DNA of 61,553 nucleotides, the filler included, from Sphacelaria rigidula (taxonomy: Eukaryota): NCBI GenBank assembly GCA_964200075.2. It is 5 parts of 5 records of this genome, joined end to end, with 100 filler letters (N's around TTAATTAATTAA, not from the genome) between each part and the next. Parts side by side here need not be neighbours in the genome. Positions count along the whole stretch, not along the records: positions 36,995 to 49,224 come from CAXNAA020003983.1; 4 more parts are not named here. One strand, given 5' to 3'. The position numbers were made by a program, and so were the translations under genes. The notes below the pieces were generated by a model. That model saw only the letters and a list, made by a program, of their open reading frames with translations, was not told the DNA's origin and made no database searches. Position 1 is the stretch's first letter; each line of letters opens with the position of its first letter. This document shows, piece after piece, positions 1 through 61,553 of this stretch.

Positions 1-73
1 CTCCGGAAATCGAACCCCCCTACTCAACCATCAGAAGGTTACGAGGTTACCAACTGAGCCACCGGGGCGACCG
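1..73 (-). mobile_element. tRNA-derived SINE-like head (truncated by contig end) inside an intron
   Basis: The reverse complement reads CGGTCGCCCCGGTGGCTCAGTTGGTAACCTCGTAACCTTCTGATGGTTGAGTAGGGGGGTTCGATTTCCGGAG. It has a Pol III A-box (TGGCTCAGTTGG), an anticodon-like stem-loop AACC-TTCTGAT-GGTT and a B-box (GGTTCGATTTCC). The acceptor 3' half is not visible, so it is not called as a tRNA. Confidence 0.6.
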
Positions 74-191
74 GCTATCGATAACGCAAATCAAGCCGAA
101 AAGATTATATGTCATCACTCGCGCTGTACACCCGCGCTCGTTTTGCCATCATGACGAAATACTACACGGTATCGTGACGAGCCAGCCGTAC

Positions 192-3100
192 CTCAGGAAA
201 GCGAAGATGCAGCTGATAGCCAACTGTCCTGGACTATCGCGGAGCGTAAATACCAGAAGCCCGGTCAGCATCAAACGCCTGATGCACTCGCAAACCTGCT
301 CGTCATGCCCAGCAGAGATCGCGGGTGTGAAACCACTTGGTTAGGTAAAATATCGCTGCACTCACCGTCGATGTATCTACGCAAACGTTTGTTGACTAGC
401 ACTCACCTCGTAGTAGTATCGGCTTGGATAGTACGCTCCCCACAGAAAGGCAGTTGGGGCGACCGTTTCGTCCCTCAGGCGTTGCTCGATCTTCTCCCGC
501 TGTCGCCAAAGGACACGGGTAAGCATAGAATACACTCGATATTTGTAGCGATACGCAGTTTCACGGCCTGTACTCTGTACGGTGCACTCCACCGAAAGCT
601 GGCGGGCCGGGCAGAAAGGCAACTTCATTGTGCCGGGACGATGCGACTGTGAGTTGGAGGATTTTTCGGAAGTGCTAACAACACGTACGCGGCAGTTGAC
701 GAACAATGCAGAATCCATTTCAACAGGGTAAAGCTTGCAAGACAGTGGGTTTCAAACGATGTATCGGTACAGTGTGGGTCTGACATAAACCGTATAGACC
801 GGTCTTATACCTATCAGTCCCACCAATTGGAAGTGAGTGGCAAGGTCAGCGGTGTTGATAAGATTCCATATAAGCAGTGAGAGTCGCCTCGCAACCTGTC
901 TAACGACGCCCTCTCATATATAATCCGCTTCCGGATCCACTACATGCATACTCGCATGTGCACCTCCGAAAGGACCAAGACTGAGTGAAGGTCTTGACGC
1001 CAAGATGCAGTCGTTGTAAACGTATTGGGGTGTGTGATATCACGAAGGGTTCATCTTACCACAACGTACTCCTTCCCCATGTTCGCCAGATTATCAACGC
1101 AAGGGTTTATCTTGAACCTCTGTCGCACGAGGAAGAAGCAGAACGCTGCAGGAATCCCGAGAGGATCTGCATCGCCAGCACAACGAGAGTAGGACGGAAA
1201 ATAAAAACAATATCGACATAGCAAATGCGGCGTACCTCAAGGTAAGAGGGGTTTCAGTTCCGGTGCAATCTCAGCATGAGTGCTTTGATGAGTAGTTCTG
1301 AAAAAAAGACTAGGGAAAAATGATGCACTTGCCCAAGTATTAGCAGAAATGAGGTGTAACTCAAGCACGCCCGTTTCCCGAGACCGCAGGTATAACTTTA
1401 TACTTGACTGTACATTCGTCTTCGCAGTTGGGCTCATCTTTCATGAACCGGTGGGTCCAACATACACACAATAAACGAACAGGCTGAACATAATTTTGTG
1501 TGTAGGATTAGCGGTTATGGCGAGACTCACAAATGAGGATGCAAAAGCTTGCGTACAACTTGTACGCACGATGTCTTGGTGTGTCACATTCCAGCCTGAA
1601 GTCCGCCCGTAGATAACTTACGCCCACCTCTGGCAAATCCTGGCAAGCAAATGTCTGGAAAACCTGTACATGGGGGCATCAATTCGAACTTGAACGGTGA
1701 GTGCTGTGAAAGGATACATGCTCGGGGCGTGTGAATATACATGCTCGGGGCGTGTGAATATACTAGACATGCTCGGTACAACTGGTGGAACTACCATTCC
1801 GTGACTTGAAAGCGGCGCTGACCATTGTGCATTGCGTCAACTTCACGCTTGTCCCAGCCAAACACTTGGGTCTTAATCCTTGGGGCACCCGCATTACCTG
1901 TTTCGAGTACTTGGATATTCGCAGCCACGGCTGTAACATCGTCTGCATCGTGCAAGCGTAGATATTTATTGATAAGACTTGCTCACTCAGTAGAGGTCGT
2001 AACAAAATATCATCACTACAGTAGCCAACGGCAATGACTGATAACTATTCCGACTCCCTCCAGAAATGCGTCCAGCCGTAGACCTAGTAACCTGGGCGCT
2101 AACGACGGTCAGCTGAAGCATTTGTACGTCGAGGTCAAAATGCATGTAGGCTATCATTTTGAAAATGGACCGGGCACCCACTGCTCCAACATCTCACCGC
2201 CGTAGAAACTTGAGAATACATCAAGTAGAGAACGACGAGGGCCATTGTCGTGTGCCGGGAGAACAGCCGACTCTGCGCCGCGTTGTGCCGATGATATATT
2301 GTAGTTTCCCGGCCCGTCATAGTCATCGATTTGATTTCGCGCATGGCGACCGGACGGGGGAAAGGGCAAAAACAACGGACGGGGCGAAAGCTTTTGAGCT
2401 GTGACCTCGAACAGTCACTCACGGCAGTATTCGTGCGAAGCTTGACGCGTGACAAAGCATGGTAATATATCGGATACACCATGGCCACATAGGAGAGAAG
2501 AGGCAATGGCGACAGATCGTAAGCACCGTCACAACTAGCAAAAAATGAAATCCACATGCCGCAGGGCAGTCATACATCACAAACGACCCGAGCACACACA
2601 TACCGCCAACACTACTGCAGGTACTGACCAATACGTCGAGGATACCTCCCTGTGATGTTTTATACCAGGTACGTTCACACCACAAACTTGTGCTACGATA
2701 CGACCTTTGAGCGACAGCACCTGTATACACCGACTGTAAGTCCCTCCGTGAGCAGACCCCCACACAAGTCATCCCATTCAAATCCTCAACACGTCATATT
2801 TACAGGTGAATCATGCCACCTCCGACTTATCGAACGTTTAATTGAATGGTATGAGTGTATTATTCCATTCAAGCACCTGTTCTGAGTTTCCAACGGATAT
2901 CACCCCGTTGCCTCCGCCTCGTCCCGGGGGCGAGAGGAAGAGGTCTTCATTTCCAACTCCGCATCGGTGCCCCACAACAGCTGTAGAAAGAGCTTGCGTT
3001 GGTTTGGGCACTTGATCCCTCGTGTTCAGGTCGGGTAACGGGTGGGTAGTGGAATCGTTTCCCCCGTGTGCGGAATGTTCTTCAGGCATCTTGGTTACAC

Positions 3101-6100
3101 GAGTAGAACGTCTCCTAATCCTCAGGGAGACAGAAGATACCGAACCTTTTGTTGTCCTGGAGTGTGCAAGCACCTCCGACTCTCCATGAAGAGAACGTCC
3201 CCGTCGTCGTCGCCGGTACTGACTTCCCACGTAAAATGTCACTCCCAGAAGGCCGAGTACTACCGCTGGACCAATGGTCACTACCCTGAATCAAACAGAT
3301 GCATTTCGGGTGCTCTAGGTTTAGAGGGTTCAAAATATAGAACAGGTGTTCCATACTTTGTATCCAGTTCGCGCCTGATAGAACCATAACTGCCAATTGA
3401 CCCTGCACGTACTGCCTAGCTTGGGTTCACAGTAAGACCGATAACTCCTCGTGCTTGCCCTCGTGTTATTTGAGTAAGGAGTGCACTCATGGGAGCTACC
3501 ATACGCCCCTACAGGATCCTCGTGGAAAGCTTTTCAACAAGCGCGGATGTGGCAAAAGCGGGAAGTCATATTGATGGAGTCGCATGGTTTCCTAGTCAAC
3601 GACGTCTCGGAACTAGCTGCGCGCGACCACTAGTTTGAAAAGACACGAATATGTAGAGCAGATGCTTCCTATACCATATTTTTGCCAGCTACTTTCGCGT
3701 ACTATTTACTTCAGTATTGTGTCTCTTCAGCATTTTGCTTGGGGGGGTGCATCAGCTGGCGACTTGTTCACATACCTGAGTTTGTCGTAGAAGTCGATTC
3801 TGGTGTTGATGCACCCGGCGGAGAGAATATGGCCCAGGTCGAACGTGAAGACGCCAATAATCGACAGGAATTTTCGGTATATCGGCGGAAAAGGTGCTTG
3901 CGTTATCTCCGTAAACTGCCGAGTAGGAATGAGAGGGAAAGGGGGTGGATAGGTGACGTTCAGCTGAACCAGATCTGCTTTTATTTCTCTGACGTTACGT
4001 GTGTCCTCGGGGGTACTTTGTTGCAGTCTGACAGCCACGCGAGGGGGCTTACCACAGCATACGAATCCTTCCTTCCTGTCACGGTACGCACATTGGCGCC
4101 GTGGCTACCATGCGATAACGTGTCCCGTTCACGCGATGTGGCTGCAAGATTTGAGGGGGAGAAAATCGTGTGTGAACAAGAAACAATTGTGTAGACAACG
4201 CACCAGAAGATGTCCTTCCCTATCCTCCCAGAAGATATCGTGTGTAAGCGACCAAACCCTGTGTAGACAATGTGCCTTGTATAGACCACGTGCCGAACGG
4301 CTCGTCTCGTGCTCTTCTTCAACCGATGTCGAAATGGTTATGATAGAAAAGCACGGCATGGCGTTGTTGCAGCTCTGTAATTTATTGCCCTTCAATCAAA
4401 CTATTTTACCGCAGGCAGGCACAGGCATGTAGATTCTGCGGAAGGTTGCGGTAGATTCCCTTCCTACTTGAAACCATCCCCACCCCCGTGCGTGCCCATA
4501 ATGCCCATGCCCATATTTGTACGTCTCACCGCACCCAAAATTTGCCAAATCACTGCAATAATCCCGAAAACGGAGAGGAGGAAAAAGACACCAGCGGGAG
4601 TCCAACAGCAATGATTCGGTCCGGGGGGCACACCAGCAACCGCGCAGACGGAGCCAAACATTATTCGGGAGCAACGTGCAGAAATTACAACGCAGCAAGG
4701 GCAGGACGGAATATCGAGGAAGGGCATGAGAGTGGAGGCGGAAACGCTGGAGTAGCAAACACTGGTCTTGAGATGATTTCTGAATCTGTAGCAAACGGAA
4801 GACATCATCCCAGCACTTCCTCAATTCATGGCCGTAGGCGACGGCATAATAGAAGATACATTTGAACGAAGCATCAAGCTCGCCCGTGAAAAGGGTCCAT
4901 CACACAGACACGATGCTTCTCATATTTATGTGACCTTGCGACACTCGGGGTAGTGTAAAAACGCACGTCCGTCAAACTTTCCGGTTGATATACACACTAA
5001 CCAACACGGGTCAAGCCACATGCGCTTTGTGGGCAAGAGTCGCCACAACTAACAAAAGAGTACCCAGGAGCGAACAACAGGAGGACACATGCAGTAGTGA
5101 TCGATTGTTTTTGTCGCACACTCACTGCTCGGCCAGAAATCATGCAGTGTTTATATCATAGACGTACCTCAGGTAAACCGCCGGTAACACTCGCTTGCAG
5201 ACACTCGATGCGTCGAGTGGAAATGCAAAACAATACGGGGAGAAAATGAACGCAATCATGTCACACGAGCTCCAGGCTAAGGATTAGTAGCGGTTCCGAG
5301 GGAACGACTGCCCACTGACATCCCGCCAAGACGCAAACACTGGAGGCACTGCAACAAGCAGAAGGAAGACCTATGCCTTTCATTTCAACTATTGAAGTCT
5401 CAAAAGGATTGATGTCTCGAAAGGGACACAAAAGGCACCGACGACCAGTCAATCAGTGATACTGCGATGCTCAGACAACTCGCCATGACCCCGATAACTT
5501 CCCACGATAAGAACGCACCAACGACGATCTTCAACTTAGACAATGGTAGCTTCGACCACAGATCGATGACGAGATTCGCAATCTTAGTCCTCTTCTCCGC
5601 TTCCCGCGGCGTTCCACCACTTGCCGCGAGTGCAGGCTTGTCGTCGTCGAGGATGTCATTTTCTTCGGCCGACGCAGCGGGAGCAATCCGGGATCTACTA
5701 GGCTCTCTCTTATTTTCCATCTTGCCGACCGTTGGCGAGCGACTGCGCCGTGGTTGACCGTCATTGTGCTCCGACGATTGCAGCCCCTGCCTTGATGAGG
5801 AACCCGAGATGCCGTTGATGTGCGCAGCCGTCGGTGAAGATGACCAACTTCTACACCCCCTGTCGTTGTTGACGAGCTTCACAGATTGTAATGAAACAGC
5901 GGTGTCACTGTTCCGTTCGCGTTCGACGCGGCTCCTACCGGAGGATGGGTCGTCAAACGCTCCTTCTTCCCAGATTGGCCGCTCCTCTTTCCACTCCTGA
6001 GTATTGTCGCTATTGGGAGCCATGACCCGCACCGTCATGGAAAAACCGTCAACCCCGCCCCGGTGAGCAATGTCCCGACCTGATCATGGCCATCGTGTAC

Positions 6101-6389
6101 CAGCGGTTACAAACTAGAGGGGCTGAGGGAAACGAAATAAAGGAGAACAGTGAAGACGCCAGACCTTGAGCATTGGTGCAACTGGCTGCATATTCATCTT
6201 CCTTGCATTTACGCTTGGTGTCTATCACCCACCCTTCTGATTTCTTCTTCTTCAGGGAGTACCCATTTTGTTCTACCTCGGGTACGTCCATCATGTAACC
6301 ACGGCTGGATCCCGGGGAAACACGTTCATGTGCGATAACCAACCAACCAAACAAGCAATCGAATAAACACACGCGCGTGTGTTAATGTA

Positions 6390-6420
<31 letters not shown>

Positions 6421-7864
6421 CGACCCTGTTTAGCGGGCGTAGATTGGGCGCGACAAACTCGTGAGTCGAAAATGGACAATTGCGGCTGCTACGTGCGCAC
6501 AGAGGAGCGCTGAAGTGCAGCTGAAAGCTGGTCCTACCTCGTCCCACAGTCTGAAGTATCTCCCGAGTCCTTTGTTTAGTCGATCTTACGGCTCCTTGAC
6601 CACCCACCTAATGGCGCAGGGCATAAAGCGCAGGTTGAGTGCGACTAACGCATCAAAAATGTAGAGTGTGAGGGTAGGACGGAAGCTGGTTGACGATCTG
6701 GCTCGCTTAACGAACACGTTGCTGGTCACATACTCAAGAAGACCGAAGGTCCGGGCATCGGCGTATGGTGATGAAAGACCAATAGAGCACCGAAGTTGTC
6801 GAGCATAGCACGCTTGTTTGCCAGCAAAGCGGGAAATGATTGCGGCCCCGTCAACCCCTTTAATGGTTGGCTTGCTGCACGGCGAATAGACCCACAATTT
6901 GCTCATGTGTAACATTCTAGGGTGCGATGACAGCAAATAGAGCTCATCACTAGTATATTTTGACCGGGTAAATGAGCATTCTCGAGTCCTTGTTGACTCA
7001 CAGATGAGTCAGATGCGGCACCCACTCTCACTTGACAATCCACGCAGCGGGCATACACTCTCCACACACAGCAATCTCCACGCGGCTTCAAAAAGCACGA
7101 CTGAGTTCTCCCATCTCAGGTGCCGACAGAGACATCATCTAGTGCAAGAGGGTTTATCCGATGTGCGCGGGTATATAGAAAGGTAGCTTCCCCTCCCTGC
7201 CTTGAGCGCGGAACTAATACCCACCATTCCATGGAATTGTTTCGTCGCACCAGATATATAACCAGAAGAACCGTAAACATGAACGTGATGAGCGCCACTA
7301 GCGCCGCCAGGGTGTACATGACGCGTCTGAAATGGCCGGTGCACTGGTGACACTCGTTGCCCGCTCCTCGACCGTATCCTTCGGAACAGACCGCGCAGTC
7401 TGAGAAACACGCAACGAAGGCCATATTAAACCAGGGATCAGAAGTTTTGACGATCGCACATACCCCACCAACGCATGGCACTAACCCACGAAAGCACCAC
7501 AACAAAGCCCCTTCCTCCCTCGCGTCACAGAAAGCACTCGACCACGACATGATGGAGTACCCACACTGATATCCAGCGACACGAGAATGATTCGAGGCGG
7601 GGATTGGTTTTGATAATATGGATGAGCCCATATTATGGTGCGTTTATCGTGCTGTGCGAGTCGAACGTGAACCTTGCTTCAACGATAAAACTGTTCCATA
7701 ACTCCTTTCATTTGAAGAACACTAACGCCGAACAGGTATCGTGGAAACCGCTGCATCCCCGAACGACACAAATCTCAGCATAGTCGTGACTTACACGGCC
7801 CTTCATAAGCGCTGCTGCAGTATTCATCCACATCCCCCACGTTTGACCCACCGTTGCAAGCAGC
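192..7864 (-). CDS. Partial multi-exon gene: Cys-rich region followed by a multi-pass transmembrane domain (stramenopile family usually annotated polymorphic membrane protein-like / GPCR-related)
   Basis: 12 exons with AG/GT borders and consistent phases: 7864-7795, 7399-7251, 6607-6538, 6079-5519, 4552-4530, 3915-3776, 3285-2877, 2272-2198, 1663-1531, 1166-1060, 499-407, 295-192 (1934 nt, 644 codons, no stops). The joined protein contains ACNGG..YCSSAYEGPYCAVC, KLKIVVVIWQILGAFTEIT..PPIYRKFLS, FYDKLRVVTIGP, LYLMYSQVSTAVFQTFAC..YLRADFRLEC, YPLGIP and FLWGAYYPSRYYYEVCECIRRLMLTG. Both ends run off the contig. Confidence 0.92.
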
Positions 7865-8345
7865 CTAACAAATTACCACACACGAAAGGCGAGGGAGAGG
7901 TGGGGGGGGGGGGGGAGCAGCGAGCGTGATCGCAAGAGGGGCAATCGGGGTCGCTAGACAAACGTAGTACAAAGCACGAAGGTCGCAAACTATCGACATG
8001 ACGACCCAGCAAGCTTGTGGTGTGTGGTCAATGCATGATTCTTCAGGTGTGTTCGTGCTTTTGGTCCTCAAATAGAGGGGGGTGGACGACGCCCCCCTGA
8101 GTCCATCTTGTGTTTGGCCATCGTCGTCGGCTAACGACGCTCGACAAAAGCATCCAACAATCTAGTACACTTAATAACTCTCGCAGATGATCTCACCCTG
8201 GACAATACAATATGTAATATATGTTGCGCGCTCAGTATGTCGACGTGTCGGGTGGTCGATATATATCGGGCGAGCAAAATGATGGCACGAGAGACAGGTC
8301 AATATATATCGACCGAAGATTATAGCACGACACGCGCCATCTCAA

Positions 8346-10420
8346 TATGAGCTGGGCCAGCCTGGAGGCGGATTTGAAGTTTGCAGGGCCATGCGCCGGC
8401 CAATATGTAGATTTGGAGCGTAAATTTTGGTATGGACAATGCATAGGGCATGAAAAAAGAAATTGCGAGTGTACCAAACATATTTTTTTTCATGATTTAA
8501 CCCTTTCAGGACCGGCCCCCCACTAACACCGGGTTTACCCTGTGTTAGTGAAAAAATAAAAAATAAGTCTCCGAGGGACTTTCCCAATCACGGCGAGGCG
8601 AAGTTTATCGGCCAGACCCGAACGACCAGCGCGGGGATTGTTGGCGATTGTGATGCCACTGCAAATATCGTGTCGGGCCCTATCCCTGGCCCAGATAAGC
8701 CTTCCCAAATTTCCAAGTGCAGGGAGGTCGGAACTTGGTCTCTTTGGTATTACTTGCACTCAGTATAGCGTTCTCGACTTTTTCCGGAGGGTTTTTCGGG
8801 TCATAATTATATACTAAAACGTAGTAATTACACCAACATAAAGTGGAGCGGAAAAAACCGGGAAAGAGTGTACATGCTACAACGTGATCACTTTTACGAG
8901 GCACTAAACCTAGGTGGGCCGTGAAAAGACAAAAGGAGCTACCGTCATGAATTCTGCTTGTCCCTGTGCCGATGACTTGCAGTGTGCAGTTAATATGCAT
9001 GTAGTGGATGGGGATGAAGAAGCGGTATAAAGGTGGTTGACCTCGGTAGCTGAGAATTGCCCAGAACGTGCAAGGGAGTATGCAGCGGCAGCTACTTCTT
9101 CAGTCGGAGAGGCGTACTACACTGTGCTACTGTACTATACTGTTGTATGCATGCACGCCGCAACGCTGATACCCTCCGAAGACAATTTTGCGCATGCAAT
9201 AAAGGGATAAATGGCGGTCCACCCCGACCACAAAGGGCTGTGGCAAGGTGATGGGGACAAGAGAATCATCCAAAGCCACAAGTGGCGGGCGTGTCGGAAG
9301 CTCTCTGCCGCGTCCCATACTGCTTGCTAGATCAGATGTACACTACCCAATACGCACCCTGCACCTGAAAATGGATCGGATGAAACTTTCCGTCTTCGTC
9401 ATAACCCTGCGGTTACATACGCGGATTTTCAGCAAAACGCCATTGTTTCGTGCAGACGCCAGACACGTCATTCCTAACCAGCCCCATTGGTCCTTCTGAA
9501 GGCCCGGTCCCAAAAGGGTTAAATGGCATTTCACTGATACCTGATTACTGATTATTGTAGTTAACTCATGAAAACAAAAATAAATTGATACACTTGTGAA
9601 AAAAAAATTCATGCCCTATGCATTGTCCATACCAAATTTTACGCTCCAACTCCAAATATTGGCCGGCGCATTCGCCTTGTAAGAACCGGGTCGGTAGAAA
9701 TTCGGAAGATTATTTCGCAGGCCATTCAACGGCCCACATTTTGTTGTTGTGTCTTGAAATTTTCTGTGGGTCCTCGCTGGGGCATAATTAACAAAACTCA
9801 GTGGGTCTGGTTGTTTCTTTCATTCTTTTCACTAGTTTGGGGCGTTCTACTACAGTGGAGACCATTTTTTCACGAGAACGCCCGAACCTCTATGGAAAAA
9901 ATTGAAAATTGAAGGCCCATTTGTTTTTTTCATTCGACACACCTTCGTGGTTCTCCATGGTAAGTTTCAAATCACACCTATAAAAATTAAGCTAGAAAAT
10001 CAAGATAACGCCTAGGAGCAATGTCCATTTCTCCCCGAAACTCAACTAAAAACGCGAAAAAAAAAAAAATGAAAAAAACGAAAGAAAAGTAAAAGCTGGT
10101 CAGTCAATTTTGTTAGGCACTAGCGGTTCCCCATACGAAATTTCGTAGCAAAACTCTCAAAACCTGAGACGCGATATCCAGATTTAGGGCATCCAGGGCC
10201 TCTGCTCGTAATATATTGATTCTAGTATGTAAAATTATGTGCGCCATATCTCGAGATAGATCACGACCTGGGTGAAGGTGAGAGTATTTATCGTCTCCCT
10301 GTGCTGCATGGAAGATCCACACCAAAAACGTCAGCATCCGGTGTATTAATATTTCATATAGATTTCAGTGTGGACGCTATCTGCGTACGGTATAGGAATT
10401 ACTAGGCATGGGGTTTAGCC
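8346..10420 (+). repeat. Dispersed repeat family with GAGCTGGGCCAGCC ends; this copy contains a ~110-bp-arm foldback
   Basis: Starts ATGAGCTGGGCCAGCC. Arms 8391-8500 and 9561-9671 are inverted copies. Segment ~9830-10415 aligns by eye to ~15595-16160 and, reverse-complemented, to ~23985-24563. Confidence 0.7.
8501..9518. mobile_element. Non-autonomous piggyBac-like element (1018 bp)
   Basis: TTAA|CCCTTTCAGGACCGG ... CCGGTCCCAAAAGGG|TTAA: a 15-bp TIR with 2 mismatches, CCC/GGG termini and a TTAA duplication. No transposase ORF is visible. Confidence 0.8.
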
Positions 10421-11099
10421 AAGATATATTGCATACCGTGAAGGCGATGGGTGGCACCGCACCAGTGGCCAGATAGGTATCAGAAGGCATATATACGGCG
10501 TCGCCTCTTCTGTCATCACATTCTTCGGCCAATATATATATATACATAAATCATACGTATTCGACAACTCTTCGTAGCAATGCACGCAAACTTCTGCGGC
10601 TTCCTTTGAAGCGTTTTCCAATCGGCACGGGCTTCGGCATCCATCGCGTCTGGATCTATCTCAAAGCGTACACCGTACGTGTAATACCCAATAAAAATTA
10701 TATATTGACCGGCCAGTACGTTGGCACACACGCAGCCCCAATATATTTTGACCGGGCAATATGTTTTCACAAATGCGACCCTAATGTATATTGGTCGTGC
10801 AATATGCCGTCGCCCACACTTTCCCAATGCAGATTGATGGGAGAATATGTGTGCAATCCCACGGTACCAATATATATATATATATATATATTGGGCGGGC
10901 ATTATGTATGCAGTCCCGTCAATATATATGAGGTGCGCATTACATGTGCAGTCCGAGGGTACCAATATATATTACGGCGGCAATACATCACAAAGTTCCA
11001 ATATAATCGACTAGTATATATTGAAAACATAATGAGTTGTCCAGGGTCTGCACATGATGGAAGCCGTGAAGGTAGAGACGAGGAACCACACGGAAGTGC

Positions 11100-12200
11100 A
11101 TCTCATCACAAAGAAATCAGCAGCATCGGTGATGTCACTCCCAATATCCACAGCCGCACTGGCCAGGCCTGGACGTGCTTCTACAAGTACGGCAGAGCGG
11201 TATACGACAGCCCGTACATCGCCCTCACCACCAAGGTTCATCTCCTGAAGACTGAAGTAATCGAGTTAATTCTGTACGGCTGCGTGACCTGGCGATCGCA
11301 CACGACAATTTCGGTTCGTTGCGGAAGGCCCATCGAGGATTGCTGCTGAGGTGCCTCAATAAGCATACCCCAAGCCGCAGCGCCCCTGACTACCGCATGC
11401 TGCCATACCATGAAGTCCTCAAACGACTCAGCTGTGAGTGCATTGAAGCCACAGTGATGAAGCGAACCCTCCTACACGCCGGCCGCGTTGTGCGCATGCA
11501 CGATGAACGCCTCCCAAACATCGCCATGCGTGGAGTCATGGTTGGGGGGAAGACGAGGGCAGGCCGACCAGCAAGGCGCCTACAACACTGTATGACGCAC
11601 TACTGTTCGCACTTCGGAATAAATGCGACATCGTGGATGCAGTTTGCCCAAGATTTGTCCGAATGGTCACGAGTTGTAAAGGAGGGGGCTAACATGTACA
11701 TGACAGCCTGGACGAAAGTATGCCACGCTCAGGAACTGGTTGCCGTGCTACCACCAGAGCTCCCCCAGTGCCTACCGAGAACCTCCAAAACGTAACCAGT
11801 AGTCCATTGGGTAGTACACTCACTAGTACACCTGCGCTCTTTCCGAACAGCTGTGGTGGTGGTCTATGAGGGTGCCTGGGGTTGTTTTTCAGTTGCCCCC
11901 CGCTCGGTGGCCTTACTTATCCCTTTGTGTACCATCTGCCTTTCTTGTCTTTTCTTTTCTTTCCCTTTTCTGCCGATGTGCTCTTCTTCACAAATCTGAA
12001 GCTCCTTTGTATTTTTTCCTTTTCACCCCGATTGAACTCGGGGAAGCTACTCCTCATGTTTTTTGGGGGGGCTCTCCTCTTTTTTTCATTTTGGTAACAT
12101 TTTAGTTATTGCATTTGTTCTTGTAATCAGACTGGAGTGTTGAAACTAAATGATGGATGACTCTATAATCTGTAAGGAATAGCAAGGACGGTATTGGAAA
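11100..12200 (+). mobile_element. 5'-truncated RTE-type LINE fragment (C-terminal RT region and 3' UTR), frameshifted
   Basis: Translates to ...TKVHLLKTEVIELILYGCVTW / LRKAHRGLLLRCL..RTLLHAGRVVRMHDERLPNIAMRG..GKTRAGRP, the typical post-RT region of RTE elements. A pyrimidine-rich tail follows. Boundaries are approximate. Confidence 0.85.
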
Positions 12201-12232
12201 GACGAGCCTACGTCTGTGACCATGGGTTCGAG

Positions 12233-12332
12233 NNNNNNNNNNNNNNNNNNNNNNNNNNNNNNNNNNNNNNNNNNNNTTAATTAATTAANNNNNNNNNNNN
12301 NNNNNNNNNNNNNNNNNNNNNNNNNNNNNNNN
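12233..12332. other. Artificial contig spacer (N44-TTAATTAATTAA-N44)
   Basis: 100-nt block containing a six-frame stop linker; the same block occurs four times in the window. Confidence 0.98.
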
Positions 12333-12623
12333 CTTGCGGTGGGTTTTGGAGTCAGTCCACGACCAGGTTAGTTTTTTTTTTTTTTTTTTTGGCCCCCCCC
12401 CCCCCCCCCCCCCCGAAATTAGAGGGTTATTTTTGTCCCGGGGACCTTCCAAACGGCGTCATATGGCACACATTAGCCCACCACATACCTTGACACTCGA
12501 CACTGCAGTTTCGGGATATTCCTCCACGCACAGCCAGAGTACTGATAAAAAGTCTAATTATGTCATCGCGGAGCATGCTGGCATGTCATCTCGATACGAC
12601 TGTGCTCCCTACAACAAAAACAG

Positions 12624-15600
12624 CTACACAACCACGTGGTGGTGTACTGTAGATCACCAAACCAACTCATGGAGAAAGCGCCACTATGTAGGTGAGGTGG
12701 CTGACGGGCCGATGCCGGCTGCGGAGGTCTAGGGCGGCTTTCAAAGCTCAGGCGGCGGCGTGCCGAAAAATGAGACAATTTATTTGCCGAGTGTGTGCCG
12801 GCGCTTGAAATCCTACGGAATACAGTCAGTACAGGGGAAAACAACGCTGAACAGGTGCAGACAAAACAGACAGCCCGGATACCGTAAATTTCACGCTGGC
12901 TCGCAGCTCTCAGACACGCTGTCTGAAGAATTTTCAACCGTAGCCTGAGAGTGAGTGACACGAGGCCAACAGAGGTGACTGGCGTGTTCTCTAGCGTATT
13001 TTGTATCTGGACGTGTATCTTGTGCTGTTTGAATCGCAGAGCGTGACGGTTACGCGCATTTTGCTTGTGGGTGAAGAAAAAACTTATCCATCCATGAAAA
13101 AACCCGTTTGCAGACTCTACTGCCTCTACTGCCTGTACAGCACATGGCTGGCCGGTGCGGTCTTTTCAAGACTCCATCCCAAAAATTCGAACGTGTCCGA
13201 CATGCCAACAAGACACCACAAATCTCCCCCATCCTTGGTGCAGCGCTGCCCACACATCCAAAGAACGGTCTCTGCTATCGTGCCTCATCTGTGATCATCG
13301 GTCAATCACGTGGAAGCATCATGACCTGTTCATTTTTACGGGGGAAAAAATAGCGTATTTGAGAATGCTGGTGAGGAAGAGGTTACTCTTGTGTGATAAT
13401 TGGGCGATTGTAGCAGACGAATGCGTACGTGACCTGAGGGCACTTGATGAGTTGACCGTTGAGCAGTAATGTCTAAGGCCGTTTCTTGTCGAATTGTTTT
13501 CGACTCGAGATCGTACGGTGGAATCGAATTTATTCGTACCTGATACGTCCACGGCATCCATGTCCCCAACCATCTGGAAAAATAAACAGCGTGGACCAAT
13601 CAGAAACGAACGAATTCGATTCGACCGCACGTTTCCGTCACAAGAACGATTTGATGAGACACGGCGTAATAATGTCTTACCTCCTTCATTGGCCAATTGT
13701 TTTCTTCTGTCTAAAGTGATGAGGTTTAGATCCGCAACCCGACACGACAGATCCATGGTTATGCTCTTGCTTTCGTTTTTTGCAGATTTTGAGTCTGTCG
13801 TTGAAAGCGTGGTTACGCGAATAGAAACAACAACAATTATTCAAATCGACGTGTAGTTCAGTAATACTCGTCCATTCCGCGATGCCAAAATGTCAGGCAA
13901 GTGCAATGCGGTACCGGGGGAGATATGGATGTGTTGGCTTATTATTATAGACCTAAGAACTTTTGTCGCGAAGAAGGGAGAGGGGAGCTAAAGTGCCACT
14001 AGAAGACAAAGATACATACATTTATGTATTATATGTGTATGTGTAATTGTGAATATTGATATAATTTTTTGGTTGGAAAAAGGGCAATACGATTTCTAAT
14101 TCCTTCACCAATTTTCCATGTCGTGTTTTCGCCCTCTCTTTTTTTATTTCTCGGCGGTTGTTAATTATTGCAAAACCTGTTACTTGTTGTTTCGTCTTGT
14201 GTTGCTTTGTTTTTTCTGCTGAACAGGATTTAGCTCGATTGGCACCAGCATCAGGCGATCAGGCGGGAAAGTGGTTGCCATAACTTCTCAGACACAGGAG
14301 CAGGCGGGCCGAGCCGCGCGGGAGTGGCGGGTGCCGTTTCAGGTGTTCGGCGATCCATCCAACAAGTACATAAAGGAGATGAACAGAAGGTACGACACAG
14401 TACAGTACAGCTCAGGACACCACACGAGCTCGCAACAATCGTCCGAGGAATAGTGTCCCCTTCGCTCCGTCTCGAAAGGGATGCGTGTTGAATACTCAGA
14501 CAACTAAGGCAAACAGCAAATGAGTATCCCCCCCCCCCCCCCCCCCCCCCCAAAACCCCAAAACCCCCCCCCCACCCTCCAACAAAACAAAACACAAAAC
14601 AAGCACCCCAAAACAACAACCAACACAAANNNNNNNNNNTGCCTTCCCATCGCCCACCGCCTCGAAAGGGATGCTTGTTGCCAACTCAAACCACTAAGGC
14701 AAACACAAAATTCGCCACCCCCCCCCCCCCCCCCACCCGAAAAACCGGCGTTCTCCGTCCCGGCTTTGTAGAGATGCAAGACCTCTGACTATGGCATGCA
14801 ACATCACCATGAGTATACCCCCTTCCCCCGTCCCCCGTCCCCGTCCCCGTCCCCGCTTGATGCATTAGACAGTAGGGAGAAAGCGATGGTTGTACTTGGA
14901 GATACATGGTGGCCAGAGACGACGAAACAGGACGGGGATAAGATATGTAAAAGGTTTTTGTGCAATGTGTGAAAGAAACGTATGAGCGCCGGAATGTTGA
15001 AGGTGTCCCTATTAGGAGTAGGAACGGTGCTCCGTCTCGAAAGGGATGCGTGGTCGATGGTCAAACGACTGAGGCAAGCAACACATGAGTACGATCCCGT
15101 CCTCCCTTCCCTTCTTCTTACCCCTGGGAGGATTTGCGGAGCAACGAGAGGTTTGCAACAATTGTTTGTTGACGCGCGCGAGCGGCCGAGCTTTGTACCG
15201 AACCATTGCACGAGGCCCATAGGCGGTCAAGGACTGTGCGCGCGTGTATTTTCTAATCCCCTCTTGGTAGAAGGGTGTAATTATGCGTGAGTAGTGTCTG
15301 TTTGAGGCGTCGGCTGAGGGTGCCTGCCTGGGTGCCAACAGATGCCCGATTAAGAATCGGAGTATGGAGTTGGTATAGCGATCGTCATTGATTTTTAAAC
15401 CTTATTGCGTGTACATCGTCTGCGATACAGGGCTCGATATATACCACACGACACTGGGCTGTAGACATATATACATGCCTTGGGTTTGTTGCACAGCCCA
15501 GTTGATGCTAGGCTCACACAGGTGAGGCAGGATTTTTTTTTTGAAACTGTGTGCGGGACCTCGCTAGCCAGGTCATGATGACCCAAGAAAAATGGTTTAG

Positions 15601-18600
15601 GGCGCTCTAGTATGGTAGCGACCGTTTTTTCACGAGAGCGTCCAAACCTCTCCCAAAAAAAAATGAAGGCTCATTTTTTTTCATTTAGCATACCTCTGTC
15701 GTTCTCCATGCTGAGTTTCAAATCACGATTTTGAGAATTGAGCTGAAAAGTTGAGATGAGAATTGAGCTGAAAAGTTGAGATAAGGCCCAAGAGCAATGC
15801 TCATTTCTCCTCGAAACTCCCCTAAAAACACGAAAAAAATGTTGAAAGCTGTCTGTTTTTTTTCATCATGCACTAGCGGTTCTCCATACCAAATTTCATA
15901 GCACAACTGTCAAAAACAGACGCGATATCCAGATTTAAGGCATCAAGTGTCTCTGCTCGTAATATATTGGTTTTAGTACGGGAAGTTATGTGCGCCATAT
16001 CTCGAGATAAATTACGAATTAGGTGAAGGTGAGGGTATCTATCGTCTCCCCGTGCTCCAGGGGAGGTCCACGTGAAAAATGAATGCATCGTCCGGGGTTT
16101 CATATAGGTATTAGTGTGGACACTATCTCCGTACGGTACAGGAATTACAAGGCATGGGGTTCAACCAACGAGAGAAGAATTGGCCCAGATTTTTAAGCAG
16201 ATGGGCACCTTCCTCTTGATGAGACGATTGGTACGATATGCGGATCACGGCCCAACTCATCTGCGTCGATGAGATATTGCCTTGGGAGCTTGAACCCGTT
16301 TTTTGGCTGACCCAGCTCGTATGAGTGTTTTTGGATAACGGCGCTTTTTACCCTTCCCCCCTCCCCCCTCCTCAATTTTTACATATATATCTTGATCTTT
16401 TGATCTTTTCCACTTCAGAACCTCCCCCAAGAATTGTCCCAAATGCAAGATAATCAGTAGGCTTCGGGCCGAACAGTCTTGGCAGGATGCAGCTCACCCT
16501 TGATGCGACTTGCCGAACACACCACGGCGCGTCACGCTTGGTGATCGAGAGCGAGCGAGGCTGGTCCGGCGAAAACCCGGCGTGCTCCTTCCCCGCTTCG
16601 CAGGGATGCGAGGTCAATAGTCTTATGATTACGGCATGCATGATCATGTGTACACCCCTCCCCCCGTCTCCAAAAAAGTATGTTTCGGGACGGGGGGGAG
16701 TTAGCTTCAGTCCGATGCATAACCGTGATCCTGTTCAAGACAAGATTGAGAGTTTGGCCGTGACAGATGATTCCCATGTGGACTACTTGATTCTCTCGGT
16801 GCTTGTTGTGGTCGTTGCCCAGTTTATTCATATGATTCTGAATGTTGTGATGGTGGTGGTCGTTGGCAGCAGGGACATGTAGTCGTGCCTCACATGCGCC
16901 ATGTATAGCCTTTGAATACATGAAGCATCTGCGCCCCCCGGTGGCAGAGAGCATAATTCACGCTGAGGGTCAGTCCCCGTATGGAGCGCCCGAGAGACAC
17001 AGCACGATCTTGGTACGGAGAGGACGGTAGCGCAATTTTTATAATCGCTGTAGCCACCTGTAGCACGCGGAAATACGCCAAAAGGCAGGTCCGGTAGGAT
17101 TTTACATCGTGGTCCTGCACGATCTATACTCCATTCACCATTATTACGTCCACGAGACCCGAATAATATCACGACTTCATCCATCTGTCGTTTGGTGGTG
17201 GTGCCCATCGTTATTTTTTGTCGTCATTTGCTTCCTTGCCTGCCTACCGATCATGGATGATTTCAAAAACAAGTCTAACGGTGGGTTCTGCGAGAACCTT
17301 CTTGTTTCGGCAGGTGGTTCTAAGTGACTTTTCTCCACGGGTGAACGCTTGTGCTTGTATTTCTCACTCTTCTTGTTTGTTTCTTGCTCCTGTTTTTCTT
17401 CTTATTTTTCTCCTGGTGGTGGACACTATCGCAGGTTCAACATGAACTGCACCATCACCACCAACGACATGGTGACTGATGCCTATCAAAGTGGCATGGC
17501 GCAACCGGCGGTACTAGCCGTCTACTCCGACACGGTGCAAGACACGTCTTCTGTGCTCTTCAGCTGGTCACGATATCAGGTGACAAAACTCAAGGAGACG
17601 GCGATTTTCGGGGAGGGCGGGGCGTACGCATTGGTTGCTCGCCTTGGTCGTTTGACCGTTGACCACGTATCACTTTCGAGACGGAGCACAGTGTTCGGAA
17701 GGGGGGGGACCACCGCCCATGTTCCGTTTCATCAACGTGGACAGTTCAGTAGTTCAGTGCGCAACGCATTGCCGTTTCTACACATGCGTGTCATGTAGGG
17801 TTATAAAAAGCGCCTGCGGAGGTGCGGCAGCGCAAATATTTAGGTCAAATCCCGCGAAGCGCAGGTGCTGGGAGTTGGAGTCTGCGGCTTGCCGCAGAAA
17901 AAAAAATTGGGGCGCACTTTTTCGCCATGGGCGATTTTTTTTTCTGCGGCCCCTTTTTTTCGCCGGGGGTGGGACGTTTTTTTGAAGGGTCTTTTTTGTT
18001 TCGCCGGAGGCGAAATGTTAGTTTTAACAGCCTGTGTCTGCTTTTACTTTGATCCCTCTTGCGTGCAAAGGGAAAATAACTACAAAGCTTTCCTTTTTCA
18101 ACGGGATATCCCAAATTTTGCCGCTCCGCGAGGCCCCTCCGGGGGGGGGAGGGGTCTGTGCGGCCGGCGCCCTCCGGGGGCCCTCCCGGGGAGCCGCATG
18201 TTGCCTTCGGCTCCCATCTGCGCAAGCGCAGGCGGAGCCTGCGGAGATTTTGTAACCCTGGTGTCATGTGCTCTTTTTGTCGCACACACATCACCGTGAC
18301 TTCACCGACCCCTCCCTGACGGCACTGTCTATGGTGTGAAGCCTGTTCGATTCACTAGTTTCGTATTTAACCCTATCCGCTATCCTGTGAGGAGTCTATT
18401 CACCCGCTCAGATCAATTCACATGATAGCATTCGAAGCCCATGCGCTCACGTTTTTTTCGTGACGTGATTTTTCATTCTGTTTATGTTCAAATCGAGGTA
18501 TGGACTTTGATCATGTGGGTCACTTTTGTTTTTCGGAGCCAAATCCGTAGCACCGGCGGAGTACCTTCAGGCGGAGCTGTTGACAATGACGATGCCAGTT

Positions 18601-20630
18601 ATCCCGACCACTTCCTGTATTGTCCACCTCCGTGACCGTAATTATTCAGTCGGGCGTCACAAGTGTTGCAGCCACCCCGATGAGTGACAGGGTGAAGAAA
18701 GCGTTCATCGATAGGACCGACAAGGTACAGCGATCTAAACGTCACCCCTCGTGTTCTCCCCCTGCCGCCCTTTGAAACCCTCGTATCCCGTCCCTCTGTC
18801 TGTCTCTTTCCTCTCCACCGTTTGTCCCTTCCCTTGATGGCCGTCACACACATACTCGCGTACACCGGCACACGCCCGGAACTACAAAAACCGAATCGCC
18901 TGGAGCAGACAATCGGCTCGATGCGGCACGACGCCGTGTTCGAAAACATCCTAAGAGCGCTGTCCACAAAGCAAAACCCACGACCCAACCCATCTCCTAC
19001 GCGACCGCCCTTAACCCCAGCTACCGTCCCTCCGCCTCCCATCGGCGCTGGGGAGAGCGCGGCCCCCTCGGGCTACGGTGTCCGCGCTCGACTAGCGACA
19101 TCCGCATCGCCCCCGATCGGCCGTGTCGCGCCGCGCGGCATCGGGGGACCTGCGGGAGTATCTCGCGATGTGTCAAGGATTATGGAGTCTCCTTCGGGAG
19201 AAACGATACGGTGGGGATACCCCGAGTCGGCAGCAGAACGGACACCTTATCGGGCTTCGCGACAACCCAGGAGCGCTCCCCGGACTACGCCGAGAAACGG
19301 TTTGCGACATGTTCCCCCTCGTGCGACGGCAGTCCCGTCGTCGACCACAAACGGGGAGGCGTACCAGGAGCACCAGCACCAGTACAGTGATCACGAGCAA
19401 ACTTCTTCGCTCTCTGTACGACGGCATAGGCTTTCGACGCCACGGAACAGCGGCCAAAGACGGGGGGCGATGCAAGCTGCTGTGGATGGGTTCGGGGTCG
19501 AAGCCAACGAGAGGTTGCCAACATTTGCCAGCAACGGCGGGGACGGGGCCGCAGTGGTGGCGAGAGAACCACAGCACGCACAACAAGACCGACGACCAGT
19601 TCCGATTTCTCGCTCAGTTTCGCCAATCCACCACCAGACCACCAACACTACGGTGGCAGGAAAAGTCATCCCTCGAGACTCGGCATACTCGAGCAGCGGG
19701 GGTGGCAGTTATACCAGCGATGGCGGGCGATTTTCAAGTGGCGGCGGCGGTGGGTACGGTAATGACGACGGGCGACGCGACCACAAAGAACAGTATGCGC
19801 AGCACGATCGGCAGCAGGCGCAGCAGCAGGTGGCGCCGGCATATGGAGTGTCGGGGCGTGTGCCTGGACCAGTGACGCACAGACGGTTATGGCCTTTCGG
19901 ATCAAGCACCGGCGGTACGAAGTCGTTCGCGGATGGCTCCAATCAAAGTAAGGACAGCAATGGCAGCAAAGGCAGAGACATTTCCACCGGGCGAGCGGCG
20001 GTTGGCGCTGCGACTACGAATCAACGATGGTCAACGAACGATGCCGGAGGTGCCGCGACGGCGGGCTACGGCAGGACCGCACGCCCTGTTGAACCCGGCA
20101 TCCCCGATCACGCCACAGTTGGATACGGTAGGGCAACAAGTCCTGTCGATGCCGACAGAAACAGTGGAAACGGTACAGGGTATCGCGTTGGTGGCAGCGG
20201 CGGCGGTGTCTCTAGTGACGAGGTCAGGAGACGACGAAGAATGATGGATTACCGTCGACGTTCATCACCCCCACAACCTCACCACCACAAGCAACAGCAA
20301 CAGCAACAGCAGGGGCAAGATGGCGGGATATGGTCGAAGCGATCGTCCTCGCCAAGCCCGGCGCTACAAGAGAGCGATCCCGTGGAGGGAGGGGCCAGGC
20401 CAACTTCGGCTCCGCCGTTTACACGTGACGGTGATGATGCTGGCGACGGTACTGTCATCCGAATAAGAGGGGGTGGGCTCGGGCAGGCTGGGCGACGGCC
20501 TGTGTCGATGCGTTGGAGCCTGGCTACGAATGGAGTGGGCACGTACGCGGAGCCGGTTCATGCGAATGGTGCGGGGGAAGGGGGAAACCGAATCATGAGT
20601 GATGGCATTAAAGTAGATGACATGGAATGA
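12624..20630 (+). CDS. 5'-partial gene: thioredoxin-fold redoxin (AhpC/TSA, peroxiredoxin-like 2 type) domain plus a ~550-aa low-complexity C-terminal tail
   Basis: Exons 12624-12691, 13141-13154, 14227-14389, 17435-17579, 18650-18724 and 18909-20630 have AG/GT borders and matching phases (2187 nt, 728 aa plus stop). The join reads HVVVYCRSPNQLMEKAPLCSTWLAGFSSIGTSIRRSGGKVVAITSQ..WRVPFQVFGDPSN..RRFNM..QPAVLAV..VLFSW..AVFENILRAL, then an R/S/G/P/Q-rich tail. The first two small exons are less certain than the last four. Confidence 0.8.
14464..15092 (+). mobile_element. Cluster of 3'-end copies of the C-tract-associated LINE (65-nt unit copies plus one ~240-bp copy)
   Basis: Units at ~14464-14527 and ~14657-14712 (the latter in low-quality sequence beside a 10-N gap). 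A longer copy at ~14855-15092 encodes DALDSREKAMVVLGDTWWP..DKICKRFLC and aligns with 52870-53092. Each copy is followed by a C-rich tract. Confidence 0.75.
15590..16323 (+). repeat. Copy of the GAGCTGGGCCAGCC-ended repeat family (intronic)
   Basis: Aligns to ~9830-10415 and to the reverse complement of 23826-24563. Ends GGCTGACCCAGCTCGTATG, the inverse of the family terminus. Confidence 0.75.
17624..17688 (-). mobile_element. 65-nt LINE-3'-end element
   Basis: The reverse complement is TGCTCCGTCTCGAAAGTGATACGTGGTCAACGGTCAAACGACCAAGGCGAGCAACCAATGCGTAC. It is flanked by similar C-rich direct repeats (..CCCCCCCTTCCGAA / ..CCGCCCTCCCCGAA). Confidence 0.8.
17796..18260. mobile_element. hAT-like MITE (465 bp)
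   Basis: TIR TAGGGTTATAAAA ... TTTTGTAACCCTG, with a perfect 8-bp TSD GTGTCATG at 17788-17795 and 18261-18268. Confidence 0.88.
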
Positions 20631-23600
20631 AGGGAGGGGGGGGAGGGGGGGGGGGGCGAACTATTTTTTGTTGAGATGGAGACGAGCGATTAATCAGCAG
20701 ATCAAATGAAAAAGCTACGGAGTAGTAGATATCTCAAATATTTCATGAGAGAAGCTATTGCAGTCTATTTTGAATGAAGTTGTACTGATATTCGCTTGTC
20801 TTTTCTGGCGCTTTTTGTATCAGTTATTGATCGACAACCGGGGAAGATCGTGTGTGTGTTGCGGGGGGGAGGGGGGAGGAGGGGGGGCGAGCATCGTCTC
20901 TGTGTGCGCTTGAAAATTCGCATAATGTTTCTTCACATTCTCGTCATGTTTCTTTGGCGCCCTGGGTTGGAGTTTGGTTGTTTTTTCAAGTATGGGCCAG
21001 GCGGATATGGGGGGAGAAGAGCCGCATTTGTGGACTTCCCTCCCTCAAGTTGCCAAGCTAACCTATAGGGAAGTTTGTGTGTTGGTTGGTGGGTTGTGCG
21101 GTAGAGATGTCTAACAATTTGGCGATATGGGCCTACCGTGCACTGTTGTGTTTCCGATGTTATTACGTGTGCCGTGTTGCTGTATGGTACCCCATGTTGG
21201 GTTTTTATTCTTGTCTTCTTGTCCTATTGTGTTTCATTGTAAGCAGGGGGGGGTCTAAAGCCGATGACATGCGTTGTATTACCCTTTTCGCCCACTTGTT
21301 TCATGCGTATGTTTGCTGTGGTCCACGGGTGAGAACGAACGGGTGCAACACAGGCAGGAGCAGACGAGACTGACTGTCTGACCAGTCGCTTTTGTTGTGT
21401 ATTTATGAATTTCGTTGGCGCATTCGCCGACCAGCGACGGTGTCAACAGTAGGGTGCGTTCAGGCGAAACCACTTCAAAAGAGGTGAAGTTGAACTCCTC
21501 GTGTTTCTCTGCGACGGGGGACGGAAGTCACTCGAAGTAGTCTCTCCTCGTGTGGAAGACAAGTACTGTAGTTCCTCATCGCGGTGTGTTGTGACCCTAC
21601 TAGTGATGACTTCCGGTGGCATGAACCTTAATCGTTAATTGGCGGCGGTCACGACGTGTATATGTCCAAGCACACCGCAAAAACTACCGTCGTTCGAGAT
21701 GTCTCGTAAACTGGTCCCTTGGGCGGTCGGTGCAAGCGACCTTGTACCGCGTCACATACACGCTGCATTTTGCGCAGCAAGCATAACTGATTATTGCTTA
21801 CACTTGATGTCGCTTCCCATTACACGCCTCGTCATTGCGCTGTTTTTTTTGTGTGTATGCGTGTGTTGCGGCGGCGAAATCTGGTGAGAGTTGGAGGTGG
21901 GATGGACGTGAAGCATCGGTTACCAAGAGCTGTACAGTACATTGCAGAATGGGAGTTGTGACGTTTTTTGCCTCTCCTGGGACCCCTACTGGGAAGTTGT
22001 GTGTTTCATGTGGGTATGATTTTGAGTGTGGTCGTGTTTTGAGTGGCGCATGCCCATGTTGCTCGTATTCTTGTCTTGTGTGTCGGTGAACCAAATTTCG
22101 GCGGAACCGATGATGAAAGAAGTGATGACCCGTGTTTTGGAGAATCGACTCTTTGAATATGAACGTATGTGAAGTATGCGATCTATACGATTTGGGTCCA
22201 TATATTATTTTCTGTTTTATTTGTCTCTCATTTGCCATCATGGAAGATTCCGAAAAAGTTGGAACTATCTTTTTTTTTTTTTTCATTCCCTTGGAAATGT
22301 AACTACTGTAATGCGTACCTCCCCCGGGAACATTTTGCTTTTTTGTTTTTTCAAGCGTTTTTGTTTTTTGACGCGATGTAATGTATACCACTCGGTTGAA
22401 CGTTACTACGCCTGTTGGGCAATTTCATCGTCTTTGTGCCAAGGTTGGTGGAATGGAGACCGAACCGAACGATTCTTGATCATCTGAAGACAAGGCGGCA
22501 TTGAAGAGCGAGGCATGACGCACGGTCGTATGGAGTTCGTAAACACGGGGAGGGAGGGGGGAGAGGAGCAATCGTCCCCGTGTGGTGTAGTTCTAACTTC
22601 TGTAGCAGCCCGATCTCCTTTACATGAAGAACTTTTCCAAATTGTGGTACTAGTTGGGGGGGGGGGTCCCCTCCTTTCCTTGTAGGGGGGGGTTCGGTAG
22701 AGTCGATATCAATGGGTATTTTTGATTTTTGGAACAGGTTTACTTCAAGACAAGGAAACAAGAAAAATAGCGCTTTAAAAAAAAACAATTTATCTGTCTC
22801 CGATTTTAGCAGGCGAGGCGGCGGTGGAGGAGAGTGATGTAACGCACACACAGCCAGGTGGCGACATGTTGTAGCGGGAGGAATAAGCGTATATATAAAT
22901 ACATGTATAGCATGCTTGCGTAGACCAGAGAGGTGTGAAATTTCACACCCGAGTAGTTCGTGGCGGAATAAGATGTGAAATTTCACGCTCTCACATATCA
23001 TTAAAATACAGGCTGACGATAGGTTTTGGAGGTTGACATTTTTCGCCGTTGCTGTTTTTTGATAACCCGGTTAGGGGTACCGTGTCTGCAGGTGTGAGGG
23101 AAAAGAACCGAACTGAGATGACTGCGTTTTGACATGGATGCTAATCGGATTTGTTCGTGATGGGTCGAACAGGAGTGGAACGATGCAGCACGTGCGGGGG
23201 AAGGATGTCGCGCCACGAAGACACAGAACGGTGTAAATGTACATCGCTTGTTCCAGGTCACTCTAGTTGGGGTGGGGCCGAAGATGTCCCCATGATATGG
23301 GAAAGTCGCGAACATTCGTGGAAGTACAAAGTCTCCAGGACAAGGGACACTTCCAACCAGAATCGCTGCTCGGATAGCCTTTCGAAGATACACCTTTCTC
23401 GTGAATGGCAGCCACTACTTTTACCACCGGCATGCTTGACTACTACGTCGAGCTGTTGACTGTGGTTTGCTCGACATGTCAATGCCGTTGAAAGTTGAAA
23501 GCCCTTACATGTACGAGCTGGGCCAGCTGACAGTGATTTTCTGAGTGAAATCTGGCGATACGATTGAATTCCAAGAGGTAGACCGACTCTAATGGGAGCC

Positions 23601-23825
23601 GTTCAAAATCACTGTTCAAAACTGCTTTTTTGGCGCTTTTCCCTCGTTTCACGCCTTAAAAGAGGGCTAGGCGTGATGACTTGCTCTACTCATTGAGACC
23701 GCTCCAGGGCAACCTTGCATTTCCTGCTGGCTGCATCCTCAGTTTTGGCCAAATACATGTTCTCAATAAAAAACGGTCAAGCGATGAAGAAACAAGGGGG
23801 AATTGTGATCACCTAACCGTTTTTC

Positions 23826-24563
23826 ACGAGCTGGGCCAGCCTAGACACGGATTTAAGCTCTCGAAGCAATATCTCGTCGACACGGACGAGTTGGGCCATG
23901 ATCCGCATGTTGTACTTATCATCCAACCAAGGGGAAGGTGCCCATTTGCTCAAAATTTTGGGCCCATATTTTCTCGTTGATGAAACCCAATGTCTAGTAC
24001 TTCCTATACGTAAGGGAGATAGCGTTCATACTAAAATATCTATGAAACTCCCGATCGATGCATTCAGCGGATGACAAATTTTGGTGTGGACATTCCCTGG
24101 AGCACGGGGAGACGATAGATAGATACCCTGACCTAATTCGTAATCTATTTCGAGATATGGCGCACATAAGTTTCCATACTAGAATCACTATTTTACGAGC
24201 AAATGCGTTAGATTATTAGCTAAACCTGGATATCGCGTCTCAGTCTTTGAGAGTTATGGTACAAAATTTCCTATGGAGAACCGCTAGTGCATAATAAAGC
24301 TGACGAACACAGCTTTTTCATTTTTTCGTTTTTTCTCATTTTTTTCGGGTTTTTGGGGCAGTTTTGAGGAGAAATGAACACAGCTTTTGGGCCTCATCTC
24401 AATTTGTTAGCTCAATTTTTAGAATTGTAATTTGAAACTCATGCAGGGTAAGGAACAGAGGCATGCTGCAAAAAAAAAAAAATGGGCCCTCGTTTTTTTT
24501 TTTGGAAAGGATAAAAAAATATCCTAAAAAAAAGGGGAATTCCGTACTAAAACGCCCTAAACC
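23826..24563 (-). repeat. Copy of the GAGCTGGGCCAGCC-ended repeat family (runs into the contig end)
   Basis: The reverse complement aligns to 15590-16323. A second family terminus, TACGAGCTGGGCCAGC, lies at ~23512. Confidence 0.75.
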
Positions 24564-24663
24564 NNNNNNNNNNNNNNNNNNNNNNNNNNNNNNNNNNNNN
24601 NNNNNNNTTAATTAATTAANNNNNNNNNNNNNNNNNNNNNNNNNNNNNNNNNNNNNNNNNNNN
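24564..24663. other. Artificial contig spacer
   Basis: N44-TTAATTAATTAA-N44. Confidence 0.98.
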
Positions 24664-24719
24664 CGGCTTTCGAGTTGAACCTCATTTTTGTTTTCAACCC
24701 CATTTTCGAGAATCGGCTG

Positions 24720-25235
24720 TTAGTCGCCGTTGCCGAACGATGGCTTCGATACACCGGCATCCGGTCTTCTTTGAGGGCCTGTGCATGCGAAAGCTGTCGG
24801 TATGTGCCACTCACTGGGCGGTACTCGTTGACTCGCAGGAGGAGCCGATAATGTACCTTTCTCAGCAGGTCGTAGTGTTCGCGGCGTGGGGCCCACGTCA
24901 TGCATCCGTATAGTAGGGCCTTCATCGCCACCGCTTTCATCAGTCGGGCCTTAAGTCTCCACGGTGCTTTCGGTCCGTCGAAGAGCTCCTGGAGAACTTC
25001 CTGATGCATGCCCACGCTGCTCTGCTCCGATTGTTGATTTCTTGCTCAAGTTCGCCCTCTTCGTTGACGAGCCCGTCCAAGTACTGTATCGGAAAGTAGT
25101 TTTCTGAGCGTACTTCTGGCCCGCCGCTTCGATGATCAGCGGCGGGGGAGGTGGTGTTGGTGACTCCCCCTTCTTCGGTGCTTGCCTCGGAACTCGCATC
25201 AAGAAATTCTTTGTCTTCTTCTCCGACATGCGAAG
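24720..25235 (-). mobile_element. RTE-type LINE fragment (C-terminal RT region), frameshifted
   Basis: SEKKTK..LIIEAAGQKYAQKTTFRY and ELFDGPKAPWRLKARLMKAVAMKALLYGCMTWAPRREHYDLLRKVHYRLLLRV; homologous to the LINE pieces at 11100-11800 and 32400-32950. Confidence 0.85.
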
Positions 25236-26099
25236 GAATTTACGGAGAACAAAACAATACAAGAAAACAGATGAGATAATCAACATAAAACATTCTCCGT
25301 GATACTTACAGCAAACCAACCCCATAAAGACACTGCATTCCATGGGGCATACGAATAGTCAAGATTGCAAGTGCATAGGAAGAGCAAATATTATAATTTG
25401 CGATCGCAATCTATCACTCCGAACATACAGAACGGATGAGAGAAGCGTAAGTAGCTCCACCGGTGATCGCGAACACAAACTACGAGCACGCCCGGGAGAT
25501 GCGAATTTGCGGCATGACATCCATGTAGGCAACCAAGTACTTCGAACTACAAAACTATGAAATAGTGAGGTACTTCACAACGTGGCCCCGCATTCAAACC
25601 AGCAATCAACCATTATCTCACGTACACAAACGAAAAACCGATACCATAACGAAGCACTTTGCAACGCAGAGGACATAGAACATTGAACTGCGACGTGTAT
25701 ATTCACATCCGATACTGCAAACAGAAACGAAGCAATGAGGAACGAGATACTCGGCAAAACTTTCGACAAAAGCCCTGATGAACACCAAACTGATGTCGAC
25801 AAGGCCGAGTTGTCTGTCCCGAAAATACACTACCCAAAGAAACTTCTTGACGCAATGAATGACTCTCTTGTTTCGTTGGATCACTGTTTCTTGAACCTTT
25901 CCGTGTTGAGGGAAGAGACGCGAAAAACTTGGCACAAACGTTAAGTTTCTTGTAGTAGTGTAGTACTTATGTTCGTGGGCGGCTTAGTTGGCTGTCCCAA
26001 GTGTTTGTGTCATGTGTAGGAGCGATACACCGTCAGCACACATTCCGCAGAAACTTCTCGATTTGAATTGTCATCACGTAGCCTCTTCCAGTACCCTGC

Positions 26100-27990
26100 T
26101 CTGGCACAGGGCTGAAGGAGAGTCGCTTCTGTTTTTTGCCCCACAGATGCCGATGTCTGCTGTACCGTTGTGTATGTGGTTTACTGTTTGAACCATTGTA
26201 CATATCCCCGTGTGCAGCGCATAGCCGCTTCTTTTCAGTCCCCAAACGGTCGAGAGGGGCTTCAATCGTCTTATACCTCGTAGCCTGCGCCGATGGTTCG
26301 TATCGTTTCAAGCGTTGAAATCGCTATGGAGAAACTATGTGCGCACCCCTGAGAAGGCTTTTTCACGCGGGGATACTTCCTCGAGTTTACGGAGATGATA
26401 CCCTAACTCGCTACCCCCCCTACCCAATGACCGTTGCGCCCCGGTAGTCTCACGGGACGTGTTAGTGGAACTTGAGAACCAGTTAGGGAGGAATAGAGGA
26501 ATATCATCCCAGCAGATACATATTTTTCCAGAGTTATCTGATCTCCGTCGTTGGAAATATGAGGACGTGAGCAGCCAAAAGAAATCGACGAAAGTCGATG
26601 GTGCAGTGATGCCGGTGCGGTAATCCCGGTGCGGTAATGCCGGTGCGGTAATGCCGGTGCAGTAATGCCGGTGCGGTAATGCCGGTCCAATCCGCAATGA
26701 TACCAATATGTCGGCTGCGTACCGGAGTATAATGCGTAGATCCCTCCAGACTGCAAACTTATCTCGAGGAAGTGGAGGGATTGAAAGTACGGCGAAACAA
26801 TGAATGAATGACGGCGTTCTAGGTCGCAATCGCTGCCTCTTCATGAGGGGGAGGTGTCTCCACCGAGAAGAATGTTACCGTTACGAGTATCCCATACATG
26901 TAGCGGTCTCGATCCTGGGCAGCTTACCACACGGTTCTTAGAGTCGCACATGCACATGTGCATGTATGTCCTTTACCCATACCAGTCATCTCACGGATTA
27001 ATAACATGACGAAAAGGGCCTCAGAAGTTATTGCGGCAGAGAGAGTGGTATGGTCGCAGCGGTACTTGAACAAGACACGCAACACGACGCCGACACCATC
27101 GAAACACGCTACACGCATAATTTACCACCGCATAGAATGTCAGGAAAAGGCACCTTGAAGCACCCTGCGCTTTCGCTGAGGCTCGGGTCTTCACATGTGT
27201 GTACAGCACTCGACAGCACGAGCACCCGTCCGGGTGAAGAGCATGCGTCGTGCCCTCCCGCTCGTGCACGTTGGAAGGTACGACGAACTACATCCAGATT
27301 TCACGATACCTCGGCGTGCATGAGCATTACGGAACGTCGTCAAGGCTAGATCGAAGGCTCTCTGCCAAGCGGCTCTAGCAGCGCGACGTAGCAGTTCTCC
27401 CGTTGCCGAGGTGTTGGGTGCTAGGTGGGCTTTGCGCAAATTCGAAAGTGAGGACCTGAACTTTTGCGGAGAGGCGCGCATCGGCCATTTGAAGGCCATC
27501 ATCAGTATAGTTATGTTTGTTGTGTTTGTACTCTGCAGTTGCGACCACGTGGCTGAATTTCCGAACAAGACCCGCCGATTGAATGGGATAAAACGACTTA
27601 AAAAGACAATACCCATACTGATGGCCTTCATATGCTCAGTGAATCTCTTCCTTGAACGTTTCAAAGTTTCAGATGATACATTGTAAATCTCCGGTGAGAA
27701 ACCCAAGATATACCACACCCCTAGGTCCTTGGAAATATCATACGTCATAGTGAACGTGTCCTCAAAGTATTTGCATTCCGCCAAATATCATTTTCGGGTA
27801 TAATGTTCGAACGACGACGGCTTCGGTGTCGAAGCGGCCACGTGCTGACTTGTTCGGTACGCCGACCTGTGTCGCTTCCCTATCTTGGCTTCTTGGCCGC
27901 TTACGGCCCGCGTACCATGTAGCCGACGATATGTCTTCATACTTTAGCTCGTCCTTTGGTATCGTACGAATATTCTGTGTTTCTACTTTT
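26100..27990 (-). pseudogene. Probable decayed PIF/Harbinger-type transposase
   Basis: Scattered frameshifted motifs appear in the order expected for a Harbinger DDE transposase: ECKYFEDTFTMTYDI, LDVV, LTFYAVVNY, YGIL..G..RWRHL, KTIE..STVWGLKR. Recognised by eye only; no TIRs found. Confidence 0.4.
26600..26687. repeat. Minisatellite, 14-bp unit GGTGCGGTAATGCC, about 6 copies
   Basis: Directly visible tandem array with few substitutions. Confidence 0.9.
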
Positions 27991-28207
27991 TTCACTGACT
28001 TGCTTGTCGAATCCCGTCCTTCGGGGCGCCGTGTTTTGATGTTCGTGGGTATATTGTTCTATTATCCCTTGCCTTCTGTCTTTTTGGGCCATGGCTTATT
28101 GACCACAGGCTCTACGTTTCTGGGAAACGGGAAATATGAGAAACAGCAACAATATGCTGCACGGAGAAATATTGTAGATGTACAAGCTTCTTCATAGATT
28201 TAGTGTT

Positions 28208-31200
28208 GTTTCCTCTCCTGCCTCCGACCGCCGCCCGACTGGGGATGGTTGTGTCGGGGTAAGCTGACTAACCCCAACCAACAAGCACGCGTAGAAGAGA
28301 ATGGCATGACATGACCTACACACTAGCCTATCCTTTGTGCTGGCCGTGATGCAACACACAAACTAGCCAGTGGGCCATGCCAACAGTGTTGAAATCCAGG
28401 CTCACGGTAGCTCCTGGGTTTTACCCTGCACTGAAGCCCAAACTCAATCCCACAGCTGCAGAGTTTTACCCGAAGTGGGGGCACGGCAACCGCGTTGATG
28501 TGGAGATGAGAGGCGTGGAGGTAAGTGTCAAATCCGTGGATGGATGTGGTAACCGATGCGGTTTGGGAACGCTGCTCCCTCCCCGGGAGACCAAACCGCA
28601 GGGCAAGTACCATAATCGATGTGGCAAGAAAAACTCGGTACAGCAAAAACTCGTGGGTGAGATTGGAAGGTAAATCAGAGCCGAAAGGAGGGCGAGACAA
28701 AGAGGAAAAAGTGCAAATATAGATGAGGCTAGAGCTAGGTCGCGTGAAGGAGAGCTCAAAGCGGCGACCTACAACGTCTATACACTGTCCCTCATGGGGA
28801 AGAACGGGACTGGCCACGCTGAGGTGGTTCTACAGGAGTGTCAAGCTGTGGGGCATCAGATCGCAGGAAACAAGGAGATCGGGACGAACTGAGTCCGTTG
28901 CCGCGGGATGCCGTGTCTTCTGCTGCGCGGCGGAAGGGAGCAAAAGACTGGAAAACACGGGGTCAGGTCGGCGGTCAAGTCGATCATCAGTAAGGAGTCG
29001 ATCATCAGTAGGGCGACGTAATCAAGCACATCAGTGAACGCCTCATGTCGATGGATTTCAACCTCGCAGGCATATCGCATGCTGTTATGTTTGTAGGTGC
29101 ATATGCCCCTGCGGACACGTCAAAGTCAGGAGAAGACACACATATGTTCTGGACTGAGTTGGACAACAATGTGAACCAAAACCCCAAGAAACACCACCTG
29201 CTTCTTTCGATGGATGCTAACACTAGGACTGGGGAAAGAGCAGGTGGAGAAGAATGTGACATAGTGGGGGCATACGGCTGGGATTCCCGAACCATCAACA
29301 GCAACGTCATCTCTCTGTTACAATTTGCGGGTGACAACAGGCTTGCCCCGACCAACACGTATTTTCTTCACCTTCCAGGGAAGTACATCGCGTACATTCG
29401 GCGGCAATGCGAATCGTCCCGCGAACAAATAACGTATTGACTGCATCATCACACGGCAAGATCACCGTCCACCTTCGACCATCCAACTAACCGACTCTGA
29501 CGACAAGATCGCATGCGCCTCAGTGCAGCTCTTTGGTTGCTTCGCACGCAAGAGGCCTAGGCGAACCCCAGGGCGCAAAACGATCGATAGGCGGGCAACA
29601 ATATCTGACATTGATGGGCGTGAGCAACTCACTCAGCTCATCATTAGCGAGCTCACGCAGGGTAGAACTCGTGACACAGTCAGTGCATTGGATGTGAACT
29701 TTGCCGACGTTACTGAGCTCCGCTGACAAGATGGTGCTCCGTCAGACCCGAAAGCCACGTACACCGGGATGGTTCGAGGAAATGATGCTGCCATCCGAAC
29801 GGCGTTTGGACAGGCCTGGAACGACATGGAAAGGGCGAGGTTGACGGTGCGACTGGGACCGAGAGATATCCCCGCATGACGCACATTGTGAGCAGCGTGC
29901 AGGAAACTCAAAGCGGTGATCCAAGCTGGGGTGGACAGGTACCTAGAGGAGTATGCAAAGGAACTGGAGGGGTATATTAGAAGTGAGGACATGGGAGGAT
30001 GGCACAGACACCGAAAAGGAGGGTGGAGTCTGGAGGGACGAAAAGTAGAGAGCGAGCAGTCCATCAGAGACGAGGACGAGAACCTACTGCGGGGCAAAGG
30101 CCCAGTCTGCAAGAAATGGAAAGGTACCTCTCCACCTTGCTGAATGTTATATCGGCAGCTATCGACCGAGTCGTTATCGAGAACATTGCGCAAGGACCAA
30201 TAACGTTGTCACTTGGAGACCAGCCAAGCCCAAGTAAAAATGAGGGGACTCTGAGAGCTATGGCAAATGGCACAGCGGTGGTCCGGATGGTCTACCTGCT
30301 GAACTCCTCAAGCTTCGATTGATCGGGGAGCCTTCCACACGACAGACAGATGAGCTTGCTGTAGCTCGAGCTAGCTCTTTTTCAGCGTAGCTCCCTACTG
30401 AGCTATGAGAGCTACGTCAGCTACGCATGTTATCGCTGGGTGACCTATGACAATAACATGAGCTGCACATGGTTTCCCTGGGTGACCTATCGGACGTTGT
30501 CATCAGCGCATGTTTGCCCTGGGTGAGCTATCGGACGTAGCTCATCAATGCATGTTTGGCCTGAGTGCGCTACGAGAGCTACATGAGCTACTAATGTTCG
30601 CCCTGGGTAAGCTACCGGACGTAGCTCATTTACCCATAAAAGTCTTGGGTGACTTATGAAAGCTACATGAGCTACGCATTTTTGGTCCTGGGTGAGCTAT
30701 GATAGCTTTATGAGCTACGCATGTTTGCCCTGGGTGAGCTACCCGACGTAGCTCATCAGCAAATGCTTTCCCGGGGCGAGCTACACTCGTGTGAGAGGTT
30801 ACGCATGGCCCCTCAAGATCAAGCACCACGCGGGAGAAGTTGTTTCTGTTCCGATGCTCAAGCACGATGTATGAGAACGTCCAAATATCTGTGTTCTATG
30901 TTATTCGCCGGCGGTTGTTTTTGGAACATCCGTGGCACGAGTGAAACACAACAAAGCAATGACCTCTGGACAGCGATTGTGGGGTCACCATCGCTCATCA
31001 TCTCCTTCGCACTGCTACGTGCATCGCGGGGCCAATATTGTTTGTCCGCAGACCTTTGTACCACTGTTGGCAGAGCGTGCAGACAGCACTACACTATCTG
31101 TATTGCAGGTTGCTCAAAACGCGTTTTGGTACAGCCGCTGTACAACTGTGTGCAAACTGGTATCCACACCCTGTTGTACGCAGACAGTACAGACGGTACT

Positions 31201-34024
31201 GTCCCGTCTACACTGGACGTTATTCCAATATTTCTGTCCAGTAGTACATGGTTGCACATTTCCCGCGGGACGTCCGGCTTAAATGTTGTACCGAAACGAG
31301 GCCCGGCGCTCAAAGCGTTAACCCTATTGCACAAGTTGGACAGATCAGCTCCCTTTAGCTCGAGCTAGCTCTTTTTGGGCATGACTCCCTGCTGAGCTAT
31401 AAGAGCTACCTGAGTTTGCATATTTGCCCTGGGTGAGCTACGAGAGCTACATCAGCTACGTGTGTTTGCTGTGGGTGATCTACGCGACGCAGCTCATCCG
31501 CGCATGTTCACCCTGGATAAGGTGTGGGATCTAAATGAGCTACGCATGCTTGCCCTGGGTGAGCTATGAGAGCTGTGTGAACTACATGAGCTACGCATGT
31601 TTGTCCTGGGTGAGCTACCAATCCGTAGCTCACACGCTCGTGTTCACGTGAGCGAGCTATCGGGACTAATATCGCTCATCTGCACATGTTTGACTATAAG
31701 TGAGCAACAGCCCACCTCAAGCCCTCCTCAAAATCGTAGCCAACAGGCTCGGTGGTTTCTGCGAGGAGGCAGGGGTCTTCCCTGAAGAGCAGTGCGGATT
31801 CCTGCGTCAACGATCGACCACCGACATGATGTTCGTGGTACGCCGACTACAGGAGAGTTGGAACAGGCGAGCAATGTCCACCAAACATGTACTTCATCGA
31901 CCTGCAGAAGGCCTACGATTCCGTAGACCACACGCTCTCATGGGGAGTACTTGCCAGCTTTGGAGCCCCGCTGCGGATGATCACAGTCATGCGTACGTTG
32001 ACGACGGCATGCGAGCTCGAGTTCAGCTGGATGATGACGACCTATTTGCGTGGTTCCACGTCTGCCAGGGACTCAGGTAAGGATGCGTTTCGTCCCCGCT
32101 AGTGTCCGGCATCTGTATCGTAGCATTCATCGATGCGATCGCACAGCAGTTCGCGACAGACCCCGCTCTCGTCTCATATCTGGTATATCTAGACGACGCG
32201 CCAAAAGATCACGACGGTCGACCCCCAGAAGAGGTGCCGCTGGAGAAGGCGCGACGCGCCGCGTAGACATTGCTCTTCGCGGATGACGCTGGCAGAGCCT
32301 CGGTCCGCAGACGGGCTTGCTAGAATGATGGCCGTGGAAATGGTGGACTGTCGGAAGTTCGGATTGACGATATCGGAGAGTCCATGCGCCTATGATCAGT
32401 ACCCAGCTCCGTAGAGACCACCCTGCACGCCAGCATGGTAGGCCAAGGTATAAGCAGACGGCAGGATTTGTCTACCTTGGTGGTGCTGTAAGCGCGGATG
32501 CGAATATTTCCATCGTAATCAACCGCCGCATCTACGCTGCGGGGGTATGCCTCGAGCAGTACAGTTCCCAGCTCAACGATCGACCCAACGCCCAGCTATT
32601 CTCTTCAACTCCGGCGGCTGCTTAAAGCGGAGGTGGTAAAAGCAATGCCGTGTGGATGTGCTACATGGACGCTGCGTCCCGAGGACTTCAATAGTCTGCG
32701 CATTGCCCACCACAAGCTATTGCTGGAAGTGTTTGAATTCTGCAGGAAGAAGCAAGCTGACTACAAGACTCTTTCAAACGGAGATGCACTCGAGATGACC
32801 AACTACAAACGTATCGAGACGGTCATCCGCAAGCGCCAACTCTGGTTCGCCGGGGCCCTCACCCGGCGAGAGGAACCACATCCCCGAAAACTCGTAATGC
32901 TCGGACGGTTAGCCGCACAAGGGCCCACGGAGGCTTGTCGCCCCCCAAAACACTGAGAGAACAACCTCCAGGAGGACGTACGTGCACTAGGGTCTCTTCC
33001 ACGCAAAGAAGCACGACGGAAATGGCTTCCCTACGGTGTGGAGGTGAAAGACGCACACGATTGAGTCACTGTGGCGAAGAACACGGGCAAATAGCATCTT
33101 GGAGTCAAGAAAGGACCGAAAGACTTCGACGAGATGTGGTGACGCGAAGACAAACGCGAATCAGACCTTCATCGCAAACGAGAGGCTGCTGCGTCGAGAG
33201 CCGCCGATCGGACAGCTGCCACCGCTAGCACATTAGTACTTCCGCGTGAGAACGTCAGGATGAAAATGACCAAGATAATGTCCCACTTTATACAAGACTA
33301 GGAATGAGTGGGGAAGCTGGGTTAATACGGAAACCGATATATCTCTGTCTGCTCGTATCGATTGTTGATTTTATCCTTGGTCGGTGGTCTTGCGATGTTC
33401 CCTGGTTTTGAGTTTGTACTTGCTCTACCGCACTGTGTCCTTGGGTTTCATCGGTGCCGTAGCTCCCTTCTTGGTTCTATTTTTCTCATTTTTGTCTCTC
33501 TCCATGTCTTGCTGTTTCCCTCTTCTCAGCGTTACACAGTAGCAGTTCGGTGCCTTGCTTCCAGAGGGATTATGGATGCAAGACCCAAATAGTGGGGTCC
33601 ACAATAGCTGAGCCATAATTTGTTCCCACCATCTTCTTGTTTGTTTCCTCTATGGGTGTGGCACGCGACGTTTGCCCATGACCTTTTTTCATCTTAAGTC
33701 ATACTGCAGGGGGCGGTCATTTCTAGGTTCATTTTTTTTTTTTTCACTTTATTTCTTCTGGTCCTTCTCCGTTTCGTTCCTTTCCCCCTCTGTTTGCTTT
33801 TGCTCTGCTTTGTTTTTTTGTCTTTCCCTTCCTCCTGTTTGCTTCGGGTTTGTTCACCAGTTCACTCGTTTGTTTGTTTCATTTCTCGTGTTGTTTCCCC
33901 AAGTTCTTGTTCATTAGCGAGACTTTCCGTGTTGTTTACCGGTACCTCCATCTTGTGGTTGATGACCTAACCCCACGGCTGGACCCACCGGGGATCCGTC
34001 AATGTGTAACAATCAATCAATCAA
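28208..34024 (+). mobile_element. Near full-length but inactivated RTE-type LINE (APE endonuclease plus RT) with an (AATC)n tail
   Basis: APE motifs ATYNV (~28765), FVGAYAP and LSMDANTRTG. RT motifs LLKIVANRL..PEEQCGF..STTDMMFVVRRLQE, FIDLQKAYDSVD, GLR*GC and LFADD (~32271). C-terminal YGCATW-like region, pyrimidine-rich UTR and AATCAATCAATCAA at 34011-34024. Many stops and frameshifts; interrupted at ~30340-31700. The 5' boundary is approximate. Confidence 0.92.
30347..31682. mobile_element. Two direct copies of an internally repetitive (GAGCTAC/GTAGCTC-rich) MITE-like element inserted in the LINE
   Basis: 30347 CAGATGAGC..AGCTCGAGCTAGCTC and 31341 CAGATCAGC..AGCTCGAGCTAGCTC start alike. 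The second copy ends GCTCATCTG (31682), with flanks CACAAGTTGGA / CACATGTTTGA (9 of 11 identical). Interiors are arrays of GCATGTTTGCCCTGGGTGAGCTAC. Confidence 0.7.
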
Positions 34025-35036
34025 GACTTGGCAGATATGAGTGTCACAAAGATGCGGGTGTTGTGAATATCAAAGGCACAGCGCATGTTTCTGGCGTGTT
34101 GATCAGATATGTGGTAGATGTGCTCTATTATACGTGAGAAAGTTATTTCTCATGGTCAGTATGGAGATCGAACGAATATATGGGAGGTTGAAGAAGGCTT
34201 CATTTTACTCGTCGTGCTATTGCACCCACCCCCCTGTCTTCGGGACTAGCTGGTGGTCTCAAGGGATCAACGCGTCTTCCTCCCGATACCCACCGTGTAT
34301 TTCATTTTCAGCCGCAAGATCAGCGCTCATGGAGCCCGTCAACTTCCGTCGATTTGTTTTTTGTTTTTACCAAATCTTGCCCCCAAGTGTTTAGGCTCGC
34401 CAACCCGGTAGGTAGAGCCGTGCCTCTTCCGCACACTTCCTCCTACAAAATGCTGAGCACTACTGCACGTAGGTGATAAAGCACATCTTCTGCATATATT
34501 TATATACATAGTTGTCGTGCAAAGGTACGAAAATGACGGCGGGTGGGGGGTGCCTGTGTGTGCCGGACTTTTTGCCACCTCATCTGCCAATGGCTTGTCA
34601 AAAGCAAAAACGAGTAGCAAGCAGGCTGCCCGATGCAGCAACGCAGCCCACCCCGACACCAGTCCCTAACTCTGCCAGGAAGAAAGTGACCACACAAGGC
34701 GTGATAGCTGGTTCAGACTGGATGAAGCACCTCTCATGGGCTCTACTGGCGAAACAGCCCCAAGCGTGAGAGTTTCCACAATCTCTCGTTGTGTGTGTGT
34801 CCAGTTTTGTTTTTGCTCGCTTCACCCAACTGACTGTATCTGTATTTCCCCCCAGGGCTGCCAGGAGCAAATGACAGTAGACGTTACAGAGGTGCGGTAG
34901 CTCACGCTCTTGCCTGCACAGCAGGCGACTACCCCGCTGCAACATTTTGCCTGCTCTTCACTTCGAAAGTGTGCATGTACGCAAACGGACAGCACTGTAC
35001 TTGTGTCGGTGGCAGTTGCGCGACGGGGACATTGCC

Positions 35037-36010
35037 TTGTTACATGTCCTGTAGCGCTTCGAGGCAGGTCCTTCTCAAAAGATGCCGCACAATGACGTTG
35101 GTTTTTCTGTTGGACTGCTCATCATGCTTGGGCTGCCAAACAGAAACTTCTGGGTTAGGGTTACATGGTCGAAACCGCTTGCGATTTCCGAGTCTTTTGG
35201 ACAAAACAAATGGAATTTCGATGCCGACTTCAACCTCACCCAAATGTTGAACCTCGAAAACGAATCCAGGCTGTTAAGGGTGTTCCGCAATTCTGCTATT
35301 CCTGAAATCTGTTCCTAGAACTTTCCAGGAATTTTTACAAGGCTCCATCAAACCATTTTTCAAGGTGGTTCTGTACGCTGCTCATCAATTGATTTCCAGC
35401 TACTGTCTACGTACTATAAGCAATAAGTGGCCATGAATGTCTTCGCTGTTCTCAGCTGCGACGAGCACAACTCTTCATCCATTGCAATACTGATCTGTAC
35501 TACGTATTCTTAACGGGACTACATTCGTAATGAATGGCTGAGTGGTTCAACGCGTTTGTACGCAGTTTCGTTGCGTAACTCGGAAACCTGATCTCGAACG
35601 GTCGATGCAAGCTTGAACGCACAAGAAAAAGGCCAGTAGTACGCTACAGAATATACGATTGAACAATCAGGGCGTTCCGCGTACATTCGTACACTCCAAC
35701 GCACCCCCTCGCGGTTTCTCACGCGCATGTTTCGAGTTAGGGCGTGAAATTTCGCACACGTTTGCTATGAACAGCCTGAATCCGATTTTGAGATTCACCA
35801 TCTGTGAGAGGTTGAAGCGGTCACCAGAATTTCATCTATTTTGCCCAATAGGCTTGGGGTACGCAAGCAGCTTCGGCCATGGCACTTGTGCCAGAAGCTT
35901 TTATACGGCAGCCCAAGCATGATGAGCAGTTAGGAAAAACACACACACACCGTCAGGGTGCGGCGTTATTTGAACAGGACGTGCCTCTAAGCGCTACGGA
36001 ACACGTAACA
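35037..36010. mobile_element. Foldback / long-TIR element (arms about 240 bp)
   Basis: 35037-35275 is the diverged inverse of 35770-36010 (e.g. CTGCTCATCATGCTTGGGCTGCC / GGCAGCCCAAGCATGATGAGCAG). The spacer is about 500 bp. Confidence 0.75.
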
Positions 36011-36894
36011 AAGCATGCTGAAAACATATTTCTATGGACTAGCCATCGAGTTTCGAGTGTCTCTTGTTGATTATCTGAGAGAGACTTCATACTGTTGCGC
36101 CGGCGACGACCGCCGTCAGCGAAACGATCCAATACGGCGACAGACGCCAGCGATCTTCGAAACGCAGCATCATTCAGCAGTCTGCCGGGATATACCCTCA
36201 CCAGCATCACTACAGTACAGTCGATAAAATGGATGCCCCACAAAAAAGCTGCACACGCACACACACAACGGGGGTGAGGGTTAGTCCCACCCTTGGGGTT
36301 GTTTCGCCAGTAGCGCCCATGCGAGGCGCTTCATTCAGTCTGAACCAGCTATCACGCCTTGTATGGCCACTTCCGCCGTGGCTGGGAAGTGGTTTCGGGG
36401 TGGGACTGTCGAAGGATACTGTAGTGCGGCGCGCTTGCAAAATCCGAACCGTTTATTTTTAATTTAAAACCCGCATCAGCTGTAGTTTGAATGTCCCTCC
36501 TGTCGATCCCAAAGGGGGTCTGACCTAACGACGGAAAGTGCTGGCACCCTCTCCCTCAGATAGGATTTGTGACAACGTTAGGGTTAGGATTAGCGCCCAG
36601 GGGAAGTTCTGAAGTGACGGATGGTCTTGTTGGAAAGCAGTCGTCCATTGTAACGGGTACAAAGCATTCAAGCAAGGAAATATCGATTTTGAACAGGAAA
36701 ATATGTACTACGATACCCCTGAATGCTATCTATTCTACACGTTTCATTCCGGGCGATTTTCCCCAAATACCCCCACAGTTGTCACAGATCCTATCTGAAG
36801 GAGGAGTCATCCCACGATAGGTGGGGGGGGGGGATTTTGGGCCATTTTTTGCTCGAAATTTTGGGGCAGGTCGTCGTTGAAAGCAGGAACGGGT

Positions 36895-36994
36895 NNNNNN
36901 NNNNNNNNNNNNNNNNNNNNNNNNNNNNNNNNNNNNNNTTAATTAATTAANNNNNNNNNNNNNNNNNNNNNNNNNNNNNNNNNNNNNNNNNNNN
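36895..36994. other. Artificial contig spacer
   Basis: N44-TTAATTAATTAA-N44. Confidence 0.98.
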
Positions 36995-38213
36995 GGAATG
37001 TTTCATTTCCGTCTGGAAGGATCATGTGGATGGAGTTTGTCTAAGGAGCAGTGCAGGTGAGCTGCAAGTCTGTTCGGACATGAACTGCATTTTACATCGT
37101 GTTTAATCGACCGATGTGATGTAACGGTCCTGAATTCAAGTTGGGGTATTATATCTGGGCGCTCTCTGGGGTGTACTCGGTAAATCGAGTTCGAGAACGA
37201 TATGACTACGGGTGATCAATGTCGACGGAGGTCGAGGTCCGTTTGCCGTTGTTGGATCCGTATACATGGCTTGAAAAGCGGTTTGAGGCGTGGCTTTTTT
37301 TTCAGTATACTCATGAGCTGAATGGCGCAATAAAAGCTATAAGGCTTCAAAGCTTTCACGAAGAAGAGGTGTGCGATGCATACGTTTCCACGGAGTTGAA
37401 CAAGCAAGAGACCAGCTACGTCCTAGACGTGTTGGATACCTATTCGACTCTAGTTTCAGGTATATTGCTTGGCTGTTGGGCTGTTGCACTCCGTTGCGCA
37501 GCTGTTAAACGTACGAAAGTGCATCTTGTATGTTGAACGGTATCGAATGCGAGAGACGGATTATCACGATGGCTTCAGAATTTGAATTCGTCGACGTTTA
37601 AGATTTCTTTGCTGGTTTGAAGTCCGGAGACTTGTTTGAGGCATTGGTTTGAGATTTGGGCGTCAGCATACTCGGAGCGATGCAAGTAGCGTGATTCCGT
37701 GTTTATGATGGACGTTGTGGATCTCTTGCGAGTTGTGCGGAAATTGGATAAGCGTGTATGGCTGTTATCGAATACTGCGGTAGGGAATTGGAATTGTCAT
37801 TCTAGGTGATAATTGACGGTAGACTTCGGCAACAATGATGTCTGAGTTTATCAAGCTCTAGGTTGACTATTTGTTGGTAGTAAGTGAGGTTTGGGGGTGC
37901 TGTAGACTCCGGGCAACATTGTTACCGTGATTAGGTACGTGACTGCAGTGTAGAAAATGCATAGCAGGCGTCTATAGGCTGGTTGATGGATAACGGGTCT
38001 GAGCGTATAATCGATGGACTACTTTAAGCGTATAATCGATGGACTACGTGATGTATGATGTATGCAACACGAGATGCGCCGGTCACTTCTGGTTAACGAA
38101 AGACTGCTGTTTGTATGACTGCTTGAGTCTTGAATTGAAGTCTCTGGAGCCCTTGACGGGGAGGAAGCCTCTGGAGCAGCACTGTGACCTTGTTCTGATT
38201 TCAGACAAGTCTA
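36995..38213 (+). mobile_element. 3' part of an LTR retrotransposon: unassigned 3' region, PPT-like GGGGG and a 3' LTR (~37901-38213)
   Basis: TTGGGGGTGC is immediately followed by TGTAGAC...CTGATTTCAGACAAGTCTA. The LTR 3' half is shared with 40059-40329 and 44423-44648. The whole block has a diverged inverted copy at ~45410-46435. Confidence 0.7.
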
Positions 38214-38379
38214 TGGTGTATACGAGCCATGCTCGTGATAACTCGCATATAAAAATACACTGCTTGCAACTGGGCCGCCACTTTTCATCATATTATGGTG
38301 ATGTCAGCCCCCGAATTTCAAACTGCAGTAAGAGGGCAAATGTTCTTGGCTGCGGGACCAGGAATAGATAAGTCTCTCC

Positions 38380-40329
38380 GGGAGTACTACTGCTTGCTGT
38401 CAACTATCACACCCTCAGCCTGTAAATCTGCAACCCCAGCGGTGTGCAAGCCCCGCCATCCATGTTGGCGCTTATTTAGACTTCCCCTCTTGAACTGGTC
38501 CCGCCGGCAGTGACGATTGGGCTGCAGGAGCTGGAGCAGAGGGCTGGAGCAGCAACATGATATCCGCACAGTTAGCACCCCCTTGCGTTTCGTCCCCTGG
38601 GAAGACAGCCCGTGTGAGCGCCGGACTGTCGCTGTCCCCCCGCTGACCTTGGACCCGCTGCTGCTGCTGCTGCTGTGGCGGTGGCGGCGGCAACTTCGCT
38701 TGCCCACCTGACGCACTCACCGTGGCCGTAGGTGTGCTCTGTTTTTTATAGTTCTTCTCGTAGTGGCCCTTATCGCCACACTCGGAACAACTTGCGTAGC
38801 TGGGACTAGGTTCGTGAGGCTACCTGGAGCTAGAACCCCAACTACTCACTGCGGCAGCCGCAGTCCCTGCGTCGGCCTGTGATGTTAGTTTTTTCGAACC
38901 TTGTGAACCGCTCTTTTGCTTAAGTTGTGCTTGCTGGCGGGCTTTTTGTCAACCTCTTCTACAGTCTTCCATGTATCCGCCAAGTCATGAGCTACCTCAT
39001 ACATCACTGTCGGGCTCTCTTTTCAGTCCCCTCTTATATAGAGTATATTTTAAATTTTATTTTTGAAGTCTGGTGGGGTCAGGCCGGCGAGCATAGCTCT
39101 GATAATGATGTGTGCCAGACCAGCCTTGAAAGTATGGCCAGATTCAAGGAGAACACACCCCGCATCCGCATTTTCCGCAGACAACTGTTGTAGTGAACTC
39201 TATTGCTCTTCTACTCGACCCATTGCAGTTGACTCAGACCGTGCGGCAAGGGTCTTTTTCACGCCTGCTGCAGCTTCGCAAGGATCGATTTCCCCATCGC
39301 TCCAGCATTCCGCGTGGCGTGCAATCCCTCGCTGCACTTCGTCTCGGTCGAGTGACAGCAAATCAAAGATGATGCCAAACATGCAATTCTGAATGTGCTT
39401 GGGCACCAACTCTTGCATGGTCGAGAGTGCACACTCAACCGTCCGGCCGTTATTACTCCCTGCCACCGCCCTCTCTTAGTCCCGATACTTTTGATAAAAG
39501 CGTCTGGAGACCTGTTCACTGAACAAGCGTCCATATTCGTGCTCTTTCGACACTTTCTACGATAGCCCTCCCCAAAAACCAGCTCAAAAGTGTCACGAAG
39601 AAAATGGCGATACAGCGCCCGATGTTTGGGTTCTGGCTGCATGAAGCGCTTCATAGTGGCGACATTGGCTAGAACGAATCCCAGCGTGGGAAATCCCAGC
39701 TGCTCGTTGTGCTCGGCTTTTCCATTTCGATTTACGTGAAAAATTTGCCTCCCAAAACCATGTACTTTTTGGGTGGGGGCTATCGTAGAAAGTGTCTTTC
39801 AAGAATCCACCTAGGGTCAACTCGGTTACTTTACACTTCTCATCGTCAACCTTCTCGCTGGTGCCACCTCCCCTACGCGATACCATCCCTCCAACACCCT
39901 TCTGTCACCGCAGTCGCCTTGGCTTGCGCCCTTCTCTCCACCGCTTCCTCCTCCTGTTATTCAATGTGGGCGTCCTCGGTTTCTGCAGACTGTGAGCGCG
40001 GTGCGGCTTCAGGTTAACCCAATCAAGAAACCGGCAAGTTCCCTGAGCAAACGTTTATTGTAGACTTTTCTGAAATCAGAACAAGATCACAGTGCTGCTC
40101 CCAAGGCTTCCTCCCTGCAAAGGACTCCATAGACTTCAAGACTCAAGGAGTTACACGAACAGCCGTCTTCGTTGAACCCAGAAGTGATTCCTATGTCATT
40201 CTCCTCGTAAACACAATATGCTACGCATTCAATAATCATCCTCCAACTTATTGTCACAAGATCCAGCTGATATCCACCTGCTACGGTACTTACTCCTCAT
40301 GCCAGAGGTTCTACCATACTTTCTCTACA
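38380..40329 (-). mobile_element. 5' part of an LTR retrotransposon (probably Ty3/gypsy): 5' LTR 40329-40059, leader and decayed gag
   Basis: 271-bp LTR TGTAGAG...GTCTACA. Gag-like peptide STMQELVPKHIQNCMFGIIF..MLAGLTPPDFKNKI. Zinc knuckle CSECGDKGHYEKNY (CX2CX4HX4C with the last Cys mutated TGT>TAT) at 38789-38748. In-frame stops are present. Confidence 0.78.
39549..39796. mobile_element. 248-bp MITE with a 20-bp perfect TIR and 4-bp TSD (Sola-like by TSD length), inserted in gag
   Basis: TTTC|GACACTTTCTACGATAGCCC ... GGGCTATCGTAGAAAGTGTC|TTTC. A second copy lies at 42560-42888. Confidence 0.85.
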
Positions 40330-41124
40330 ACACGCCGCCATTCGGCTAGCCTCGAAGGCCTTCCAGTGGATATTCCAAACGTGTTCCAACGTCCCTTTTG
40401 TCTTTAAACTCCTCACAAGAGTATCTCAGGCATCCGCAGTCCTCTGGAGGGTTTTCAACGTTGGGGTTTCCCTCGAGGGTTGGTGTCAATATCGAAATCC
40501 TCTGGATTGTTTCTCAAGGCACTCGTGCTATGGAAATCCTATAGTTGTTACAGCTTATATGGGATTGGTATAGCAGAGGGTTTGCACAATTGGGCAAATC
40601 GAGGATTCCTTTCAAACAACTTCTGCTGTTCAAATCCTATACACCGGCACATGGGATTCGAACAGCAGATCTCGTTTTTCCCGTCGAATTATCCTGAAAT
40701 TGGGCAAAACGAGGACTTGCGAGCAGCCTCTGCTGTTCATATGCCATCAAGCAAGTTCTGGTCTTACTCCGTAAAGAATAAAAAATTAAGACACCAATAA
40801 GTACGAATAATCCCAAAATAAAATTCCCACCAAGTACTATATTAATCATAAAATTTTAAACAATATATTGTATCGTCGTCGGCATTTGATATTCGAATTG
40901 CAGAGATTTTTCAAAAACCGTCGGCTCGCTCCCCAATTTACATCAATTGGGCAAAACTAGAATTTTTCAACAGCCTCAACTGTACAAATCTCATATACTA
41001 ACTGCCAGTATAATTTCACACAGTCATTCTACGAAGCTTCAGCTGGTAAATGGATGTCTTACTTCCATTTCTACATACCTAATTTTGAAAAAAATGTAGT
41101 CCCTAGCCTATCATTGCACTGTAT

Positions 41125-41288
41125 CATACCCTGGACAATACAATACACGGTCGAAAAATGTACTGCGTACAGTGTGGAATCTATTGTGTATTACAGTATG
41201 GAATCTATTGTCTATTGCAACATACAATAGATTCCATACTGTACGCAGAAAATTTTTCAACCGTGTATTTTCTATTGTCCAGGGTATG
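41125..41288. mobile_element. 164-bp hAT-like MITE
   Basis: Perfect 16-bp TIR CATACCCTGGACAATA / TATTGTCCAGGGTATG and 8-bp flanks CACTGTAT / CACTATAT. Internal direct and inverted TACAGTRTGGAATCTATTGT repeats. Confidence 0.85.
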
Positions 41289-42559
41289 CACTATATTTGC
41301 ACACAAAAGCAAGTTGGACCAGACAAAATTTGCCGCATCGAATCGTTTTGGTCACATTTTGTACTCCGATAGGAATACGAGTCAGTACGAGCACGCACCG
41401 GAATGGTGCTGCACTGGATCATAACAACGTATAGGAATGCGCTACGTTTTGCTACCACTTGCATGCCTGCAAACACGGGGGGGTGTTGTCAAGTGCGATA
41501 CACGTTTCAAACAACAGTGCAAGCCAAATTGTGCGTGTTAGCATCTGCTTTCGTATGGCAGGATGCGGAAGAGACGCGGGCGAAGTGCAGTAAGTATAGG
41601 CAATGCGGGACTATCTGTACTCTCTGCTTACCGTGCCACGTGAAAAGGGCTTGAACAACGTAAATGTTTGTACTGCCTGCACTGTCCATTCGAGTCCGCC
41701 GCGCCGTACCACGCAGCTCCGTCGCCGATCCCCACCATGAAAGAATATGCTCAAGTTTTCACCAACAGCAAACACATCATACCTGACTACTGGAGTGCAT
41801 ATCTATCTCTGTGCCGAACTCGTGCTCCATGTATATGCTGCAGGGTTGGGGTGGTGGCTAGGAATAAATTGTGTGGGGTTTGCATGGTTCCAAGTGTGAC
41901 GGGTAGGTGATATCCAAGACTGCTGGGGTCGCAAAATTGCCCTGGAGGCAGTGAGGACACTGGTTTCCCCAGAGGCTTGATGTTGTGCGAACTCCAAAGG
42001 TGAATTCACACACTGGAGAGTGCTATTTTTCAAAGTTTCCCCCAGAGGTACCCTCAGTAAAATCACGTGCTCGAGGGGATCATGTGCCCTCCCTCTAGCG
42101 CTTTGGTGTACTATCCATCCCAGAGGCAATATGACCCATTAGAGGGTTTTCCATTCTCCAGAGAGCTATTTTGCCCTCTAGAGGGAGAGCACGCGGTACA
42201 AAGGTTTTCATTCGAAATAGGAGGTTTTCGTAGGGGTTTTTTTGTATTCGGGGATATTCGAAAGTGTTTTTGCTTGCCACCGCTCATCCTGGTAAACGTT
42301 TGATCCCAACGTTTGAGGATCAGGAGATAGTGCGCACCCCCTCCACATTTCAAAATAAGATCATATCTGTGCTCTGCTCATCATTGAACACGAATTACGG
42401 GATGAACGGTTTTCGGGGGTCCTGAGACTACTTAGCCCCAGGTTCTGACAATTGAGTAGTTTTGCTTGACTGAAGCAATGCCAATCGTTCTCGTAAACTG
42501 ATGAAAGTTATTACTTTTATTTTTCTACCTGTTGCGCGAAAGCAGAAAACTTGTGTTTT

Positions 42560-42888
42560 GACACTTTCTACGATAGCCCCCCCCTAAAACCTGCTCCGTC
42601 TCAAAAGGGATGCGTGGTCAATGGTCAAACGACTAAGGCAAGCAACAAATGAGTACGCTCTCCCCCAAAACCAGCTCAAAAGTGTCACTAAGAAAATGGT
42701 CATACAGCGCCTGATATTTGAGTTCAGGCTGCATGACGCGCCTTATGTTGGCGACATTGGCTACAATGAATCCAAGCGTGGGAATTCCCAACCTCTCGTT
42801 GTGCTCAGCTTTTCCCATTTCGATTTACGTGAAAAACAGTTCTCCCGGAACCATGTACTTTTGGGGGGAAGCAATCGAAGAAAGTGTC
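42560..42888. mobile_element. Second copy of the GACACTTTC MITE, carrying a 65-nt LINE-3'-end insertion at 42592-42656
   Basis: Colinear with 39549-39796 except for the 65-nt insert and a 16-bp duplication (42576-42591 / 42657-42672). Flanks are TTTT/TTTT. Confidence 0.85.
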
Positions 42889-43639
42889 TTTTTTGCACCG
42901 TTGACGGTCAATAACACCCCCAAATGAACGAGGTACTTACTCCGTATCACCCCGGTAACACCAATTGAGAACTGTGCTCTGAGAACGACTTGCTTCTCCT
43001 TTTCATGTCTATCGACGCTAGGACTTTTAAGCGCCAAGGACGGGAACTAAAAGAGAAAATTCAGGAAAGTACCCAAACACGAAAATAGCCCAAGCGAGCG
43101 CTGCATAGCACAGGCGGAGGTGAAACAATTCCGATTACTCTCCCTAATGTTTCCACGAACTCCTACCTTTTATTTTCACCTACTCATTGCGCTAGAGTCG
43201 AAAAGAAATGTGTTCTAGACCAATGGCGATCAATAACACCTCCTGTCAATTCAGCTCGGAAGTCGTTAAATATTGAGCGCAGAGACGATTTTTTCGAGAT
43301 GTGGAGCGGATGCCTAGTATATCCCGACTCTCAAACGTTGGGATCAACCGCTCGCTGGGATGAGCGGTAGCACGCGAAAGAAACATTGACGCCGACTCCG
43401 GGAAAAGGACAAAAGACGATAGTGGGATTTCAAGGGAGAGTCGATTGGCCGCGTGTGCGGCAGAAGTGTCATGTGATTATGTGTTTTCACGTACACAAGT
43501 AAGTAGTGTTTACCGCTGTGTTCCGTGTTTCCGGTCAGGCGAGTTGTGCTACAAATAACTCGTTTTCCGATAGTAACTCAGCTGTTAGGTACATGCAACA
43601 TAAGAGCAGTACACACACTCTGATCTGATAAGTGGTACA

Positions 43640-43900
43640 AGATCATTCAGCTGTATACATTTTATAACCAGGTGAATTATTCAAGATAACTCAGCGGTGC
43701 ACATTCTGGATGGGTGAGTTATAGAGGATGACTCAGTGGTGCACATTCTGACCGGGTGAATCGTACAAGATAACTCAGCGGTGCACATTTCTGGCCGGGC
43801 GAGTCATAAAAGATTACTCCCTGGTTCATGTTCTGGCCGGATGAGTTATAGAAGATAACTCAGCGATGCATATTCTGGCCAGATGAACTGTGCAGCATAA
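43640..43900. repeat. Tandem array of a ~42-bp unit, about 6 copies, each with an internal inverted repeat
   Basis: Unit AAGATAACTCAGCGGTGCACATTCTGGCCGGGTGAGTTATAG; ATAACTCA and TGAGTTAT are self-complementary. Confidence 0.85.
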
Positions 43901-44202
43901 CTGGGTCAACTCACGAGTTGTCCGACGTGTGAGTCATTCATTTTTTCTTTCCGCGTATTGTATAGCTCAATGCACGTTGGCATTAGTTTGTCCTCTCAAA
44001 AAGGCTACTTAGTAAGGTTCACGCTGTAGAGGAAGTACAGTAGCTCGATGTTCAGGGTTGTGTGAATTATCATTTTCTCTTGTGGAACATGACAGTGAAT
44101 GGTCCTGTGTCACCAGCAGGCGGACAAAGGTAGCATGGATGTTATTATCGGTGTCTACTGATGATCAAGCTCGTATATATACCGTTCAGTAGGATGTAGC
44201 TT

Positions 44203-44730
44203 GGGGGTGCTGTAAAAAAAAACAATAGAGCCTCCAGCATGAGGAGTACAGTAGCAGGTGAATATCAGTTTGGATCTTCTGACAATGGGTTAAAGAATGA
44301 TCATTGAATGCGTAAGATATTGTGTTTGCAGGGAAAGCAAAGCAGGAATCACTTCTAGTTTAACGAACACAGCTGTTTGTGTAACTGCTTGCGTGTTGAA
44401 GTCTCTGGAGTCCTCGACAGTGTAGACTCTGGGCAACATGGTTACCGTGGTCCGGCGTATATAGGCTGGTTGATGGATAATGGGTCTGAGAGTATGATCG
44501 GTGGACTCCGTGATGTGTGATGTTTGCACACGAGGTGCGCCGGCCACTTCTGGTTTCAACGAAGACTTTTGTCTATGGATGGAGCCGGTGACAGGGAGAA
44601 AGTCTCTGGAGCAGCACTGTGGCTTTGTTCTGATTTCAGACAAGTCTATCATAAACGTTTATTTGGGAAACTTGTCGTTTCTGAATTGGGTTTTTGAAAG
44701 CCTGTAGACTCTGGCCACCATTGTTACCTA
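44203..44730 (+). mobile_element. Composite LTR block of the same retrotransposon group
   Basis: TTGGGGGTGC|TGTA.. is followed by sequence matching the 40329-type LTR 5' half, then a 37901-type LTR (TGTAGACTCTGGGCAAC.., ~44422-44648), the leader ATAAACGTTT.., and another LTR start at ~44704. Confidence 0.7.
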
Positions 44731-45409
44731 AGGTTAAGGACATTGTGTAGGTGGAGTTGCGGGTCTAATTGCCGGACTCTGTGATGGGTGACCTCCAGGA
44801 CGTGAGTCTTGGTTCGCTACACTAGTGGAGAGAGGCTGTATTCTTGTTCTCCTGTAGTATGCTGAGTCCGCGTGACGAAGAGGTGTGTGTGGTCTTCGTT
44901 GTAAGGTGCTACAGCGCGTCTCGGTGTAAGGAGAGAGTTGTTTTTCCTGTGAGTGGGAGGCAACTTCGTTGTTCAAAAAAAGGAGGTGTGGAGGGCTGTA
45001 CTGCTGACTAAAATGTACAAGGCGCAGGAATATGTCATCGTCGATGGTCGTGTTGTTCCTGTACTGGCGCTGGAGATGTCGTACTACGGCCGCAGTCTTT
45101 CGCGCCACGTTAAAAAACAGGGGGGGAGGAAGCGGCGGAGAGAGAGGCGCTGGTCGTACAACCCAAGGCAAGTGAAGTGAATAAGCCTATTGGAAGGATG
45201 GCAGCGCGCAGGAGGATAGCAGTAGTAAAGCCGAAAAGGTTCTGAGGAAGTGCTAGGGTGCGCTTTGGTATCGCCCGAAGAGCCTGTCAAAAAACGCGGC
45301 GCAATTACTACCTGCGACGGGAGAATTGTGAGAGGGCTGGTTCAAGGTTGGCCACCCGCGTTCAAGAAGAGGAGTGTAATGACTTCCAACACGTGGTATA
45401 GACTTGTCT

Positions 45410-46435
45410 ACATCACGGAGTTCACCGATCATACGCTCAGACCCGTCATCCATCAACCAGACTATAGACGCCTGCTGCTTTTTATCCACTGCATTCATGT
45501 ACCTGACCACGGTAACAATGTTGCCCCGTCTACAACACCCCCCAACCTCGCTTACTACCTACAACTAGTCAACCTAGAGCTTCCTAAGCTCAGACAGCAT
45601 TGTTGCCGAAATCTACCGTCAATTTTCACCTAGAGTGGCAATCCTTACCGCAGTATACGATAACAGCCATACAAGCTTGTTCGACTTCCGCACAACGTGC
45701 AAGAGATCCAAAAGGTCCATCATGAACACGCAATCACGCTACTTGCATCGCTCCGAGTCACGGCACGATAGCTGACTCCCAATTCTCGAACCCATACCAC
45801 AAACAAGTCTCCGGACTCCAATCAGGCCAAACAATCTTAGACGTCGACGAACTTCAAATTCTCTGGCAATCGTGACGAATCTTCTCTCGCATTCGATACC
45901 GTTCAACATATAAATGTTTTTCAGTACGTTCAGCACCTGCGCAACGGAGTGCAAGAGCCAAGTAATATACCTGGACTAGAATCAGACAAGTATTCAACAC
46001 GTCTCGGACCCAGCTGGTCTCTTGCTCGTTCAACTCCGTGAAAACGTATGCATCGCACACCTCTTCTTCGTGAAAGCTTCAAACCTTCACCGCGCCACTC
46101 GACTCATGAGCATACTGAAAAAAAAGCCATGACTCAAACCACTTTTCAAGCCAAGTTTACTAATCCAACAACGGCAAACGGACCTCGACCTCCGTCATCA
46201 TTGATCACCCCCAGTCATATCGTTCTCAAACTCGTTTTTACCGAGTACACTCCAGAGAGCACCCAGATATAATATCCCAATTAGGGTTCAGGACCGTCGT
46301 ATCCCATCGGTCGATTAACCACGATGTAAAACACAGTTCATGTCCCAAGAGACTTTCAGCTCACCTGCACTGCTTCCTTACACAAATGGACACTCCATCC
46401 ACACGATCCTTCCAGAAGCAAATGAAATATTCCCT
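45410..46435 (-). mobile_element. Inverted, diverged copy of the LTR-element 3' region at 36995-38050
   Basis: Colinear reverse-complement similarity over about 1 kb, including the PPT/LTR junction near 45535. Confidence 0.8.
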
Positions 46436-47599
46436 TGGAAGACATTTCATAGCTAACGATCACTCGTCTTCAACCACAGGAAACACTCGCGTTCTCCTTG
46501 CGCACGTACGAGCCTACGCATTTCGTAGTTTCTGCTCATGTTGACGCCAACAGCAGCAATCACCATCTCCTACAGTCAGTGCCCACAAACTGCACAACGA
46601 GAACTCCGCCGCGTGTCTGTGTGAGCAGGAATATACGAGGCTCACCTCATCGAGCATACAGCAGTATATTGAAAACTGCCTCACCCTGATTTTTCGCCGA
46701 ATACCATGCGCACTAGTGTCATACTGTAGCGAACATTCCACACATGCATGCCAGCATTTTCACCCAGCACATCCAATGCGACCTGACTCGCAGCAAACAC
46801 CATGTTTTTATCGTCCGTGCCAACCAGATCTGTTACGATCGCGGCGTGGCGTGGTGGATAAGGGTAGTATGATGATGGGCCGTCGATTCAAAACGACTTA
46901 TGCGCTCGGAGGGCTAATTGCGGGAACGGGCTAGTACCGCGGTCAGGGGTGAGGCGTTATGTAAATCCGTCGAGAGACGGAATACACAAACATGCCTCTT
47001 TACATCTGGTTGGATCCGGTTCTTTCCGAGGACTGACCCAATCGGGTGCACCCTGGTGTCCACTCCTTTTCGGAAGTGCGAAGTCTCGACACCACCAATG
47101 AGAGAAAGAGAAAAGAAATCGGCCTTGATCTGTCACCAAGCATATCGTGACGTGCATCCTGTGTCATTTTACGTTGGACTTACCCACATGCTGTGAACTT
47201 ACGATTGTTTCAATAGTAACGGTGAGACAGTAAGATGTTTGATTCCAGCAGCGAGCAGATGCTAGAAGGTTGATATGATAGAAAATTGAACTGTGCCAAA
47301 TGAAATGGTGAAATGTGTAACCATATATAATAGTAAAAGTGAGTCATACTTGCATGAGCTAGCGAAACCTCGCAACCTACATGACCGAAATGCTATTGTT
47401 GTTCGCTCTAGTACTCGACTTGTACAGTAGAGACACGCATGTGAACGACCGCTATGGCCAACACTATTCCGTTTTGTATCAGATCAGCAAAATACAAACA
47501 TTCCCTGTACACGCGATGCGATCATACTCGCTCAACAACCGTGTTTCATGCGCAAACATAACCACAAACCACACAATAACAAGCTGCAATCATTTTCAA

Positions 47600-49224
47600 A
47601 ACGATTCGTAAATACCGTTCGTAATATGTTTCCTTATTCTCAACAACCACTCAATCACCTCAACACTTGCTCCTCAACATCAGCTCCCAACTCGGCGCTC
47701 ACCACAACAGTAAGCACCCGAAGTAATGCCTTATCTGTAGTCCTCCAGCTTGCTCCTGATAAACAGCAGCACTCGAACCACGACCCCGTGCACAGCGTCG
47801 AGCAGCGTTTCCACTCGAACACTCGCTTCTCGCGCTATGAGTCCAGCTTCAGCTCGCACCCCGGCGGAGCCGCTCAGCTCGCCACTGAACATTACATCCG
47901 CACCACCGAATCAATGCGACAAGCCATCTGCCTCCACAGATACTTGGTCAGTACTGAACACCTGTGCTTGAGTCAGTTTTACAGAGGAAACGAGAGGCGA
48001 AACGGGAACAGCTACACAGTCCCGAACAGCAACACCTCCTGAGGGTACACTATCCTCCTCAAACACCCCGCGGCGCAGCAGTGGAGAAACCTCCACCATC
48101 GCCGCCAAACACGCCATAGCTGCCCATGTAAACAGCAATGCGGACGGCCATCGCGACACCACGCAATCTAGCGAATCCACATCCGCCAACCCGGCATCCA
48201 CTTTTCCTGCAAGCAGACAGACACCCCTGCGAGTCATCTGAACCATCTCCCGCCGAATCATTGGGGCAGATAGACTCGCCCTGAGCATCGCTTAAGCCCC
48301 AAGCTTGCTCTTCTCGCTTTTATCGCGACGATAACACCCCCTTGCAGCGGTGCTCATGGAAGGTGTATCTCCAATCACGCGCTTGTCCGGCGGGCACAAG
48401 CAACCAGGGCCTGTGCCTCTCAGCGCTAGCTCATGGGAGCAAATCGGCTTCGCGCTTTCAACAGCAGCGGCAGCAGCGGCGGGATCAAATGTATCCGCTT
48501 CAGCTACTACCTGCTGCCCAGCGTCTTCCTGAACGGCAACAGCGGCACCTGAGCTGCCCGCAGTCCGCTCGAGCTGCGTGGCATGGTCGCCCTATTCAAC
48601 AGCAATATCAGCAGCATCCAAACGAGTGCTTACTGTGGTACTGTCGGCGGGCGCGCTCTCATGCCCACCCGCTTTGACAGATCGGTGCTGTGTCTCCTTT
48701 CCGCTCTGCACAGTGGAAACAGCTGCCCTGTATCATTGCTTGAGACGCGCACCACCGACTGCACGTCCAGCGGGTGCACTGTCGTGCCTGTGCCCTCAAG
48801 CAGACACATGCTTTTCGGCTTTCACAGTGTGAGCAGCTATCGTGTATCGTTATTTCAGACGCGCACCACCGACTGTACGTCCGGCAAGCGCACGGTCGTG
48901 CCTGTCCCCTCGGACAGACACATGCTTCTCGCCCTTCACAGTGCGATGCACCCCACCCGACGACGCATGCTTGCCCAACGCGAAGGAGCAACTGCTTTTG
49001 CCCAAAATCACGAGCATGCTTCAAGAACACGTCACACAGACGGATCGCAATATGTTCCGGCATGAGGTCAGAGACTGCTGTCACCTCAAAAAGGTTTACC
49101 CACCGCGCGTTCACCTGATCGACATCTCTCACATATTTATCGTATTTCGGTAGAAACTCGGCTGATTTCTCGCTCGAAAAAACTGCGGCCGTAGTATGGC
49201 ACCTCAAGCGCCAGTACAGGAACA
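47600..49224 (-). mobile_element. Decayed gag(-pol) remnant of a related LTR retrotransposon
   Basis: EFLPKYDKYVRDVDQVN..VTAVSDLMPEHIAIRLCDVF resembles the gag peptide at 39200-39470. It contains a 114-bp tandem repeat (~48620-48945) and several premature stops. Confidence 0.5.
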
Positions 49225-49324
49225 NNNNNNNNNNNNNNNNNNNNNNNNNNNNNNNNNNNNNNNNNNNNTTAATTAATTAANNNNNNNNNNNNNNNNNNNN
49301 NNNNNNNNNNNNNNNNNNNNNNNN
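49225..49324. other. Artificial contig spacer
   Basis: N44-TTAATTAATTAA-N44. Confidence 0.98.
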
Positions 49325-50455
49325 GAAGGCACTGTTTTAGGCTTGAACCTCATCTTGGAGTTAAACCTCAATTCGCACAATTTGTTGTTATTTCGAATGT
49401 GCGTATAATGGGTTCTAAAACTCGTTGAAGAGGGCAAGTTCCTCCGAGTTGGGGAAGGGGAAGCCCCAAAGTGGAAGAACAGTATGGGTGAGTTGTTTTT
49501 CTCTGTCACCTTGCTCAAGCACCTCCGCGCGGAAGGTCAGCACTGCATGAAGTGTATGGTAAGTGTAGGACATGTGCTGCGTAGAAAAGCCAAGTCGAGC
49601 ACGTTTTGACGGCACAGTATTTTCAGGAAGGAAACGGACACATTCAGGTATGATATAGCATTTTCCGGACCTTTCCTGTTGCAGCTCCGTCAGGGCATCG
49701 AATGTCCCGAATGCGGCCGTCAGGCTGGCCAAGAATGCCGAATTCCTTGACATGACCGAACATGCAGCACAGCTTGTTCATATATATATGTCGCACTTTG
49801 AACCTCTCCCCTTTCTCGGGACGAGTCTGTGGTCTCGAGAGGTCAACCCATTTCTCCCCCGGTACATACCTTGCATTTTCGCTTGTGACTGAAATTGTCT
49901 ACTTTTGCCCTCAAATGTACGTAACACTCCACGCGATTCTCTGAAAATGGTTGCAAAATGTGCCTTAATTTCGCTCGGAAACTGTGAGGCGAACCCGCAG
50001 ATTCAAAGGGTTTCTGCCTCTCTCTCCCACGAACGTACCGTATCCCGTACATGTGATACCTCTGGAATGTCAGTTTAATCCTTCGAAGATGGACCCCTCA
50101 GACGCATCGAGACAACGGAACCGGCTGTTTGCCTCAAACGTTTGGTTCTCCGCAAATTCGGAGAGTCACTTCTGCTTCGTCTCTACTCCGCATTTTCCCC
50201 CCTGCTGGACTTGAAAAACAGTTCTGCGGCCTTTTTGTCCTTCATCTCTGATCTAAGCTGACTGCACCGGTAACGTGAGTCACGTTCAATGACAACCTCG
50301 AAGTGGTGATAACTTGTACAGTGCCACCACCAGTACAGGACCTCATGTTAGTGCCCCGATCGGAGCAGATTTTGGAAGAGTGGTCGTGTGTGGCATGGCT
50401 GCAGCTCCTTGCCTCAAGTCGGGTCAATCTATAATGCTTCCTCCCCATGTTATAT

Positions 50456-50520
50456 TGCTCCGTCTCGGAAGGGATGCGTGGTCAATGATCAAACGACTAA
50501 GGCAAGCAACAAATTAGTAC
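50456..50520 (+). mobile_element. 65-nt LINE-3'-end element with a 17-bp TSD
   Basis: TGCTCCGTCTCGGAAGGGATG...AAATTAGTAC lies between TCCTCCCCATGTTATAT (50439-50455) and GCCCCCCCGTGTTATAT (50521-50537). Confidence 0.85.
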
Positions 50521-51209
50521 GCCCCCCCGTGTTATATTTCACTTACCTTTCGCGAAGAACTATCGTTTTCGCGCGTGGCATGGCGTGCCGTGTATCACAA
50601 GCATTTTGTTGTACTGTATTTCGTATGGCGCGCCACAGTGCTCCCTCAGATGAGTTTCGTCCACAAATCTCCGTAGACATGCGTTCGTGTATGTAATGGG
50701 TAAAAACTGTGCTGTTATTTTTGGCGGACAGCGTACCAATAGCATGTCAAGAGGAGATGATGACGGCATTCCCAGGGTTGACAGATCTGGGGCATCAGTA
50801 TATGATGGAGAGGTTGTAATACTTGTTTTTCGAGGATCGTCGTCAGATGTAGGATGGTTTGTTACGTCCTCCCCCCAAGGAAAGAGGATCACCATATACT
50901 TCTCTGATCACACAAAGTTGAAATATATAATCTGTGATAGATCTGTCTCTTCTATCAACATTGGTCGATTCTAGGACAGTCAGGTAAATATGATGCACGA
51001 ATGAAACAAATACATTTACTGCCTCGATAACCCAAAATTATAATATATTTTCTGCGATCGATTTTTTTCGATCAACGTTTGCCGATCCTAGGACACTCGA
51101 GTAAAAGTGACATACTATATGAATATATATATATCGGAAAAGGTACATCTATGAATCGAGTACCGATCACTAGATTACGACCCTCCGCCATTAACCAGGG
51201 TGGGCGGAG

Positions 51210-53092
51210 TATGCTGGAGCGAGGAAAGAGGTGAAAAGGATGGTGGAAAAGAAATAGAAGGGAACATGGAAAGATGAAGTTAGCAAAATAAATAACGATT
51301 TCGTGGGGTGGATATAGGCAAGGATGAAAGGGATACCCGTCTAACAGGCAAGAGAAGCAGACAAGAGTATCACCTCACTTAGGGCACAGAACGGTGAAAT
51401 GGTTCATAGTTTAAAGGGGAAGACATAATTAATAGTACAGCACCACCGACTTTAAGAATGCCGACAACTAACAACGGGTTGATATGAAATTTGAGAAAGA
51501 AGTCAACTCGTGGGCAGAGGCAGATGTAGAGGCATCAAACGAGAAGATGATGGTTCGAAAGAAGGAGAGTTCACAAGAGACAAAGTGAAGGAGTGTGTAG
51601 CTACGCTAACCAACAGAAGGGCAGCAGGGGCAGACGAAATAGCCAATGAATCAGGTATGGGGAAGAGGGAACGATTGCCGTCATGGTTATTTTGTATAGT
51701 TTCATATGGGAAGACGAGTACACAGGCGAGAAGTGGAGAGAAGGAGTAGTAATGAAACTTTCAAGAAAGGAGGCAAGGCTGAACCAGGGAATGATGGAGG
51801 GATACGCTACTTAGCACCGTAGGGAAAGTATTCTGTGAGAGTTTGAACTATAGAATGGGAACGATGTTGGAGATGGAAGAACAATCGACGAGGGGTGGGC
51901 AGGTTTTAGACCAAACCGTAGCTACGTAGGCCGCGTGTGTAGGTGAGACTACTCAAGTTGAGGAAGACGGCGGGCTGACAACGTACTGCTTTTTTTGTAG
52001 ATATAACCGAAGGTCTATGACGGAGTATGGAGAAATGGGCCGTGGAAAAATATGTGGGAAAAGGGAATCAGAGGAAAGATATAAAAAAGGGCGAACAAGA
52101 TGACAAAATGTGCGCTTCTATACCAAAATCAAGTAGTTAAGAGTTTGCACGTTTCAAGCTCACGTCATCTCACAAGCGCGCAAAACTTCACGCCATTTTT
52201 AGGAGTTGGACCCTGAAACTTTGTATGGGTCATCACACTACTTTCGATAGATGAGATTCTTCATTCTTTAATTTTTTGCCGTTTTTCGGGGATCCGACGG
52301 GATCTAAGCCTCGTCGAAATCCCTGGGACCTCCGAAAAACGGCGGAAATAGTCAAAAAGCAAAGGACTCTTGGACTTCCAAAGTTGCGTAGTTACCCATA
52401 GCAAAGTTGTACGAAGTTTCAGGTTTCTGACTCCTCAAAACAGGGTGAAGTTTTGTAGATGAGTGTTTTTGGTTGATGCGTGCGAACCAGCCTATGGGAG
52501 AAAACCAAGACGAGAGATATCCGTGGGTGAATGTCGCGGGTACAAGGCAAGAGTAAGATACATGATGAAAATAAGGGAAAAATAAGCGCCAACACGGGAA
52601 GTGGACGAGGAAAAGCACCTGAAGATATATAGGGTATTGAAGGAGGACAATGGGGGTGAAAACATACTTGCACGGCCAAATGAAGTATGCGGAGAAGTCG
52701 AAAGTGCGATATTGGGTTGGGGACCTGAACCTGCCAGATAGAATTAGATGCACATATTTGCCTCTGTCGCAAAGAAACAGAGAGCAGAACTCGGGCAGAA
52801 TATGAAGCATACAAGAAGGAACGGGACGTGCTAGGGGGGGAAATGCGGGGCGTGAACGAAGGTGGCATGAAATCTTCTGTAAACGATGGCTATACTACGA
52901 GATGAATGATGGCCACGAATGGATAGCGTGATAAGGGTAAGAAATGTAGAGGTTTCTGTGTAGCGTGCGGAAAAAGCGCAGGTTTTTGCCCAAAGGTCGG
53001 AGGCGTCTCAATAAGGAGTTCAAAACGGTGCTGGGTCTCGCAAGGGGTGCGTGGTCAACGGCCACATGACTAGGGCAAACGGCAAATGAGTG
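51210..53092 (+). mobile_element. Decayed LINE (RTE/RTE-X-like RT, C-terminal Cys-rich region) whose 3' end is the 65-nt element
   Basis: EFTRDKVKECVATLTNRRAAGADEIANE, LLSTVGKVFC, GFRPNRS and YCFFVDI.KVYDGVWRNG. It ends ..GGTGCTGGGTCTCGCAAGGGGTGCGTGGTCAACGGCCACATGACTAGGGCAAACGGCAAATGAGTGC followed by GCCCCCGCCCC. A foldback insert (arms ~52180-52228 / 52410-52456) interrupts it. Confidence 0.82.
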
Positions 53093-53648
53093 CGCCCCCG
53101 CCCCTCTCCATGAACCCGTCCTTTTCACAGTCACTCAGGGTCTAGGTGTTGAAGGTGTTGGTGTTGGGACAGGATTACCACCTGTATTACACTCGTTCCA
53201 CAGTGTCGGTGGCAAAATATGATAGCAACAAGCTCTGAGAATTGCAGCCGGTGAACAGATGTACCCATTTTTATCTTCGGATACATGTGTTTTGCTACAT
53301 TATGACGCATGTAATGATCACAGCTTTCGCCTGGGCTGTACTTGTTAGACATGCGTCACAGCCCCCTCCTAGCATAGCTGCTATCGATTGGGGTCAACTA
53401 TGCCATTTGACACGCCCGTACAGTCTGAGTCATGCGAGCACATCGCCTATACTGTAAGCAAGTGAACGAGAGCACTACCTTGTCTGTCGTCGTTCCTTTG
53501 CTCAGCACGCGTCAAAAGGGAACACTTGCAGGCGCTGAAGAAAAAGGAAAAGCTAACCGTGGTCGCGTGAAGCCGATCCACGTCGTGTGACGTCGATGGC
53601 ACAGGCTCTCGTACAAAAAGTTTAAGCATTCCCCTCCTCCTCCCCCGA

Positions 53649-53713
53649 TGCTCCGTCTCGAAAGGGATGTATGATCAATGGTCAAACGACTAAGGCAAGC
53701 AACAAACTAGTAC
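53649..53713 (+). mobile_element. 65-nt LINE-3'-end element upstream of the PPR gene
   Basis: TGCTCCGTCTCGAAAGGGATG...AAACTAGTAC, flanked by CCCCTCCTCCTCCCCCGA and GCTCCCACCCCTCCCCCAA. Confidence 0.85.
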
Positions 53714-54090
53714 GCTCCCACCCCTCCCCCAAGTATGGGTCACGTGAGCGTATTGCTGTCCGGCAGTCGGGTGGACTGGTTGAGTGGTGGATTATTGTGC
53801 AACCAAGGAATTCAGGGTCAACGAGGTAACAAGGGGGAAAACAGGTCGGGCCTCAGGGTGACCGTGGAGTTTCAGTCGTATCTAGCGTGCTAGTTCGTGA
53901 ACCTATATCGCGTGTAGTACCGTGAAGCAGAGACTTTGCTAGCAACGGGTTTTTGATCGTTTTTTTGACGACTTGTGTTGTGTTGTGCCGTGAATTCACT
54001 GCCCTCCTCCTTTTGTGTAATTTTGTGCGGTGCCTGGTTTTGTCGTTTTTCGCCACCCTTCCTTAGATCGGGTTACATGCGCTGAGTACT

Positions 54091-57000
54091 ATGGTCATTT
54101 GCGGTGTCACGATCGCTGCAAACGCTTGCATGGCGATACCGCAATCATCGCGTGGGACGAGTAGGGCCTTTGCCGCTCGACTATCTCCAACTGGTGGATT
54201 TTACACTGGTTCCTCGACAAATGTCAGCCAAAGGCGAGCTCGCACAGACGTAGCGAGCAGTCACAAGGGAGATCAGGGTGGCGGTTGGCACGGCAGGCAG
54301 CGAGGAGGCGGGAGGGGACATGGACGACGGCCATTCGGCGATATTTCGAATGTTCGACACATCCAAAATTCCTATATGAATCGGTTGAAGCAGGCGAAGT
54401 TCCGACGAGATTGGAGAATGGGGAAGAAAATCTTGATGGAAGCTCTGGCTCGCCACGACGCACGGGCAGTTGTGAATGTGTTTATTTTCGGTGCCGCGCT
54501 TGGCGTTGCTGGAAAAAGTGGTGAATGGGAAGAAGCTGTAGAGTTATTGGATTATATGTGGACGGCAGGAAGGGTGCGTCCTGATAAGATGTGCTACGAC
54601 TCGGCAATTATGGCATGCGGGGCCAGTGGGCAAGGAGAGCAGGGTATCTTGCTTTTGAGGGAGATGCAAACGCAGGGCATCAATCCGGATGTTAAAACCT
54701 ACAACTTTGTCCTCACGGCGTGCGGGAACGGTGAGCAGTGGCAGCAGGCGGTGTCATTTTTGAGAGAGATGAAGTGGAATGGCATTGCCCCGGATGTAGT
54801 AACATACAACTCGGTCATCAAGGCATGTAAACCTGGCGGACAATGGGAGCAGGCTGTGTCTCTCTTGAGGGAAATGCAAGACGTGGGGCTAGCCCCGGAT
54901 GTAAGAACCTACAGCTCCGCCATCACAGCATGTGGAACCGGTGGACAGTGGGAGGAGGCTTTATCACTTTTGAGGGAGATGCAGAAAAAAAGTATAGCCC
55001 CTAACGTCAGAACGTACACTTCGGCCATAACGGCATGCGGGAAGGGTGGGCGATGGAAGGAAGCTGTGTCACTTCTGAGAGAGATGGAGGCGATGAATAT
55101 CACCCCGAATGTCATAACATACACCTCCGTCATCACAGCATGCGGGAAGGGGGATCAATGGGAGGAGGCTCTTTCCCTTTTGAGAGAGATGCGAACGTTG
55201 GATATTGTACCAAATGTCATAACCTACAGCTCGGCAATCACGGCATGCGGAAACAGCGGGCGATGGGAGGAGGCTTTGCTACTATTAAAAGAGGTGGAGA
55301 CCGTGGGTATTGCACCACATATAGGACCCTACACCGCGGCCATATCAGCATGCGGGAACAGTGGCCAATGGAGGCGAGCTGTGTCGCTTTTGAGAAAGAT
55401 GCCAATGATGGGCATCGCTACGGATGTCAGAACTTACAATACAGCCATCAAAGCATGCGGCGACGGTGGACAATGGGAGACGGCTGTGTCACTTCTAAGG
55501 GAGATGCAGGCGAATGGTATTGCCCCAGATGTAATTACCTACAACACGCTCATCAAGGTATGCGGAGACAGTGGACAGTGGGAGGAGGCTCTGTCACTTT
55601 TTCGGGAAATGGAAAAGGTGAGCCTGTTTCCACGTGTGAGAACTTACAACGCAGCCATCACGGCATGCGGAGACGGTGGGCAATGGAAGGAGGCTGTATT
55701 GCTTTTGCGGGAGATGCAAACAAAACGTGTTGCTCCGGATGTGATATCGTACAGCTCGACCATCAAGGCATGCGGGACCGGTGGACGCTGGGAAGAGGCG
55801 TTATCACTTTTGAGGGAGATGGAGGCGGTGGGTGTCGCCCCGAACCTGATTTCATACACCTCAGCCATTATGGCATGTGGGGACGGTGGGCAATGGAAAG
55901 AGGCGTTGGCACTGTTGAGGGAAACGCAGGAGAAGAACATTGCACCGAATGTCATAACCTACAGTTCGGCGATTACGGCATGCGGAAATAGTGGACGATG
56001 GGAGGAGGCTTTGTCATTGTTGAGAGAGATGGAGACAGTGGGTGTTACTCCGGATGTGGTACCCTACATCTCGACTATCATGGCATGCGGGAATGGTGGA
56101 CAGTGGAAGCGAGCTGTGTCACTTTTGAGAGAGATGCCGACGGTGGGCATTGCCACGGACGTCGTGACCTACAACACAGCCATTAAGGCATGCGGGGACA
56201 GTGGAAAATGGCAGGAGGCCTTATCTCTGCTGACGGAGATGCAGAGAAAGAATATCTTCCCAGATGTCATCACCTACAACACCGTCATTACAGCGTGTGG
56301 AGGTGGTGGGCAGAGGGAAGAGGCCTTATCACTCTTACGAGAGATGCCGAGGGTGGGGGTATCCCCAAATGTTGTGACTTTCAACGCAGCCATCACAGCC
56401 TGCGGGGAGGATGGACAATGGGAGCAAGCTTTATCACTTTTGCGTGAGATGCAAACGAACTGCATTGCTCCGGATGTAATTACCTTCAACGCTGTCATCA
56501 AGGCGTGCGGAGATGGTGGGCAATTGGACGAGGCCCTGTCACTTCTAAGGGAAATGCAGACAGTGGGTGTGGCCGCGAACGGAAGAACCTACAGCACGGC
56601 CATTACGGCCTGCGGGAGTTGTGGGCAATGGGAAAAGGCGTTGTCACTTTTGAGAGAGATGGAGGCGGTGGGTATCGCCCCGGATGTCATATCGTACAGC
56701 TCGGCCATCACAGCATGCGGGGATGGTGGGCAATTCGAGGAGGCAATGTTACTTTTTAGAGAGATGCAAGCGAAAAACGTCACACCGAATCTTATAACTT
56801 ACAGCTCGGCCATTAGTGCATGCGGGAACAGTGGGCAATGGGAGGAGGCATTGTCACTTTTGAAGGAGATGGAGGCGGTTAATATTGCCCCAAATGCGGT
56901 ACCCTACACTGCGGCCATTGCGTCGTGCGGGGACAGTGGGCAGTGGGAGCCGGCCATGTCACTCTTGAGAAAAATGCCGGCAGTGGGCATCGCCACGAAC

Positions 57001-57702
57001 GTGGTGACCTACAACGCGGCCATTAAGGCGTGCGGAGATGGTGGGCAATGGGAGCAGGCCGTATCACTTCTGAGGGAAATGCAGGCGAATGATATTCCCC
57101 CAGATGTGATAACCTATAACACGGTTATCAAGGCCTGCGGGGACGGGGGACAATGGGAGAAGGCTGTGTCACTTTTGAGAGAGATGCACACAGCAGGCGT
57201 TTCCCGGGATGCAAGAACCTATTCCGCGGCCATAACAGCATGCGGGGACGGCGGAGCATGGGAAGAGGCTGTGTCACTTTTTAGGGAAGTAGAGGCGGTA
57301 GGTATTTCCCCGGATGTGATAACGTACACCTCGGCTATCACGGCATGCGGGGACAGCGGGCAATGGGAGGAGGCGTTGTCACTACTGAGGGAAATGCAGA
57401 CAAACAATATAGCCCCGAATGTAGTTACCTTCAGCTCCGCCATTAGGGCATGCGGGAACGGTGGACAATGGGAGGAGGCATCATCACTCCTAAGGGAGAT
57501 GGAGTCAGTGGGTATCGTCCCGAATGCAAGAACGTACACGTCGGTCATCACGGCATACGGGGATGGTGGTCAATGGGAGAAGGCTTTGTCACTTTTGAGA
57601 GAAATGCAGACCGTGGATATCGCCCCAGACGTGAGGACGTACAACGCGGTTATCAAGGCATTTGTGGGGATTAGTAGGCGGAGCCACATCTGTCAATCTT
57701 GA
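54091..57702 (+). CDS. P-class pentatricopeptide repeat (PPR) protein, 1203 aa, 30 complete tandem repeats
   Basis: Consensus VxTYxxAIxACGxGGQWEEAxSLLREMxxxGIxP[DN] recurs with a strict 105-nt period from 54586 (repeat 1, 36 aa, starts at 54478). Repeat 31 begins at 57631 and is broken by a frameshift. A pyrimidine tract plus AG at 54066 lies in frame 24 nt upstream, so an upstream exon is possible. Confidence 0.96.
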   Translation: MVICGVTIAANACMAIPQSSRGTSRAFAARLSPTGGFYTGSSTNVSQRRARTDVASSHKGDQGGGWHGRQRGGGRGHGRRPFGDISNVRHIQNSYMNRLKQAKFRRDWRMGKKILMEALARHDARAVVNVFIFGAALGVAGKSGEWEEAVELLDYMWTAGRVRPDKMCYDSAIMACGASGQGEQGILLLREMQTQGINPDVKTYNFVLTACGNGEQWQQAVSFLREMKWNGIAPDVVTYNSVIKACKPGGQWEQAVSLLREMQDVGLAPDVRTYSSAITACGTGGQWEEALSLLREMQKKSIAPNVRTYTSAITACGKGGRWKEAVSLLREMEAMNITPNVITYTSVITACGKGDQWEEALSLLREMRTLDIVPNVITYSSAITACGNSGRWEEALLLLKEVETVGIAPHIGPYTAAISACGNSGQWRRAVSLLRKMPMMGIATDVRTYNTAIKACGDGGQWETAVSLLREMQANGIAPDVITYNTLIKVCGDSGQWEEALSLFREMEKVSLFPRVRTYNAAITACGDGGQWKEAVLLLREMQTKRVAPDVISYSSTIKACGTGGRWEEALSLLREMEAVGVAPNLISYTSAIMACGDGGQWKEALALLRETQEKNIAPNVITYSSAITACGNSGRWEEALSLLREMETVGVTPDVVPYISTIMACGNGGQWKRAVSLLREMPTVGIATDVVTYNTAIKACGDSGKWQEALSLLTEMQRKNIFPDVITYNTVITACGGGGQREEALSLLREMPRVGVSPNVVTFNAAITACGEDGQWEQALSLLREMQTNCIAPDVITFNAVIKACGDGGQLDEALSLLREMQTVGVAANGRTYSTAITACGSCGQWEKALSLLREMEAVGIAPDVISYSSAITACGDGGQFEEAMLLFREMQAKNVTPNLITYSSAISACGNSGQWEEALSLLKEMEAVNIAPNAVPYTAAIASCGDSGQWEPAMSLLRKMPAVGIATNVVTYNAAIKACGDGGQWEQAVSLLREMQANDIPPDVITYNTVIKACGDGGQWEKAVSLLREMHTAGVSRDARTYSAAITACGDGGAWEEAVSLFREVEAVGISPDVITYTSAITACGDSGQWEEALSLLREMQTNNIAPNVVTFSSAIRACGNGGQWEEASSLLREMESVGIVPNARTYTSVITAYGDGGQWEKALSLLREMQTVDIAPDVRTYNAVIKAFVGISRRSHICQS

Positions 57703-57912
57703 CGGAGATGCAGGCCGTGGACATTGCTCCCGATGTAGTAATGTAAAGCTAGGCCCTTACGGCATTCGGGGCTTCCAGATACTTCCAGCAAAGTAGTTGA
57801 GTGGCAGATACGATGGACATCGCCGAGTACGTGAGGGCGTACACTTCGGCCATTCAGGCATGATGCATAAATGGTGGGTATCGAGGGCAGGCTTTTTTCG
57901 CCCTTGAGATGA
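57660..57912 (+). pseudogene. Decayed additional PPR repeats downstream of the present stop
   Basis: The shifted frame from 57699 reads LTEMQAVDIAPDVVM*S*ALTAFG...MDIAEYVRAYTSAIQA*..GG..QA..LEM. Confidence 0.85.
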
Positions 57913-59875
57913 CATTATTTATATCGCCCTTCCACTTTGTAAAATAGCCTGTGATCTACACCATTGGGTCTGAAGACTAGATTCGCGTTGAAACCAACGT
58001 TTCTTCTTTTCTGAGGTGATCGAGGACGAGGGTTATTGCTTCGAATAAGATACCCTTCAACTGGTCCACGATAGCGGGGCGAAGTACCCATTCCCTGCAC
58101 AAGCAGCCATCAGCCATCTGCCCAAGAGATCTGGTGGTGTCGTACATGTTCGTCGGGAGGCAGCCCGGTGTGGTTTGCCGATCATTCCAATTTTCATAAG
58201 AAAAATGGTGTTGTCTTGGGCTTTTTCTCGGGTCACATTGTTTTTTTGCGACAGAAAATCTGTGACAGAAATTTTTCGCATTATCCAAAACTTTGGTTCC
58301 AACGCAGTCGTATGTCGATGAGTCAACTCATGATTCTCTTCGCGCTGGTGGTGTATGTCTACAAATCTCCACGCACTCGTACTGTAAATTGCACAGTAAC
58401 GCGGTGTAGCGTACGGAGTATCGCTGCGCAGCAGGTTAGTTGCCAACTGTCGCTACGAGTATACCTGCGTTTCTCTGTATGGGTCGGCCGACACATGTGT
58501 GCACAGGGTACAGGGTATACAACAGGACAATCAGTAGACCTCTCACTACAAGCCTGTTACTTTTACGTTCGATGGTGCTGCAGATATGTCTACTAGCTAG
58601 CAGTCAAAAACAACAGGATCATCAGTTCCAATTTTCAAATTGGTTGTTGTCTCGAGCCATTTCAGATTCGGCGTTGGATTTCTGTGACAAAAAGCGGTCT
58701 CATTTTTTTCAGAGTATATTCTCAGAACCGATCAGAACTTGAAAAAAAAAAACAGAACTTTTCAAAAAACTGCCCAAAACGTCACCCCTTTATATGGAGT
58801 ACAGAGTACTACACTGAACACGTCACAGCAATTCTGCAGTGTTTTTTAGAACCTGAGCACGGACTGTATACAGTATGCATCAGCTGCTTTCTCGTTGCAA
58901 AATTATTAGTGTCCAGCTGCTGCTGCTGTACTACTTCGGAAGCACACGCCCTCGAGGTGCCACCCCACGTTTACCGTCATTGCGAACATAACAAGACAAG
59001 AACACGAACTGCAGCAGTCGTGGCCGCCACACATCGTTACTGCAGTGAAACGTGTGCCTGAACCGATACCACCACACTTTTGGCGTTTCTTTTTGTCGGC
59101 GAAAACTTGGGCATCTAATTTTGTGGCAGGGCCCGCCGACTGAGCTGCATGTTGGGGTGTGCAATCGAGTGCATACGCGCTCATGGACAGAAGAGGCGGT
59201 GCAAAGCTGCTCGTGGTTCAAATCTGCTTCGCTGCTGGTATCATTTTCAGTTGCATTTACAGAGGGATATTTCTCAGATGAAAGAGAAGGTCCGCAGTCC
59301 TACGGCAGGTCACGCCGGGCGACTTCTGCGCTGGAACGGTTTTCACTAATCAGCACTATGTATTTCACGAACTCGCCCTCCGCCACTCGGGGATAAAGGA
59401 TACTCGTTTTTGAATCGCGAAGCCCGCTGAGCATGCTCTCTATGTGTGTAGCTGTGTTCATGTCAACTATGTGCGTGTTGTTCACCTCCCCGCTGAGCAT
59501 CACACATGCACGTCTATGCGCGGGCGGGTTTGTACACGAGGCGCTCTCAAATTCAAAACCTTGGCTCTCGAATTGCTCGTATATAACCGTCGCAGATTGG
59601 AAAAACGTGGGCTCCCGAATTAAACAAAACGACGCAGGATCGGTCATAGTAACGGGTGGGGGTAAATTAGTGTTTCCACCGTTTGCGGTGGATATTCTTT
59701 TTGCCTGCGCAAACACCGTAGGGCGATGTGATGTACCAGGGATGTGTGTGCTGGATGATACCTTATTACACAGCATTTTGAGTACGAGTACAACAGTACG
59801 TATCAATTGTTTCCCCCTGTATGCTTCTTCTTTGTTTTTGACTAAACTTGCATTTCCAATGACGAACGGTTAAGT

Positions 59876-60483
59876 CAAGGGTCTGTTGAGAGACTTCTGT
59901 CGGACACGGAGCCCCCCCCCCCTGAAGGGACCATATTTCGAAAATTGTCGTGGTTTTTGACTTATTTTGTTTGTGGTTTGTTTTTGATTTTGTTGAAATT
60001 GTTGAAAGAAATTGATCAATGGACACCAGCAATAACTGGAACGTCTGGCGAGCGTTGCGAGGTTCGTATATTTGCTTCTGCTCCTTGGCCGCCCTGTCCC
60101 CATGACCTCGGATGCTGGCAATGCTCACACACATGTACAATACACAAGCGCACGTTAGCGACAGCGTGTAGCCAAAGTAGCAACATTATCTCACGCCTCG
60201 CCAAATTTGCCCGGACTACTAGTGGTAGATAGTCGAGGCACACGACACGAAACATGATCCCATAAATGTAATCATGGTATGTGATGAGCTTGGAGGGGCG
60301 GTGTGCCCGTCATCTCAGCGGTCTCCATGCGAAGGATCTCTGTACCCGGCAGCTGATCACATCTGCTAACGCCTCGGTATTCAAATAGGGGACAGCAGGC
60401 TGGGTGTCCCCCCCCTCAAAAACTCGAACTTTTTTTCATCTTGGGGCCTACGTGTCCCGAAATATATTCTTGACAGACCCTTG
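59876..60483. mobile_element. 608-bp MITE with CAAGGG termini and a 7-bp TSD (P-element-like)
   Basis: GTTAAGT|CAAGGGTCTGTTGAGA ... TCTTGACAGACCCTTG|GTTGAGT. The TIR matches 14 of 16 bases and the TSD 6 of 7. Confidence 0.7.
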
Positions 60484-61112
60484 GTTGAGTAATAAAAAAA
60501 ATGGAAGTTTCTCCCCTTTTTTTGATAACTTGATCGTTTGTTATTGAAAATGAAGTTTCGGCCAAGAACGTAACTTTTACCTACGGAAAACGCAAAGGTG
60601 CTCTAGAACGATCTCAGCGAGTAAAGCAAGTCATTTCAAGGTGTCTACATCCGCTGAGCCCTCTATTCGGGGCAAAAACGACGAAAGAGGATAAAAAAGC
60701 ACTTTTCAACAAGTGATATTTTTCGATACATGAGAAGTAGCCTAACAAAGGAAAAAGAAAAAACAAATTGGAAGCGCGATGCACAGCAGAGCAATCTGTG
60801 ACATACAACTGTTCTTCAGATAGTGCAGGGCACACAAGACATGAGTGGATTTGCGTACACACACACACACACGCTCGCGCGCGCGCGCGAACAGGGATGA
60901 TATGTTTCTCTATCGTGAGCGATTGAGGGATGAGGATGGGCCGCGCCTCACCAAATAGGCCCTCTCTCATACTCGGCAGGTTCAATGAGCAGTAAATAAT
61001 GTGCATGCCTGAAAGTGCGGAGTAATCATCTGAGGTCCCTCCGCGCACGGTGCAGCAGCATCGTGGCCAGCCCGTCTTCGTTTGTTTTTATGGGAGAAAG
61101 GCGTCATATCAC

Positions 61113-61525
61113 GGGATCTTACGAAATGAGGATGAGAAACCCAGAGAACTGAAATTTTCGTATCCACACCAAATGTTCGGAATATGGTTCCATTTCTTCA
61201 CCTACTGATAGCTTTTGACAGCTGCTACACGCCATAGAGATTAGGATTTCGATCACCGAAATGTTGGGATCCTAGATGAAAAACAATTTCTTGAGGAATT
61301 ACAGTCCGGACGGATGCCATAATGGTTCCGAAATTGTTTTTTCACTGAGGACCCCAACATTTCGGTGATCGAAATCCAAATTTTTATGGCGTGAAGCAGT
61401 TGTCAAACGCTATCAGTAGTTCAAGGAATTGAACCATATTTCGAAGATTTGGTGAGGATACGAAGATTTAAATTCTCCGGGTTTCTCATCCCCAATAAAA
61501 GATTCATCCCCAAGTTGTAAGATCC
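61113..61525. repeat. Long imperfect palindrome (foldback MITE or hairpin RNA locus)
   Basis: Arms ~61128-61290 and ~61331-61492 are reverse complements (including the perfect GGATTTCGATCACCGAAATGTTGGG / CCCAACATTTCGGTGATCGAAATCC). The loop is about 40 nt; outer GGATCTTAC / GTAAGATCC. Confidence 0.88.
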
Positions 61526-61553
61526 AACAGTGGATCCTAGAAAATGGGGTTCA

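Follow-up and report, generated by a model that had tools for sequence, protein, structure and literature searches.

The window, by which we mean the whole 61,553-nt stretch of Sphacelaria rigidula DNA analysed here (assembly GCA_964200075.2), joins five unrelated contigs through N-linkers with an all-frame stop spacer (12233-12332, 24564-24663, 36895-36994 and 49225-49324). It carries repeated copies of a 65-nt unit, which a preliminary description had read as a minimal retroelement in its own right. A BLAST search with 42592-42656 returned the unit at all eight places named there, namely 42592, 15028, 50456, 53649, 17688 (minus strand), 14464, 53029 and 14657, together with a related copy near 16602 that had not been listed. 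Its presence in three contigs was borne out, as the copies are separated by N-linkers. The features concerned are as follows, where family A is the LINE that ends in the unit, family B is a second family with a related tail, and TSD stands for target-site duplication.

14464-14717, plus strand: two degenerate tail copies (14464 and 14657) flanking a 10-N gap, from BLAST
14738-14815, plus strand: degenerate family B tail copy
14854-15093, plus strand: 5'-truncated 240-nt LINE copy ending in the unit, from its LINE match
16439-16654, plus strand: truncated family B copy of 211 nt with the shared tail fold, ending A(C)n
17623-17692, minus strand: tail-only copy of 65-69 nt, from BLAST and LINE match
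39549-39797, plus strand: MITE, empty copy of 249 bp, with terminal inverted repeats (TIRs) ending in the targeted C-run; the empty site is 39565-39580
42560-42889, plus strand: MITE, filled copy
42576-42591, plus strand: left TSD copy (C-run and AAAACC)
42592-42657, plus strand: tail-only LINE copy (65 nt and a terminal G) in the C-run of the MITE TIR, from BLAST and the filled/empty alignment
42658-42672, plus strand: C-rich tail and right TSD copy
50456-50521, plus strand: tail-only copy with a clear TSD, from BLAST
51197-53094, plus strand: old degraded LINE copy, with an RT fragment (51197-52113) and a C-terminal part (52494-53091) ending in the unit
53646-53714, plus strand: tail-only copy of 65-68 nt, from BLAST and LINE match

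Two further reading frames lie on the plus strand of the window: an uninterrupted 1,211-aa ORF of PPR repeats at 54067-57702 (PPR_2, E 1e-262), and a 644-aa stop-to-stop low-complexity frame at 18696-20630, which is probably a host exon.

The isolated copies had been given identical 65-nt boundaries. They do share an end zone, but it is a mode rather than a single base, and the copies at 17688 and 53649 match the LINE over 69 and 68 nt. The absence of poly(A) was confirmed, and the element carries a (C)n tail instead. The further claim, that at 15028 and 53029 the unit forms the 3' end of a longer RT-coding LINE, holds for the second place, where RT fragments (51197-52113) lie upstream, but not for the first, a 240-nt C-terminal fragment that contains no RT. 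In the old copy at 51197-53094, about 380 bp of unrelated sequence (52114-52493) stands in place of part of the LINE body. Across the 244-Mb genome the unit's 3' 26-mer has 2,955 exact matches and its reversed control none, and many tail copies stand at contig ends. A viral contig collection gave 0 matches to the tail, and a metagenome contig collection gave three, all LINE-linked. An Rfam covariance-model search with the unit and four family B loci returned nothing near gathering scores, so a known ribozyme or structured RNA family was rejected for the unit; a hammerhead or HDV-like reading was dropped after inspection by eye for the known motifs.

A LINE with an APE endonuclease and a reverse transcriptase ends in the unit, which makes up its last 65 nt, or 66 if the G that follows is counted. 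When 30 loci were fetched with the RT fragment of the window as query, the RT-bearing loci ran on into the unit wherever the locus was long enough, and their consensus contained endonuclease, RT and a C-terminal CCHC motif in that order. These are collinear over at least 3.3 kb in recovered copies, none of which is intact. The RT domain was recognized in one locus (Pfam RVT_1, E 5e-21), and the N-terminal APE endonuclease in a fragment of another (Exo_endo_phos, E 7.5e-05, just under the Pfam cut-off at 23 vs 24.5 bits). The LINE ORF reads through the unit, with its stop 4 nt before the unit's end; therefore, the unit is coding sequence and the LINE has almost no 3' UTR. TSDs, a series of 5' truncations and a fixed 3' end, as in APE-type non-LTR elements, were all found, and in 32/77 copies the TSD exceeded the 95th percentile of a shuffled-pair null. 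Protein matches to the RT included 14 named proteins of Ectocarpus sp. CCAP 1310/34, at 45-67% identity among the best, and two Ectocarpus proteins also match the C-terminal part that the tail encodes. A young lineage of the LINE (30 loci) can be told by a tandem duplication, about 20 nt long, located about 120-140 nt from the 3' end. Inverted tail pieces lie directly 5' of three copies and resemble twin-priming inversions.

The filled and empty MITE pair proved real: the sister copies align, the unit sits inside the TIR C-run, and the C-run with AAAACC is duplicated. Among the loci collected, 19 matches to the MITE end were scored empty and five filled, although three of the 19 turned out to be filled copies truncated where the contig ends. 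C-runs are present in the empty MITE copies, as had been expected of a true target, which indicates that the C-run predates the insertion. This 249-bp MITE is abundant, and its TIR C-runs have been hit independently by LINE tails of varied length and by family B, in the two copies of the window and at six other loci. Targeting of C-tracts above background was supported by the left flanks, in which the frequency of C is 0.65-0.73 at -9 to -14 vs 0.20-0.33 at -25 to -35. TSDs of 10-22 bp above a shuffled-pair null occur in 32/77 copies, most of them beginning with a C-run present on both sides, and these TSDs support the proposed target-primed reverse transcription (TPRT).

Every copy had been said to be followed by a C-run, mostly starting GC. 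The C-run is there, but its first base is the element's own. G follows the unit at a frequency of 0.88 in the 77 usable copies, and the next two bases are C at 0.95 and 0.95. At the same place family B has A in 60/70 copies, including one within the same MITE site, where the target has G, so that this base belongs to the element. The right C-tract was longer than the left in 15 of the 22 copies scored, equal in one and shorter in six, which means that the RNA contributes C's. Both families also stack in tandem, with new copies entering the C-tail of older ones and repeating the same TSD (six loci). Repeats of the TTAGGG type adjoin the 5' junction of one copy and the 3' flank of another; these may be additions of a telomere-like kind, or the copies may have inserted close to the end of a chromosome.

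The distribution of 5' ends was obtained from 90 copies picked by the 3' 26-mer alone, of which 77 were usable after ten at contig ends and three at gaps had been dropped. A smooth distribution had been named beforehand as the sign of ordinary truncation; the histogram is not smooth and has a sharp mode, with 48 ends at 59-71 nt (26 of them at 64-66), 13 at 26-56 and 16 at 83-620. Nested exact matches counted genome-wide by length from the 3' end fall from 3,518 at ≥60 nt to 2,342 at ≥65, 465 at ≥71 and 314 at ≥77, giving retentions of 0.67, 0.20 and 0.68 across successive steps of 5-6 nt. In copies longer than 71 nt the ends form a continuous series from 72 to >750 nt (62 usable of 69), with a weak cluster at 80-88. 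Among older copies met incidentally, in a set that includes some family B cross-hits, 16/51 end at 61-69. Four public runs, from organisms A-D, supplied contigs of presumed type that also cover the tail, and loose 5' ends after C-runs fall at 15028-15030 in A, B and C; the mode is thus seen outside this assembly as well. An independent family should have a fixed 5' end; here the mode is sharp, but it has continuous tails on both sides. The short class is thus a sharp mode on a truncation continuum. A periodicity of 20-21 nt in the ends (45, 65 and 85), judged informally, came to nothing beyond the weak cluster at 80-88. Ribosome-footprint spacing from the stop codon was rejected as well, because the expected offsets do not fit and the non-coding family B clusters too.

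The real non-autonomous partner of the LINE is family B, not the 65-mer. Family B is about 510 nt long, has no LINE body upstream, shares its tail with the LINE and ends A(C)n; its 3' motif has 2,038 exact matches in the genome. Its 5' ends, usable in 61 of 70 copies, lie at 27-56 nt in 25, at 90-107 in 14, at 297-306 in ten and at ≥495 in seven. In the clusters near 96 and 302 nt the alleles are mixed just as they are in full-length copies, so these too are recurrent ends. In the last hairpin of family B the loop is highly variable and the stem is kept (16439-16654 and 70 further loci).

The folded tail of the preliminary description was supported by the predicted fold and by differences between the families that avoid its stems. 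The prediction consists of a closing stem in which GTGCTC pairs with GAGTAC, a hairpin with a tetraloop, and a longer arm, and its stability against shuffles is unremarkable (z of -1.1, -1.05 and +0.1 for three copies). With the structure predicted from family A alone and a single pair of consensus sequences compared, families A and B differ at 11/24 predicted unpaired positions and at 1/42 paired positions, the latter a change of U-G to C-G (Fisher p 2e-5). Coding constraint is unlikely to lie behind this conservation, as most of the differences change amino acids in the ORF frame. In an RNA starting at 66 nt the first six bases are predicted to be paired with a probability of 0.94, in the top 4% of 285 start sites, and folding of the cDNA at 65 nt is also in the top 5%. 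The family B cluster at 302 nt lies 4 nt before a predicted stem foot, in the top 1% of start sites, and the A cluster at 80-88 and the B cluster near 96 nt are not at strongly predicted stem feet. Ends at the shared closing stem were found in 45/63 family A copies that reach it, vs 1/36 of family B. The closing stem alone therefore does not set the 5' end, since A stops there and B does not.

The reading of the 65-mer as a separate minimal partner was not supported, for its alleles are common to long copies and the young lineage has templates of >150 nt. Between positions 8 and 39 no allele was private to short copies (48 short and 19 long copies compared). The T39 variant is enriched in short copies, not private to them. 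In 22 short copies with no adjacent TSD, a search for 5' transduction found no distant TSD (one was at 11 nt), and secondary masters with 5' transduction were accordingly rejected at 0/22. Taken together, the lack of short-private variants and of 5' transduction means that a separate 65-nt element is not supported. T39 copies are younger than the others (divergence 1.4% vs 4.0%), and LINE sequence lies upstream of 38/525 of them vs 427/1,817 others; 14/19 short T39 copies sampled are identical over positions 8-38. This skew to short copies is the best evidence for short templates, and a short master would also give it. However, T39 also occurs in longer copies: those of 71-123 nt share 95-99% identity with the consensus, a LINE copy of at least 720 nt in a marine metagenome carries T39, and it is the majority allele in the runs of organisms B-D. 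The upstream marker of the young lineage was found in copies reaching about 155 to >234 nt (two cases >214 nt). T39 ends at 117-123 had pointed to a capped master about 120 nt long, an idea rejected because that marker extends further upstream. In 19/30 of the young long copies a contig end or a gap interrupts the tail, so that their count is biased low. From these allele comparisons, we conclude that the short class probably derives from longer RNAs.

Considering all the above results, the best explanation, to which we assign a probability of about 68%, is that the 65-nt class represents a recurrent 5' end of longer LINE-derived RNAs, inserted by TPRT at C-runs with the tail fold as recognition signal. 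The unit would then be the 3'-terminal recognition fold of an RTE-X-like brown-algal LINE, likened to RTE-X by library descriptions and protein matches. In the plausible model that follows from established TPRT, the LINE protein would bind the tail fold and nick the G-rich strand at a C-run; the C-tail would anneal to the freed G-rich 3' end and prime cDNA synthesis by C:G pairing, and a second nick about 10-22 bp away would make the TSD. Before insertion, the RNA may be trimmed or cut back to the protein-protected fold, and the RT would run off its physical end. Alternatively, the RT may terminate at the same place during synthesis. As the RT meets a hairpin from its 3' side, ends at the 5' feet would point to RNA trimmed back to a protected fold, and the single extra bases at some 5' junctions fit run-off from a physical end. 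Within the best explanation, trimming of the RNA is the most likely cause of the mode, with about an even chance of being correct. Against the explanation stand the family B copies that run past the shared stem, the A 80-88 and B 96 clusters away from strongly predicted stem feet, the high rank of cDNA folding at 65 nt, the ordinary stability of the fold and the skew of T39 to short copies. Most LINE insertions stop no more than a few bases from a single place, the 5' foot of the closing stem, and the partner has two fixed stops elsewhere; such stops allow RNA trimming and RT drop-off to be told apart, and the 66-nt fold overlapping an ORF is a small candidate for a LINE recognition signal.

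A different origin of the short copies, which we consider unlikely, is that the tail unit propagates itself, its fold and C-run being cut from any transcript, including host introns, so that promoterless short copies act as templates. The sharp 5'-end mode is what such a unit would produce, as is a young T39 class strongly skewed to short copies and largely identical over positions 8-38, and the same 5' boundary with an upstream C-run recurs in contigs of organisms A, B and C. The Drosophila suffix also offers a precedent, F-element RNA being cut by RNAi where the suffix begins (PMC1868783). Against this, no variant is private to the short copies, T39 is found in long copies and in other organisms, none of the 22 copies showed a 5' transduction, the skew is in part an assembly artefact, and family B has the same fold but no end class there. 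If this reading were true, brown-algal RTE-X RNAs would be processed before insertion at set structural boundaries; the 66-nt fold with its genomically encoded C-run would serve as a template of its own, promoterless tail copies in their thousands could seed new ones, and a minimal retroposon would be defined by RNA processing and primed by C:G pairing without poly(A).

Still less probable is a discrete SINE-like family of 65 nt that has a master locus to itself and is transcribed from the first base of the unit by a promoter, external or internal. The 26 of 77 ends at 64-66 nt and the young T39 burst would agree with it, but the ends are spread over 59-71 and continue on both sides, alleles are common to long copies, and in place of the Pol III-derived head of a SINE the unit is LINE coding sequence with no Rfam match over it. 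It is hardly credible that ascertainment or the fragmented assembly created the peak as an artefact, for although many matches are at contig ends (13/90 were dropped) and 19/30 young long copies are interrupted, the choice of copies depended on nothing but their 3' 26 nt, 48/90 would still be in the peak if all 13 dropped copies were counted long, a TSD above the null threshold lies next to the 5' end in 25/48 short copies, and the peak recurs in incidental copies and independent runs. For annotation, the thousands of short copies belong under LINE tails, not as a new SINE.

The preliminary description knew of no LINE and partner pair with a C-tract target in brown algae, and had itself held that an existing annotation would count against novelty. 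The Ectocarpus TE library already lists the same anatomy (PMC12477816, supplementary file 1). In that library (Dinatale et al., 2025; PMC12477816), RTEX-1/2_Ec32 are entered at 5.5-5.9 kb with a single EN-RT ORF, '(C)n 3'' and a C-rich TSD; RTEX-N1_Ec32 (607/604 bp) has a '60 bp 3' end 83%' to the LINEs, can lie in tandem and has a C-rich TSD; and RTEX-N2_Ec32 is a non-autonomous partner of 188 bp, also with a C-rich TSD. Other families of the same library end differently, RTE with (CAA)n and CRE with (CA)n (PMC12477816). Saccharina, too, has a family that goes by the name RTEX-1 (PMC4421812). The LINE tail is therefore of a kind already annotated in Ectocarpus, and the C-targeting system is not new. 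The term 'C-rich' is absent from the main text of PMC12477816, whose supplement alone records the C-target; among the papers found, the (C)n tail and C-run target appear only as table notes in this one brown-algal paper, and we found no tested mechanism. In the literature searched, which had few subscription papers, nothing else relevant came up on LINEs with a poly-C tail or on hotspots of truncation, and a sharp 5'-end mode at the foot of a tail fold was not found. What appears to be new, as far as that literature goes, is that the 5'-end mode is sharp, recurs across species and falls at a tail both structured and coding, together with the discrete end classes in the partner family.

Compared with these systems, the LINE described here agrees with RTEX-1/2_Ec32 in a putative single EN-RT ORF, its (C)n 3' end, C-rich TSD and thousands of copies, the two being set side by side by description and protein matches. 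It differs in belonging to another genome, and the Ectocarpus text and table entries compared make no mention of a fold, an ORF-overlapping tail or a 65-nt 5'-end mode. RTEX-N1/N2_Ec32 are likewise non-autonomous, with a tail of about 60 bp in common with the LINE, a C-rich TSD and tandem copies, a description that family B fits with its length of about 510 nt and its stacking. In contrast, they have 5' heads of their own where the 65-mer has none, and end clusters such as those at 96 and 302 nt do not appear in their table notes. In RTE-clade elements, the TSD likewise opens with bases that match the repeat ending the RNA, and it has been proposed that their pairing aids priming (PMC6007223); however, the tails in that clade are microsatellites rich in T or A, preceded upstream by a T-stretch, whereas here a C homopolymer starts the TSD. 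The short copies of the Drosophila suffix, the 3' end of the F element, also consist of LINE coding 3' end with no Pol III promoter and are also found on the full LINE, but the suffix ends in poly(A), is reported to be transcribed independently and contains a weak internal promoter (PMC1868783), while the tail here is (C)n. Of known cases in which copies consist of a tail alone and a cut falls at their edge, the Drosophila suffix comes nearest (PMC1868783).
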